64,000 bases of DNA. It comes from a bacterium. GTDB lineage: Bacteria; UBA8248; JACPRG01; G963555815. The DNA lies in contig CBDHDG010000007.1 in assembly GCA_965261595.1 (NCBI GenBank), positions 960,001 to 1,024,000 of the forward strand, written 5' to 3'. The notes beneath the pieces are model-generated. The model was not told the origin of the DNA and searched no databases. It saw only the letters and a list, made by a program, of their open reading frames with translations. Positions 1 to 64,000 of the stretch are shown one piece after another (within the stretch, counting starts at the first letter, position 1; every line of letters begins with the position of its first letter). Both the position numbers and the translations under genes were made by a program.

Positions 1-1161
1 GTCCTCGTCCGTGACGACCACCCACTTCGCGAACGCGGGATGGTGCGTCCAGGCGGCCGAGAGGACCTGCTGGGCCTGCCCGGGATAGACTTGCTTCATC
101 CGCACCCAACACATCGCGAGGCTGCCGGCCGGCTCGGGCAGGTGCACGTCCACGATCCCGGGAATCCTGAGGTCGTGGGTCAGGTGCTTGTAAATCTGGG
201 CCTCCTCCGAGATCGCCCGGATCAGGCTCGACTCGCTGGGCGGCATCTGGCTGAAGAAGGCCTGATGAACGACATCCCTCCGGTGGGTGATGCAGTCGAT
301 CTCGAAGACCGGCATGGAGTAGGGGCCGCCCATATAGCCGGTGAATTCGCCGAAGGGCCCCTCGGATTCGCGCACGTGGGGGGGGACGTGGCCCTCCAGG
401 ACCATCTCGGCCCGGGCCGGAACCTCCAGGTCGATGGTCTTGCACCGGACCATCTCCACCGCGGCCCCGCGAAGGCCGCCGGCGATGGAGAGCTCGTCCA
501 GTCCCAGGGGCGCCTTGGACACCGCGCCCATCAGGACCGTCGGCTCCACGCCGAGCGCCACGGCCATCGGCATGGGTTTTTCCGCGGCCTCCCAGCGGGA
601 GAAGTGGACCGCCCCGTGTTGGCTGGGGTGATTCCAGAGGACTCCCGTCTTACGGGGTCCCTTGACCTGCATCCGGTAGACGCCCGCGTTGCGGCGGCCG
701 GTCTCCAAATCCCACGTGAGCAGGCAGGCCGAAGTCAGAAAGGGGCCGGGATCCTTCTCGGGCGTCCAGATGGGAACCGGGAACCGGCCCAGATCGGCGT
801 CCTCGCCCGTGAGGATCACTTCCTGGCAGGGTGGGTCGTCGTCGCCGAACGGCGCGGGCGCAACGGGCCGGCTCAGGGCCTCGCTCCATTTTTGGCTAAC
901 CGCGTCGAAGCCTGGCCCGATCCCCAAGGCGTGGCGGTAGACCCGCTCCCCGCCGCCGACCGTTCCCACGACCAACGGCTGGTCGTAGCCCTTGATGTTC
1001 CGGAAGCCGAGGGCCCCCCGGACCTCCTTCGGAACCCGGCGGAAGTAGGTCCGGGTGACCGCGCTGATCTCCCAGTCCTTGTCGACCTCGGCGTCCACCC
1101 AATGGAGCAGGCCGTGATCCTCCAGGCCGCGGAGGTAGTCTCTCAGGTCTTGAAAAGGCAT
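1..1161 (-). CDS. UbiD-family (prFMN-dependent) decarboxylase, runs off the left edge of the window
   Basis: Not in the ORF track because it has no stop in the window. Manual translation gives MPFQDLRDYLRGLEDHGLLHWVDAEVDKDWEISAV...RNAGVYRMQV...EGPFGEFTGY...KWVVVTDED, which are hallmark UbiD motifs. Confidence 0.93.
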   Translation of the reverse strand, partial: MPFQDLRDYLRGLEDHGLLHWVDAEVDKDWEISAVTRTYFRRVPKEVRGALGFRNIKGYDQPLVVGTVGGGERVYRHALGIGPGFDAVSQKWSEALSRPVAPAPFGDDDPPCQEVILTGEDADLGRFPVPIWTPEKDPGPFLTSACLLTWDLETGRRNAGVYRMQVKGPRKTGVLWNHPSQHGAVHFSRWEAAEKPMPMAVALGVEPTVLMGAVSKAPLGLDELSIAGGLRGAAVEMVRCKTIDLEVPARAEMVLEGHVPPHVRESEGPFGEFTGYMGGPYSMPVFEIDCITHRRDVVHQAFFSQMPPSESSLIRAISEEAQIYKHLTHDLRIPGIVDVHLPEPAGSLAMCWVRMKQVYPGQAQQVLSAAWTHHPAFAKWVVVTDED

Positions 1162-1219
1162 GTGCGGTTCCGCCTTTCCGTGTTGAGCGCGCACAGGGAT
1201 GCCGGGGCGGGGCCGCCCG

Positions 1220-2209
1220 TCATCCGCAGGGGAGAAACTTCGTCGTGTAGGCCTGGTCGATGTCCACCGTTGCCTTGACGTTCCGGGCGCTGAACATGAT
1301 GTCCCGCGTGCGGACGAGCTTGTCCCGATCGATCCAGCCGATGCAGTGCTTTTTGGCTCCCTCGGTCAGGACCAGATCCCGGAGGACGTCGATCTCGGCC
1401 AGGGCGATGGATGGGTCGAGCGTCGACTGGTGTTTCATGAAGATGCGGTTGGCCTCCTTGGGATTCCGCATCGCCCATCCGTACCCCTTGACGGCCCCGG
1501 CCACGAAGGTCCGGAGAGCCCCGGATTTGTTTTTCACGTACTTCTCCGTGGTCATCAGACCGTTCGCGTAGATGTCGAAGCCGTGGTCCGCCAGGAGCAG
1601 GAAGCTGAACTGTCCGTGCTTGGCCGGATCGAGCCGCTTGTACTGAATCGTGTCGAACAGGAAGTTCTGCACCATGTCCACCTTGCCGGCCAGCAGCGAA
1701 GCCGTATAGGCGGACGAGGACATGGTCAGCCATTTTACCCGCTTCGGATCGATCCCGGTCACTTTCGCGAACGCGGGGAACATGGCCCGCGCGGAAGAGC
1801 CGGCCGAAGCGCCGAAAGTCTTCCCCTCCAGGTCTTTGGGGACCCGGATGCCGGTCTTTTTATTCGAGATGATGACGAAGGGGGCTTTGGCGTAGAAGAC
1901 GCTCACGATGACCAGGGGCGCTCCCTTGGCGCGGGAGATCAGGGCCGGGCCGGGACCCGCGAAGCCGATGTCGGCACCGCCCGAGGCGACGATGCGGGCG
2001 CCCTTCGACCCGCCGTATCCGCGCGAGATCGAGACGTCCAGACCTCCCTTCCGCCAGTAGCCTTTATCCAGGGCGACATAATAGGGGGTGTGGCGGCCCG
2101 CGATGATCCAGTCCAGCACCAACCGGACTTTCTCGGCTGAAGAGGCCGCCGATGTGAGAATTCCCAACGTCAAAACCAGCGCAAGCCCAACCCAGATGGC
2201 CTTCTTCAT
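1220..2209 (-). CDS. ABC transporter substrate-binding protein, NMT1/THI5/SsuA-like
   Basis: Signal peptide MKKAIWVGLALVL after GGAGGG. LDW...H.PYYVALDKGYW and DLEGKTFG motifs. Confidence 0.88.
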   Translation of the reverse strand: MKKAIWVGLALVLTLGILTSAASSAEKVRLVLDWIIAGRHTPYYVALDKGYWRKGGLDVSISRGYGGSKGARIVASGGADIGFAGPGPALISRAKGAPLVIVSVFYAKAPFVIISNKKTGIRVPKDLEGKTFGASAGSSARAMFPAFAKVTGIDPKRVKWLTMSSSAYTASLLAGKVDMVQNFLFDTIQYKRLDPAKHGQFSFLLLADHGFDIYANGLMTTEKYVKNKSGALRTFVAGAVKGYGWAMRNPKEANRIFMKHQSTLDPSIALAEIDVLRDLVLTEGAKKHCIGWIDRDKLVRTRDIMFSARNVKATVDIDQAYTTKFLPCG

Positions 2210-2684
2210 TCGTTCCCTCCTTCTGATGTGCAAAAAACAGCGCTGAAATCCCTCCCGGTTCTCATCCTGTCGCTTCGTCCTCTGAACGCTCGTTCGTTGA
2301 TCTTCCAGGGAGGAAGCCCTTTGAAGAACCCTCGACACCAAGAGAATGCATGGGACAATTCTTATATTCTAACATTTTTCAGATTTCAGGGGAACGTTGG
2401 AAAAGGTGAAAGGGATCAATTCTTTCAGAGACGCCCAACAGCAAATCTTGAATCTCGAATTTACATCGTAAAAGCATTCCGGCCCCGCTGACGCGCCCTT
2501 GCGCCCGCGTGCGCCGCTCCCGAGGAATACGGCGATTCCGCGCCCCCTCCCTATTGCGGCGGCTTGTCCCAAGAGATAGGGTTTGAAGACGGGTTTCGCG
2601 CCGGGATCTCAGCAACGACGGGGGGAACGCCCGGAACCGCCCGTTTCATTTAACCGACACCCTCTTTTGAACAGGAGGCTGGCC

Positions 2685-3236
2685 GTGACATCTTCCGAAT
2701 TGCTCAGCGGACTCGATCCCGACGTCCTGGCCAAGGGAAGGACGCTCGTCATCGAGGCGGACATCACGACCTTGGACACCATGGCCAAGGAAGGCGTGGT
2801 GAAGGGGGGAGCGGGGATCTCTTGGACCCTTCGGTGCGACGAGGGAAAACACGTGGGAGGGGAAGGCGCCGCCCCCGCCCCGCTGGATTACTTCACCATC
2901 GGCATCGGGTTCTGAACGCTGACCCAGCTCGCGCGGTACGCGCGAATGATGAAGATCGATGTCCGGGGGGCGCGGATGCACGTCCATGCGGAATTCACGG
3001 CGCAAGGCTCGGTTCTGGCCCAGACGGTGGAGTCGGCCTGCCGGGGCGTGACGTACCGGCTGGAGATCGAGTCCGACGAGCCGCCCGAGCGAATCGCCGG
3101 TCTCATCCGCAACGCCGAGAACGGCTGCTTCGCCCTCTCGGCCATCAAGCGGCCGGTCGAGGTGCGGGGCGAGTTCTCGCTGAACGGCGAAACCATCGAC
3201 CTCGACGCCTACCCGCCGCCGAAGCGTCCCGGTTGA
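2685..3236 (+). CDS. OsmC/Ohr-like peroxidase-fold protein, probable selenoprotein (UGA at 2913-2915 read as Sec)
   Basis: AGGAGG RBS then GTG at 2685. ORFs 2583-2915 and 2946-3236 are in frame and joined by a single TGA: DEGKHVGGEGAAPAPLDYFTIGIGF-U-TLTQL...AENGCF. Hairpin at 2929-2945. Confidence 0.85.
2916..2945 (+). promoter_or_regulatory. Putative bacterial SECIS element
   Basis: TCGCGC-GGTAC-GCGCGA stem-loop. The G-starting apical loop begins 20 nt after the UGA. Confidence 0.65.
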
Positions 3237-3302
3237 GGGGGAGGGGGAGGGGGAGGAACACGTAAGCAATTTTTGGCCGGACAAGCAAGCGGGAGAGAGA
3301 AC

Positions 3303-4073
3303 ATGACCAATCAGGTTCGAATCATCCACTACGGAGAGCAGGGATTTCCAGGCTCCGCCCTGTATCACATGAGCCGGTTCGGTGAAGTCCTGAAGATCCC
3401 GTTCTATTTCTGGGTCGTCCGGGGCGGGGGCCGGACCGTCCTGATCGATACGGGGGTCAGCCCGGAGCAGGCGAAGATCGAGAACGAGAACACCGTGGCC
3501 CGGTTCGGGAAGGAGTGCGCGTGGATCGTCCCTCCCGAAAAAGACCCCGTCAAGCAATTGGCCGATATCGGGATCGCGCCCGACGACGTGGACGCAATCA
3601 TTTTCACCCATCTTCACGGCGACCACTCCGCGAACCTTCCCTCGTTCCCAAAGTCTAAGCTCGTCATGGCGCGAAGGGCGTGGGAGGCGATTACCTCCCC
3701 GGCCCACCCGGACTTAATCAAGCCGGGTTTCTATCCCGACTATGTGATGGAGGAGCTTCACCGCGAGCTGGGCAAGAGGTTCCGGCTGGTGGAGGACGGG
3801 GAGGACGTCTTCCCCGGCATTCGCTGTTACCGGGTCGGCGGACACAGCCCCGATTTAACGGTGGTGACGGCGGAGACTTCCGAGGGGGAGGTGGTGTTCG
3901 CGAGTGACGCGGCCGTTTTTTATGACAGCCTCGAGCTCGGCCGGCCGACCTCCAGCTTCAACATGGCGGATTCCCTATACGCCCTCGACTTCATCAAAGG
4001 CCGCGGCGGGACCGTCCTGCCGGGACACGACTGGGATGTTCTGAAGCGTCATCCAGGCTGTGTTATCGGTTGA
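3303..4073 (+). CDS. Metallo-beta-lactamase fold hydrolase, N-acyl-homoserine lactonase-like
   Basis: LIDTG, THLHGDH, GGHSP, ASDA and PGHD metal-binding motifs. Confidence 0.85.
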   Translation: MTNQVRIIHYGEQGFPGSALYHMSRFGEVLKIPFYFWVVRGGGRTVLIDTGVSPEQAKIENENTVARFGKECAWIVPPEKDPVKQLADIGIAPDDVDAIIFTHLHGDHSANLPSFPKSKLVMARRAWEAITSPAHPDLIKPGFYPDYVMEELHRELGKRFRLVEDGEDVFPGIRCYRVGGHSPDLTVVTAETSEGEVVFASDAAVFYDSLELGRPTSSFNMADSLYALDFIKGRGGTVLPGHDWDVLKRHPGCVIG

Positions 4074-4529
4074 CATTCAAAAAGTCCCCGCCTATCAAAT
4101 AGCCTTGCCCACCTCGACATACAGAATTTCCTCGGGATTTCGGAAATGGACCGTTGCGCTTATCGGCCCGCATCAAAAAGAGCCGGCGAGAGGCGGCCAT
4201 TCGTTTGTATAGAATATTTCACTAAAAGACAGCATGGAAATTCAGCCCAGGAAATGCCTCGGCTTATTCTTCTTCACCTTTACGAAGTGTTACCTTGAAC
4301 TTGTATGACATCTTAAGTAGAATAAAAGATTCCAATTAAGTATTTGCGCCTGTTTCATACCCGGGAGAGTCTTGATTTGCCGCCACGGATTCCGGAAACC
4401 AAGTCATAAAGGGTTTCTGGAGCGGGGACCGCCATGTCGGCAGGGATAACCGAAGACTCTCGGTCAATCACCTTGAGACCCCCTGGACCGCCCCTGGGTT
4501 ATTGGACACTCGGGTGAGGGTATTCGACC

Positions 4530-5447
4530 TCATGCGGCCTCCGCAACTTGAGCGAGTTTTTCCTGCCTTGCCTGGGCCGGCGTTCGGTAGCCGTAGCCCT
4601 CGAGAATCCAATGATGGTTGTACAGGTTCTTGAACTCAAGCAGCGCCCACCGCAGTTCCTCTACGGTGGCGAAAGAGCGCACCCACAGGAGATTCTCCTT
4701 CAAGATGCGGATAAACCACTCACAGTAGCCATTTCCCTCGGGCGCCCGCACGAAGCTGGGCGAACTGGTCATGCCCAGGTAGGCGATCTCCCGCTGAAAG
4801 TCATCGGACAGATAGGCGGGGCCGTGGTCGTGACGAACTTTAAGCCCCTCGGCGACGTCCGCCTCCAAGCCGGCGAAGCGCTCGGCGACCCCCTGCCGGA
4901 TCGGCTCCAGGGCCTCGAAGCGGTTGCCGCTCTTGGCCGCATGGATCCCCACGCAGTCCACCGAGCAGTGATCCACCGCCACGAACACCGAGGCCACCCC
5001 CTCCTCGGTGGTCACCGTCGTCGTCATGTCCGTGCCCCACATTCGGTCGGGCCGCTCGGTGCGGATGGTCCCGTTGTGGGCCTTGGGACCTCGGGGTTTG
5101 CCCACCCGGTGGGGGGCCTGAAGCCCCGCCTCCCGCATCAGGCGACGCACCCGCTCCTTGCTGGTGCGGATGCCCGCGAAGCGCAGCCTCGCCCACACCT
5201 TGCGGTAGCCCTCGCCATGGAAGGGAGAGTCCTCCAGGACCTGCCGGATGTGGCCGAGGAGTTCCGCATCGGTGCACGGGCCCACAGGGCCGCGCTTATT
5301 GGGCGTGGGGCGTTCATGAACGGGGACCGCCTCTCGCCGCCGTTGCGCGTAGACCGTGGAGCGCGCCAAGCCCCAAAGGGCGCACACCCGCTTCAGGCCG
5401 TAGGCTCTGCCCGTGGAGGTGAAGCGGGCCTGACTCATCGCCTCCAC
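4530..5447 (-). CDS. IS3 transposase OrfB (rve DDE domain)
   Basis: GYRKVW, WGTDMT, HDHG and EGNGYCE motifs. Confidence 0.92.
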   Translation of the reverse strand: MEAMSQARFTSTGRAYGLKRVCALWGLARSTVYAQRRREAVPVHERPTPNKRGPVGPCTDAELLGHIRQVLEDSPFHGEGYRKVWARLRFAGIRTSKERVRRLMREAGLQAPHRVGKPRGPKAHNGTIRTERPDRMWGTDMTTTVTTEEGVASVFVAVDHCSVDCVGIHAAKSGNRFEALEPIRQGVAERFAGLEADVAEGLKVRHDHGPAYLSDDFQREIAYLGMTSSPSFVRAPEGNGYCEWFIRILKENLLWVRSFATVEELRWALLEFKNLYNHHWILEGYGYRTPAQARQEKLAQVAEAA

Positions 5448-5821
5448 CTCCTGCCGGCTAAAGGGCGGCCGGCCTCCAGGCGGTCGATCTTCTCCCGCAG
5501 GACCTCGCCCTCCATCGTGAGTTCGCCCACCTTGGCCTTGAGCCGGGCGTTCTCCTCGTCCCGCTCATCCGCCGGGCGGGCTTTGAGCGCCGCCTCGCCC
5601 CCGCGAAGGAACGCCTCGCGCCAGGCGGAAAGCCGAACCGCTGTCGTGCCCAACTCGCGGCAGAGCGTCTCCAGGCTCTCGCCCCGCAAAAGACGCAGGA
5701 CCGCCTCCCGCTTGCGCTGGCAGGAGAACCGACCCCGCTCACTGCGATGCCCTGGGGCCTTGGCTCCGTTCGCCCTGCGGGCGCCCTCCGCCAAAGCCCC
5801 CTCTTGCTTTTGTTCGTTCAT
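5435..5821 (-). CDS. IS3 transposase OrfA (HTH)
   Basis: RKREAVLRLLRGESLETLCRELG...LKAKVGELTME, overlapping orfB. Confidence 0.88.
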   Translation of the reverse strand: MNEQKQEGALAEGARRANGAKAPGHRSERGRFSCQRKREAVLRLLRGESLETLCRELGTTAVRLSAWREAFLRGGEAALKARPADERDEENARLKAKVGELTMEGEVLREKIDRLEAGRPLAGRRWRR

Positions 5822-5960
5822 CGCGACACCCCTTTCTCCATGAATCATGGATCAATCGAGTGTCCAACAAAACCCTAGAGCGGGGGACCCCGGCCGTACA
5901 AACTCCTACTCATTTCGCACGATGGCTCGAATCCAATAGCTCGCGTGAGGGGAGCACTGA

Positions 5961-6572
5961 TTGTTCCCCGGAGGAGTCGTCGAGCGCATAATTGTATCCA
6001 GTGTTCTCATCATATCAATTTTACTTCAATTTACGGCGGCCTTCCTCGCGTTGCGGCTGATTCGTTTCACCGGGAAGAGAACGGCGTGGGTTTTCATCGC
6101 GGCGGCCGTTTTCCTTATGGGTGTCCGGCGCTCGATCACACTGTGTCGATTGTTTTCCGGAGACCATTCCCATCCCCCAGACTTGTCCGCCGAAGTCGTC
6201 GCCCTTGCGATCTCGGTCTTCATGGTGGCGGGCGTCGGCTGGCTCGCCCCTTTGTTTCTCTCCATCCGACGTTCGTCGGAGGCGCTGCGGAAATCCGCGG
6301 AAGCGCTCAAGACCCGCCTGGTGGAGCAGGAGGGACTTGTGAGCGCGCTGGAACAGGTCACCTCCGACGTGGAGGTGGAAGCGGTGATCGAGTCCGTGCT
6401 GGGCGAAAGCACGCGGGTGATGGGGACGGACCGGTGCGCCGTCATGCTCCCGGACGCGAAAGGCGACGCGGGGCTGAGTCGACAGCAGGCTGAAGATGGA
6501 CCCGTCGATATACAAAGGGAGATTTTTAATTGCATGAATAGGCTTTATTGCCTAAATTCTTATACTTATTGA
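5961..6572 (+). pseudogene. Truncated membrane sensor (TM helices plus the start of a GAF domain)
   Basis: Three hydrophobic helices, a coiled coil and the GAF start (VTSDVEVEAVIESVL...DRCAVMLPD), then an abrupt change to AT-rich sequence. Confidence 0.55.
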
Positions 6573-7228
6573 TTAGGGCAGCTTCAATGATGAGCCTTTG
6601 ATTTTTGGCCGGGGATGGCCTTTCGGGTTTTTCACGAATCCGGCATCGGGGCGAGGACGCATGGCTCAACCCTTGCCATTTCCCCGAAAGCTGCTGAATG
6701 GTGGCGCCATCCCGCACTTTGCCTCCGACCGGGAAAGGGGAGTCGGCGAATTCGGGCAAACCACGTATTCGGGCTCGTTGCGGACCTTCGGACTCCGCGG
6801 CCGCGGAGATCGCCCTGCGGTCGTCCGGTTGCCATATTCTTTCCGAGGTTTGGAATCGAGTGTGCGGTTTCGCAATGGATGACCCGAAAATTTATCCAGA
6901 ATCCATGAGCGGGTGGATTGACAACCGGTCAGGAGCTTGGTCACCTAAGCGAGCCCCCCGTATACTAGAAAGGATCGCGTAAGTCCAAATTTTTTGTTCC
7001 CTTAAGATATTGGCTACACGACCAAACGATCCGCCCTTGGACGAGGATCAGAATCCTGGGGACGAACCACACAGCGGATCCCCCCCGTTCCCGTAATATT
7101 TGGAGATTGATTTCAAATATCTGATAATCCGCAAATCCTGATTTGGGACGCTTCTTGATGCTGCCTGGTCTCTATGAAAATTTGTTGAGGGGGCTGAGGA
7201 TTGGTTCATCAGGTAGGGAGAGCAAGGG

Positions 7229-10200
7229 ATGACTTCATCAACGGCGACGCGTGTTCCCAATATCGATGATCCCCTGGACCTGCTTCACCGCATCCTCGAT
7301 GATTGTCTCCGCGTTCTATCGGCGGACCGGTGCGGCCTCTTTCTGAAAGACCCGGAGGAGGGCGATTTTCGACTGATCACGTCCATCGGCCTTTCTGAAG
7401 CGTATCTGTCCGCGACATTGGAGCGGCGGGTGGGTTTCCCAAATTCACAGATGCTTCAAGAGCCCCGGTTTCTTTACTACCCCGATGCACAATGCGATTC
7501 CCGCCTGAAGGATATTTGGTCTCAAATCCGCGAGGAGGGGATTCGGTCGGTCATCAGTGTGCCGCTGCCGTCTGAAGAACAACCGATTGGCGTATTTCTG
7601 CTTTATTTCGATCAACCGCGAGAGATCTCCCCCGAGGACACGCGTACGATTCGCACCTTTGCCGACCTTGCCGCCATCGCCATTGAGAACCTGCGCCTCT
7701 ATGAACGGGAGAAAGAGGCGTCCCGGCGCCTGGGCCGCCTCCAGGAACTGGCCCTCCAGGTCTCATCCCCCCTCGATTTGTCCCAGCTCTTTCAGGCCGT
7801 CACGGACGCGACGGAGGAGCTTCTGGGAGATCCTCAGTCAAAACCCTCTTATTCGAGAATCTATTTGTGCGACGAAAGCGCCGATCAAATTGTGTCCCGG
7901 GCTGAATCGGGCCTCTCCCCTGAAGTGCTGGGTGGCTCGAAGACCCTGGCTTTGGGAGAGGGGCTTGCGGGTTGCGTCGCGCTGACCCAGCAGCCGCTCA
8001 TCGTCCCGGATGTGCAAGAAGACCCGCGGGTGGCCGAGCGGGGATATGCCAAGACCCGGGGACTTCACCATTCCTTCATCGGCGTTCCGCTTCTGGTCAC
8101 GGGCGAAATTTCGGGCGTCCTCACCTGCGTGTCTCGGGAAACCTCCACTTTCACCGAAACTGATCTGCATTTGATCGAATCCCTGGCCGGCCATGCGGTC
8201 GTTGCCATCGAGAAAGCCCGGGCCTTCGAGGAGATCAAAACACGGTCGGACCGGCAGGAGGCGTTGCGCAAAGTCACCGGTGACATCACCCGACACCTGG
8301 ATCTGCCCACCCTCTTCCGCCGAATCTGCGAGGGGGTCTGCGGGCTGCTGGACGTGGAATTCGGCCGGGTGTTCGTTTTGGAGGAATCCGCCGAGGCTTT
8401 CCGGCTCGCCGGCTACTTCAACCGCATTCAAAAGGATTATCAACCCACCCCGGTGGTTCCAAAGGGAATAGGGATCGTTTCCCGGGTCTACACGGAACGG
8501 GCCCCCGTGATCGTTTCCGATATCGGAAAAGGCCCTGACTGGTACAACCAGGAAGGGATCGATCGATTGGGCGTTCGCTCCTTTGTCGGGGTTCCCCTGC
8601 TTTTGCGGAGCCGCGTTGTGGGCGTGCTTCACTGCTTCACAACCCAACCAAGGGAATTCCAATCCGATGAGATCGAGCTCCTCCGCGATTTCGCCGATCA
8701 GGCCGCCGTGGCGCTGGAGAACGCCCGGCTCCTTCAAGAGTCCGAGAAGCGGACAACCAACCTCGAAGTTCTGAGTGAGATCGCAAAGGCGGTGAATGCC
8801 ACATAGGATCTCCAGGAGCTCTTCCGTGTCACCGTAGAGCAGGTCAAACGGGTGATCCCGTGTGAGCGTTGCAGTGTCTATAAGGTTGAGCCCGACAAGC
8901 AGGTCATATCGAGAATTTATGCGGTGGACGACATCGGGGGACGGGTGAATCGAATTCCTCCCAGTTCCCTGAGGGGGAGCGAATTCGAACATGTCCTGGC
9001 AACCCAAAAGGCCAGATATATCCCGGATACACGAAAAAACTCGCACCCCCGAATGCAACACATGGCGGCGGAGGGCCTGCGCTCAATCATCCAAATCCCT
9101 ATCCTGAGCGAGGGGGAGTGTATCGGTTTCCTGAACATCTACTCCAGTAAGGCGGACGGATTTACAACGGAGCAAATCAACCTGCTGGGCTCGGTGGCGG
9201 ACCACCTGGCCTTCGCCCTGAGGAACGCCGAGCTTTACGCCCGGGCGAAGGAGAGCGGCGATCGGCTCGACAATTTCGTCCGAAGCGCGTCGGACGGAAT
9301 CATCACCGTGGACCTGAAAGGACGGATCACCTCCTGGAACCCGGGCGCGGAGGGGATGTACGGCTACTCGGAAAAGGAAATGCTCGGGGAGGATCTCCTA
9401 CGGGTCTTTCCTCAAACCGAGCGGGAAAAGGGAGAACTCCTGATGCCGATGAAATCTGGGAAGGCCGTCTCCGCGTTCGAGACAGTCCGGCGGCGAAAAG
9501 ACGGATCACGGGTGAACATCTCCCTGACGCTTTCCCCCATTAAAAACGCCGAGGGCCGGCTCGTGGGGATTAGTGGAATCCAAAGGGATATCACCGAGCG
9601 CAAACGGGCCGAGGAGGCCCTCAAGCTCACGCAGTTCTCCGTCGAACGGACGGCCGACCCGGTCTTCTGGATCGACGCGGACAGCCGGTTTCTGAACGTA
9701 AACGACACCGCATGCCGCCACCTCGGCTATTCACGGGAAGAGCTGCTCTCGATGACGGTCTCGGACATCAACCCGGCGTTCCCGCCGGAGAGATGGGCCG
9801 AGTATTGGAAAGAGGTCAAGCGAAAGGGATCGCTCACGTTCGAGTCCAGTCAGAGACGGAAGGACGGCAGCGAGGTCCCGGTCGAGGTCGCTACCAACTA
9901 CATGGAATTCAACGGAAAGGAATACGATTTCGCCTTCGTCCGCGACATTACCGAGCGTAAACGGGCCGAAGACGCGTTGCGCGAGAGCGAAGCGCGGAAC
10001 CGGGCCATTCTTCAGGCCGCTCCGGACGGGATCCTCACCTTCGATGAGAGCGGTGTGATCGACTCGTTCAACCCGGCGGCGGAGCGGATCTTCGGCTTGT
10101 CCGCTCCCGAGGTGCTGGACGGGAAAATCGGGGCGCTGATGGACGGCGACGACGCCCCAAGGTTCGAGGCCTACCTGCAATGGTATCTGCAAACCGGCGA

Positions 10201-11411
10201 GAATGAGGTTGGGGGGGCGACGGATCTTCACGGGCATCATCCGGGACTTGACCGCCCACAAGACCATCGAGAACCGAATTCACCAGGCGGAGCGGATGGA
10301 AAGCACCGGGATCCTGGCGAGGGGGATCGCCCATGATTTCGGGAATCTTCTGACCTCCATCCAAGCCAATCTGATGCTGGCGTTGACGGAAATGAAGCCG
10401 GCCGATCCGGGATTTATTCATCTCTCCCGCCTCAGCCAGGCCGCCAACCGGGCCGCCGAGCTTGTCACCCGGCTCCGCGCGCTGGGCCGGGATCTCCCCA
10501 TTCAAAAGCGGCGGGTCAATCTGAACAAAGAGCTGCAAACTGTCCTTGATCTCCTCCCGGCAATCATTCCGGACCCCATCGAAGTCGAAATTCAACCCTG
10601 CCGGGAGATCTGCACCACCCAAGCGGACCCGGCTTTTCTCCAGGATACGTTGATCAATCTTTGCCTGAACGCCAAAGACGCCATGCCGGAAGGCGGGCGT
10701 TTGAGTATCGGGATCGAGCGCCTTCTGCTCGAGGCGGGCCATCCGGATCTGAGGCGGGACATGGCGCCGGGAGCGTACGACTGCATCTCCGTTCGCGACA
10801 GCGGCAAGGGAATGACCCAAGACGTGCGGGACAAAATCTTCGAACCTTTTTTTACGACCAAAGGATCCAGCAAAGGGACAGGCCTCGGTTTGCCCATGGT
10901 GCAGCGGATTGTCAAGGAGCATAACGGGTTCATCAACATCGAGAGCAAACCGGGCGAGGGGACGACTTTCTGGGTGTACCTTCCCGTCCCGCAGATGGAG
11001 CCCGCCGGCCCGGACTTTCCGGGCGCCGACCGTCTGGCCTCCGGAAAGGGGGAGCGTATCCTGCTCATCGACGATGACCTGCTCGTTCTGGACGTGATCG
11101 AGGAAATGCTCAGCGCCTGCGGCTACGAGGTGACAACCGCGACCTGCGGCCAGGAAGGCGTCCAATTATTCAGCGAGGCGCCGGAGCATATCAACCTGGT
11201 TCTGACGGACGTTGTGATGCCGGATTTTTCCGGCCGGGAGGTGTTCCGCCGGATCCGGAAGATGCGGGGGGACGTGAAGGTGCTGTTCTCGAGCGGCAAC
11301 CAAGTCGAGCTTCCCGAGGCCGTCGAAGAGAACGGAGCCGCTTTCATTCAAAAACCTTACTCGTTGTCAGAGCTCCTGAAAGGAATCCGGCAGATGCTGG
11401 ACAGACCCTGA
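7229..11411 (+). pseudogene. Hybrid sensor histidine kinase (4 GAF, 3 PAS, HisKA/HATPase, REC), disrupted
   Basis: Three ORFs: 7229-8806, 8852-10336 and 10203-11411. In-frame TAG at 8804-8806 and a frameshifting deletion in PAS3 near 10200. AHDFGN H-box, FEPFFTTK/GTGLGL, REC LTDVVMP...KP. Confidence 0.85.
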
Positions 11412-11449
11412 CCTCGCCCAAAGCTGAGCCCATCCCGCCCGGCAAGCGT

Positions 11450-13534
11450 TTATTCTTCCAAGAGCCTCTCGAATTGTTCCAAATCATGGGTCGGCGCCCG
11501 GCACGTATAGTTCTCGCACACATAGACCGTCGTTCTTCCATTCAATCGGGTCTTTCCAGCCAGTAGAGGGACTTCCTTTCCTACGGCTTCCGCGCTCTCA
11601 TCCGGGTCCAGCAGCGCCAACACCCGATTCGGCAGATACCGCCGGTGAACCTGGCGCAGAAGGCCGCGGGTCTCCTCCGCGCCGGGCGGGCCCACGACAG
11701 CCACTTCCTTGGGCGTATCCAGGTGGAAATCCAACGCGGCGAGAAACCGCGCCAAGCCCGACGGAGCCTTTTCCATCACGGCCCCGAAGGCGCGGAGCAG
11801 CTCGACGCCTTTCTGCCGGAACGCCTCCTCTCCCGTCAATACGCCGAGGCGCAGCAGCGCGCCCGCCGCCACGGCGTTGCCGGAGGGAATGGCCCCGTCG
11901 ATCCCGCTCCGCGAACGGGTGAGGAGGGGTTCATGGTTTTTGCCGGTGAAATAGAACCCGCCCTCGCGCCCATCCCAGAAATACTCGATGAGGACAAGCA
12001 TCAGCCGTTTGGCTTCGCGAAGCCAGCGGAGCTCGAACGTGGTTTCGTACAGATCCAGGAGGCCCGACGCGAGGAAGGCGTAGTCGTCGAGATAGGCGTT
12101 CAGCTTGCTGCGGCCGCCCCGGTGGGTCCGCAGGAGCAGATCGCCCTCGGTCATTTCGGAAAGCACGAAGTCCGCGGCCCGCCCGGCGGCCTCGGCATAG
12201 CGGGCGTCATCGAGCACCTGCGCCCCCTTGGCCATGGCCGATATCATCAGGCCGTTCCAACTGGTCAGAATTTTGTCGTCGAGGGCGGGCTTGATCCGCC
12301 GCTCCCGGACCTCGAAGAGCTCCTTCTTGGCCTCGGCGAGCATGGCTTCCGCCTCCCCGGCGCCCAGGCCCAGCTCCCGGGCGACTTCGTCCAGGGGCCG
12401 ATCCACGTGGAGGGCGCTCTGTCCATGCTCGAAGTTGCCGGCATCGGTGACGTCGTAATACCGGCAAAAGAGCTCGGCCGGGCCTTCTTCCAGGTGGTCC
12501 CGGATTTCTTCCGGACGCCAGACGAAAAACTTGCCTTCCACCCCCTCGCTGTCCGCATCCTGCGTGGAGAAGAAAGGCCCTCGGGCGTCCCGCATCTCGC
12601 GGAGAACGTAGTCCAGCGTCTCGCGGGCCACCCGGGCGTAGAATTCGTTCCCGGTGACCTGATAGGCCTCCAGGTATACGGGGGCCAGGAGGGCGTTGTC
12701 GTAGAGCATCTTCTCGAAATGAGGGATCAGCCATCGGTCGTCCGTGGAATAGCGATGGAACCCCCCGCCCAACTGGTCATACATGCCGCCCTTGGCCATG
12801 TGATTCAGCGTCTTCTCGACCATCCGCAGGAGGTCCTCCCCGCCCTCCCCCTCCCCCCCCCGCTTTCGCCAGACCCGCAGAAGGAGTGACAGGCTGCCGC
12901 TGGGGGGGAACTTCGGGGCGCCGCCGAATCCCCCGCACCGCTCATCGAAGCGGTCTTCCAGCTCCCGGACGGCCTGGAGGAGCAGGCCTTCGGTCAACAG
13001 GTCGCCGGAGGGATGCACCCGGCCCATTTGTTGGAGGTTTTGGGTGATCTGCTCGCCGCTCTCGCGGATCTGGTCTTTGCGGTTGCGGTAGGCCTCCGCG
13101 AGTGTCAGCAGGATGCCCTTGAATCCCGGCCGGCCGTAGCGGTCGTCGGGAGGGAAATACGTCCCGCCGTAAAAAGGCCGCAGGTCCGGGGAGAGAAACA
13201 CCGTCATGGGCCATCCCCCGGAGCCGGTCATCATCTGGACGGCGTGCATGTAGATGTCGTCCAGGTCCGGACGCTCTTCGCGATCCACCTTGATGTTGAC
13301 GAAGTGCTCGTTCATTACGGCCGCGATCTCTTCATTTTCAAAGGATTCGCGCTCCATGACGTGGCACCAGTGGCACGCCGAGTAGCCAATGCTGAGGAGG
13401 ATGGGTCTGTCCTCGCCGCGGGCGCGCTCCAGGGCCTCCTCCCCCCACGGATGCCAATCCACCGGGTTGTGGGCATGCTGCAAGAGGTAAGGACTCGTTT
13501 CGTGGACAAGGCGATTCGTGTGTTTTTCCGTCAT
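11450..13534 (-). CDS. Thioredoxin-domain protein, YyaL/SSP411 (DUF255) family
   Basis: [49 protein letters not shown]. Confidence 0.95.
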
Positions 13535-13707
13535 GACAAACTCCGGCCGGAGGCGAATTGGGGATCTGGGATGTCGCGGAAGGGTTCGGCGGGATCGGCG
13601 ACCCCGGCCGTTGGCCTTCCGCTTCCATGTTATCGCGAAAAAGGGATTTGGCGAATCGTGTGGGTGAATCGGAAAGAATGAAATGATGGGATGGGGCTGT
13701 TTTGCGT

Positions 13708-14202
13708 CTAACCCGCGTCGGGCGGGTTTTCCTCGGCGCTCCCGCCCCCCTCCCCGCCGAAGGAGATTTCGTCGGAAAGCTCGTTCACATCGTCCGTCTG
13801 CCATGGGAAAAACTCGTCGAGCTTCTCGCCTACGCGGGCGATGCCTTCCACCAGTCCTCCGCTGAAATCCCCTTCCTGAAAGCGCGCGGCCATGAGGTCC
13901 TTGACATCCCCCCAGAAATCATCCGGGACCACCCGGTCAATCCCCTCGTCCCCCAGGATCGCGAACCGGTGGCTGGCCGTCGCCAGATAGATGAGGACGC
14001 CGTTGCGTTGTTCGGTCTTGTCCATTTCCAGCTTAGAGAACAGTTCCTTCGCGTGGTCCAGGGGCGCATCGGTCGGGCACTTTCCCTCGACGTGCAGCCG
14101 GATCTCGCCGGAGGTGCGGTTCTCCGCCTGGGCGATGGCCGCCAGGATTTTCTCCTGCTCTTCCGCCGTCAGGAATTTCTTGGGGTTGTTCGATCGAGCC
14201 AT
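13708..14202 (-). CDS. TPM-domain protein (DUF477-like)
   Basis: [31 protein letters not shown]. Lies in the lemA operon. Confidence 0.88.
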
Positions 14203-14271
14203 GTTCGCGATTGTCCTCTTTCCCGCGCGTCCGAAATCCACCAGCCGCCGCTGGTTACCAACCACCGTTGG

Positions 14272-15024
14272 CTACCAGCCGCCGCTGGCGCCGCCCCCGC
14301 CGAATCCGCCGCCGCCCCCTGAGAAGCCTCCGAATCCGCCCCCGCCTCCGCCGAATCCGCCCCGGCCCACCGACGAGCCCCGGGCGCCCATGCCCAGGAA
14401 AAGCGCCGAGCCAAGTCCCCAATACCCGAGCCTTCTTCGGCGAAAACCCCCGATGCCGCTCATCAATAGAAAGAGCAAGGCGACATAACCGAGCCCGCCG
14501 AGGGAGCCGCCTCGCCTTCTTCCGCGTCTTCGGGTCGGGGCGGCTTTGTATTCGCCCCGCGTGGCCGCGGCGATCCCACGGAGACCGGCGAGGACCCCTC
14601 CGTAAAAATCCCCCTTCCGAAACCGGGGGGCGATGTCGTTGCGAATGATGGTCCCGGCCAAGACGTCGGGCAGGGTGCCCTCGAGACCGTATCCGACCTC
14701 GATGCGAAGCTTCCTGTCGTTCTTGACGATGAGGAGGATGACGCCGTTGTCCTTCCCCTTTTGGCCCGGTTTCCACTTTTCGGCCAGACGGACGGAGAAG
14801 TCTTCGAGGCTCTCCTCCTCAAGGGTCGGGATGATCAGGACGACGATCTGGTTCGAGGTCTTCCGCTCGAACTCGGCCAGCCCGCGCTCCAGGCTGGAAA
14901 GCTGCTCGGCCGTCAGGGTCCCCGTCTTGTCCGTGACGCGCGTCTTGGGCGGCGGGGGGACTTCCAACGCCAATACGGGCGCGGCGAACGCGAGGACCAG
15001 GGCGAGCGCCAAGAGGCGCCGCAT
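14272..15024 (-). CDS. TPM-domain protein (YgcG-like) with Gly-rich tail
   Basis: KGKDNGVILLIVKNDRKLRIEVGYGLEG and GGGFGGGGASGGW end. Confidence 0.92.
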   Translation of the reverse strand: MRRLLALALVLAFAAPVLALEVPPPPKTRVTDKTGTLTAEQLSSLERGLAEFERKTSNQIVVLIIPTLEEESLEDFSVRLAEKWKPGQKGKDNGVILLIVKNDRKLRIEVGYGLEGTLPDVLAGTIIRNDIAPRFRKGDFYGGVLAGLRGIAAATRGEYKAAPTRRRGRRRGGSLGGLGYVALLFLLMSGIGGFRRRRLGYWGLGSALFLGMGARGSSVGRGGFGGGGGGFGGFSGGGGGFGGGGASGGW

Positions 15025-15083
15025 CCGGAATCGAACGTGCGAAAGGACCGGTCCGGGCGGGATGGGAAGAGGTCTCTGCCGGA

Positions 15084-15653
15084 TCAAAACTTGACCTTCG
15101 GGGCCTTCTTGGCGGTGGCCTCGGCTTCGAAAAGCTGCATCCGCTTGAAGTTGAAAAACCCGGCGATGATGTTCGAGGGAAAACGGCGGACGGTCGTGTT
15201 GTACCCCTGGACGGCCAGGTTGTACCGGCGGCGCTCGACGCTCACGCGGTTCTCCGTCCCCTCGAGCTGCGACTGAAGGGCCAGGAAGTTCTGGTTGGAC
15301 CGAAGCTGCGGATACCGCTCGATGACCACCATCAGCCGACCCAGGGCGGAGTCGAGACCCCGTGCGGCCTGGATGCGCTGGCCGATGTTTCCGCTCGCGC
15401 GGGCCTTGCCCCACTGGCTGCGCAGGCGCGTCACCTCGGTCAGGACCTCGCGCTCCTGCTTCGCGAAGCCCTTCACGGTCGCGACAAGGTTGGGAATGAG
15501 GTCCGCGCGCCGCTGGTACTGGTTTTCCACCTGCGCCCATGCCGCCCGGGCGCCTTCCTGAAGGCCGACCAGGCTGTTGTACCGCCCGCTGAAGGTCATG
15601 AAGACGATCAGGAGGATCGCGCCGATAATGATAAGAGGCATCCAACGCTTCAC
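15084..15653 (-). CDS. lemA: LemA family protein
   Basis: WAQVENQYQRRADLIPNLV, ERYPQL, LEGTENR. Confidence 0.95.
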   Translation of the reverse strand: MKRWMPLIIIGAILLIVFMTFSGRYNSLVGLQEGARAAWAQVENQYQRRADLIPNLVATVKGFAKQEREVLTEVTRLRSQWGKARASGNIGQRIQAARGLDSALGRLMVVIERYPQLRSNQNFLALQSQLEGTENRVSVERRRYNLAVQGYNTTVRRFPSNIIAGFFNFKRMQLFEAEATAKKAPKVKF

Positions 15654-15780
15654 GAAACGCTCCTTGAAGGATGATTGATGTGGATCGCCGAACAGGGCCC
15701 TCTGACCGGCCCGTTTATTCCAGTATCAGTATACTCCGCCCCGCCCCGGCCGCAAGGCGGGCGCTTACGTGCCGGCCAAG

Positions 15781-15923
15781 GGGGCTTGCGCGCCGGCCAA
15801 GCTGCGGGTGAAGCTTGTTGCGCTCATCACAACGTCTTGGCGCACGGAGGGGCGCTTGCACGCCGGCCAGGCTGCGGTTGAAGGGCCTTGCGCTGACCAC
15901 CAACGTCTTTGGCGCACGGGGGA
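15781..15923. repeat. Two degenerate tandem ~70-bp intergenic units
   Basis: GCTTGCRCGCCGGCCARGCTGCGG.TGAAG...TTGCGCT...CAACGTCTT(T)GGCGCACGG occurs twice, with a partial unit upstream. Confidence 0.65.
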
Positions 15924-16056
15924 CCGATTATCCCGCATTGTGCCCCTATTCTTGTCCTTCTCCAATCTGTGTAATCTGTGATATCTGATTTACCGCTCCA
16001 GGGAACTCAACGCGGGAAGCTTGTATCGGGGGCTGCCCGTCCGTCCCCATCCCCTC

Positions 16057-17105
16057 TCAAGCCTCAACCCCCAACTCCCCCAGCGCCCTTCGGTACGCCA
16101 GGGCCATGGCGTCGGGGCCTTTGAGGTGGAGCTCTTCGGCCAGGTCCAGGGGAAGCTCCTCGGGCCGCTGCCGTTCCACGATCACCCGGTCCTGCTCGCC
16201 GATCTGGTTGTGCGTGGCGACGTACTTGGGGAGTTTGCCCCGGAAGCCGCGGACCTGCGATGTGACCGCATCGCCCCGCATGGTGTAGGGGGCGTGCTTG
16301 TATTCCGGGGCGTCCAGGTTGAAGTTGCGCGTCATCAGCATGAACCGCGTGGTCTCCGAGGTGGAGTGGGGGAGACAGGTGAAGATGTATGTCTCCGTCT
16401 TGCCGTCGGCCTCTTCCTTCCTCTGGTGGATGAAGAAGGGCCGGGTGATCCGGTAGTTGCGCTTGTGGGAGACCGGATGCACCGCGTCGGCGGGGTTGTC
16501 GACCACGAACCGGATCAGATCGCCCTCCCGGTGCACGTTGACTTCCGGGGCCAGGGGATGATCCCGGTCGCCCAGGATCCCTTCGTGAATCCAGGGGAAG
16601 TGGGCCAGGTCGAAGAAGTTTTCGATGGCCCGGGCGGCGGAGCAATCCCAGGTCTTCTTCTGCCGGAACATTACCCGGTAGGCCGGGTCCTCAAACTCGG
16701 GGACGTCGGGGATGGGGATCCGGGGCTCATCGGCCAGGCAGACCCAGAGGAGGCCGTACCGCTCGGCGGCGTGATAGGACGTGAGGCAGGCCTTCTTGGG
16801 GATGGGATGCTTGGGCGGCACGGAAGGAATCCGGACGCACCGGCCATCCTCCCGGTAGGCCCAGCCGTGATAGGCGCAGACCAGGGTGTCGTCTTCGACC
16901 CATCCCAGGGAGATGGGCGTCCCCCGGTGGACGCAAAGGTCCCGGAAGGCCCTGACCTGTCCGCCGATCCGGCACACGGCCACGCGCTCGTCCAGCAGGG
17001 TGACGGCCAGGGGGCCGCCGTCCGCGTCTTCGGCGAAGGCCACCGGGTGCCAGTATTCCTCAGTTTCGGCCAGAGGAGACCTTCGCGCATGCCCCTTTTC
17101 GCCAT
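16057..17105 (-). CDS. Rieske non-haem iron oxygenase alpha subunit (VanA-like), 1-nt frameshift near 17055
   Basis: CVHRG...CAYHG Rieske motif and ENFFDLAHFPWIH Fe site. N-terminal MAKRG...LR joins YWHPVA if one base is added. Confidence 0.88.
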
Positions 17106-17118
17106 TCCGTTCTCTCCC

Positions 17119-17724
17119 TCAGTTGTGGGCGCTCGGCCCCATGATCGAGACCCCTTCGGTCTCCTCGATGCGGCGGACGAAGGTGTACTTGTGCTCCCGG
17201 CCGTCCGCGTGCTTGCGCTTCACGCCGGCCTGGGCCACGGCCTCGATCTTGGCGACGATGAAGTGGGGGCCGTCGGTCCGGAGGGCCTCCTCGCACGCCC
17301 GGCCGAAGTCTTCCAGGTTATCCACCGTGCGCGCCTTCTCGATTCCGCAGGCGCGCGCGATGCCTTCCAGGTCGGTCCGACCGGCCGTGTGGGTCGGGGG
17401 GCCGCCGATCGAGAGATAGCTCTCGTTGTCCCAGACGATGACCGCCAGGTTCCCGGGCCGCTCGTTCCCTAGCGTCGCGATGATCCCCAGGTTCAGCAGA
17501 AGCCCGCCGTCGGTGTCGAGGGCGATGACCCGCCGGTGAGGCAGTCCCATCGACAGGCCGAAGGCCACGGGGGAGACCGTTCCCAGGTGCTGGTGATAGA
17601 GGCTCTGCTCCCGCAGGTGTGGCGCGGCGTCGTACCATTCATCCACCGCCCCGCCCAGGGAAAGGACCATCAGCTCCTCTTTGATCTTGGGGGCCAGGGT
17701 TTGCATGCATTCGTATCGTTTCAT
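17119..17724 (-). CDS. ThDP-dependent decarboxylase beta subunit (ComE/phosphonopyruvate decarboxylase-like)
   Basis: ALDTDGGLLLNLG...VWDN ThDP-binding motif. Confidence 0.85.
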   Translation of the reverse strand: MKRYECMQTLAPKIKEELMVLSLGGAVDEWYDAAPHLREQSLYHQHLGTVSPVAFGLSMGLPHRRVIALDTDGGLLLNLGIIATLGNERPGNLAVIVWDNESYLSIGGPPTHTAGRTDLEGIARACGIEKARTVDNLEDFGRACEEALRTDGPHFIVAKIEAVAQAGVKRKHADGREHKYTFVRRIEETEGVSIMGPSAHN

Positions 17725-18221
17725 CGAACGGTCCCCCCCGCAAGGATGACGGCGGTGTGGTAGTAGGAGGCATAGGCGTGGTGGAAGGCGTTCACGATGG
17801 CCTCCCGGATCTCCTCGTCCTTCCGGGCGATCTGATAGGGGATCCGCAGGGCCTGGAGGATGGGCTCCATCGTCGTTCCGTGAGGGACCCCCCACCAGTT
17901 TTGCTCCCCGAATTCGCCCCGGTAGCTCATGATCATGACCACCGGGATGCCGTGCCCCAGCCCCATCCGCGCCAGGGGCTCGGACGCGACGCGGAGGCCG
18001 GAGTTCTCCATGATCATCACCGCCCGCTTACCGGACGCCCAGACGCCTCCGCAGATGGCCGCGCCTTCGCCCTCGTTCGTGACGCACACCGACCGAAGGT
18101 CCGGGTCCGCCACGATCTCCTCGTAAAGCTCTTTCAGATGTGAATCCGGCAGATAACAGACAATGCTCACCCCGGCTTCCTTGAGCCCTTCCATGGCGAG
18201 CTGAACAGCTTCCGCGCGCAT
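17721..18221 (-). CDS. ThDP-dependent decarboxylase alpha subunit (ComD-like)
   Basis: YLPDS, NEGEGAAICGG, MENSG, SYRG. Overlaps the beta subunit by 4 nt. Confidence 0.85.
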   Translation of the reverse strand: MRAEAVQLAMEGLKEAGVSIVCYLPDSHLKELYEEIVADPDLRSVCVTNEGEGAAICGGVWASGKRAVMIMENSGLRVASEPLARMGLGHGIPVVMIMSYRGEFGEQNWWGVPHGTTMEPILQALRIPYQIARKDEEIREAIVNAFHHAYASYYHTAVILAGGTVR

Positions 18222-18251
18222 GACGTGTCTCCCTTGATCGGATCGTAATCG

Positions 18252-18400
18252 TGTAGTGTCTCGTAATTGGTTTTACATATCGAGACTCGAATGGTCGCTT
18301 TCCCGCCGGGCAAGGGGTCAACCGACCCAAACGCCCGGCCTACCGAACGATGGAAAGCCGGTGTTTTCAATGCAGGTAGGGCGGGCATCAGGCCCGCCTT
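18252..18400. repeat. ~150-bp dispersed intergenic repeat, copy 1 (MITE/REP-like)
   Basis: Aligns along its length with 24370-24517 and ends in the palindrome GTAGGGCGGGCATCAGGCCCGCC. Confidence 0.85.
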
Positions 18401-18474
18401 CTCTGCTGGGAATTGAGCGGAGGCGGAAACGGGACGCCCGTGCGGAAGCGCCGAAAATCACGGCGCCCGTCCGC

Positions 18475-19866
18475 TCAAAGGGCGGAGCCCGTCAACCACG
18501 CCGGGATGGCCGAGACATCGTCCAGCTCCTCCAGCGCCGTGGCCGCTTCTTTGAACTTTAGAAGGTTTTCCTCGGGGATCGGTTTCACCGAACGCCCTGC
18601 GCACGCCTTCACCTTTTCGAACACTTCATCGAGCTTGACGGGATTCGCCGGATGGCCCCTGGGGTATTCCGCCGTGTTGTGGAAGGATTCCCCGTCGGTC
18701 GTCACGATCTCGACCGGGGTCGGCGGGATCACCCGGGCCAAGTGGCCCAGCCGGTCGTCCACCTCGGGGATCACCCTTTGGGCGAGAGCCAGGATGTCCG
18801 GGTCCGCCAACGCCTCGTCGGAAAATTCATCGAGGAAAAGCCGTTTGCGGACCGCCGCGGCGGCCAGGCAATAATAGAGGCTGAAGGCCGCGTGCGGGGC
18901 GGTCCGGGGCTGGACCCGATCCGCTTTGGGCTCGCACGTCATGTTGTACCCGTTCCGGCTGACCGTGACCCGGATCTCCCGGATTCGATCGGGGGGCAGG
19001 TCCTCGTTGGTCACCAGCGCCAACACGCTGTCCACCGCCCCGTGGAAGTGCCGGCCGCAGGGGTAGAGTTTGATGCTGACGTTGGAAACCTCGAACCGCT
19101 CTCCCAGGTGGTCGGTGACGGGCGCCGGGTTCCAGTTGTCCATGAAATAGGTTGAGTAAAGACCGAACCGGCCTTCGAGGAAATTGTGGATGCCGTCCAG
19201 ACCGGCCCGGGCGAGGAACGCCGCGCGCACCCCCGCCTCGGCCGCCATCCCGTGCTGCACCCTCAGGTTCAGCGCCCCGTCGAGCTGGCTCTGAAGCGAG
19301 CCCGCCGCCTGGCTGTAGGCGATTCCCAGCGCGCTCCGCATCCGAGCCGCGTCGAGCCCGAGGAGCTTTCCCGTGACCGCCGCGGCGGAGAAGGGGGCGA
19401 AGGTGGCGGCCCCCCAGGCGATGTCGCCCACGCGGATCCCGCAGGCCATCCGCAGCCGGGCCACGAGGTCCACGCCCAGGGCGACGGCGGTAATCAGCTC
19501 TTTTCCGGAAACGCCCCCCAGCTCTTCGGCGACGGCGAAGGCCGCCGGCGCGGCCGCGAGGCCGGAATGATCACCCGTCGCGTCGTGGGAGTCGTCGATC
19601 TCCAGGGCGCGGGCCATCGAGGCGTTGGCCCACGCGGCCATGGGCGCCGGGATGACCTCACCGGACGCCAGAACGGTCGATTTCCCGGGCGGCGACCAGG
19701 ACAGGATTTGCTCGATCAGCGCCCGCGAGCCGGCCGCCCCGCTCCCCGCCACAGCCACGCCCAGGGTGTCGAGGACCATCCGCTTTGTCGCCTCGACTGC
19801 CCGCGTTGGGAGGTCGTCGAACTGCACGCCGACGAGGTGATCGACGAGGTGTTCCGTGAGGTCCAA
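18475..19866 (-). CDS. MmgE/PrpD family protein
   Basis: LDTLGVAVAG, ALEIDDSH, KLYPCGRHFH, PRGHPANP. Start is probably TTG at 19866. Confidence 0.92.
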   Translation of the reverse strand: MDLTEHLVDHLVGVQFDDLPTRAVEATKRMVLDTLGVAVAGSGAAGSRALIEQILSWSPPGKSTVLASGEVIPAPMAAWANASMARALEIDDSHDATGDHSGLAAAPAAFAVAEELGGVSGKELITAVALGVDLVARLRMACGIRVGDIAWGAATFAPFSAAAVTGKLLGLDAARMRSALGIAYSQAAGSLQSQLDGALNLRVQHGMAAEAGVRAAFLARAGLDGIHNFLEGRFGLYSTYFMDNWNPAPVTDHLGERFEVSNVSIKLYPCGRHFHGAVDSVLALVTNEDLPPDRIREIRVTVSRNGYNMTCEPKADRVQPRTAPHAAFSLYYCLAAAAVRKRLFLDEFSDEALADPDILALAQRVIPEVDDRLGHLARVIPPTPVEIVTTDGESFHNTAEYPRGHPANPVKLDEVFEKVKACAGRSVKPIPEENLLKFKEAATALEELDDVSAIPAWLTGSAL

Positions 19867-20000
19867 GGCGCCCCCCCCGTCGCTCCCGCGAGCGGCCGGA
19901 CAACCCGCTCCGGTCGGATGTTGAAGGAATTCCGGCATTCTTTCTGGAAACGCTTCAGACGATAAGCCAGGAGGCCTTCTCCGGTCAATCCCGGGCGCCT

Positions 20001-20309
20001 TCAGTGATCCCCAGCTTTCATCAGCCGTGCGGCACCAGGGATCGTGAGAGCAGGCGCTGTCAAACGTGCACACGGAGCCGTCATTCCCGCGTAGGCGGGA
20101 ATCCAGCGTTCTGCGCTGCGGGTCGATCTTCCTGCCCCCGTGATCATTGCGTTGAGAAGTATACGAGAGGGAGAAGGGCCTTCGGCGCAGCCGGAGGTCG
20201 GGTCATTGGGACCAATCTGAAGCACTTCTGGATTCCCGCCTGCGCGGGAATGACGATCGGGGACCGTTGCGGAATGACGGCGGGCTATCAGGATTCAGGG
20301 GATCACTGA
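20001..20309. mobile_element. Nested inverted-repeat element (MITE/REPIN-like)
   Basis: 12-bp terminal IR TCAGTGATCCCC/GGGGATCACTGA enclosing a 28-bp IR pair, CGTCATTCCCGCGTAGGCGGGAATCCAG (20079-20106) and its complement (20228-20255). Confidence 0.7.
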
Positions 20310-20501
20310 GCGGGGGCCGTCCGCCGGGGTTCCGATGACCCTTTGAATTCCGGATGGCTTTCTCATACGATGTCGGAATTGAGAAGCGTCAACATGCGCC
20401 TGGACCGGGCCCGGTCCATCGTCCCGGCGTCAGGCGACGCATCGGCGCACCCCATTCGGGTGACCACCCCACCGGGTGGATCACCCAAACGGAGATTTTT
20501 C

Positions 20502-21596
20502 ATGACCATCAAAGCGCGGGGCGTGGTGTCCAGGAAGGGTGGCGAGCGGACGGAGGTCGAGGACTTCGTGATCGACCCCCCGGGTCCGGGGGAGGTTTTG
20601 GTCCGGATCCAGGCCAGCGGCGTCTGCCACACCGATCTGCACTACAAGCTCGGGGCCATCTCGGACGAGTTCCCTTTTCTTCTCGGCCATGAAGGGGCCG
20701 GGATCGTCGAGGAAGTCGGCGAAGGCGTCGCCGAGCCCGCCGTGGGGGACTACGTGGTTCTGGCCTGGCGGGCGCCGTGCGGGAAGTGCCGGTTTTGCCT
20801 GATCGGCCAGCCGCACATTTGCGCCGCCAGCCTGAACGCCGAGCGGCGGATGAAGGGTTCCGGCGGCGAAGTCCTGTCCCCGGCCCTCGGCATCGGGACC
20901 TTCTGCACGCACACGGTCGTGGCGGCGGCCCAGGCCGTTGTCGTTCCGAAGGAATGCCCGCCCGCCCAGGCCTGCCTCCTCGGCTGCGGGGTGATGACGG
21001 GCGTGGGCGCGGCGCTATACACCGCCCAGGTCCGGCGGGGGAGCACGGTCGCCGTCTACGGGTGCGGCGGGGTGGGGTGCAGCGTCATCATGGGGGCGAA
21101 GAGCGCCCGGGCCCGGCGGATCATCGGCGTGGACATCGCCGAGAACAAGCTCGACTGGGCGAAGGGGTTCGGCGCCACCGATGTGGTGAACAGCGCGAAG
21201 GTCGATCCGGTCGAGGCCATCAAAGAGCTCACGGACGGCAACGGCGTGGACTACGCCTTCGAGGCCGTCGGCAAGCCGGAGACGCTCCTTCAGGCGCTTT
21301 GGTCCCGGGACCTGGCGGGGACGTGCACGCTCATCGGCGTTCCGGACCCGAAGATGAAGATGGAGCTGCCGATGCTCCAGTTTTTCGGTCTGGGCGGGGG
21401 CTTGCGGGTGAGCTGGTACGGCGACTGCCTGCCCTCGCGCGATTTTCCCATGCTGGCGGACTGGTATCGGAAGGGCGAGCTGGACCTGGACCGGGCGGTG
21501 ACGGAAGAGATCGGCCTCGATGACGTAGAGCCGGCGTTCGAGGCCATGAAGCGCGGCGAGACGCTGCGCTCGGTGATCATCATCCCGGACCCGTGA
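20502..21596 (+). CDS. Zn-dependent dehydrogenase, S-(hydroxymethyl)mycothiol dehydrogenase (MscR)-like
   Basis: GVCHTDLHY...DEFPFLLGHEG, GCGGVG, SWYGDCLPSRDFP. Confidence 0.85.
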   Translation: MTIKARGVVSRKGGERTEVEDFVIDPPGPGEVLVRIQASGVCHTDLHYKLGAISDEFPFLLGHEGAGIVEEVGEGVAEPAVGDYVVLAWRAPCGKCRFCLIGQPHICAASLNAERRMKGSGGEVLSPALGIGTFCTHTVVAAAQAVVVPKECPPAQACLLGCGVMTGVGAALYTAQVRRGSTVAVYGCGGVGCSVIMGAKSARARRIIGVDIAENKLDWAKGFGATDVVNSAKVDPVEAIKELTDGNGVDYAFEAVGKPETLLQALWSRDLAGTCTLIGVPDPKMKMELPMLQFFGLGGGLRVSWYGDCLPSRDFPMLADWYRKGELDLDRAVTEEIGLDDVEPAFEAMKRGETLRSVIIIPDP

Positions 21597-21669
21597 TCCG
21601 TGTTTCTCACCACTCTTTCGCCCGGCGCTTGTTTGCGGAGCTTCGCGCGTGAATCTGAAGGGATAGCGA

Positions 21670-22164
21670 GTGCGTGTCTGGGTCGATGCCGATGCCTGCC
21701 CTTATCCGATCAAGCAAATCCTGTTTCGATTGGCCGACAGGCTTGGCGTCGAGGTGGCGCTGGTGGCGAACCAGCCGCTGAGCGTTCCGCGCTCTCCCTA
21801 TGTGCGGACCATTCAGGCCCCGCCCGGTTTCGACGAGGCAGACAACAAGATCATTGAATTCGCGGAAGCGGACGACCTGGTGATTACGGCCGATATTCCC
21901 CTCGCGGCCGCCGTCGTGGAAAAAGGCGCGTTCGCGCTCGACCCGCGCGGTGAATTGTTCAGCGACGAAAATATCAGTGAGCGCCTGGCGGTGAGAAATC
22001 TGTTGAACAACATCCGCGGCACAGGCGTTGACCTGGGCGGGCCGCCGCCTTTCGACAATCGGGATATCCAGCGGTTCGCGAACGGGCTGGACCGGTTCGT
22101 GAGTCGGCATCATCGCCGGGAAGGGCCGAGTCGCGATTCCGGGACCCCCCCGCTTGATTCCTGA
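21670..22164 (+). CDS. YaiI/YqxD (UPF0178) family protein
   Basis: WVDADACP, DLVITADIPLA. Confidence 0.92.
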   Translation: MRVWVDADACPYPIKQILFRLADRLGVEVALVANQPLSVPRSPYVRTIQAPPGFDEADNKIIEFAEADDLVITADIPLAAAVVEKGAFALDPRGELFSDENISERLAVRNLLNNIRGTGVDLGGPPPFDNRDIQRFANGLDRFVSRHHRREGPSRDSGTPPLDS

Positions 22165-22287
22165 AGTCCCGCCGGGACACGCGCGGCGACGAACATTCCC
22201 GCCGTTCAGGCCGGAACGCCCGACAGGCGTCGCAATTTGTTATGGTCTGGTTTTGACCCGCGTCCGATACGACCGAGAGGGGGGCCG

Positions 22288-23229
22288 ATGATGAAACGCA
22301 GGCTTGCGCTGGAAACCACCGCGCCATTCCAGGGGTTGCCGGAGCTGGTGGCCCATGATGAAGGTCTGTTCGAGGCCGAAGGTCTTGAGATCGAATGGGT
22401 GGAGCGCGACAAGGGGGCGTCGAAAACCACCGACGTCGATATCGATTCACCGGACGGTTTGAGCGCCTTCGCGAGCCATGGCGCGGCGTTCGAGACGGGC
22501 GGCGCCGACATGTACAACGCCTGCGAATGGGGGAATTACCGCCGGGTTCAGGACACCTCGGCCAAGGGACGGCAACTCGGCCGGCGGGCGATCGTCGTCT
22601 ATGCCGGGCTCGTCGTCCCGCCGGACTCGGATGTCCACACGCCGCAACAACTCGCCCACAAGCTGATCGGCGTCCCCTATTACTTCGGCACCCACTATCT
22701 CGCGCTGCTCATGCTCGAAGGGTTCCTGCCGCGCGAAGCGATCAAGACCTGCCGCGCGTCCAACAGCTCGGCCGACCGCTTCGACTCGATCATGAAGGGC
22801 GAGATCGCCGCGACGACCCTGACCGAGCCCTACCTCACCCTGGCCGAGAAGGAAGGGTGCCGCGTTATGGTCCTCGCGCCGTTCCATGGCACCGAAGTGG
22901 CCTCGGAGGAAGTCGACGCCGAAACCTATGCCGCGTTCAACCGCGCCGTCGGCGAAGCCGTCCGCCGGATCAACGCCGACAAGCGCAAATACCTCCGGTA
23001 CTTCCTGGACCATCACAAGGGCCAGCACCCGGGACTCGCCTCGCTGACGGTCGATGACTTCCCGGTGAGCCGGCTTCAGGTGGTCGAGCCGTCGCCCATC
23101 CCGCCGGACGAGCTCGAGCGCACGTATGACTGGATGCGGGGCTGGCGCATGCTGGAGCCCGACTTCGATCCCGACAACCTCATCGCCGCCGACCGCCAGA
23201 AACAGGCTCACGCCGCGCTCGGCGAATAG
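22288..23229 (+). CDS. ABC/NMT1-type substrate-binding-fold protein with no signal peptide
   Basis: VAHDEGLFEAEGLEIEW, NACEWG, TLTEPY. Confidence 0.75.
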   Translation: MMKRRLALETTAPFQGLPELVAHDEGLFEAEGLEIEWVERDKGASKTTDVDIDSPDGLSAFASHGAAFETGGADMYNACEWGNYRRVQDTSAKGRQLGRRAIVVYAGLVVPPDSDVHTPQQLAHKLIGVPYYFGTHYLALLMLEGFLPREAIKTCRASNSSADRFDSIMKGEIAATTLTEPYLTLAEKEGCRVMVLAPFHGTEVASEEVDAETYAAFNRAVGEAVRRINADKRKYLRYFLDHHKGQHPGLASLTVDDFPVSRLQVVEPSPIPPDELERTYDWMRGWRMLEPDFDPDNLIAADRQKQAHAALGE

Positions 23230-23368
23230 GCGGGGGGGGGGGGGCGGGATGGCTGAACGGATGATTCGGGGAATCCCCCCCCTCCTCCTCCCCTGTTGGG
23301 AGATAAACTTTCAGACCGCCCTTGAACAATGATTTGAAGAAACGCGTCCCCCGATTAGGCCGGCGCCC

Positions 23369-24316
23369 ATGACACCCGATTCCGTCGTTCTCGTGGCCAT
23401 CGCGTCGGCTTTCTGCTTTGCCGTCGCGGAGATGTTCACGCGAAACGCCCTTCGCTTTTCGACGCCGATTTCGGCTTCCATCCTCTCCATCGCCGGCCAG
23501 TTCATCCTCCTGACGATTCTGCTCGCCCTCACCGGAAAATTCTCGAGCCTCCATGGGGAAGGGGTCCTGTGGTTCCTCCTGGCGGGTTTTATGAATCCGT
23601 TTCTCTTCGTGGCGTTTTATTTCGTCGGAATCCAGCGGATCGGCGTCGCCCGGTCCGCGCCCATCAAAGGGACGGCCCCGATCTACGCCGTGGTCTTCGC
23701 GGCCGGGGTGTTGGGGGAGCGGCTTTCCGGCGTTCAGTATTTCGGAATCGCCATGGTTGTCGGCGGGATCATTTTCATCTCGGCTGAAGGGTGGGCCGGA
23801 GAGCGGGGGGCGGGCTCCGGCGATTCGAAGAGCGGTTCAGTCGGGGGAGGGGGGAGGGGGGGAAGCGGGCCGGCGGCCGGAAGGCCGCGGAAGCTGGACT
23901 TCCTCTTTCCCCTGTTGGCGGGTGTTTCAGGGGGCGTCGCTTCGGTCCTCTTCAAGCTGAGCATGCAGAAGCTGCCCTCTCCCATGGTCGGTGTATGGCT
24001 TGGAACGGTGGTTGCGCTTCTCCTCTTTCCGATTTTGGCTTTCTTCTTTCCCAAGGAGCAGCGGTATCGGGCGAGCCGGCGGGCTTATCCCTGGCTCATT
24101 GGAAACGGGGTCGCCATTTCGGCCGCGATGTACACCTTGATTCTCTCCGTCGGTCTCGGGGAAGTCGCCATCGCGTTCACGTTGGTTCAGACCTCCCCGC
24201 TCCTGGTCATCGCCATGTCCGCCATTTTCCTGCGGAAGTTGGAGCGGGTGACGCCGAGAATCATTTTCGGCGCGATTCTGACCGTGAGCGGCGGGGTTTT
24301 GGTGAGCCTGCTATGA
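23369..24316 (+). CDS. EamA/DMT family transporter
   Basis: About 10 TM helices in two repeats, GVLGERL and FLRKLERVT. Confidence 0.88.
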   Translation: MTPDSVVLVAIASAFCFAVAEMFTRNALRFSTPISASILSIAGQFILLTILLALTGKFSSLHGEGVLWFLLAGFMNPFLFVAFYFVGIQRIGVARSAPIKGTAPIYAVVFAAGVLGERLSGVQYFGIAMVVGGIIFISAEGWAGERGAGSGDSKSGSVGGGGRGGSGPAAGRPRKLDFLFPLLAGVSGGVASVLFKLSMQKLPSPMVGVWLGTVVALLLFPILAFFFPKEQRYRASRRAYPWLIGNGVAISAAMYTLILSVGLGEVAIAFTLVQTSPLLVIAMSAIFLRKLERVTPRIIFGAILTVSGGVLVSLL

Positions 24317-24369
24317 GGGGGAAGAGGGGGGCGTGGATGGATCGGATAGCCCGCGCCGCGCGTGCCTGC

Positions 24370-24517
24370 TGTAGTGTCCCGAAATGGCTTTACATATGGT
24401 GATCCGAATTGGCCTTCTCCGGCCGGGCAAGGGGTCAACCGACCCCACCGCCCGGCCTGCCGAACGGTGGAAAACCGGTGTTTTCAAAACAGGTCGGGCG
24501 GGCATCTTGCCCGCCTT
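24370..24517. repeat. ~150-bp dispersed intergenic repeat, copy 2
   Basis: Homologous to 18252-18400. Confidence 0.85.
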
Positions 24518-24693
24518 TTCCGCATTAAGCGCGGCCGTAGCCGCTCGATGGATCTGGTTTTGCATAGAGACATTGCATCCCCGGTAAAATGGGGCAAATT
24601 GATGAGACACGGGGACGGCGGCCGGGAGCGGCGCCTCGCGGTTTGAAATGGGAAGCTCCGAATAGAGATAGAGGATGATAAGAGGAGAATTTG

Positions 24694-25122
24694 ATGATGA
24701 ACAGGTATGCGGCTTCGAAAATGGCGTTTTTGGCGGTCGTCGCTCTGGGACTGCTCTACGGATGCGCGACGGAAGGGGGCACGTCATCAAGGGCCGCCGA
24801 CCCGATTGTCGGAACCTGGAGCGGCAGGGTGGATCAACCGGGAAGCAACCCCTACCAGGGCGTGATGACCCTGTCATCTCCAAATGGCGGCAGGAGCTCC
24901 TATCCGTCGCTGAAATGCGGAGGTAGCCTGTCCGGCGGGGGAAGCGGCGGCGTTTACCGATTCAAGGAAACAATCACTTTTGGACGGGCGACGGCAACCT
25001 CCGGCGGCTGTATCGACGGTCAGATTACGATGATTCTGCAAGGAAACAGGGTGGTGTGGCAGTGGTCCGGCTCCTGGAAAGGCAAGGGCTATGCCGCGTC
25101 AGGAACATTCGACCGAAGGTGA
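24694..25122 (+). CDS. Hypothetical lipoprotein (beta-rich)
   Basis: AGGAG RBS, lipobox LLYGC, VGTWSG motif. Confidence 0.75.
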   Translation: MMNRYAASKMAFLAVVALGLLYGCATEGGTSSRAADPIVGTWSGRVDQPGSNPYQGVMTLSSPNGGRSSYPSLKCGGSLSGGGSGGVYRFKETITFGRATATSGGCIDGQITMILQGNRVVWQWSGSWKGKGYAASGTFDRR

Positions 25123-25148
25123 CCTGACCCCGCTCCGTTCGCCGATGC

Positions 25149-26314
25149 TTGGACCGCCTGAAAAATGGGGGTCGGACCACAATGTCAGAATGTAAGACCT
25201 GATCCCCAAGTATTGAAGTGCCGGAGTTGAAAGGGGGAATTCCGGTTCATGATGATTCCCGACATACAGGTTGGCGGGCGTCCGCCATTGGAAGTTGCCG
25301 ATTGGGGGAGGCCAAATGATGAAAAGGGGGGGGGCGCCGATTTTTGCCCTGGCTGTATTGTCGGTTTTGTTCCTGGTGATTCATGAACCTGCTTCCGCTG
25401 AGACGCTTCTCGAGCGCGGGACTTACCTCATGAAGAGCGTCGTTGTATGCGGCAACTGCCACACGCCCAAAACCCGCCGAGGGAAAGACATCCAGGGGAT
25501 GGAGCTGGCGGGCGGACTCAGAATTGAAGAGCCGGGGTTCATCGCCTATCCGGCCAACATTACGCCCGACAAGGAGACGGGCATCGGCAACTGGACGGAC
25601 GAGCAGATTGTCACGGCATTTCGTGAAGGCCGGCGTCCTGACGGCACAGTCATCCGCCCACCGATGCCCATCGAATGGTACCGCATGATGTCCGACCGGG
25701 ACGCGAAGGCGATCGTGGCCTACCTCCGATCCGTCAAGCCGGTGAAGAACAAGGTCCCCGAGGCGACATACAAAATTCCACTTCCCGTATCCTATGGCCC
25801 GCCTGTGGTCAGCGTGGCCGACGTTTCAAGGAATGACAGGCGGAAGTACGGAGCATGCCTTGTGACCATCGGCCACTGCACGCAGTGCCACACCCCCATG
25901 GTCAGAGGACAGCAAGATTTCAGCCGGATCGGCGCGGGTGGTTTCGCTCTCATCGGTCCCTGGGGAACAGTGTATTCGGCCAACATCACACCCGACAAGA
26001 AAACGGGGATCGGCAACTGGACGGACCGGCAGGTCAAACTGGCCATAACAAATGGGCAGCGGGCCACCGGGGAAAAAATGCTCCCTCCCATGCCCTATCC
26101 CTATTTTCTCAACATCAAGCGGGCAGACCTGGACGCCATCGTTGCGCACATCCGCACGTTTAAAGCGCAAAAAGCGGTGCGCAAGGTCCGTCACGTTCCT
26201 CCGAAGAAAAAATAGCGGCCTTCAGATCTTACTATCTTCTAGAAGCTATCAGTATGGTGTCCCCCGGATTTCCCGCGAAGGTTGGACCACCTGAAATATG
26301 GGGGCCAGACCACA
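25149..26314. repeat. 33-bp imperfect direct repeats (25149-25181, 26282-26314) flanking a cytochrome c gene
   Basis: TTGGACCGCCTGAAAAATGGGGGTCGGACCACA vs TTGGACCACCTGAAATATGGGGGCCAGACCACA, 29/33 identical. Confidence 0.75.
25316..26215 (+). CDS. Periplasmic di-haem cytochrome c
   Basis: Signal peptide, CGNCH and CTQCH, NITPD..TGIG.W and PMP motifs. Confidence 0.92.
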   Translation: MMKRGGAPIFALAVLSVLFLVIHEPASAETLLERGTYLMKSVVVCGNCHTPKTRRGKDIQGMELAGGLRIEEPGFIAYPANITPDKETGIGNWTDEQIVTAFREGRRPDGTVIRPPMPIEWYRMMSDRDAKAIVAYLRSVKPVKNKVPEATYKIPLPVSYGPPVVSVADVSRNDRRKYGACLVTIGHCTQCHTPMVRGQQDFSRIGAGGFALIGPWGTVYSANITPDKKTGIGNWTDRQVKLAITNGQRATGEKMLPPMPYPYFLNIKRADLDAIVAHIRTFKAQKAVRKVRHVPPKKK

Positions 26315-26468
26315 GGCGCTCTTGAAAGATGCCACCCCCGAAAAAGGGATGAAGGCTTTAGCGGTAAGGCGAAGGTTTAAAACCTGGATAGTGGAGTTTG
26401 CAGTCCTTAATCTATCAACAAAAGACTTGCCCAAGACCACACCCGCCAGCATCAGATAGAGCGCTGCT

Positions 26469-27365
26469 TTATTTCTTCGGCGGAATATGCCGCACTTCCC
26501 GTTTTTTCCTGACAGGCTTGAGCGTCCTCAGATACGCCACGATGGCGTCCAGATCCTCCGGCTTCAAGTTGGCGTAGTAGGGAAACGGCATCGGCGCGAA
26601 CATCTTTTCCCCGTTGGCCCGCTGCCCATTTGTTATGGCGAGCTTGATCTGGCGATCGGTCCACTTGCCGATTCCGGTTTCCTTGTCCTGGGTGATGTTG
26701 GCCGAGAAAGTCAGGCCCCAAGGACCGCCCAGAGGAAATCCGCCCGCCCCAAGCTGACGTTTGAAATCCCGATGTCCTTTGACCAACGGCGTGTGACAAT
26801 CCAGGCAGCGGCCGATGCGGACGAGATATTCCCCGTACCGGATCTTGTCGGTTCTCGGAACTTCGGGAACACTTCCCACAGGCGGCCCATAGGATTTGGG
26901 GAGCGGAATCTTCCACACCGATTCCTCCTCCTCGTTCCTGATCGGCTTCACCCGCCTCAGATAAGCCACGATCGCCTTGACGTCCCGGTCGGACATATCC
27001 CGGTAAAACTCGATGGGCATGGGCGGGCCGATGATTTTTCCGTCGGCGCGAATGCCCTGTTGGATGGCCCGGATGATTTGTTTATCCGTCCACGCACCGA
27101 TTCCCGTCTCTTTGTCGGGGGTGATGTTCCGGATGACGACGTTGAAGACCGGTCCTTTAATCCTGAATCCCGCCGCCAACTCCATCCCGGGAAGATCGCC
27201 CTTAACGTCTTTGGGCGTGTGGCAGGTCCCGCAGGCCACGATGCTCCTCATCAGATAAGTTCCACGCTCAAGGAGCGTTTCAGCCAAAGCGCTTCCCTGG
27301 AGGACGAGGAAAATACCCATAACGACCGCAACCGCAATCAACAGATGGCTCTTTCTCACCGGCAT
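26469..27365 (-). CDS. Periplasmic di-haem cytochrome c, paralog of 25316-26215
   Basis: Signal peptide, CGTCH and CLDCH, collinear with the neighbouring gene. Confidence 0.92.
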   Translation of the reverse strand: MPVRKSHLLIAVAVVMGIFLVLQGSALAETLLERGTYLMRSIVACGTCHTPKDVKGDLPGMELAAGFRIKGPVFNVVIRNITPDKETGIGAWTDKQIIRAIQQGIRADGKIIGPPMPIEFYRDMSDRDVKAIVAYLRRVKPIRNEEEESVWKIPLPKSYGPPVGSVPEVPRTDKIRYGEYLVRIGRCLDCHTPLVKGHRDFKRQLGAGGFPLGGPWGLTFSANITQDKETGIGKWTDRQIKLAITNGQRANGEKMFAPMPFPYYANLKPEDLDAIVAYLRTLKPVRKKREVRHIPPKK

Positions 27366-27796
27366 TCTCCATTCCAAATTCGGGCAAGCCCGTAGCGACA
27401 ACTCGTTGCCGTCCAGCCTGGTTAGACCGCTCCCTACCGGATCTGTCAACAAAAGTTCGGGCGCCGGAAAGCCTGACCTGAATAGTGGGTCAGGTCTTGA
27501 CTCTTCACTTACTCAGGAATTGAGAGCGTGGCCGTGAGGGAAAGAAGCTTCCGGTGAGTGCGATTGAGTGGCCAGCTCTCTCCATCCGCTCGGGGTGGAC
27601 GAAGCGGTCGGAAGCAGGCGGGAGGGGTGCAATGGGCGCACCCCGAAGGGGCGTGTGGATTCATGGTTCCCGCGGGCGCACACCAGGCATCGAAGGGGCC
27701 GGTTGTCTCGATTCAGGCTTCAAATCGAATGAAGGCGTTATCGGACCCCTGAAAAGCACACAGTGAACCAACCCGTAATCCAGCGGCGCGAACACT

Positions 27797-27830
27797 AAAA
27801 AAAGGCCGCCGGAGGCGTCACCGGCGGCCC
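27797..27830 (-). terminator. Rho-independent terminator, probably the original tRNA-Asn terminator
   Basis: On the minus strand GGCCGCCGG-TGACGCCT-CCGGCGGCC-TTTTTTT, just downstream of the duplicated tRNA 3' end. Confidence 0.8.
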
Positions 27831-27841
27831 TTCTGAATGGT

Positions 27842-27862
27842 TGGCTCCCCGGGCCGGACTCG
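27842..27862. repeat. att core (duplicated tRNA-Asn 3' end)
   Basis: TGGCTCCCCGGGCCGGACTCG, identical to 38357-38377. Confidence 0.95.
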
Positions 27863-27951
27863 GATAGACAGTTTAACTTATTGAATATATACAACTTAGA
27901 TAATTCCAGACGGTCACGTTACCACAATTTTTCCCACGTAAATGGTGGGGT

Positions 27952-28266
27952 CTAAGGCCCGAGTTCCGTCCTTCGCCGCCATCGGAGATAAGACAGGCGA
28001 GTGCGACAGGCGGAAACCGACCGTTCCAGATGCACGGCCAATTCGGCAACCTCCCCTTGCCCAGCCCGTCCGATTCCGCCGGGAGTATCGCGGATCAAGT
28101 CGTACAGTTTCCGATCTTCCTCCGGGGTCCAGTAGGGAGCCGAGAGGCGTGGCGCAAGGGGATCGCCCCGTTTCTTCCACAGCGCCCAATGAGTATGGCA
28201 AAGCCCACGCGCGGCCATCTTCCTTTCACATCCGGGAATCGTACCGTAATTATGCCTTTGATACAT
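27952..28266 (-). CDS. Hypothetical satellite protein (Zn-finger-like motif plus Myb/HTH-like region)
   Basis: GCER...ARGLCHTHW and WTPEED...LERSVSACRTRL. Start uncertain. Confidence 0.55.
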   Translation of the reverse strand: MYQRHNYGTIPGCERKMAARGLCHTHWALWKKRGDPLAPRLSAPYWTPEEDRKLYDLIRDTPGGIGRAGQGEVAELAVHLERSVSACRTRLSYLRWRRRTELGP

Positions 28267-28334
28267 AGTGACACAAGATGTACATTCAAGCGCATCATGA
28301 ACACCGAGCCGCTGGAATACAAAAAGCTCACGGC

Positions 28335-28841
28335 TTAATTCCTTGGCTTCTCGGGACTTGGTGGCGTAAGGAGATTGCGCGCTTCCAATAAATCACTTTT
28401 AAAAGAGCATCGAACTAGATCGCCAGCGAAAATTATCCAGTGGAACAAATCATGTTTAGGTTTACCCAAGGAAGGGATCGCTAAACATGGAATTTTGAAT
28501 TTTTGACAAATATCAGAAATATACTTCATCGTTTCATAATCCTTTAAATCTATCTGACCAAAAGCACTAGATGAACTACTTGGTAGTCGATTCCTCAATT
28601 TATCAAGAGTGCGACATTTTGAACCAAACCTTGCCGAAGGCCGCCTCTTCCAGAAAAACGGAATGTTCATGGCTACAACGGTTAAAATTCCAGAAATAGC
28701 TAAATGCGGGATGAAAGGTTCAATAAATGGAATCATTCTAGCCAATTTCCCCGCTATTCCTGGCCAATTGACAAGAAGGTCGGCACAAATAGTTGTGATT
28801 AGGAACCCGAAGAACCCATTTAAAGCTTTTGTCCATTTCAT
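28335..28841 (-). CDS. AT-rich hypothetical membrane protein (satellite cargo)
   Basis: Two N-terminal hydrophobic helices, GC visibly lower than the flanks. Confidence 0.6.
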   Translation of the reverse strand: MKWTKALNGFFGFLITTICADLLVNWPGIAGKLARMIPFIEPFIPHLAISGILTVVAMNIPFFWKRRPSARFGSKCRTLDKLRNRLPSSSSSAFGQIDLKDYETMKYISDICQKFKIPCLAIPSLGKPKHDLFHWIIFAGDLVRCSFKSDLLEARNLLTPPSPEKPRN

Positions 28842-28905
28842 AGCCCCCCGAAACTACACGTGGCGCCATGATTTGTAAATGGCATAATTACGAATCGTAC
28901 AGGTG

Positions 28906-29963
28906 CTAGTCATCGTTCAACCCCACCGCCTCAAGCGCGGTCGCCATCGGAACGCCCGCTTGGGCGAGCTTGGCGACCACCGTTGCACGGCTCACCATGT
29001 CGAGCGCGTAGGAGTCGAATTTCAGTTCAACCGGCGTTTCGAGCTTCGCCGTCAGTTCATGCTCTAGCAGGCGGGCGAGCGGAAGCACCGTCCCTAAATG
29101 CCACCGCCGCAATGCCTCGCGTTGTGATGTGCCGTCCGCGTCCGTGAACAGGGAAGGGGGGGTCCCGCACGCCGACAACACGCGCTCGAACGCCTGTTGC
29201 GCGATATCCGGCATTGACGCAGGCGGATTCGGCCCCAAGCGTGACGCCTGCCAATCCCTTTGCGGCGCGGCGGTCCTTCCTTCGCCCCAACCAGCGGAGC
29301 TCGTTTCGACCAGAAGCGCCTTGCCCCGCGCCGTGCGGATGTCGGCTTTCAATCTTGCGAGCGGATCGTTGCCGTCATCGTCGCCCCCGTCTTGCGGAAT
29401 GGCGAGCAATTGAGCAAGCGGCCCCTGCGCTTCGTCGGCTAGGGATCGCTCGGTTTCGCTTTGCAAACGGGCGGTCGTATGCGCCCATGTCAGCGGCCCG
29501 GTCCCGACGTAGGGCTGCCCCGGCGTCCCGCCCCACCGGACGAACACAACGCCGGACGCGGGCAGGTTCCACGTTGTAGACGTCGAAGGCCCGTAAGCCG
29601 TCACCCTCACGGTCCATGAATCGGGATCGTGGTTGCCCTCCCAGTGCCAGCTTGACGCGGGGATCAGCTGAACCATCCCGGCCCGGTCTATCCGTATGAC
29701 GTGCATCGAATCGCCGTTGCGAATCAGATCGCGCCCACTTGCGCCAGGAAGCCCGGTGAAACGGTTTCTTGCGCCCAGGGGTCTCCGACTACCTCCGCGC
29801 TGGCAAACGCACGCGATAGCGCACCGGACGCGGCCTCAACAGCCGCCGTGCTCGAAACGTCCGCCGCCGTTCCCGCCGCTTGCGCCTCAATGAGCCGCAC
29901 AACGGCGTCGGAGAAGTCCCCGCCGGATTCCCGCTTCTCCCGCTTTTGCCACGGCCAGCGCAT
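28906..29963 (-). CDS. Phage portal protein, 1-nt frameshift near 29735
   Basis: MRWPWQKREKR...STAAVEAASGALSRAFAS joins GRDLIRNGDSMHVI if one G is added. SACGTPPSL and VLPLARLLEHELTAKL are portal-like. Confidence 0.8.
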
Positions 29964-30268
29964 CAGACCGCCCCTGCACGGCGCACCCGATATCGGGTCA
30001 GCAACGCCGCCGCGCCGCTATTTCGGAACATCGCCGCATGGTTCATCTGGTATTCAACCGATCGCGGCCCGATGCTTTCATTTCTTACCGCCCCGTAATC
30101 GCTCCCGAGCAAATATCCTCCGAACCTGTAGACCGCTTCATCCTTCAACGCCTCCGGCGCGGTCGCGGCGTAGTCTTCCACCGCCTGAACCGCCGCCGGG
30201 AGAACACGGCTTGCGCGATCAAGCGTTGCGCCTGATTCCGCCGCCAACTGGTCGGCCGTTACAGCCAT
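29963..30268 (-). CDS. Putative head-tail connector (gp6-like)
   Basis: 101 aa with APEALKDEAV...GAAALLTRYRVRRAG, lying between protease and portal. Confidence 0.6.
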   Translation of the reverse strand: MAVTADQLAAESGATLDRASRVLPAAVQAVEDYAATAPEALKDEAVYRFGGYLLGSDYGAVRNESIGPRSVEYQMNHAAMFRNSGAAALLTRYRVRRAGAV

Positions 30269-30834
30269 ATCCGCCGCCTCTGGGGTTCTGTCATTGGATC
30301 GTCCGTCCGAAGATCAACCGCCGCGTCCGTGTAGGCCGGCGAAGTCACAACGGAAAACTCCCGCAACACGGCCTCGCGGATCACCCGCACCTGGACGCCC
30401 GGATTGCCGGGCTCATCTTCCAGCCTTTCGGCGTCCGGTACGGCGGAAGTCGGCGGAACAGTAAATCCGGGAGACAGCCCCGTCATCAGTCCCGCCGCAA
30501 TGGCCCGCTCCGCGTCGATTACCCAGGACGGCGGATCGTCCGGCAAGACTGCCTCGAACGTCACGGCGTCTGCGCTGTCTTCGATGGTCAGCGTCCCGGC
30601 TTGTCGGCTGGCAATCGGCTTCCCGTAGTCATGGCCGACAAGGATGTCGATCCGCCGTTCCGGCTCCTGTTCAATGGCGAAGCGAAACGCGCGGGATTCA
30701 AATCGTTCCTTGCGCACGCGGCCACGGTCGCGGATCGTCGCCATGCTCCGGTAATTGAACCGGCCACCAAGAATACGGCCCCGGCCCGATTGCCGGATTT
30801 CCAGATTGCCGTCAAAGATCGGATAGTCGGTCAT
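30259..30834 (-). CDS. HK97-family prohead protease
   Basis: KERFESRAF, LVGHDY, GLSPGF, LREFSVVTSPAY. Confidence 0.9.
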   Translation of the reverse strand: MTDYPIFDGNLEIRQSGRGRILGGRFNYRSMATIRDRGRVRKERFESRAFRFAIEQEPERRIDILVGHDYGKPIASRQAGTLTIEDSADAVTFEAVLPDDPPSWVIDAERAIAAGLMTGLSPGFTVPPTSAVPDAERLEDEPGNPGVQVRVIREAVLREFSVVTSPAYTDAAVDLRTDDPMTEPQRRRIWL

Positions 30835-31115
30835 CAGTAGTTTCCCGCCTCAAGAACCACCGTCGCGCTTCCGCCCGCCGTCCATACCCAGGTCCGTTCG
30901 TTGGGATCGGACACGATACGGACGGCGATGGTCGATCCGACTGGATGTCGAAAGCCGCGCAAGCTGGCGGGGTCCGGCGATGTTGCGACAATGGTCCGAT
31001 ACACCGTCCCCCCTCCACGATTCTGCATCCTGAAAAAAGAGACCGTCCCTCCCGTCCCAAGATTCAGGGCCGCGCCAAGATCAACCGGCGTTACACCAAC
31101 CTCGATTTCGTCCAT
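30834..31115 (-). CDS. Small beta-rich hypothetical protein, possibly a virion component
   Basis: 93 aa, tightly packed between the capsid and protease genes. Confidence 0.65.
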   Translation of the reverse strand: MDEIEVGVTPVDLGAALNLGTGGTVSFFRMQNRGGGTVYRTIVATSPDPASLRGFRHPVGSTIAVRIVSDPNERTWVWTAGGSATVVLEAGNY

Positions 31116-31118
31116 GAC

Positions 31119-32408
31119 TTAGGCCAACCGATAGGCGATTTGCGCATAGGCGTCCGGTTGAACCAGAATCACGTCGCCTAGCAGAACGTGCATCGTGAAA
31201 GCCCGCTCACCCTTCGCCGAACCGCTGTAGATATCGTCAATCGAAATTTCATTCCAGTGCGGACAGACCGCCGTCCGCATGGCCCCGGCCCCGCCCATCA
31301 TGGAGCGGCCCTTGCGATACAGGATCGCCTGTTGGATGTTGCTTGCCGCGTCCGGCATGCGCTTGTTGCACCAAAATCCGCCGGCCTGATTCATGGCGTA
31401 GGCCGCCGCGCTCAACTCGCCCTTGTAGCTCGTGGCGGTCTGAAACGTCCTGGCCGCAAGCCGCATCGTGTCGGCACCGACCACGATGGACACGTCCTTG
31501 AGCGTGTTGGCCCAAAGGCCGTCAATGCCGCCCGCGTGGGCCGCGGCGAAGCTGTCGAAGTCGGCAACTGCCGTCGGGTCGGTCGGGTCGGTCAATCCCT
31601 GAAAGACACCGGTCAGGTTCGGCGCGCTTCCATCGCCGTTGATCGCCTGTTTGTCCAGTTCGTCGGAAAGAACCAGCGACAGGTTTTCCCGTAAGATTGA
31701 TTCGAAGTTCGCCTGCCCCACGGCGGCCACGTCCTCAATGGCGATTCCCAAACGGGCGGAGATTCGCTTCGGCGTCACAGACGTCACGGTGAACGCCGCC
31801 GCCGTCGCGTCCTGGGCCGCGCCCTTCGCCTTCGAACCTGCGGTCAGCGGCGTGGCGATGGTCGCGGATGCGTAGGTGCCGGACATGACGCGCGGCATTT
31901 CGATTCCGAGCCGAGGCGCGATACTGTTAGCGAAAACTGCCGGACGGATTCGATCCAGATTGACGCCCACGGTGCCGGGCGCGGGAGATACAGCGTCGGT
32001 TTGCCGCTGTTCTACCGGCTGCGGCACGTCCCAAAGCTCAAGCGGGATTCCGTCGCCAATTCCCGCCGCGCTTTGCAGTTCAGCTTCCGCGCCGCTCACT
32101 TTCCGCCCGGAAATCGCCGCCGTCAAGAAATTGGTCAGACTGGCCCGGCTTCGCAGTTCGGTCCGTTCCCGCATTTCCCGATCCGGCTCGTCAAGGGCGC
32201 GGGTCTCGGCCTCCTTCTCTTCGTCTTCGACAGCGATCACGCTGGCCCGGATTTGTCTTTCCAGGTCCGGCGTTCCGCGTTCCAGGGTGTCGAGATCGCT
32301 GCGCTGTTCGTCGCTCAGTTCGTCCACAAGCGCGAGCTCCGCCATGCGCTGACGCTCTTTGGATTGCCGCTCGCGAAGTTCGCGGAGGCGCTTTTGTGAG
32401 TTAAGCAT
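31119..32408 (-). CDS. Phage major capsid protein (HK97 fold with N-terminal coiled-coil delta domain)
   Basis: GGAG RBS, coiled-coil N-terminus, VTPKRISA...ESILRENL...ELDKQAINGDGSAPNLTGV, QPDAYAQI end. Confidence 0.88.
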   Translation of the reverse strand: MLNSQKRLRELRERQSKERQRMAELALVDELSDEQRSDLDTLERGTPDLERQIRASVIAVEDEEKEAETRALDEPDREMRERTELRSRASLTNFLTAAISGRKVSGAEAELQSAAGIGDGIPLELWDVPQPVEQRQTDAVSPAPGTVGVNLDRIRPAVFANSIAPRLGIEMPRVMSGTYASATIATPLTAGSKAKGAAQDATAAAFTVTSVTPKRISARLGIAIEDVAAVGQANFESILRENLSLVLSDELDKQAINGDGSAPNLTGVFQGLTDPTDPTAVADFDSFAAAHAGGIDGLWANTLKDVSIVVGADTMRLAARTFQTATSYKGELSAAAYAMNQAGGFWCNKRMPDAASNIQQAILYRKGRSMMGGAGAMRTAVCPHWNEISIDDIYSGSAKGERAFTMHVLLGDVILVQPDAYAQIAYRLA

Positions 32409-32539
32409 TCACTCGCTCCTATACAAATCGGATCCGCCGGACAAGGGGGATCCCCGCCCAGGAAAACCCGTGCTCACTGCTATTTCGTCTCTCTCCAGGG
32501 AAACTAGAACCTTCGGAAGGAACTACACGTAATAATATA

Positions 32540-32824
32540 TCATCCGTCTATCAATTCCGCTACCGCTTCCGCCCACGCAGCTTCCGCTGGGGTCGGTTTC
32601 CTTCGGTTTTCAGATGAAGTCTTTTTGATGTGCTCTCTTCGGGTGAGGACTTGAAGGTTGCTCAGGTCGTAGAGATCGCCGCCTCGATCAAGGGGCTTGA
32701 TATGATCCACTTCTAGTCGACCAGCTTTGCCCGACCGCTCCGATCGCCAGCCGGCTCTCTCAAGGACCTGCCGCCTCACAGCGGCCCATCGGCGGGGATT
32801 CAGCTTGACATGGTGACGGCTCAA
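32540..32824 (-). CDS. HNH endonuclease (packaging-associated)
   Basis: RWAAVRRQVLER...EVDHIKPLDRGG...NLQVL...H..KT. The TTG start overlaps the terL stop. Confidence 0.85.
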   Translation of the reverse strand: MSRHHVKLNPRRWAAVRRQVLERAGWRSERSGKAGRLEVDHIKPLDRGGDLYDLSNLQVLTRREHIKKTSSENRRKPTPAEAAWAEAVAELIDG

Positions 32825-34362
32825 GCCGCGCCCCGGTAACGCCACCGGCGCGGCCTGTTCGTCCCATGCGCCCACCGTCGAAAGCCCACGGCCACCGCGA
32901 TGATCGCCGCCGCCGCCGCGTCATCCCTCGCGTTCGCCCGGCGGCCGCCCTGGACGTGCTTGCTCAATTTCCAATTTCCGCTCGGGTCGCCCGTCACCCG
33001 CGCCTCGGACAAGGCGGCTCGAAGCAACAAGGATTTCGTGGGCCGCACCTGGTTTCCGAGAACGGCCTTGCGGAAGTCTCGCACGTCCGCGCCGCCGTCC
33101 TTGAATCCCTGGCCCCGCTCGATAACTTCCGCCAACGGAAACGAAGCGGCCTCAAGATGTTGCTTCAATTCAGCGAGCCGCCAACGGTCGCAGGCAATCG
33201 CCGCCGGACGACCCCACCGCCTCAGAGATTCCGCAATCAGCGCCGGTATATCGGACACCCTACGGCCCGCCTGGAAAAGCTCGTCGCGTTCGGCCATTTG
33301 CTCATACAGGCCCCCCACGCCGTCCGCCTGGCCCCGTTCGGCCAGGCTCGGAACCTCCGGGAAGCACGCGCACGCCTCAAGCGTCCCATCCCGGAAGTAT
33401 GCCGACGCCGCACTCATCGCCGCGTTTTGGCCCAGGTCGAACGCGAGAACGTATCCCTTCGCCCGCGTTTCCGGCGTCGGCAACGCTTCCGCCGCTTTCC
33501 ACGTTTCCGCCTCAATGAGAACGGAAACTGCAACGTCGGACACGCCTTGATTCAAGCGCAACGCCCGGAAAGATTGCATGGCCGACTCGTCCCGCTTCGC
33601 GTCTTCGGCCTCGCTGCGGATCACGGCCTCCAGGTCCGGCAAATGGTCAAGGCCCGGATTCGCCCGCTTCCAGGTCCGGCGCTGAAACGGCGGATCATCC
33701 TTCCCCGCTGCGTAGGACAGCGCAAAGCCGACGCCGTGCCCATCGAGCGCCCGTTGAAACGGATGATCCGGCGTAGCGGGTCGGGTCCCAATCCATAGCG
33801 CCCGGCTGTCCGGTATCTTGCCCCGACTGGTTTTCAGCGCGGACAGCATCGGCCCGACACGCTCAGGCGGCCATTGGGCCACCTCATCAAGCAACAACAG
33901 CTTCGGCGCGGCCCCGTGCAACCGGCGCGGATCGCTCCCAAGAACCCGGACCATCGCTCCGGTCTTGCGGTCTGATATCGTCGCCCTGTTCGCTGAATCC
34001 TGAATCCTGAATCGACCACGGCCGCCGACGCCGTGTTTCTCGAAGGAAGGCTGAAGAAAATGGAGCATGTGACGGAAAGCGATCAAGCCCTGGTCGAAGC
34101 TACTTGCGACAAGCAAGCATTCCGCCATCGGCTCGACAAGCGGCCCGTCCACGTCCACCGCCGCGCAAGCGATCCCCGCCGCGAACGTGGTCTTGCCGTT
34201 GCCCCGGCCCATCGAAAGCGCGGCGTTATCCGGCTGGCCGAAGGCCCCGGACAAAAACCGCCGTTGCCAGGGGAGCAATCGAAAGCGCTCCCCGACCCGG
34301 CGGCCCTGGCCGATTACCAGGCCCTCGATGTAATCAGCTATCGTCTTCGTCTGTGGAGTCAC
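32821..34362 (-). CDS. Terminase large subunit
   Basis: LLPWQ, Walker A GRGNGKT, Walker B LLLLDE, KRANPGL, nuclease AFDLG...RDDAAAA. Confidence 0.92.
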   Translation of the reverse strand: MTPQTKTIADYIEGLVIGQGRRVGERFRLLPWQRRFLSGAFGQPDNAALSMGRGNGKTTFAAGIACAAVDVDGPLVEPMAECLLVASSFDQGLIAFRHMLHFLQPSFEKHGVGGRGRFRIQDSANRATISDRKTGAMVRVLGSDPRRLHGAAPKLLLLDEVAQWPPERVGPMLSALKTSRGKIPDSRALWIGTRPATPDHPFQRALDGHGVGFALSYAAGKDDPPFQRRTWKRANPGLDHLPDLEAVIRSEAEDAKRDESAMQSFRALRLNQGVSDVAVSVLIEAETWKAAEALPTPETRAKGYVLAFDLGQNAAMSAASAYFRDGTLEACACFPEVPSLAERGQADGVGGLYEQMAERDELFQAGRRVSDIPALIAESLRRWGRPAAIACDRWRLAELKQHLEAASFPLAEVIERGQGFKDGGADVRDFRKAVLGNQVRPTKSLLLRAALSEARVTGDPSGNWKLSKHVQGGRRANARDDAAAAAIIAVAVGFRRWAHGTNRPRRWRYRGAA

Positions 34363-34630
34363 TGCGGGTTCTTTCGAAGCGTTCGGCTATACGTCTCACC
34401 TTGTCCATATCAATTTCTAGGTTTTTTCGAAGCACCTGCACACGGCCTTCTATCGCTTTTCCCTTGAAACGATTCGGCAAATCCGCAAGCAGTTCATCAA
34501 GAACACGAATGAAATTCGCCGTTGTCCGACGTTCTGGCAAAAGTGCATCAATTCCTATGATCGTGGTTGCAATTGCCCCGAAGAACGCTGACATGGCTTT
34601 ATAGGCAAGGACTTCGTTTGGGTCTGGCAT
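34334..34630 (-). CDS. Hypothetical helical protein directly upstream of terL
   Basis: GGAGG RBS, 98 aa, overlaps the terL start. Confidence 0.6.
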   Translation of the reverse strand: MPDPNEVLAYKAMSAFFGAIATTIIGIDALLPERRTTANFIRVLDELLADLPNRFKGKAIEGRVQVLRKNLEIDMDKVRRIAERFERTRSDSTDEDDS

Positions 34631-34721
34631 GATTTTCCTCCCTCTTTAAGGATATGTGTTGCGGTTTGTCTCCACCCTCCGAAACCTCCCCCGTTTCAGC
34701 TTTTTGCCGGTGCCATTTTGG

Positions 34722-35003
34722 TCAGCCGTCAACCAGCCGGTTGTCCAGCACACGGCCGCTGCACCTTTCCTCGGCGATGATGACGATGCGCATAGGCAGG
34801 TCAGATTGCAGATCTACCAGCGCATCGTGAAGTCTCTCGGCCTCGGCCCGTGCTTCCGTCTCGGCGTCGAAGTAACGCGGGCCGTACCAGTCGACTTTCT
34901 CACGGAGCCGATCCACCGCATGGCCGTCGCGAACCTGTTCGCCCGGTTTGGGAAGTTCCGACCAAACACTCACCCGGTATTGCCCCTTATGAAGGTTGTC
35001 CAT
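34722..35003 (-). CDS. Hypothetical satellite protein
   Basis: AGGAG RBS, 93 aa. Confidence 0.6.
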   Translation of the reverse strand: MDNLHKGQYRVSVWSELPKPGEQVRDGHAVDRLREKVDWYGPRYFDAETEARAEAERLHDALVDLQSDLPMRIVIIAEERCSGRVLDNRLVDG

Positions 35004-35047
35004 GTCTCTCTCCTTTCTGTTGTATTCTATTCCTCCCCCTGCATGAG

Positions 35048-36040
35048 TCAGGGAAGGGCATACAAATATGGAGCCGCTTTCCGCCCCGTTCCCGTACGCT
35101 TCACCCGTTCCGTTTGCATCATTCCGCGCAACTTTCCCTTCACCGTGGCCGCCTTCCGCCCGACCGCCTCGCGGATGGTGTCCGCGTCGGCTGGCTCCGT
35201 CCGGCCTTCGAGGAATTTAAAAATCTCGTCCTCCAATTCCATTGAATAAAGAGCCGCTACGCTCCGGCCCGCGGTGACCAAACCCTTTGCGTCCATGGAC
35301 AGTTCCGTCGGTTCTAAGTCATCCCCATATCGTTGACGGACATAAAAGTTTCGCGTTCGGCGATCTTGGTCAAGTGAAATTGCACAGTCGACGATGCCGA
35401 ACAAGGCCGTGGAGCCCAAAATTTCGCGTCCTTGATCGCCTCCTAATTTCGTATTGTGGTGGAGCAGCATGACGTGCGAGCCGCTTTCCCTAGCCATATT
35501 TAGGAACGGCCGAAGGGCGGTAGTCACCTGAGCGTAGTCGTTCAAATCCCGCACGTTCACCAAATGAGCGATCGGATCGACGATGCAAAGGTCCGGTTCG
35601 TATTCCTTTATCGCGGCATTCAGCCACCGGACGCCATTCTGCGGTGGTGGGCCGAAGTGAACGTGAATGTCATCCGATTCCATCAGCCCCAAGGCGCGGA
35701 AGTGCGCCGACACCCGCGATTCAATCTCCTCTAAAGACAAATAGAGAACGCGCCCTTTGGTGGCCAGACGGCCAAGAAAGTGAGAACCGCGCGAAACGCA
35801 CATTGCCAGGCACCGCGCTAATGTCGATTTACCGATCTTGGGCCGCGACGTCATGATTGAGAGTCCTCCGACTGGAAGGAGTCCCGCAACGAGCCATGAA
35901 ATCTCGGGATACACTCGAATGAGCATTTCGGCCGCAGAGATGAAATGAAAACCTTCCCTCGGCGGTCGATATTCAATTCGATTCCCATTCTCATCTATAG
36001 GGAGAGAATGGGAATCGAATTTCGTAGCCGGTTCGTTCAT
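35048..36040 (-). CDS. AAA_25/RepA-like replicative helicase with a C-terminal wHTH-like region
   Basis: WLVAGLLP, SRPKIGKS Walker A, VLYLSLEE, IVDP, LLHHNTK, GSTALFG. Confidence 0.85.
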   Translation of the reverse strand: MNEPATKFDSHSLPIDENGNRIEYRPPREGFHFISAAEMLIRVYPEISWLVAGLLPVGGLSIMTSRPKIGKSTLARCLAMCVSRGSHFLGRLATKGRVLYLSLEEIESRVSAHFRALGLMESDDIHVHFGPPPQNGVRWLNAAIKEYEPDLCIVDPIAHLVNVRDLNDYAQVTTALRPFLNMARESGSHVMLLHHNTKLGGDQGREILGSTALFGIVDCAISLDQDRRTRNFYVRQRYGDDLEPTELSMDAKGLVTAGRSVAALYSMELEDEIFKFLEGRTEPADADTIREAVGRKAATVKGKLRGMMQTERVKRTGTGRKAAPYLYALP

Positions 36041-36246
36041 GATTTTTCACCGTCGCCGTTTTCGCCGGTGGCGCGCGGGCGGGAGTCGAGGTATGCATCG
36101 AGCTCGCTCTCCTTCCAGCGAACCGCCCTTTGGCCTACGCGGATGGGCTCGGGAAAATCGCGATCTCGCATGAGCCGGTAGATCGAGCTCCGGCCAAGAC
36201 CGGTGCGGCGTTCGACTTCGATTCGGGAAAGCAAAATTTCCGTCAT
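36037..36246 (-). CDS. AlpA family regulator/excisionase
   Basis: EVERRTGLGRSSIYRLM...FPEPIRVG.RAVRW. Confidence 0.92.
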   Translation of the reverse strand: MTEILLSRIEVERRTGLGRSSIYRLMRDRDFPEPIRVGQRAVRWKESELDAYLDSRPRATGENGDGEKS

Positions 36247-36342
36247 TTTTTTCCCTCCATGTTGGAAGTCCGATGCTTTCCCTGAATATCGCCCGCCTTC
36301 CAGAAAGTTCCGAGGACGCTATAAATTTTTAGTGTCTCAAAA

Positions 36343-37041
36343 TTAGTCGGAGGGAAATGTGGGCCAAGGTGCTCGTCGCCAGTTGCCTTTCCGCCACTTG
36401 GTAAGCCCCTTCCTAACGACAGATTCATCGTCACCGATCCATTCGGCGATCACGCCGATTCGGTCAGTGGCGTTTTTCATGCCAAAGTGCTCGAGCCAAT
36501 CGTTCGCCGCGAAGTAAAGACCGTTACGGTCTTCATTCGCATATGGGGGGTCCCCTTTGTGGCCCTGCTCCTTGGCAGGCGGCTTTAGTGTGCCGGCCTG
36601 AAGGCGGGCGTGAACGTCGGCGGCCCAGTCCGCCAATGCATCGGGAAAAGGTACGCGAGCTCGGTGCAAGCGTTCGGCAATCAAGTTCAATGCCGCCCAA
36701 TGGTCGAAGTCGTCCGCGGCGATGTACTCCCGTAACAATCTGTCAGCCCGTTCCTTGTAGTCCTTACCCCATTTCCGATCCCAATCGCGGAGCTCGAACC
36801 AATGATGAGCAATTGACTCTCCGAGCCAAGGCAAGGGGTCAACATTTAACCCGTGAAAGAAATAGTGCAGGAAGAGAACGGCTTCTTCCAGGGCATCCTT
36901 GTTTTTCACACCGAACATCCCCTCGCGAAGCAATGCATCGTTCTCCTTCGGTGTGATCTCATTGCCCTGACTCTCCGATATCGAAACGCTCCTTTTCTTC
37001 TTGATAGCCTCCTTCCAAGCGGTTTTCCTCTTCTCATCCAT
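36343..37041 (-). CDS. Hypothetical protein coupled to the integrase
   Basis: 232-aa ORF overlapping the integrase stop. Confidence 0.65.
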   Translation of the reverse strand: MDEKRKTAWKEAIKKKRSVSISESQGNEITPKENDALLREGMFGVKNKDALEEAVLFLHYFFHGLNVDPLPWLGESIAHHWFELRDWDRKWGKDYKERADRLLREYIAADDFDHWAALNLIAERLHRARVPFPDALADWAADVHARLQAGTLKPPAKEQGHKGDPPYANEDRNGLYFAANDWLEHFGMKNATDRIGVIAEWIGDDESVVRKGLTKWRKGNWRRAPWPTFPSD

Positions 37042-38208
37042 GGAGCTTGATCACCTTCCCCCGGCTGCCGGTCAAATACGAAGCCCACTGATCCATCAGC
37101 CGGCGGCGCTTCTCGAAAAGGTCACTTCGGAAATAAGCCCCCTCGACACCGCCCACCACGTGCGCCAACGCTGCCTCGGCAATCTCTCGCAGCTTCCCGG
37201 TCTCCGCGCACCAATCCCTGAAGCTCGACCGGAAGCCGTGAACGGTTGCCCGCTCAGACAGCCCGGTATCCCGCAGAACCTTGGTCAAGGCCATGTCGGA
37301 GAGTGGACGGCCCCGCCTCACGGGCGAGGGAAAGATCAGGTCCGAATCGTTGCGCAACGGTCGCGCTTGTTCGAGCACTTCCAACGCAGCATCGGATAGC
37401 GGGATGCGATGCTCGACACCGGCCTTCATGCGGTTTGCCGGAATGCGCCACTCGCGCGCGTCCAGGTCTATTTCAGACCACAACGCTCCCCGCGTCTCGC
37501 CCGACCTCGCCGCCGTCAGAACCGTGAACCGCAAACACAGTTTCGCGGACAGCGATGCCCGCGATGCATCCACGGTCTCTAGCGCCCCGGCTACCTCGCG
37601 ATAGGGCAGGGCGCGGAGGTGTTCCTTCACGGCTGGCTGGGCTGGCAACGCACCGTCGATGGCCTCGCCTGCGATGTTGTGTTCGATGTAACCGTGCGCT
37701 TGCGCCCAGCCCAGTGTGGTGCGTATCCACTGGCGCAGCTTGCGGGCCTGTTCGGGTCGGCTGGTCCACAGCGGCGTCAGCACGCGCAACACGTCCTCCC
37801 GGCCGATCCGGTCAAGGCGTGTATCGCCAAGGATCGGGAAGGCGTGCCGCTCCATCCCTTGCCACCACTTCAAGGCGACACGTTCACTGCGCCAGCGTGG
37901 GCGGTTCGCATCGAAGGTCTTCTTCGCCGCCTCCCGGAAGGATGGCACCTTGGCCCGCCGCTTCGCCGCAAGCGGATCGCCTCCGGCCCGTGCCAGTTTG
38001 CGGTTGGCGAATGCCTTCTCCCGCGCTTCGACCAACGAAGTCAGCGGGAAACCGCCAAGCCGATATCCCGGCGCTTGGAGTTGACGACAAGCCGCTGCAC
38101 CCAGGACTTCGATCCACCGGGCGCAACGCTCAAAAAAAGTGTGCCGCCGTCAGAGTAGCGCCCCGGCTCCTTTATGGCCTTGACCTTTGCAGCATTGAGT
38201 CTGCCCAT
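37034..38208 (-). CDS. P4-type tyrosine integrase with Arm-binding domain, 1-nt frameshift near 38058
   Basis: PGRYSDGGTLFL...RRDIGL joins GGFPLTSLVEAR. Catalytic R (TAARSGE), HGFR, LAH and AY. Confidence 0.93.
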
Positions 38209-38356
38209 ACCGTTTCCCCTTTTTCCCACAATTATTACCTCTTTAAATGTGGGAATATATAGGAATGTGGGAAACGTGTCAAGAACATAAAAAAGCCCGA
38301 AACCCCTATGTAATAAGGGATTCCGGGCACTTACAGGAACATAAAAAAATGATTTC

Positions 38357-38432
38357 TGGCTCCCCGGGCCGGACTCGAACCAGCGACATGGTGGTTAACA
38401 GCCACCCGCTCTGCCAACTGAGCTACCGGGGA
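38357..38432 (-). tRNA. tRNA-Asn (GTT)
   Basis: 76 nt TCCCCGGTAGCTCAGTTGGCAGAGC...CTGTTAA...GGTTCGAGTCC...GGGGAGCCA. Confidence 0.97.
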
Positions 38433-38550
38433 ATCGTGGGGAGCGTTCGCCCCTCGGGCGTCCCTCGAGTCAAATCCGCAAAGACCGCGCCTTTGCGCTC
38501 AACCCTCGGAAAATATGACGCCCGCTGTTTTCAAAGTCAAGGAAAGGCGC

Positions 38551-39651
38551 TCAGGCCTTTTCCGACCGGGAATCGGCCGCATCCTCCGGCTTGGCGGGGG
38601 CCGGCGGATTCTCTCCCGCGAGCCCGTCGTCCATCGCCGTCCGGACGGCTTCCTCGAGCGGCCGCAGGACGCGGGGGACCGCCTCCTCCAGCGGGCCTTG
38701 CACACGAATCCCGGCGGCGAACGGGTGCCCCCCGCCCCCGAGTGACATGGCGATCCGGTTGACGCGGATCAGCCCCTTGGAGCGCAGGCTCGTCCGGATA
38801 ATCCCCGTGGGAAGCTCGATGAACAGGACGCTCACCTGCACGCCGTCCAGGCTTCGCGGGAAATCGACGAAGTCCTCCGTATCCTCCGGCCGGGCCTCCG
38901 CCGATTTCAGCATCTCCTGCGTCACGGCGATCCAGCCGATCCGCCCGTCGGCGGACAGCTTCAGCCCGCTCAAGGTCAATCCCAGCAGGCGGAGTCTGGC
39001 CGGGTGGGTGGACTCATAGATGTTGGAGTACGTTGTCTGGGGCTTGACGCCGAGATCGAGCAGCTCCGCGGCGATCCGGTGGGTCCGGCCGTTGGTGTTG
39101 CTGAACCGGAAGGAGCCGGTGTCGGTCATGATGGCCGCATAGAGCGCCTCGGCCACCGGGAGCGACAGGGGGGGGGGGGGGGAGGAGCCCTCGTAGCTTT
39201 TCAACAGGTCGTAGATGATCTCGCCGGTCGCGCAGGCATGCTGGTTGATCACCTGCGGGTCCCCGAAACTCTCTCCTCCCTCGCTGGGATGGTGGTCGAT
39301 GCAGAGAACGGGCAGACCGGACTTCGAAGCGGTCTGGGTCATCGGCCCCAGCCGCTCCCACTTGCCGTAGTCCAGCGCGACCAACAGATCCACCTCCCCG
39401 GGCAGCGGCTCGCCCGATTGATAGGACTGAATGAGACCGTCCGGATCCAGGAATCCGTAAAAGAGAGGCGTCTGGGACGCGTTCAGGATGACCGTCTGCT
39501 TCCCGCGCTCCCACAGGAACCGGTGCAGGGCCAACTCGGAGCCCAAACCGTCTCCGTCGGGATTGACGTGGGTGGTGATGAGGGGCCGCCGGGCCCGGTC
39601 GAGCGCCTCCCGGGCGGACGCCAGAATGTTTTCGGGAGTCTCTGAATTCAT
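38551..39651 (-). CDS. nrnA: DHH-family oligoribonuclease/pAp phosphatase
   Basis: HVNPDGD, IDHH, DTGSF, GGGGHPFAAG. Confidence 0.92.
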   Translation of the reverse strand: MNSETPENILASAREALDRARRPLITTHVNPDGDGLGSELALHRFLWERGKQTVILNASQTPLFYGFLDPDGLIQSYQSGEPLPGEVDLLVALDYGKWERLGPMTQTASKSGLPVLCIDHHPSEGGESFGDPQVINQHACATGEIIYDLLKSYEGSSPPPPLSLPVAEALYAAIMTDTGSFRFSNTNGRTHRIAAELLDLGVKPQTTYSNIYESTHPARLRLLGLTLSGLKLSADGRIGWIAVTQEMLKSAEARPEDTEDFVDFPRSLDGVQVSVLFIELPTGIIRTSLRSKGLIRVNRIAMSLGGGGHPFAAGIRVQGPLEEAVPRVLRPLEEAVRTAMDDGLAGENPPAPAKPEDAADSRSEKA

Positions 39652-39652
39652 C

Positions 39653-40849
39653 TTAATGGCCCGGCTCGAACGCGGGAATTCGTTTGAGCTGGGCCAGGAC
39701 CCTGTCACGGATTTCGTGCACGGTGTAAATTGGCCGGACCAGGCGTCCGTTCTCGATCAAGGGGGTCAACAGATCCTCGACCCGGCCGCCGGCTTGCCGC
39801 CGGGCGACATCGCTCAGCGGAACAACCTCGTCTTCCAGCGTCCCGGGCGTCCTCAAAACGGTCTTGGCCCCGGAGGCCTTTCCCCGCTTGGCCATCGGCT
39901 CTCCATCGATCTCCACCACGTCCATCGAAAAGTCCATGACCGGCGCGCTGCTGATGCTGGTCCCCACGCCGTACCCGTCGACGAACGGATGGAGATCGGC
40001 GATCGCCGCCTCGTCGAGGCCGCCGCTCACAAAGAGCTGAACCTTTTGATGCCCGCGCAGATCCAGCTCCCAGCGGACTTCCTGAAGGATCTGGATGAAG
40101 TCCCCCCGCCGGGAGGACGGGGTATCCAACCGGACGGCCGACAAGCGGCCGCCGAGCGCCTCGGCCACCCGGACCGCCTCGAATTTTTCGTCGGCGAATG
40201 TGTCGACGAGCGCGACGCGCCGGGCGGCGGGTTCAACCACCTCGTCGTAGGCCTTCATGGCCGTCACGGCGTCCCCCATGATCAGCATCAGGGTGTGCGG
40301 CGTCGTCCCGGATGGCGGCTTGCCGATGAGTTCACCGCTCTTGACAGCCGCCACGCCGTCGCAGCCGCCGACATAGGCGTTGCGCTCCACCATCGGGGCG
40401 ATGGTCGGATGAATCCGCCGGGCGCCGAACATGATGAGGGGCCGCTCTTTCGCCAAGATGCGGCACCGCGCAGCCTTGGTGGAGATTCCCGTGGCCTGAC
40501 ACAGGTAGCCGAGGATGGCCGTTTCATATACGCCGAAATCGGTGTAATCGCCCTCGATCTCCAGAACCGGCTGGAAGGGATGAAAGACCGTGCCTTCTTC
40601 CATGCACCGGACGTTGATCGGGAGACCCTGGAACAACTCGAGACATTCTTCCAGGCCGGTGAACACCGCCCACGTCCACCCACGCGGGAACCCCTTGGCC
40701 GCGAACTCGGCGCGAACCCGCTTCCGGATCCCCTTGGCCTTGAGGATTTGAAGCGTCCGCTCGAAATAAACGTCGGAAACCCGGCCTTTCTTGATCTCTT
40801 CAAGGGTGGCCGTTTGGCGGACAAGCTTGTCTGGATCGATGGGCGACAT
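39653..40849 (-). CDS. pncB: Nicotinate phosphoribosyltransferase
   Basis: DVYF, FGARR, GTTPH, LVDTF, VRLDTP, VSGGL, GVGT. Confidence 0.9.
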   Translation of the reverse strand: MSPIDPDKLVRQTATLEEIKKGRVSDVYFERTLQILKAKGIRKRVRAEFAAKGFPRGWTWAVFTGLEECLELFQGLPINVRCMEEGTVFHPFQPVLEIEGDYTDFGVYETAILGYLCQATGISTKAARCRILAKERPLIMFGARRIHPTIAPMVERNAYVGGCDGVAAVKSGELIGKPPSGTTPHTLMLIMGDAVTAMKAYDEVVEPAARRVALVDTFADEKFEAVRVAEALGGRLSAVRLDTPSSRRGDFIQILQEVRWELDLRGHQKVQLFVSGGLDEAAIADLHPFVDGYGVGTSISSAPVMDFSMDVVEIDGEPMAKRGKASGAKTVLRTPGTLEDEVVPLSDVARRQAGGRVEDLLTPLIENGRLVRPIYTVHEIRDRVLAQLKRIPAFEPGH

Positions 40850-40889
40850 GCGTTGAAATCCGGATTGTGTCAGACAGAAGGAAGGAGGA

Positions 40890-41348
40890 TCAGTTCTTAT
40901 ACTCCACCGTTTCCCATTCGAGAACCTCCAGGAGCTGTTCCATGTTCAGCGTCTGCTCCCTTCGGTTATCGGTCGCCATCTCATAGTGCGGGGAATGGAC
41001 GATGGACTTGGGATCGGTCGGGCAGGCTTCCACGCAGAGGCCGCACCACATGCAGCGCGAAAAGTCGATGAGGAACTCCTTGGCCCGTCTTTCCTTCCCT
41101 TTCCCGATGGGCTGGATGGTGATGCAGTCCGTCGGACAGGCGATCTCGCAGAGCAGGCATCCGATGCAGTAGGCCTCGCCGTTCTCGTCCTTCGTCAGGG
41201 CGAGGACGCCCCGGGAGCCCTTGGGAAGATCGTACCGCTCCACCGGGTACTGGAGCGTGATGGGCTTTTTGAACAGGTGCTTGAAGGTCGTTGCCAGTCC
41301 CTTGCGGATGTCTCCCAGGAACAGGGTGTTCATGACTTTTTGAAGCAT
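40890..41348 (-). CDS. nuoI: NuoI-like 2x[4Fe-4S] protein
   Basis: TLQYP, CIGCLLCEIACP, IDFSRCMWCGLCVEACP. Confidence 0.85.
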   Translation of the reverse strand: MLQKVMNTLFLGDIRKGLATTFKHLFKKPITLQYPVERYDLPKGSRGVLALTKDENGEAYCIGCLLCEIACPTDCITIQPIGKGKERRAKEFLIDFSRCMWCGLCVEACPTDPKSIVHSPHYEMATDNRREQTLNMEQLLEVLEWETVEYKN

Positions 41349-41435
41349 CGGGATTCCCCCCCCGCCCTTTCGGCGGATCGCGCCGTCGAAGGCTCGTCCG
41401 GGCCGCCGCGCGGCCCGCGCGAAGCCGGCCCCGGT

Positions 41436-42386
41436 TTACACGGAGCTTGTCGAGGCCGCCTCCTTGTCATGGAGCGATTCGATGTACTTCTCCGCCGCGA
41501 CGGCCGCGGTGGTCGCGTCCCCGACGGCGGTGGTGAGCTGCCGGGCAACCTGGGTCCGGACGTCTCCGACGGCGTAAATGCCCGGAATATTCGTTTGCAT
41601 CGTATCGTCGGTGATGTAGTAGCCGTTTTCGTCCTTGTCCAACGGCTCCCGGACAAGGCCGCTGTTCGGCGTGAACCCGATGAAGATGAAGACTCCGCCC
41701 ACGTCCAGCTGGCCGGTCTCGCCGGTCTTGACGTTTTTGAGCTTGAGGTGCTTCACCTCTTTATCATCGCCGACGATCTCTTCAACAACCGTATCCCAGA
41801 TGAATTCCATCTTCTCCGAGTTGAAGGCCCGTTCCTGGATGATCTTCGTGGCGCGGAGCTGATCGCGCCGGTGGATGATGGGGACCTTGCTCCCGTACTT
41901 GGTCAGGAACAGGCCCTCCTCCACCGCCGCGTCGCCGCCGCCGATGACCGCGATCACCTCGTCCTGGAAGAAAGCGCCGTCGCAAATTGCGCAGTAGGAG
42001 ACGCCTTTGCCCCAGTAATCCTTCTCGCCCGGTATTTCAAGGTAGATCGGGCTTCCGCCCGCCGAGAGGATCACGGCCTTGGAGCGGTACTCGTTCTCGT
42101 CCGTCCGGGTGACGCGGTCCTCGCCGTCGCAGTAGATTTCGAGGACCTCTTCCATCCGGATCTCAGCCCCGAACTTCTTGCAGTGCTCCTCCATCTTCTG
42201 GGCCAGCTCCGGTCCCATGATGTGCTCGAAGCCCGGATAGTCCTCCACGTCCCCGGTGTTGACGATCTGTCCGCCCGGGACGCCCTTTTCCAGAACGACG
42301 GTCTTCAGCTTGGCCCGGCCGGCGTACAGGCCGGCGCATAGACCCGCGGGTCCGCCGCCGATGACCACCACATCGAACACTTCCAT
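41436..42386 (-). CDS. trxB: Thioredoxin-disulfide reductase
   Basis: GGGPAG, GVSYCAICDG, GGGDAAVEE, GIYAVGD. Confidence 0.96.
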   Translation of the reverse strand: MEVFDVVVIGGGPAGLCAGLYAGRAKLKTVVLEKGVPGGQIVNTGDVEDYPGFEHIMGPELAQKMEEHCKKFGAEIRMEEVLEIYCDGEDRVTRTDENEYRSKAVILSAGGSPIYLEIPGEKDYWGKGVSYCAICDGAFFQDEVIAVIGGGDAAVEEGLFLTKYGSKVPIIHRRDQLRATKIIQERAFNSEKMEFIWDTVVEEIVGDDKEVKHLKLKNVKTGETGQLDVGGVFIFIGFTPNSGLVREPLDKDENGYYITDDTMQTNIPGIYAVGDVRTQVARQLTTAVGDATTAAVAAEKYIESLHDKEAASTSSV

Positions 42387-42527
42387 GTTACGGGTCCTTA
42401 CCGGGAATATTCGCGGGGCATGAAGGGATCGCCGCGGGCCGCCCCGGCCGGGGGCTCCGCCCCTCCCCCCGCCCGTCTAAATTCCCAAGAACGAAGGGCT
42501 ATCGGTGAATCCAAAGCAATTTTATCC

Positions 42528-42556
42528 AATATATGAGCGCCCGGGAGGTCTGTCAA
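42528..42556 (-). promoter_or_regulatory. Sigma70-type promoter for trxB
   Basis: TTGACA-17 nt-TATATT. Confidence 0.7.
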
Positions 42557-42618
42557 CGGGCCGCCATTTCCGCCCCGGGCCGCCATCGGTTTCGGGATTG
42601 TCCGCGCGGCCGGAGGTC

Positions 42619-43452
42619 TCACAGATCCCGATAGGTCTTCTGCATGAGGAGCGCGTCCTCTTCCAGGATGGGGCTTTCACAGATGAGGAGGCCGCCCGCG
42701 CGGAAATCCTTCAGCGCCTTGAGAACGCCCGCGTAGTCGAAGACGGTCTCTTTCAAAACAACGTGGTTCCTTTCGCCCTTGGGGCCGTACTCGATGCCCG
42801 ACAGGTGGATGTGCATGTCCTGGAGGCCCGCGTCCCCAAGCCGGGTCCGCACGGATTCCAGGATTTCGCAAAATTCCGCGTAACTATTGTACTTTCCCGT
42901 GTTCCGGGCGTAGACGTGGGAGAAATCGATGCAGGGCCGGACGCCTTTGATCTCTTTGGCCAAACGGAGGGTTTCATCGAGGGAGCCGAACTGGGAGCCC
43001 TTTCCCGTCGTCTCGGGGTCCAGGCCGACATCGACCTTTTCCTTGCGAAGCTGGACGGTGAGCTCGCGCAGGTGCTTTTTGACCTTCGGATAGACCTCCT
43101 TGGAAGCGCCCCCCATGTAGAACGCCGGATGAAAGGCCACGCCCCGCGCACTGAAGAAATGGCCGATCCGCGCGGAGTTCAGGATGCGCTCCCGGCTGGC
43201 CTCGACCTTTTCCGGCTCCAGGGAGTTCAGGTTGATCCAGTACGGACCGTGGACGGAGAGGGCCACGTCGTTCTCCCGCGCCGTCTCACCGACCTCGCGG
43301 GCCAGCTTTTCCTTCATGCGGACGCCCTGGACGAACTCCACCTCCATGCAGTCGAGGCCCAGCTCCCGGATGCGCCGAACCCCGTCCAGCGTGCCCTTCT
43401 TGCCCCCCGTGCTGGCGGGGACCCCGGCCGTGCCGAACAACAAGTCGCTCAT
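42619..43452 (-). CDS. nfo: Endonuclease IV-like TIM-barrel protein
   Basis: SVHGPYWINL, FHP, PETTGK, CIDFSH, HIH, ICESP. Confidence 0.85.
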   Translation of the reverse strand: MSDLLFGTAGVPASTGGKKGTLDGVRRIRELGLDCMEVEFVQGVRMKEKLAREVGETARENDVALSVHGPYWINLNSLEPEKVEASRERILNSARIGHFFSARGVAFHPAFYMGGASKEVYPKVKKHLRELTVQLRKEKVDVGLDPETTGKGSQFGSLDETLRLAKEIKGVRPCIDFSHVYARNTGKYNSYAEFCEILESVRTRLGDAGLQDMHIHLSGIEYGPKGERNHVVLKETVFDYAGVLKALKDFRAGGLLICESPILEEDALLMQKTYRDL

Positions 43453-43503
43453 TTTTCAATCCCAATCGTCTTCGAAGACCGCATTCGGAAAGATGATTCC
43501 GCT

Positions 43504-44136
43504 TCATCCCCGGGAAAAACCCGCCGGGCTCCTCACCCACGGCCCGAGCCTTCGCCAGAGCGCGTCCTTTCCCATCCCGTTGGCGGCGGAGAACGTCACC
43601 GGGTCCTCGGGGCCGAGGGACAGGTCCTTTCTCACCCGGGCCGACGCGGCCGCGCGCTTGGAAGCCGAGAGCTTATCCGCCTTGGTCAACACCACGAGGG
43701 CCGCCATCCCTTTGGAGGCGAGCCATTCGAGCAGGTCCCGGTCCATGTCCCCGGCGCCGCGCCGGATGTCCAGGATGACGACGACCCCTTGAAGCGGCGC
43801 CCGGACCTCCAGATACGACTCGACCATCTTTCCCCAGGCCTGCCGGACCCGCTCCGGCGCCTTGGCGTAGCCGTAGCCCGGAAGGTCCACGAACCGGAAC
43901 TCCGTCCCGCCCCCTTTCCCCCCCCCGCCCGTCCGAATCCGGAAGAAATTCAGGGTCTGCGTCTTGCCCGGCGTCGAGCTGGTCTTCACAAGCCCCTTGC
44001 GGCCCATGAGGGTGTTCATCATGGAGGACTTCCCCACGTTGGACCGGCCGGCGAAAGCGACCTCGGCCAGAGGGTCCTTGGGACAGTCCTTCCCGTGGAC
44101 AACCGATTTCTCGAACTCAGCGGCGATAACCTTCAT
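43504..44136 (-). CDS. engB: Ribosome biogenesis GTPase YihA/EngB
   Basis: GRSNVGKSS, DLPGYG, TKADK. Confidence 0.96.
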   Translation of the reverse strand: MKVIAAEFEKSVVHGKDCPKDPLAEVAFAGRSNVGKSSMMNTLMGRKGLVKTSSTPGKTQTLNFFRIRTGGGGKGGGTEFRFVDLPGYGYAKAPERVRQAWGKMVESYLEVRAPLQGVVVILDIRRGAGDMDRDLLEWLASKGMAALVVLTKADKLSASKRAAASARVRKDLSLGPEDPVTFSAANGMGKDALWRRLGPWVRSPAGFSRG

Positions 44137-44237
44137 CTACCCTCCAAGGGGGGGCGGGGGGGAGGGGGGAGGGGGGGGACGGCCCCTTCCATAAATCGTG
44201 GCCGTAGATCCCAAAACCGGACCCTCAGGGGTTCGGC

Positions 44238-45037
44238 TTACCGGGACCGCAGGGAGACGGCCGCCCGCGCCAGGCGCGGGAGGATCTCGCCCGCGTCTCC
44301 GGCCAGGACGGCGTCCGCCTCGACGTCCAGCGGGGTTTCCTCCCGGTTGACGATGATCAGCCTGGCCCCCCGGGCCTTCGCCCGGGCCGGAAGGCCGGCC
44401 GCCGGCTGGACGGCCAGGGACGTGCCGACGACCAGGAAAACGTCCGCCCGGTTCGTCCACTCAACGGCCCGGTCCATCCGGTCGCGGGGAATGCCCTCGC
44501 CGAAAAAACGGCGTCGGTCTTCTGGATGCCCCCGCACGACGGGCAATTCGGCGGAAGATCCCCTGCCGCCACCCGGCGGTTGACGGCCTCGCGGGTTTCC
44601 CGGATCCCGCAATCCAGGCATATCACCCAGTGGGAGGTGCCGTGGATCTCGATGAGGTCCTCTTCCGGGAACTCGGCCTTCTGGTGCAGTCCGTCGGTGT
44701 TCTGTGTAACGACCCTCCGGAGGACGCCCTTCCTGTTCAGGTCCGTCAGCGCGCGGTGTCCGCCGTGGGGGACCGCCCGCAGGTTTTGGGCGTAATACTC
44801 GGGCGTCATCCGCCAGTAGCGGACGCGGGAATCGAGGTTGCCGACGTAGTGGCGGTAAGTGAAATCCCGCTGATCCAGCCGCGTCCAGATCCCGCCGGGA
44901 GAGCGGAAGTCCGGAATGCCCGATTCCGTTCCCAGACCGGCCCCGGTCATGGCGACGGCGAACCGGCTTTCCGCGAGCCAGGCGGCCGGCCCCTCAATCT
45001 CTTCAGAGACTTCGTCGAGAGAGCCCACCCGCTTCAT
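44238..45037 (-). CDS. cobB: Sir2-family NAD-dependent deacylase, 1-nt frameshift in a T-run near 44505
   Basis: TGAG..ESGIPDFRS, TQNTDGLH, HG, two CxxC pairs. V(F)FGE...GTSLAVQPA continues in the second frame. Confidence 0.88.
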
Positions 45038-46011
45038 CACCCCAGAAAAAAGACGGCCATCAACGCCAGATACACCAGGTACATTCCGGTCAACATTCCG
45101 CCCTTCATCCGGCTCACACCGCGGCCCGACAACCCGAACACCAGGAGCGCGATGATCATCAAGAGCGTGAAAGGGAGATCCAGAACCCGGTTCTGCTCGA
45201 CGATGGGCAGCGGGATCACGATCGCGCTGGCCCCCATGACCCAGAAAACGTTCAGGACGTTCGCCCCCAGAATGTTCCCCAGACTCATGTCCATATGGCC
45301 CTTGATCATCGACGCGACGGCCAGGGTGATCTCGGGAAGGGACGTCCCCACCGCGACAATCGTCAGGCCGATGATGAGATCCGAGACCCCCGCGTGGCGG
45401 GCGATCTGCGCGCTGTTCTGGACGAGCAGAATGCTTCCCGCGCCCACCGACGCCGCGCCGACGAGGAACCAAAGACCCTGCCGGACCCATTCAGCCTTCT
45501 CGACTTTCGGCGCTTCCTCTTTCGGGCCGTCCCCGGCCGAGGACAGACGCCAATTGTAAACCAGGAAGGCGACGGCCCCCAGGATGAACATGATGCCCAC
45601 GGGCCGCCCGACGGATTCCCGGCCCAGGGCCGCGGCCCACAGCGCGGCCGCCGCCCCCAAGGCGAACAGGGCCTGCCTCATGAAGATCCGCCGCGTCACG
45701 GCAATCGTCCCCACCAGGGCCGAGAGACCGACGACCAGGCCGATGTTGCACAGATAGGAGCCGACCGCGTTCCCCACGGCCAGGAGGGGCTTGCCCAGGA
45801 AGGCCGCGCTGAAGGAGACGGCGAACTCGGGAAAGGTCGTGGCGAGACTGACAATCGTCGCGCCGACGACCACCTTGGGGATGTCGGCCGCGCGGGAGAT
45901 GAAGACCGCTCCGTCCAAAAATTTCACCGCTCCCCAGACCATCAGGGCGGCGCCCGCCGCAAAGAGGACAGCGTTCCATCCCAGACCCAGCCCCGCAAAC
46001 AAAGATTCCAC
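45037..46011 (-). CDS. Calcium/sodium antiporter (YrbG-like)
   Basis: ATTFPE...GNAVGS and GTSLPE...GNILGAN alpha repeats. Confidence 0.92.
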   Translation of the reverse strand: MESLFAGLGLGWNAVLFAAGAALMVWGAVKFLDGAVFISRAADIPKVVVGATIVSLATTFPEFAVSFSAAFLGKPLLAVGNAVGSYLCNIGLVVGLSALVGTIAVTRRIFMRQALFALGAAAALWAAALGRESVGRPVGIMFILGAVAFLVYNWRLSSAGDGPKEEAPKVEKAEWVRQGLWFLVGAASVGAGSILLVQNSAQIARHAGVSDLIIGLTIVAVGTSLPEITLAVASMIKGHMDMSLGNILGANVLNVFWVMGASAIVIPLPIVEQNRVLDLPFTLLMIIALLVFGLSGRGVSRMKGGMLTGMYLVYLALMAVFFLG

Positions 46012-46021
46012 GCTTAGATCC

Positions 46022-46732
46022 TCAATCGTCCCTGTTTTTCTCGGGCGCGATGAGGACGACGTACTCCCCCCTCGCCTTCCTCCGGCCGATCTTTTCCGCC
46101 ACTTCCCGCACGGTTCCGCGAAGGAACTCCTCGTGGATCTTCGTCAATTCCCGGGCGATGACAACCTGCCGTCCGGCCATCCGCTCCTCCAACTCCGATA
46201 AGAGCTTTGCGATCCGGTGGGGCGACTCGAAGAGAACAACCGTCCGGGTCTCGCGGGACAATTCTTCGAGACGCCTCTGTCTTCTGCCGGACTTGACCGG
46301 CAGAAACCCCTCGAAGGCGAAGCGGTCGGTGGGGAGCCCGCTCGATGAAAGCGCGGCGGTCAGGGCCGAAGGCCCCGGAATCGGGACCACGTCAATCCCG
46401 GCCTCTATCGCCCGTTTCACCAGGTAGTAGCCCGGGTCCGAGAGACCGGGGGTCCCGGCGTCGGTGACCAGGGCCACGCTCTCTCCCTGTTCCAGCCGCC
46501 GGAGGAGGCCGGGCGTCCGGGCTTCCTTGTTGTGATCGTGGTGGCTCTCCAGCCGTTTTCCGGCGATCTCGCACCGGGACAGGAGCTTTCGGGTGCGGCG
46601 CGTGTCTTCCGCCGCGATCAGGTCGGCCTCCGCGAGGGTCTTCAGCGCCCGCAGTGTGATGTCTTCCAAATTCCCGATGGGGGTTCCCACAATGTACAGG
46701 ACGCCCGCCCGGGGCTTCGCTTCCCGTTCCAT
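46022..46732 (-). CDS. rsmI: 16S rRNA C1402 2'-O-methyltransferase
   Basis: TPIGNLEDIT, AEDTR, DAGTPGLSDPG, RELTKIHEE. Confidence 0.96.
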   Translation of the reverse strand: MEREAKPRAGVLYIVGTPIGNLEDITLRALKTLAEADLIAAEDTRRTRKLLSRCEIAGKRLESHHDHNKEARTPGLLRRLEQGESVALVTDAGTPGLSDPGYYLVKRAIEAGIDVVPIPGPSALTAALSSSGLPTDRFAFEGFLPVKSGRRQRRLEELSRETRTVVLFESPHRIAKLLSELEERMAGRQVVIARELTKIHEEFLRGTVREVAEKIGRRKARGEYVVLIAPEKNRDD

Positions 46733-46848
46733 GCGAACATTCTAATCGAGGTCGGCGTCTCCCGGCGAGGGCATTCCCCGGTTGAATCGGGGACGCCGGA
46801 AAGGATACCATGGGCCGGCACCCGTGGATGGGAAAGAGGGGGAAAGAC

Positions 46849-47916
46849 GTGAGGGTTTATGAAAGCCTGATCCGGCCGGCGCTCTTTCGGCTCTCCGCCG
46901 AGCGGGCGCACGACCTGGCGAAGCGGGCCCTGGCGGCGGAGGCCCCGTGGCGTCTTCTGTCGGGCCGGTTTCAAACCTGCGATCCCCGCTTGGAGATGGA
47001 GGTGGGCGGGCTGCGGCAGGCCAACCCCATCGGTCTGGCGGCGGGACTGGACAAGGACGCCGACGCCCTCCCCGGTCTGGCCCACCTCGGCTTCGGCAGC
47101 CTCACCGTCGGCACCATCATGCCCGGGGTCAGAAAGGGGAACCCGAAGCCCCGGCTGGTGCGCCTGCCCGAGCGGATGGCCGTCATCGATCACATGGGGC
47201 TTCCATCGAAAGGGCTGGACCGCGCGGTCCGCAAGCTGCGAAGGTTTCGGGCGGCCCATCCCCCCGGTGAGGGTCGTCCTCCCCTGATCGTCAGCGTGGG
47301 CGGCCTCACGGTCGAGGAGGTGCTCGCCGGACACGAGGCGGTGGAGCCCCTGGCGGACGCCGTCGAGTTCGACCTGACCTGTCCGAACGTGACCGAGCGG
47401 GGGGATTTCGAAACCATGGATGGAATCTCGCGGTTCGTGGAACGGCTCGTGACGCAGCGGCGCAAGCCCCTGTTTTTCAGACTGCCGCTGCGGCTCTCGG
47501 ACGAGAACTGGCGAAAGGCCCTCGCCCTGTGCGAGGTGGCCGCGAAATACGGGGTGGACGGGGTGACGCCGGCGGGTGGACTCCCGGCCGAGGACGCGCG
47601 GCTGGCGCTCGGCAAGGGCGCCCTGGCGGGAAAACCCCTGCTCGAGAACTCTCTACGCATCGTCCGGGACCTGCGAAGCGCGGTGGGCGATGATCTCGCC
47701 ATCCGGATCGCCGGCGGCGCCACCGACGGGGAATCGGTCTTCCGTCTCCTGGAGGCCGGCGCGGACGCGGTCAACATCCTGACGGCCTTCATCTATCGGG
47801 GTCCGGGCGCGGCGGCGGCGATGAACCGCGAGCTCCTGAAGAAAATGGACGAGGCCGGCGTAAAGTCCGTCCGGGACCTGGGCGTCAAATCCCGGCGAGC
47901 GGCGGCGGGCGGGTAG
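46849..47916 (+). CDS. Dihydroorotate dehydrogenase-like flavoprotein, paralog 1
   Basis: RPALFRLSAERAH, NPIGLAAGLDKD, GNPKPRL, DLTCPN. Confidence 0.85.
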   Translation: MRVYESLIRPALFRLSAERAHDLAKRALAAEAPWRLLSGRFQTCDPRLEMEVGGLRQANPIGLAAGLDKDADALPGLAHLGFGSLTVGTIMPGVRKGNPKPRLVRLPERMAVIDHMGLPSKGLDRAVRKLRRFRAAHPPGEGRPPLIVSVGGLTVEEVLAGHEAVEPLADAVEFDLTCPNVTERGDFETMDGISRFVERLVTQRRKPLFFRLPLRLSDENWRKALALCEVAAKYGVDGVTPAGGLPAEDARLALGKGALAGKPLLENSLRIVRDLRSAVGDDLAIRIAGGATDGESVFRLLEAGADAVNILTAFIYRGPGAAAAMNRELLKKMDEAGVKSVRDLGVKSRRAAAGG

Positions 47917-47948
47917 TCCTCCATCCGCTGTCCCAGGAGGGAGAAGTC

Positions 47949-49013
47949 ATGGGTCTGTACGAGCGCGTTCTCCGTCCCGCGCTGTTTTGTCTCCCGGCCG
48001 AGACCGCCCACAACCTGGGCAAGCGGGCTCTCTCCGTGGAACTGCCGTGGCGTCTCCAGGCGGGGAGATATCGGGTCGCCGACCCCCGGCTGGAAACCGA
48101 GGTTGCGGGCCTTCGGCAGAGCAGCCCCTTCGGCCTGACGGCCGGGTTCGACAAGGACGCTCTCGCCCTTCCGGGCCTCGCCCACCTCGGCTTCGGGAGC
48201 GTCACGGTGGGGGCCATCATGCCGGCGCCCAGGGAGGGGAACCCCAGGCCCCGGCTGAGCCGCCGGCCGGAAGAACGGGCGCTGCTCAACTGCATGGGGC
48301 TCCCTTCCCGGGGGCTGGCGTACGCCGTGCGGAACCTGCGGCGGCATCGCGCGTCTCATCCGGCCGGCGGACCCCCGGTCATCGCGAACGTGGGCGGGTT
48401 CACCATCGAAGGGATCCTGGGTTGCTTCCGGGCGGTGGAGCCTTATGTGGACGCCGTCGAGCTGGACCTGACCTGCCCCAACGTCCGGGTGGAGGGCGAG
48501 CTGGCCCGGATGGAGGGCATCGTCAAGGCCATGAAGATCATCATGGCGGAGCGCGCGAAGCCCCTCCTCACAAAGCTCCCCCTTCGCTCGACGGAAGAGA
48601 GCTGGCGGCGGGCGCTGGACATGACGAGGGCGGCCGTCGAGGCCGGACTGGAGGGCGTCACCGCGGCGGGGAACCTCCGGGTCGAGGACGGCCGGCTCTC
48701 GAAACGGCAGGTTTCCCTGACGGGGCCGCCCTGCCTGGAGAACACCCTCGAAGTCGTCCGGGAGCTGCGGGCCGTTGCGGGAGAGGGATTCACGATCCGC
48801 ATGTCGGGCGGCGCGTCCGATGGCGCGGGCGTCTTTCGCCTTCTGGAAGCCGGCGCGGACGCGGTGAACGCCTTCACGGCCTTCGTCTATCAGGGTCCGG
48901 GCGTCGCGGCGCGGGTCAACCGGCAGCTTCTCGAAAAGATGGACGCGGAAGGCGTGCGGTCCGTCGGCGAGATTCGGGAGAGCCGGGCCGCGCCCAAGAC
49001 AGCCGTTTCATAG
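47949..49013 (+). CDS. Dihydroorotate dehydrogenase-like flavoprotein, paralog 2
   Basis: RPALFCLPAETAH, GLTAGFDKD, GNPRPRL, DLTCPN. Confidence 0.85.
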   Translation: MGLYERVLRPALFCLPAETAHNLGKRALSVELPWRLQAGRYRVADPRLETEVAGLRQSSPFGLTAGFDKDALALPGLAHLGFGSVTVGAIMPAPREGNPRPRLSRRPEERALLNCMGLPSRGLAYAVRNLRRHRASHPAGGPPVIANVGGFTIEGILGCFRAVEPYVDAVELDLTCPNVRVEGELARMEGIVKAMKIIMAERAKPLLTKLPLRSTEESWRRALDMTRAAVEAGLEGVTAAGNLRVEDGRLSKRQVSLTGPPCLENTLEVVRELRAVAGEGFTIRMSGGASDGAGVFRLLEAGADAVNAFTAFVYQGPGVAARVNRQLLEKMDAEGVRSVGEIRESRAAPKTAVS

Positions 49014-49091
49014 TCCGAGGCGGCGACGCCCCCCTCCCTCCCCTCCCCCCCTCTTTCTCAGAATGATCATCATCGGCTCAACGGGGATGCC

Positions 49092-49841
49092 ATGTTGAAA
49101 GCAATGATCCGATCCGCTTGGCGCTCGGCGATCAGAAGTTGTCTCGTGATTCATAGAAGGAGCGCGCCCAAAGGATTGAGGCCGGAGGATGCAAAGTTTC
49201 TCATGACTTTGGCGTTGGGGGATCAAACCATCTACGATGTGGGCGCGTATAAAGGTTATTACACCCTCTTTTTTTCCCGGGCCGTCGGGAGCGGGGGGGG
49301 TGGGGGTGGGGGGAAGATCGTCGCGTTTGAGCCGCATCCCGACAACCATAAGAAGCTTCTGAAAAGGATAAAGCTCAACCTGCTGGACAACGTGGAAGCG
49401 CGGCAGGTCGCCATCGGAAATGAAACTGGCCGGAGGACGCTGGCCTTCCGGGATACGGATTCCGGGACATCGAGCCTCCAAGAAGAGATGAAGGCGAAAA
49501 TTCTCCATGAAAAGAGCGCGGGGAGCGTAGAAGTCGAAATCGATTCACTGGATCGCCAGGCCGCCGCACATCGCTTCCCGAAGCCGGACCTGATCAAGAT
49601 CGATGTCGAAGGGTTTGAAATGGATGTCCTGCTCGGGATGAGTGAAACGATAAGAAACCATAAACCCAAGCTTTACATCGAAATCCACGGAGTCGACGCG
49701 GAAAGCAAAATCGCAAACGTGCGGAAAGTCGTCGAATTCTTATCGGGATGGACGTATGCGATTCACCACGTTGAATCCGGAGCGATGATCAACCCGGACA
49801 ACAGTCAAATCGCCAAAGAGGGCCACTTGTACTGCACTTAG
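49092..49841 (+). CDS. FkbM-family methyltransferase
   Basis: YDVGAYKG, AFEP, IKIDVEGFE, IEIH. Confidence 0.9.
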   Translation: MLKAMIRSAWRSAIRSCLVIHRRSAPKGLRPEDAKFLMTLALGDQTIYDVGAYKGYYTLFFSRAVGSGGGGGGGKIVAFEPHPDNHKKLLKRIKLNLLDNVEARQVAIGNETGRRTLAFRDTDSGTSSLQEEMKAKILHEKSAGSVEVEIDSLDRQAAAHRFPKPDLIKIDVEGFEMDVLLGMSETIRNHKPKLYIEIHGVDAESKIANVRKVVEFLSGWTYAIHHVESGAMINPDNSQIAKEGHLYCT

Positions 49842-49874
49842 TGTTCCTGTTTGAGACATTCGCATAAGAAGATC

Positions 49875-51279
49875 TCCCCCGCTCTAGGGTTTTGTTGGAC
49901 ACTCGATTGATCCATGATTCATGGAGAAAGGGGTGTCGCGATGAACGAACAAAAGCAAGAGGGGGCTTTGGCGGAGGGCGCCCGCAGGGCGAACGGAGCC
50001 AAGGCCCCAGGGCATCGCAGTGAGCGGGGTCGGTTCTCCTGCCAGGCGCAAGCGGGAGGCGGTCCTGCGTCTTTTGCGGGGCGAGAGCCTGGAGACGCTC
50101 TGCCGCGAGTTGGGCACGACAGCGGCTCGGCTTTCCGCCTGGCGCGAGGCGTTCCTTCGCGCGGGCGAGGCGGCGCTCAAAGCCCGCCCGGCGGATGAGC
50201 GGGACGAGGAGAACGCCCGGCTCAAGGCCAAGGTGGGCGAACTCACGATGGAGGGCGAGGTCCTGCGGGAGAAGATCGACCGCCTGGAGGCCGGCCGCCC
50301 TTTAGCCGGCAGGAGGTGGAGGCGATGAGTCAGGCCCGCTTCACCTCCACGGGCAGAGCTTACGGCCTGAAGCGGGTGTGCGCCCTTTGGGGCTTGGCGC
50401 GCTCCACGGTCTACGCGCAACGGCGGCGAGAGGCGGTCCCCGTTCATGAACGCCCCACGCCCAATAAGCGCGGCCCTGTGGGCCCGTGCACCGATGCGGA
50501 ACTCCTCGGCCACATCCGGCAGGTCCTGGAGGACTCTCCCTTCCATGGCGAGGGCTACCGCAAGGTGTGGGCGAGGCTGCGCTTCGCGGGCATCCGCACC
50601 AGCAAGGAGCGGGTGCGTCGCCTGATGCGGGAGGCGGGGCTTCAGGCCCCCCACCGGGTGGGCAAACCCCGAGGTCCCAAGGCCCACAACGGGACCATCC
50701 GCACCGAGCGGCCCGACCGAATGTGGGGCACGGACATGACGACGACGGTGACCACCGAGGAGGGGATGGCCTCGGTGTTCGTGGCGGTGGATCACTGCTC
50801 GGTGGACTGCGTGGGGATCCATGCGGCCAAGAGCGGCAACCGCTTCGAGGCCCTGGAGCCGATCCGGCAGGGGGTCGCCGAGCGCTTCGCCGGCTTGGAG
50901 GCGGACGTCGCCGAGGGGCTTAAAGTTCGTCACGACCACGGCCCCGCCTATCTGTCCGATGACTTTCAGCGGGAGATCGCCTACCTGGGCATGACCAGTT
51001 CGCCCAGCTTCGTGCGGGCGCCCGAGGGAAATGGCTACTGTGAGTGGTTCATCCGCATCTTGAAGGAGAATCTCCTGTGGGTGCGCTCTTTCGCCACCGT
51101 AGAGGAACTGCGGTGGGCGTTGCTTGAGTTCAAGAACCTGTATAACCATCATTGGATTCTCGAGGGCTACGGCTACCGAACGCCGGCCCAGGCAAGGCAG
51201 GAAAAACTCGCTCAAGTTGCGGAGGCCGCATGAGGTCGAATACCCTCACCCGAGTGTCCAATAACCCAGGGGCGGTCCA
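49875..51279 (+). mobile_element. IS3-family insertion sequence, copy 2 (1405 bp)
   Basis: Near-identical to copy 1, with one extra G in orfA near 50045. No 3-4 bp target duplication. Confidence 0.93.
50316..51233 (+). CDS. IS3 transposase OrfB
   Basis: Differs from copy 1 by one residue (V to M). Confidence 0.92.
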   Translation: MEAMSQARFTSTGRAYGLKRVCALWGLARSTVYAQRRREAVPVHERPTPNKRGPVGPCTDAELLGHIRQVLEDSPFHGEGYRKVWARLRFAGIRTSKERVRRLMREAGLQAPHRVGKPRGPKAHNGTIRTERPDRMWGTDMTTTVTTEEGMASVFVAVDHCSVDCVGIHAAKSGNRFEALEPIRQGVAERFAGLEADVAEGLKVRHDHGPAYLSDDFQREIAYLGMTSSPSFVRAPEGNGYCEWFIRILKENLLWVRSFATVEELRWALLEFKNLYNHHWILEGYGYRTPAQARQEKLAQVAEAA

Positions 51280-51303
51280 TCAACTCGTAGCGGAATTATG
51301 CCC

Positions 51304-51332
51304 TTGACAAAGTAGGCCACAAGGTCTATATT
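51304..51332 (+). promoter_or_regulatory. Sigma70-type promoter for the IS1595 transposase
   Basis: TTGACA-17 nt-TATATT, with the -35 box inside the TIR. Confidence 0.7.
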
Positions 51333-51503
51333 CTAGGGTATGGCTGATTCATCGTTCACTTCAGCGTCTTTCGACCTTTCGCCCACAATCTTGTCTACTT
51401 CCTTCATAACCCGTTTTCCGAATATCTTCTCCATAAAATCATGGCCCGAAAGTTCGAGGTCTTCCTTTTTCAGTTCGTCTTTCTCTTTGGGGGATTGACC
51501 CAT
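51333..51503 (-). CDS. Small hypothetical IS passenger protein (56 aa)
   Basis: MGQSPKEKDELKKEDLELSGHDFMEKIFGKRVMKEVDK, divergent from and overlapping the transposase start. Confidence 0.5.
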   Translation of the reverse strand: MGQSPKEKDELKKEDLELSGHDFMEKIFGKRVMKEVDKIVGERSKDAEVNDESAIP

Positions 51504-52392
51504 GGACATGAACCTCGTTTCCTTGATGGACCGCTTCAACTGCGATAAAAAGTGCCGAAAGGCCCTGGAGCATATCCGGTGGCCCAATGGTGTCGCCTGC
51601 ACCCGTTGCGGCGATATGGACGTTCTTCCTCTTCCCAAACACTGCCGATGGGAATGTAAGTCATGCGGCTACCAGTTCAGCGTCATGTCGGGGACCATCA
51701 TGCACGATTCTCATCTTGCCCTTCGCAAGTGGTTCCTGGCGATCTACCTGATGTGCGAGTCGAAGAAGGGGATTTCCGCCCTTCAGATGAAGAGAACGCT
51801 TGGGACAACCTACCGGACGGCCTGGCACCTGTGCCACCGCATCCGCGAGGCGATGGGCAATGATCCGTTTGAGGGGCCTACGCTTCTCGGAGTGGTAGAG
51901 GTCGATGAAACGCTTGTGGGAGGCAAGAAGAAGGGCAAGGGCCGTGCCTACAAGGGCAACAAGGTTTGGGTCGCAGGAGCCATCCAGCGAGGCGGCAAGG
52001 TCCGGGTCGAGCGTATCTCCGACGTGAAACGTCACACGCTCCATGGATTCATTAGCCGCGCCGTTCGGGACGAAGCCGAGGCCATCTATACGGACGAATT
52101 GAAGTCCTACCTGGGAATTGCCGACAACAATACGCGCCATGAGACGGTCAACCATTCAGCCGAACAATGGGTCATTGGCGAAGTTCACACCAACAGCATA
52201 GAAGGTGTTTGGAGCCTATTCAAGCGTTCCCTGATGGGTGCGTTCCACAAGATGAGCGCGAAGCACATGGACCGCTACCTCGAAGAGCTTGAATGGCGGT
52301 TCAACAACCGGAACAACCCGAATCTATTCCAAGATACCCTTGCCCGCATTATGGACACTAAGAATCTGACTTATCGGGAGTTGGTGGCTTAA
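51502..52392 (+). CDS. IS1595 transposase
   Basis: Zn ribbon CTRC...CKSC, EVDET, YTDE, VNHS, HTNSIEG.W, YLEE..RFN. Confidence 0.95.
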   Translation: MDMNLVSLMDRFNCDKKCRKALEHIRWPNGVACTRCGDMDVLPLPKHCRWECKSCGYQFSVMSGTIMHDSHLALRKWFLAIYLMCESKKGISALQMKRTLGTTYRTAWHLCHRIREAMGNDPFEGPTLLGVVEVDETLVGGKKKGKGRAYKGNKVWVAGAIQRGGKVRVERISDVKRHTLHGFISRAVRDEAEAIYTDELKSYLGIADNNTRHETVNHSAEQWVIGEVHTNSIEGVWSLFKRSLMGAFHKMSAKHMDRYLEELEWRFNNRNNPNLFQDTLARIMDTKNLTYRELVA

Positions 52393-53074
52393 GTCTTCCA
52401 CGGTTTCCCTCGTCATTAACAGACTCGGGTGGAAGTTGTATATGCAAGAGGAATAATGGAACTTCACCAATTTTCTCTGCATACCTGCGCAAGGCCGTCA
52501 TAGACACTTGTTGATTGTCTCCGGGGATCTTTTCCTGAACTCCTGCAAAAGTCTCCAGAACCCCTGAAATCCCCCTCCCCCAATTACTTGACAAATCTTT
52601 GCCGATAATGGCATTCTTGAGCTGACTTAACATAACCTTGATCCTTGGATCTTTTGTTGCCTGATGAGGATCTATGGAAAACCACAAACAAGCCGCCTGA
52701 GACAATGATAGATTTTTGTGTTTTTGGTATAATGAAACATCTACCTCTATGGGTTCTTCACCTGGAGCTACAGTATCTGTGTGGATGCACTCATCGATCT
52801 TCTCGTCTAAACGTTCTACCTCGAGACGAAAAGGCGCCATCAACAAGTTCCATAGGAATGTTGGAACGATAGCTACCAATATGAATATGATAGCGATCAC
52901 AATATTATCCGTCATTTCTGAACTAGCCTTTTCTTCTTCTCCGATATAGCTGAGTAGCAAAATAAATATCGCAGGAACGAGAACCAACACAATGACGGTT
53001 CCAAGTGACAACCCAAAACTCTTCCACGTGTCAATACACGCTTTCTTAAAGATTCGCATGCAGCAAAAATACAC
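52358..53074 (-). CDS. IS passenger membrane protein (2 TM helices plus soluble domain)
   Basis: AT-rich ORF inside the TIRs, LSLSQAACLW motif. Confidence 0.7.
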   Translation of the reverse strand: MYFCCMRIFKKACIDTWKSFGLSLGTVIVLVLVPAIFILLLSYIGEEEKASSEMTDNIVIAIIFILVAIVPTFLWNLLMAPFRLEVERLDEKIDECIHTDTVAPGEEPIEVDVSLYQKHKNLSLSQAACLWFSIDPHQATKDPRIKVMLSQLKNAIIGKDLSSNWGRGISGVLETFAGVQEKIPGDNQQVSMTALRRYAEKIGEVPLFLLHIQLPPESVNDEGNRGRLKPPTPDKSDS

Positions 53075-53107
53075 ATGGGATCGGGCTTTGTCAAGGGCAT
53101 AATTCCG

Positions 53108-53246
53108 ACTCGTAGACCGAGGCTCTGACGTAGCGTTCCGGTTCCGGTTCCGGGGCCAGCGCAGTCTCGACCGTACGGGCGGTCCCTATGAGGGGGTAAG
53201 CAACAGTCGATCTCCGGTTGATAGTGTTGTCGTCATCTGCTGTCAT
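53108..53246 (-). pseudogene. 5' fragment of an unknown gene interrupted by IS1595
   Basis: GAGGAG RBS then MTADDDNTINRRSTVAYPLIGTARTVETALAPEPEPERYVRASVYE, open up to the TSD. Confidence 0.45.
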
Positions 53247-53301
53247 CTCAGAATCTCCTCGATTGTTCCGTCGAACCAGTCAACGGGTAGCCATAAGTGC
53301 A

Positions 53302-53330
53302 CGGGTCATCCCCGCGTGGGCGGGGAACAC
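53302..53330 (-). CRISPR. Single type I-E CRISPR repeat with leader (53331-53413)
   Basis: GTGTTCCCCGCCCACGCGGGGATGACCCG (29 nt), 83 nt downstream of cas2. No second repeat seen. Confidence 0.9.
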
Positions 53331-53413
53331 TCCAATTGCAAGCAATTGATATGCAGAGAGCTTACAGCTTGTAAAAGAGCTACCGAGCAATACACTCGAT
53401 TTGGCGACGCCAT

Positions 53414-54632
<1,219 letters not shown>

Positions 54633-54636
54633 CGTC

Positions 54637-55233
54637 TCAGGTTCTGCGAATTAGCATCAGCCCGCAGCCGAACGCCCGCGCTCGGCCAAAGCCGGCGCCG
54701 AGCATTGAGAGGAAGGCGCCGGGCGCCTTCACGACCAGGATCCCCGTCAAGTCGAGCAGGCCAAAGGTCACGCGGCCTTGCCCGACGCGAGGAAGCTGGC
54801 GAACGGAGTAGTCCTCCACGCGTACCCGTTCGAGCGCGAAGCCACCTCGGTCCCCCTGTGTGGCGAGCCACTCGGCCGCGACCCGGTCGGCTATCTTCAT
54901 CCGCAGGCTGGGCCGCTCGCTCAGCCGATCGGAGCCGAGGACCGTCTGCCCCGGCGTGCGGTGCAGCGCATCCATCACGAGGTCGACGCCGCGCTCGGGC
55001 CTGCGGCCGCGCTCATTCTTCGGGACGCGCCGATCCTTCGTCGCGTTCGCCCGCAGGGCGAAGGAGAGGCGGTCGCCCGGCGCCAGAACGGGGGTAAATT
55101 CGCTCGTATCGAGCGGCCGGAACAGGCTCGATTGCGCTGGTGCGCGATGCGAGAGAATGTAGAAGCGCCCATTCCCGTCGGCGCGCCACAGGAAGTTGCG
55201 CGCAGCATCCTCGCCCGGAAACAGCGTCCAGAT
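54637..55233 (-). pseudogene. cas6e: Cas6e (CasE), 5'-truncated
   Basis: Continuous frame IWTLFP...FLWR...LSFALRANAT...GFGRARAFGCGLM. The N-terminus and its start codon are missing. Confidence 0.88.
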
Positions 55234-55404
55234 CGAGAATTTCTTGCAGGACCGTGACCATCACTTTGCCGCACTTCGTCCCTTATCCTTGACACGCAAG
55301 CGCAGTCGATATGGCGATGCTGCGAATTGCCGGCGCAGATGTCGAGCTTCCGCCTGTCCTTGAGTCCGAATGTGTGCTTTCCGCGTTTCATCCCCGCCAT
55401 CTTG

Positions 55405-55565
55405 TTGGTTTGACTGTTGACGAGACCGAGACCGGCGTCGTTCCGGCTCAAGCGGATGTGGTCGCTCTCGCGAAGCTCGATGGAGGACATCTCGTAAACC
55501 TCGACCCCAGCGGTTCGTGCCGTGAGCCTGAACAACCGGCCCAGCCTCGCTATCGCGCCCACCAC
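55405..55565 (-). pseudogene. Fragment of a MobF (TrwC/TraI) relaxase-helicase C-terminal region
   Basis: ARTAGVEVYEMSSIELRESDHIRLSRNDAGLGLVNSQT resembles the EL..GD.IR.TRND..LGL.N helicase motif. Confidence 0.55.
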
Positions 55566-55612
55566 CGGAGGTCCTTGCTGTCACTTTACCGATTCCGAAC
55601 GCTTTTGGACGG

Positions 55613-58596
55613 TCATGCTTCCGACCCCTCTCTGACTTCCCGTAGCGCCCTGTTGAAAAAATGCCGGGTCGCCCGGTCGCGGGCCTGAGCATCACTCAGG
55701 ACGATGCTCTTCATCTCGTTCTCGCGCTGGAACATCTTGATGGCGCCGCCCTTGAAGAAGGCTTCGCTGAATGCTGAAAACACCACATCGGGCGGGTTGT
55801 TGCGCAGCATTTCGGTCAGGTCGTCATCCATGATTTCGCGGTTGACCCGCTCGAAACGGATGAAGTCCTCGCGGGTGAACGCCGTCCCGTGTCGGTCATT
55901 GAACGCCTTGATGATCTCGGAGAGGGAACGTTCTTCCTCTTCCGTGTACGGTTTGGCGGCGAACTCGCTGATCGGCGTGAGCGTCTCGGTGTCGCCCGGA
56001 CCGAGGGACGCCGCCCCTTCTTCCTTCTGCTCGACGCGGAATGCCTGGAGGCGAAGCATGTCCTCGGTGATCTCGATGTCGGCCGGGATTTCCCGGTTAG
56101 GCAACAAGCGGGACAGCCAGGCCGCGTAGGTGTAGAGCTTCTCAAGCCTCGTATCGCAGAGCCGTATGACCTGTGCCACGAAGCTGTAGAAGCGCATATA
56201 GCTCTTCAAGAGTTGCCGGAATTCCTCCCGCCGCCCCTCGTCGTCCTCCGCTTCGAAGCGGGCGACGGCATGGCGCACCAGACCTTCGAGGCGCGCCCGA
56301 TCATGCGTGTCGAGCGAGCCCTTGTAGAAGGTCTCGGCGAAACGGTCGATCTCGCCCTGGTCGAGGATGCCGAAGGTCTTGAGACGCGCTTCCAGCTCGT
56401 AGATCTGATTGGGGTCCGAGTTGGCCTCCAGGGCGGTTACCTCGTAATACGGTTTGAAGGCGGCCTGGATGTCCTCGATGCTGTTCTGGAAGTCGAGGAC
56501 GTAGGTACGGTCCTTGCCCGGATAGGTCCGATTGAGACGCGAAAGCGTTTGTACCGCCTGTAGCCCGGCAAGCTTTCGGTCCACATACATGGCGCAGAGC
56601 TTCGGCTGGTCGAAACCGGTCTGGTATTTCTCGGCGACGATCAGCACGCGATAGTCGCCGGTATCGAAACGCCGGGGCAGTTCGGTTTCGGAGAAGCCGT
56701 TCAAGGCCGCTTCGGTGTAGGTCTCGCCGTCCAGTTCCAGCTCACCGGAAAACGCGACCAGAGCCTTCACGTCGGTGTATCCGTTGGTGTCGATGTAATC
56801 GCGCACGCCGAAGAAATAGCGCAGCGCGTGCTCACGGCCGCCGGTGACGATCATCGCCCGGGCCTGGCCACTGAACTCTCCCATGACATGCCAGCGGAAA
56901 TGCTCGATGACGACTTCGACCTTCTGGCCGATGGCCGTCGGGTGGAGCGAGGCGAAGCGCGCGACACGGCGCTGCGCGCTGCGCCCTTTCAGTTCGGGAT
57001 CGTCCTCAATGGTTTTTTCGAGCTGATAATAGGCCTTGTAGGTCATGCAGTTCTGGAGCACGTCCAGAATGAACCCCTCCTCGATGGCTTGGCGCATCGA
57101 ATAGAGGTGGAACGGTTGCGGCAGCCCGTCCGCACCCTTGGCGCCGAAGCGCTGCAACGTCACGTTGCGCGGCGTGGCGGTGAAGGCGAAGTAGCTGATT
57201 TGGGTTGTGGCCCGCGCGCGTTCTGGTAATCGGCGATCAGATCCTCGATATCGTCGCTGGTCTTACCCTCGTCGCGCGTCAGGGCGTCGCTCATCGCCTG
57301 GGCGCTCTTGCCCGACTGGCTGCCGTGGGCCTCGTCGATAATGACGGCGAAGGTGCGTGAGCCCTGGCCCGACAGCGCCACAAGGTGTTCGGTCGAGAAC
57401 TTCTGGATCGTCGTTATGACGATGCGCGCGCCGCCCTCCAGCGCTTCCTTCAACTGCCGCGAGGTGCCGTCGATCTTCTTGACCACGCCCCTGGTCTGCT
57501 CGAACTGCGCGACGGTATTCTGAAGCTGGCGGTCCAGCACGATGCGATCGGTCACGATGATCGCCGAGCTGAAGATCGACTTGTCGGCATCGTCATGCAG
57601 ATTGGTCACTTGGTGTGCCGTCCAGCCGATGGTGTTGGACTTGCCGGAGCCTGCGGAGTGCTGGATCAGATAGTTATGGCCGGGGCCGTGCTCACAGGCG
57701 TGCCTCATCAGCTTGCGCACGGCGTCGAGCTGCTGGAAGCGGGGAAAGATCAGTGTCTTCCGCACTTCTGCTGAGCCGCCGGCGGTTAAAATCTCCGATC
57801 GTTCCAGATGGACGAAGCGTCCGATGATGTCGAGCAGCACTTCACGGGAGAAGACGGCCTTTCCCTCAGGTTGGTCTGCATACAGATAGGCGATGCGGAA
57901 ACCGCCTTCGATGTCGGGATTGCCGGTCCCGTCGTTACGGCCACGATTGAAGGGCAGGAAGCGGGTCTTTCCGTTGGCGAGCCGCGTGGTCATCGTAACG
58001 TGGTCCTCGTCCATCGCGAAATGCACGAGCGCGCCGCGCTTGAAGGTCAAGAGCGGCTCGCCAGCGGGAGAGCGGTCGTCCCGGTACTGCTTCTCGGCGT
58101 GGCGAAAAGTCGTGCCGGTCGGACGGTTCTTCAACTCGGCCGTCGCCACGGGTAGGCCGTTGACGAACAAGGCGGCGTCGATGGCGTTTTCCGAGCGCTG
58201 GCTGTAGCGCAGTTGCCGGATGACCGAGAGGAGGTTGGCCTCGTAGTTACCGACCAGTGCCGCATTCAACCCCGAGGCGGGCTTGAAGAAGCACAGGCTG
58301 AACCTGATGCCGGGGATCAGCTTGATGCCGTGGCGCAGCACGTCGAGCGTGCCGCGGGTCTTCAGGGCCTTCTCCAGTTGCTTGAAGAACTCGGCCTCGG
58401 CGGCGGTCGTGTACTGGGCCTCAAGCTTTTGCCATTCGCCGGGCTGAGCCTGCTTCACGAATTGCAGAACCAGCTCGCGGTCGACGGCGAGCGGCCGGTC
58501 GTAATCCCCCGGCTTCCGCGCGATATAGCCCTGCGCGGCGACCAGTCGATCGACGAGGTGTTGTTCGAGCGCGATCTCGTGGTGGGCGGTCTGCAT
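55613..58596 (-). CDS. hsdR: Type I restriction subunit R, 1-nt frameshift near 57200
   Basis: ELKN, QHSAGSGKS, IIDEAH, FAFTATP across the break, KYQTGFDQP, QTLSRLNR. Confidence 0.92.
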
Positions 58597-58607
58597 GGTA
58601 TAGGCGG

Positions 58608-59651
58608 TTATGCGTCGCCCTCCGATATCGGCGCCCAAATCTGTTTCAAGGGCAGCTTGGCGCGGGTGCCGTCCGAAAGGTTTTCGTAGGACCGAAAGAG
58701 CGCCTTGAGCAGGTCGGGCATTTGCCACAGGCGCAGCTTGAAGAAGTTGTTGTCCAGCTCCTTCTGGGCGGCCGCGTTCACGCCGCCGATGCTGACCAGA
58801 AGGCCGGTTTGCGCCTGCGTGTTCGACACCGAGCCGATCAGCCGCAATACCACGCCGTGGTTGGCGGCACCGGTACCGGACTTGACCTGAACGCAGATGC
58901 GATCCTCGCCCAGGCCGAGCGTGCCGCCGGCCGCAAGGATGTCGACGCCCTGATCGGGACCGGGTGCCGACACGTTGGTGGTGTACCCCTCGACCCGAAG
59001 GATCTCCGCGACGAGGTCGGCCAGCGCATGGCCGGCGAATTCGGATTTGATCAAGGAAACGGTCTGCTGGTTGGCGATGTCCTCGATGTCGATCGCATAG
59101 TCTTCCGCATCGGCGGTCTCATCGGGCGTTTGCGCAGGCGTCAGGCCTTGCTTGCCCAACAGGGAGCCTGGATCCGTCCCGGTCTCCAGGACCGCCCGTA
59201 CCCGGTCCAGCGCCGCGTTGCGCTTGACCTCGCAGATCGTCATGAACGCGCTCAGCGAATGGCGCAGGTCCTGTTTGAACGTGTCGCGCGGCACAGATTC
59301 CTCGGACCAACTTACCGGACGGGAGTGCTTGTACGGATCTTCGGCACTGAAGACGTAGTTGCCCGTGACCTCGCCGATCGCGACGCCGTCCGTGAGCTTT
59401 CGGGGCATCACGACGAGATCGCCGACCTGTATCGTGTGGGCGAACTGATTGCGCTGCGCTGCGAAGTTCCGGAGCCGGTTGCGCCCCCCGTCAGGCATCA
59501 CCTCCTCAAGATGCTCCAGGATGGCGTCACGGTCGGGGAAGCGCCGCAGGTCGCCCACATCGAGAAAGCCGGGAAGCAATCGGTCCTGCTCGATGGCGGC
59601 GAGTTCGCGGTCGCCCTGCTTTCCGGCGCGGACAATCCAAAGACGTGTCAT
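58608..59651 (-). CDS. Mrr-like (type IV) restriction endonuclease
   Basis: LWIVRAG N-terminal domain, GPDQGVDILA...ICVQVKS catalytic motif. Confidence 0.88.
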   Translation of the reverse strand: MTRLWIVRAGKQGDRELAAIEQDRLLPGFLDVGDLRRFPDRDAILEHLEEVMPDGGRNRLRNFAAQRNQFAHTIQVGDLVVMPRKLTDGVAIGEVTGNYVFSAEDPYKHSRPVSWSEESVPRDTFKQDLRHSLSAFMTICEVKRNAALDRVRAVLETGTDPGSLLGKQGLTPAQTPDETADAEDYAIDIEDIANQQTVSLIKSEFAGHALADLVAEILRVEGYTTNVSAPGPDQGVDILAAGGTLGLGEDRICVQVKSGTGAANHGVVLRLIGSVSNTQAQTGLLVSIGGVNAAAQKELDNNFFKLRLWQMPDLLKALFRSYENLSDGTRAKLPLKQIWAPISEGDA

Positions 59652-60979
59652 GCGCTCGTCGCCTCCTCGATCTGATCAAGACGGCGGTCGGACGTCCCTT
59701 GATTGCTCCAGATCGATACGTCGATCTGACCGGTGACGGCGGCGGTAATCAGGGCAGAGCGGAATTCGCGGAGGCGGTCGATGGACCTCACGACAGAAGT
59801 CACGATATTGCGTGCTCGGTCAATTTGACGCTTTATAAAAGCGACGATCTCTAACTGCTCCTCCATAGGCGGGGCCAGCCCAAACAAATGGGCCAATCTC
59901 TCGCTCTTAATCCAGTCAGCCGTGGATCCTGATGCGAACAACCGCAAAGAGTGCTGGAACGAAGCAGACATCATAAGCTGCGCAAGAAAGTCATTCGTGA
60001 CCAGTTTCTCATTTGCTTGGAATTTTAGTATTCTCTGTGCGAAGGCAACATCGGTTCTGTCCACCTGGGCTATTTGACCAAGGGGTGCTTCCGTAGTGAA
60101 TATCACATCACCAATATTGGGTCGGCCGCGGTTGCTTAGTTTTATCCAGTCGTCTTCAGTCGTGAATTCTCGTGATCGTCCATAGTCGATTATTCCATTT
60201 CTGATGTTTCTAGCTGTGACTAAGAACACACCTGAATCAACTTTCTCTGGGGTTCGACCTCGATAATCTACTTTTGATGAAACGAGGCGATTGAACTTAC
60301 AAATTGTCCAGTGAGCAGGTACATTGCCAAACCAGACCATCCCACTTTCTTGGTATGACGACGAAGGGTTTAGACCCTTGCATACTGCTCCATCTCGAAC
60401 AGATTCCTGGCTAGCTTCCAACACCTCCACCATCCTCTGCTTCTTCTCGATCAATTGATCGATGCGAGCGGTCTCGCGGTCGAGAAAGTCAGCGATGGCT
60501 TTTTGGGTAGGGAGGTCGGGGAGGGGAACAGACAAATCGCCAAGCGTTGAAGGATTAATTGCTGGGTAACTAACTCCCGATGAGGCAGCAACAATCCCTT
60601 CAACAAATGGATGGGATTGAACAACTGAATACAGAAATCTGGGTTCTGATTCTGGTTTTGCTCTTAGAACCGCAAACCCTGTTGAAACAACTAAGTGCTC
60701 CGCATCCTCACCGATGCAGGCCACAGCTTTCAGATAGGTCCGGACAGTCGAAACTATGATATCATCCGATCTCACAAGTTTTCGGGCTCGACTCGGGGCA
60801 CTAGCAAAGGTCATGTGCACGCGGTCAGTTACACCAGATTCAAGGCTCACGTTACTGATATCGACATAATCAAATTCCAATTCCGGATCGGTAGATTCCG
60901 GGAGCACGTTAGGATTGAGTGAGCATGTGCGCTTCAGTGGGCGCAACATTTTTCCGGATGCTTCGGGCCAAAAAGTCAC
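59648..60979 (-). CDS. hsdS: Type I specificity subunit S
   Basis: Two TRDs, PLPDLPTQKAIADFLDRETARID, PPMEEQ, RSALITAAVTGQIDV. Confidence 0.93.
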   Translation of the reverse strand: MTFWPEASGKMLRPLKRTCSLNPNVLPESTDPELEFDYVDISNVSLESGVTDRVHMTFASAPSRARKLVRSDDIIVSTVRTYLKAVACIGEDAEHLVVSTGFAVLRAKPESEPRFLYSVVQSHPFVEGIVAASSGVSYPAINPSTLGDLSVPLPDLPTQKAIADFLDRETARIDQLIEKKQRMVEVLEASQESVRDGAVCKGLNPSSSYQESGMVWFGNVPAHWTICKFNRLVSSKVDYRGRTPEKVDSGVFLVTARNIRNGIIDYGRSREFTTEDDWIKLSNRGRPNIGDVIFTTEAPLGQIAQVDRTDVAFAQRILKFQANEKLVTNDFLAQLMMSASFQHSLRLFASGSTADWIKSERLAHLFGLAPPMEEQLEIVAFIKRQIDRARNIVTSVVRSIDRLREFRSALITAAVTGQIDVSIWSNQGTSDRRLDQIEEATSA

Positions 60980-63002
60980 GCCACCACCTCCTTCAAGAGC
61001 CCAGCAATCTCGGCTTCCAAGGTCTTTAGTTCAGCGTCAATTTCTTCGAGCGGACGCGGTGGGATATAGCGATAGAAGTACCGGTTGAAGTTGATCTCAT
61101 AACCGACGCGGCCGATCTCCCCATCGCGCGCGTCGCGGTGGTTCTCATCCACCCAGGCATCGGGCACGAAGGGTTTGACCTCGCGCTCCACAAACTCGCG
61201 CCAGTTTTCCTTGAGCGGCACCAGCTCATGATCGCGCAGATTGGTATCGGGCTCCGGATTGCCGTTCCTGTCGGTACAGATGTCGGCACCCTCATCCCGT
61301 TCGAAGAGCGCCGTCGAGATCGCCTTCCTGGCCGGCGCGCCAATCTTGATGCCTCCGGCCTTGAGCGCCCCGGCCAGCGCCTTGTCGAATTGCTCCCGAT
61401 TGGTGAAGGCCGGGCTCGGGAGCCGCGAGCCCAGAGTTTCCTGGATCGCCGTTTGCACGTTCGAGTCCAGCTTCAGGAAGGCCTTCTCCGCCTTCAGGCG
61501 TTCGATACGCTCCGGCGCCGCCTGGAAGTTCAGCCGCAAGGGCCGCTCGACGCGGACCTCCCGGTATCCGAAGTCGGTGGTGTCGAAGGTCTTGGAGAAT
61601 TCCCCGCACTCGCCGTTGCCGTTCAACATGTCGGCATAGATACGGATGATCTCCTTGCGCGCCACCTCGGGGATTTCCCGGCGCTTGGAGCCTAGGGACT
61701 TGCGCATGGATTGCCAGAATTGCTCGCCCGAGGCGTCGATCAACTGACCTTCCCGCGTCGAGGCGTCGGTTTGCGGTTGGTCAGCAACCACACATAGGTC
61801 TGGATGCCGGTGTTGTAGAACAGGTCGGTCGGCAGGGCGACGATCGCCTCGACCCAATCGTTCTCCAGCATCCAGCGGCGGATTTCGCTTTCGCCCGAAT
61901 TGGCGCCTCCGGTGAAGAGCGGCGAGCCGTTCATGACGATGCCGATGCGCGAGCCGGTCTCGTCGTCGCGCATCTTCGAAATCATATGCTGGAGGAAAAG
62001 CAGCTGTCTGTCCGAGTTGCGCGGCAGACCGGCGCCGAAGCGTCCTTCCGTGCCGAGCGTTTGCGCCTCTTCGCGGATCGGGTCCTGGTACTTCTTCCAG
62101 TCGACGCCATAGGGCGGATTGGACAGCATGTAGTGAAACGATTTGCCCTTCTGCGCATCGTTCGTCAGCGTATTGCCGAAGGCGATCTGCTCCGGGTCGT
62201 GGCCGGTCACCAGCATGTCCGATTTGCAGATGCCGAAGGACTCGCCGTTCAACTCCTGGCCGAACAGCTCGACGCGGATCGAGGGGTTGAACTCCTTCAG
62301 CGCCTGTTCGGTCAGCGCCAGCATGCCGCCGGTTCCGCAGGCGGGGTCATAGACTTGGCGGATGATGCCCTTGCCCGTCAGGTTGGTGTCGTCGTTGGCG
62401 ATGAGCAGCTCGACGATGAGGCGGATGACCTCGCGCGGCGTGAAATGCTCGCCCGCCGTTTCGTTGGAGATTTCCGAGAACCGCCGGATCAAATCCTCGA
62501 ACAGGTAACCCATCTTGATGTTGCCGACCCGTTCGGGGTGTAAGTCGATCTGCGTGAAGCGGTCGAAAACCTGCCAGAGAATGCCGCCCTCGTTGAGACG
62601 CTTCAGTTGTTCGGTGAAGAGAAACTTGTCGAGGAAGATGTCGCGGACATTGCCGGAGAACTTGGTGATGTAGTCGATCAGGTTGTCGTGCAGTTGTCCG
62701 GGGTCCTGAGCCTTCAGGCTTTCGAACGTGAAGGCGCTGAGGTTGTAGACCTTGATGTTCTCGCCGGCGGCGGCGAACAGGATCATGTCCCTGGTCGGGT
62801 CATCCACTGCTTCGGACAGCCCCTTGGCCGCTTCGAGGACATCCTGTTTTGTCGCATCAAGGAGGCAATCGAGACGGCGGAGCACGATGAACGGCAGAAT
62901 GACCTTGCCATATTCTGACTGCTTGAAATCGCCGCGCAGAATCTCCGCGATCGACCAGACGAAGCCGCCGAGCCCCCGAACATCGGCATTCGTCCCCGGC
63001 AT
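60976..63002 (-). CDS. hsdM: Type I methyltransferase subunit M, 1-nt frameshift near 61745
   Basis: GEHFTPRE, YDPACGTGG, NPPY, FYNTGI, GYEINFNRYFY. Confidence 0.93.
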
Positions 63003-63196
63003 TACCTGTCTCCTTGTTTCTCTTGTCCTGCGGACTGGCGTTCGATCCACTTGTCGATCTCGCCGCGCCGGAACCGCCAAGCCCCACCGACCTTGAAGCC
63101 GGGGATCTTACCGTCGGCCGCGTGGCGGTAGGCCGTCTTCTCGGTCAGCTTCAGGTACTCGGCCACCTCGCGGATCGTCATGATGTCGCTATCCAT
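63002..63196 (-). CDS. Excisionase-like HTH regulator leading the R-M operon
   Basis: MTIREVAEYLKL...IPGFKVGGAWRF. Its stop overlaps the hsdM start. Confidence 0.88.
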   Translation of the reverse strand: MDSDIMTIREVAEYLKLTEKTAYRHAADGKIPGFKVGGAWRFRRGEIDKWIERQSAGQEKQGDR

Positions 63197-63459
63197 GGGG
63201 CTCCCCATCAGACTATCGCCGTTTCGGGAAAATACAGGAAAATTACGGAACCGCAAAGGATGGTGCATCGATCCGAACTCAACCGGACGAGGGCATACTC
63301 GTGGTTTGGCTGGTGGCGAAAGGTCGAAGGGGTTCGGGGTCGGCTTTCTTCATTCGCCGCCCTTACATGTCGTGCTGGCAAACGTTTCCGGGTTGAGAAC
63401 TTCGACCGATCCGGCTTGCCGGCTTCAAAGGGGATAGCGGCTCACACACGTCTCACGGT

Positions 63460-64000
63460 GGCATTGTCACGTTAACAGCGTGGCTTCGGCACGGCCGGTG
63501 CTTTAGCGTCTCTGGATGTGCAAGATATCCTACCGTCGTCACCGCTTTCCACCGGTCATCATCCAGCATGCCGTCTGGCTCTATTGCCGTTTCACGCTGA
63601 GCTATCGGGACGTTGAGGACCTGCTTGCCGAGCGTGGTCTCGACATCTCGTATGAGACAGTTCGAAGATGGGTCTTGAAATTCGGTCGGGCCTATGCGCG
63701 GCGGATTCAACGTCGGCGGCCACGACCGACCGAACGCTGGCACCTGGACGAGATGGTCGTCGTAATTCGAGGGAGGCAGTTCTATCTCTGGCGTGCCGTG
63801 GACAGTGAGGGCGAAGTCCTGGATTTCCTGGTTCAATCCCGCAGGAACGCTCGGGCGGCAATTCGGCTGATGCGGAAACTCTTGAAGAAGCAGGGCTTCG
63901 CGCCGGCGATGATTGTAACCGATAAACTCCGCTCCTACGGCACCGCGATCCGTTTGCTTGCCCTCTCGGCTCAGCATGAGCAAGGCCTGCGAAAGAACAA
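63460..64000 (+). mobile_element. IS6-family element (partial), transposase from 63516 off the right edge
   Basis: End sequence GGCATTGTCACGTT. MCKISYRRHRFPPVIIQHAVWLY...LSYRDVEDLLAERG...WHLDE...LWRAVD...TDK. Confidence 0.92.

Follow-up and report, generated by a model that had tools for sequence, protein, structure and literature searches.

A gene at positions 2685 to 3236 of the 64,000-nt stretch of bacterial DNA that we analysed (the window) very probably encodes a member of the OsmC-related selenoprotein family, the "OsmC-like protein, UxxT", in the COG1765/YhfA branch of the OsmC/Ohr fold, and we are slightly more confident still, on sequence grounds, that the in-frame UGA at 2913-2915 is a selenocysteine (Sec) codon. 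The predicted recoding is well supported by the sequence, the homologues and the content of the genome. The resemblance is more than chance, because a curated family profile matched across the TGA and a hairpin downstream of it covaries among homologues. The finding is real and ordinary: it adds one more member to a selenoprotein family described in 2005.

The gene begins with a GTG at 2685, and a lone TGA at 2913-2915 interrupts an otherwise open frame of 183 codons up to 3236; the terminal stop at 3234-3236 is also TGA. With translation table 11, two ORFs in the same frame are obtained, 2583-2915 and 2946-3236. The first-pass annotation had read these as one gene joined by a single TGA, and its coordinates and peptide were correct on translation. 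The peptide around the UGA is ...PLDYFTIGIGF-U-TLTQLARYARMMK..., in which the part from the UGA onward begins U-TLTQL, and the second Cys that had been placed in AENGCF is present as Cys148 in the context NAENGCF. The features of the gene are as follows.

2673 to 2678, + strand: Shine-Dalgarno-like AGGAGG, with a 6-nt spacer to the GTG start, read directly from the sequence
2685 to 3236, + strand: coding sequence of the predicted OsmC-related selenoprotein, 183 residues and stop, translated with TGA as U
2913 to 2915, + strand: in-frame UGA, predicted Sec codon of U77 in the motif U-T-L-T, from the translation and the homologue columns
2929 to 2945, + strand: predicted SECIS hairpin, stem 2929-2935 with 2939-2945, apical loop GUA at 2936-2938
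3126 to 3128, + strand: TGC codon of Cys148 in G-C-F, putatively the resolving Cys and the second of the conserved redox residues

The read-through protein matched the NCBIfam profile NF041052, "OsmC-related (seleno)protein", with a score of 167.1 bits relative to a cut-off of 95 (E 2.1e-49), residues 23-168 being aligned with profile positions 2-144 of 144; in a six-frame search of the genome, the window gene scored 158.7 bits. This alignment spans the TGA, in agreement with the earlier proposal of a single 183-aa Sec enzyme. The Pfam OsmC domain PF02566 was also found, at 50.2 bits (gathering cut-off 27.5), over residues 59-160 and across the TGA. The two sequence marks of the family were found in the protein: the UxxT motif is U77-T-L-T80, and the second conserved Cys, in G-C-F/Y, is C148, which was invariant in 26 of 26 sequences of the family alignment.

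An OsmC-like protein of COG1765, with the redox motif UXXT and a predicted SECIS, is listed in the survey of Zhang, Fomenko and Gladyshev (2005; PMC1088965), so that the first-pass annotation was right to call such proteins already reported, and the entry is repeated in later surveys and reviews (PMC1976440, PMC13188914, PMC9312934). The relevant literature consisted of sequence surveys and reviews, and none of the titles listed pointed to biochemical work on an OsmC-like selenoprotein. The gene had also been called hidden; this holds for gene callers that lack a Sec model, but not for curated resources, in which the family already exists as NF041052.

The lone TGA could instead be the mark of a Cys-type OsmC-like gene broken by a TGC-to-TGA nonsense mutation, or of a sequencing or assembly error, with only fragments being encoded. 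A fresh pseudogene would also show a single in-frame stop, and the two halves are reported separately by gene callers (P0004, 76 aa; P0083 and P0002). The 76-aa protein P0004, from a relative, is 92% identical, begins with MTSSEL... at the same start point as the window gene, and ends exactly at the UGA with ...GIGF, as would be expected of a Sec gene that callers split. Most other short library fragments start a few to about 12 residues past the UGA, and a word-indexed protein search returned one match, a 105-aa C-terminal fragment that is uninformative on full-length forms. However, several observations make a pseudogene or an error a very remote prospect: the TGA is kept at the U77 column throughout the over-cut-off matches and the metagenome loci reaching the site (counts below), the protein sequence is conserved on both halves, the hairpin covaries, and the TGA is retained in contigs from two other studies. 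These contigs (X5 and X8) span 2773-3400 and are unchanged at 2913-2915; independent assemblies thus show TGA, and not the TGC or TGG that the first-pass annotation had named as a refutation. The TGA is not an assembly error. A metatranscriptome library contributed a 212-nt contig (X15, 2809-3020) that bridged the UGA and the hairpin with no differences, although DNA carry-over is possible in such a library.

In the same comparison, it was seen that the hexamer GAGGGG occurs three times, followed by a partial unit, at 3235-3258, where it overlaps the stop codon. One of the X8 contigs has one 6-nt GAGGGG unit fewer, and therefore the repeat number varies between populations.

The hairpin has the sequence UCGCGCG-GUA-CGCGCGA, with a 7-bp stem that begins 13 nt past the UGA and a loop 20 nt past it, which confirmed the GC stem-loop with a G-starting loop that had been noted about 20 nt downstream. 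It has the form of a bacterial SECIS, a hairpin shortly past the UGA with G or G-U in a small apical loop. When the 40 nt from the UGA were folded alone, a free energy of -15.1 kcal/mol was obtained (z = -2.1), and 7 of 200 shuffled sequences were as stable. The fold of this single sequence is weak evidence, because an 81-nt stretch showed no surplus stability over shuffles (z = +0.95).

We took 51 nt, starting at the TGA, from each of 38 family genes (32 distinct sequences), and these aligned without gaps; five of the genes belong to this genome and 33 to relatives, one false regex hit being left out. It was found that 87.9% of cells were paired in the helix formed by columns 17-23 with 27-33, and compensatory double changes were present in five of the seven stem pairs (40 cells); the hairpin that had been proposed to follow the UGA directly as a SECIS is therefore conserved with compensation across these genes. 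The covariation score was 0.482, compared to 0.159 in shuffles, and was reached by 0 of 500 shuffles, although the sequences are kin and the shuffle figures are therefore not probabilities. As a control, sliding the partner strand by one to three columns left 19-58% of cells paired. RNAalifold, unprompted, predicted the same six inner pairs, and the outermost pair (17-33) was formed in 10 of the 32 distinct sequences, including the window gene.

Part of this variation lies at sites that are silent in the protein. Column 30, a synonymous third position in an Ala codon, tracks column 20 (CG 18, AU 11, GC 3, unpaired 0); column 24, likewise a third position, in codons for Arg, Met, Leu or Gln, is G throughout; and column 25 is U throughout. 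The loop residues G2936 and U2937 are invariant family-wide, and the loop can be read as NGUNN. The amino-acid pairs A...H, K...S, G...H and R...S change together in a way that preserves the stem, and synonymous sites do so too. These patterns argue that the hairpin is under selection at the RNA level, the covariation and invariant loop not being explained by protein constraint alone. A scan of 2600-3300 with Rfam (E up to 10) returned three chance-level matches and no SECIS family.

The genome from which the window is taken (6.17 Mb in seven contigs) carries the complete Sec machinery that had been named as a check, selA, selB, selC and selD all being found above curated cut-offs. The tRNA-Sec scored 72 bits and was called SeC, anticodon tca, by ARAGORN; selA (550 bits) and selB (390 bits) are adjacent and read through without internal stops; and selD scored 330 bits. 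The selD gene (G000:C5:89297-90265, - strand; locus L018) has one in-frame TGA of its own, and the SelD of this genome is probably also a selenoprotein.

It was also considered that TGA might be a standard sense codon here, for Trp or Gly as in genetic codes 4 or 25, in which case residue 77 would not be Sec. Reassigned codes likewise give in-frame TGA codons, but the window gene itself stops at the TGA of 3234-3236, selA and selB are without internal stops, and no in-frame TGA was seen at Trp or Gly columns among the genes examined. Furthermore, the genome has the full Sec machinery, and the homologue column is occupied by Cys, never by Trp, and by Gly in 1 of 63 sequences. We regard a sense-codon TGA as vanishingly improbable.

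Selenocysteine at residue 77, the preferred reading, is consistent with the other members of the family in this genome. Five genes scored above the NF041052 cut-off, including the window gene, each with one TGA in the same column, in the motifs GIGFUTLT, GIGQULLT, GIGAULLT, GVGAULLS and GIGTULLS. In each of the four further genes (loci L024-L027), the TGA occupies the U-x-x-T/S column and is followed by a hairpin with an unchanged offset.

G000:C5:439008-439427, - strand: further NF041052 gene
G000:C6:1062236-1062598, - strand: further NF041052 gene
G000:C5:635613-636032, + strand: further NF041052 gene
G000:C4:731241-731609, + strand: further NF041052 gene

Two weaker OsmC-like matches in the genome, at C6:216630-217043 and C4:650871-651251, were also seen to contain one TGA each.

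When the search was extended to 40 related genomes, an over-cut-off NF041052 match was present in 38 of the 41, own genome included. All 142 over-cut-off rows from these 38 genomes had exactly one in-frame TGA, at the U77 column, and stop-free rows were found only below the cut-off; the U77 column was also TGA in 38 of 38 aligned family genes. A HMMER search of the whole protein library gave 714 representatives at E <= 0.001. Columns were counted in 63 of the best 150, those with a length of 130-215 aa, 70 that were longer than 215 aa and 17 that were shorter than 130 aa being left out. The U77 column of these 63 held C in 56, S in 4, G in 1, A in 1 and a gap in 1, although some library C may be Sec written as C, and 56 of 63 is then too high a figure for Cys. 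The library protein P0007, for example, reads C, yet of the 38 metagenome loci found with it as the query (two of them cut short before the site), each of the 36 that extend to it has TGA and the hairpin. True Cys forms do exist: Cys is aligned to U77 in the solved homologues 3cje, 2opl, 1vla and 2onf, of which 3cje and others have Cys at the C148 position as well, and E. coli YhfA has Cys47. Therefore, the column that the first-pass annotation proposed to inspect for Cys or TGA held both, and never Trp. Among the same single-domain representatives, the C148 column was C in 61 of 63, and T or S stood at +3 of U77 in 60 of 63.

Within the family, the window gene belongs to a divergent branch. 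Its orthologues were 95-96% identical in a genome of the same genus (G001) and 66-67% identical in a further genome (G003), and these three sequences shared 32-43% identity with the other 23 aligned members; a search of genome contigs returned one locus, in the same-genus genome. Compared to these 23 members, the branch has UTLT in place of ULL(T/S), DEGKHVGG in place of DEPPRIGG, and a C-terminal D-x-Y-P-P-P tail.

Some arrangements of more than one OsmC-like unit were also encountered. In one relative (L031, G032:C69:5634-6653), two NF041052 Sec genes stand in tandem with about 160 nt between them, and both have a TGA and hairpin of their own; a selenoprotein gene has been duplicated locally here. 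Nearly all of the 70 representatives over 215 aa among the best 150 have two matched stretches (P0003 has 322 aa, and many have 370-420 aa); in these proteins, two OsmC-like domains are fused. The PDB also contains a 400-aa "Osmotically inducible protein C" (9wo1).

The 26-sequence alignment was used to build an AlphaFold2 model, whose mean pLDDT was 80.3, high from residue 66 and low over residues 1-60. In this model, U77 is within a long helix (66-88), and C148 is where helix 134-147 breaks off and helix 149-155 follows. The PDB matches listed by Foldseek were all OsmC, Ohr, OsmC-like or unnamed structural-genomics entries, with E down to 9.5e-6; together with the PF02566 match, these place the protein in the OsmC/Ohr superfamily. 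The TM scores were modest (0.32-0.47), as would be expected when a swapped dimer is modelled as a monomer and the N terminus is poorly predicted.

Among the known proteins closest to the window protein, the OsmC-like selenoprotein family (PMC1088965; NF041052) has the same domain, UxxT motif and second Cys, and likewise a SECIS with G in a small apical loop past the UGA. E. coli YhfA, a COG1765 member of the OsmC family with unknown function, has Cys47 in correspondence with U77 and Cys113 with C148, but it contains Cys rather than Sec, has 134 aa, and lacks about 45 N-terminal residues and the PPP tail. The best solved sequence relative was the OsmC-like protein 3cje (Jannaschia sp. CCS1 in the Foldseek description; E 8e-9, and 1e-16 with the profile), which carries GCVMTQ, with its C-x-x-T, in the place of U77 and KKGCF in the place of C148, and which is a Cys form without recoding.

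The Ohr and OsmC proteins, lipoyl- or thiol-dependent organic hydroperoxide reductases, share the fold and have one redox residue on each long helix; relative to them, the peroxidatic residue of the window protein would be Sec. The Ohr structure 3eer had marginal sequence similarity (E 2e-4 with the profile). In a two-sequence database, the family profile matched E. coli YhfA at E 3e-8 and E. coli OsmC less well, at 7e-5 and in the Cys125 region only, where OsmC Cys125 aligns with C148. With hhalign, the family alignment matched E. coli OsmC over only 23 columns around Cys125, with a probability of 4%, which is too weak a match for U77 to be placed on Cys59. It appears from these comparisons that the window protein is nearer to the YhfA/COG1765 branch than to Ohr or OsmC proper. 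The earlier assignment of the UGA to the position of the Ohr/OsmC peroxidatic Cys is thus upheld by way of YhfA-type proteins, the solved OsmC-like homologues and the shared fold, but not by a residue-level alignment with Ohr or OsmC.

A mechanism can be proposed in which the hairpin at 2929-2945 would recruit SelB and Sec-tRNA(Sec) while the ribosome sits on the UGA at 2913-2915, such that selenocysteine would be inserted as residue 77 and no termination would occur there, whereas the final UGA at 3234, which is without such a hairpin, would terminate translation. A hydroperoxide, or another oxidised substrate like it, would then be attacked by the selenolate of Sec77, in helix 66-88, and a selenenic acid would be formed. 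This acid would be resolved to a selenenylsulfide by Cys148, which lies where the second helix pair is kinked, and a thiol, lipoyl or thioredoxin-type donor would reduce the Sec77-Cys148 bond. This chemistry is inferred by homology, on the basis of the fold and the conserved pair of redox residues, and the chance that peroxide reduction would be the physiological reaction is, in our estimate, about even.

A genuine selenoprotein that is not a peroxidase is only a little less probable, namely a selenol/thiol oxidoreductase that would act on a protein disulfide, a persulfide or a small electrophile, or a redox sensor. The presence of five Sec paralogues in one genome suggests diversified substrates, and the window protein is closer to YhfA than to OsmC. 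Furthermore, the residues that are invariant in the family alignment (n = 26), D52, E53, G59, P64, P66, Y69 and others, differ from those that we take to be the Ohr-type set. Selenoproteome surveys, PMC1088965 among them, label COG1765 a "predicted redox protein", and YhfA-type proteins are described in PMC8945050 as retaining both Cys, lacking the neighbouring Arg and Glu of Ohr and OsmC, and being biochemically uncharacterised. On the other hand, the protein shares with the hydroperoxide reductases both its fold and the geometry of its redox pair, and several solved relatives were deposited as hydroperoxide resistance proteins, these being depositor names and not assays.

The surroundings of the OsmC-related gene in the window are as follows.

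1 to 1194, - strand: UbiD-family gene, upstream
1220 to 2341, - strand: NMT1/THI5-like binding protein gene, upstream
3304 to 4073, + strand: metallo-beta-lactamase-fold gene (ATG at 3304), 67 nt downstream of the selenoprotein gene

The metallo-beta-lactamase-fold neighbour is kept in the same-genus genome at 85% identity, and it was not found within roughly 4 kb on each side of the orthologue with 66% identity (G003). The upstream UbiD and NMT1 genes were found at neither of these two orthologous loci. A terminator scan of 2300-3400 predicted none, including between the OsmC-like and metallo-beta-lactamase-fold genes, and a promoter scan of the same interval gave one weak promoter-like site (2332-2359) that is uninformative. 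Further along the window, two long candidate ORFs, 4548-5843 (+, 431 aa) and 5945-6493 (+, 182 aa), are overlapped by ORFs on the opposite strand and had no Pfam match at E <= 0.001. At 7229-8806 (+) there is a 525-aa signalling protein with three GAF domains, unrelated to the selenoprotein gene.

Descriptions of the family, its motif and its SECIS type go back to 2005, and the window gene opens no new question. Its main relevance is to annotation: callers without a Sec model give fragments of 76 aa and roughly 96 aa, and four paralogues in the genome are split likewise, so that the redox-enzyme inventories of such genomes are undercounted. The family alignment is also a clean example of a SECIS inside a coding sequence and could seed a covariance model for the SECIS of this family. 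The pattern of multiple copies that are all of the Sec form in this bacterial class is worth a note. Because there are five Sec genes here and 142 of 142 copies with TGA in 38 genomes, none of them a Cys form, the family may exist in this class only as Sec forms in multi-copy sets, with the window gene as a functionally diverged branch, marked by its UTLT motif, DEGKHVGG loop, D-x-Y-P-P-P tail and, within the genus, the adjoining metallo-beta-lactamase-fold hydrolase; we consider this extended interpretation rather unlikely. If it were true, the window branch would act on a different substrate than the ULLT paralogues, and the family would represent an obligate-Sec paralogue radiation and not the usual interchange of Sec and Cys.
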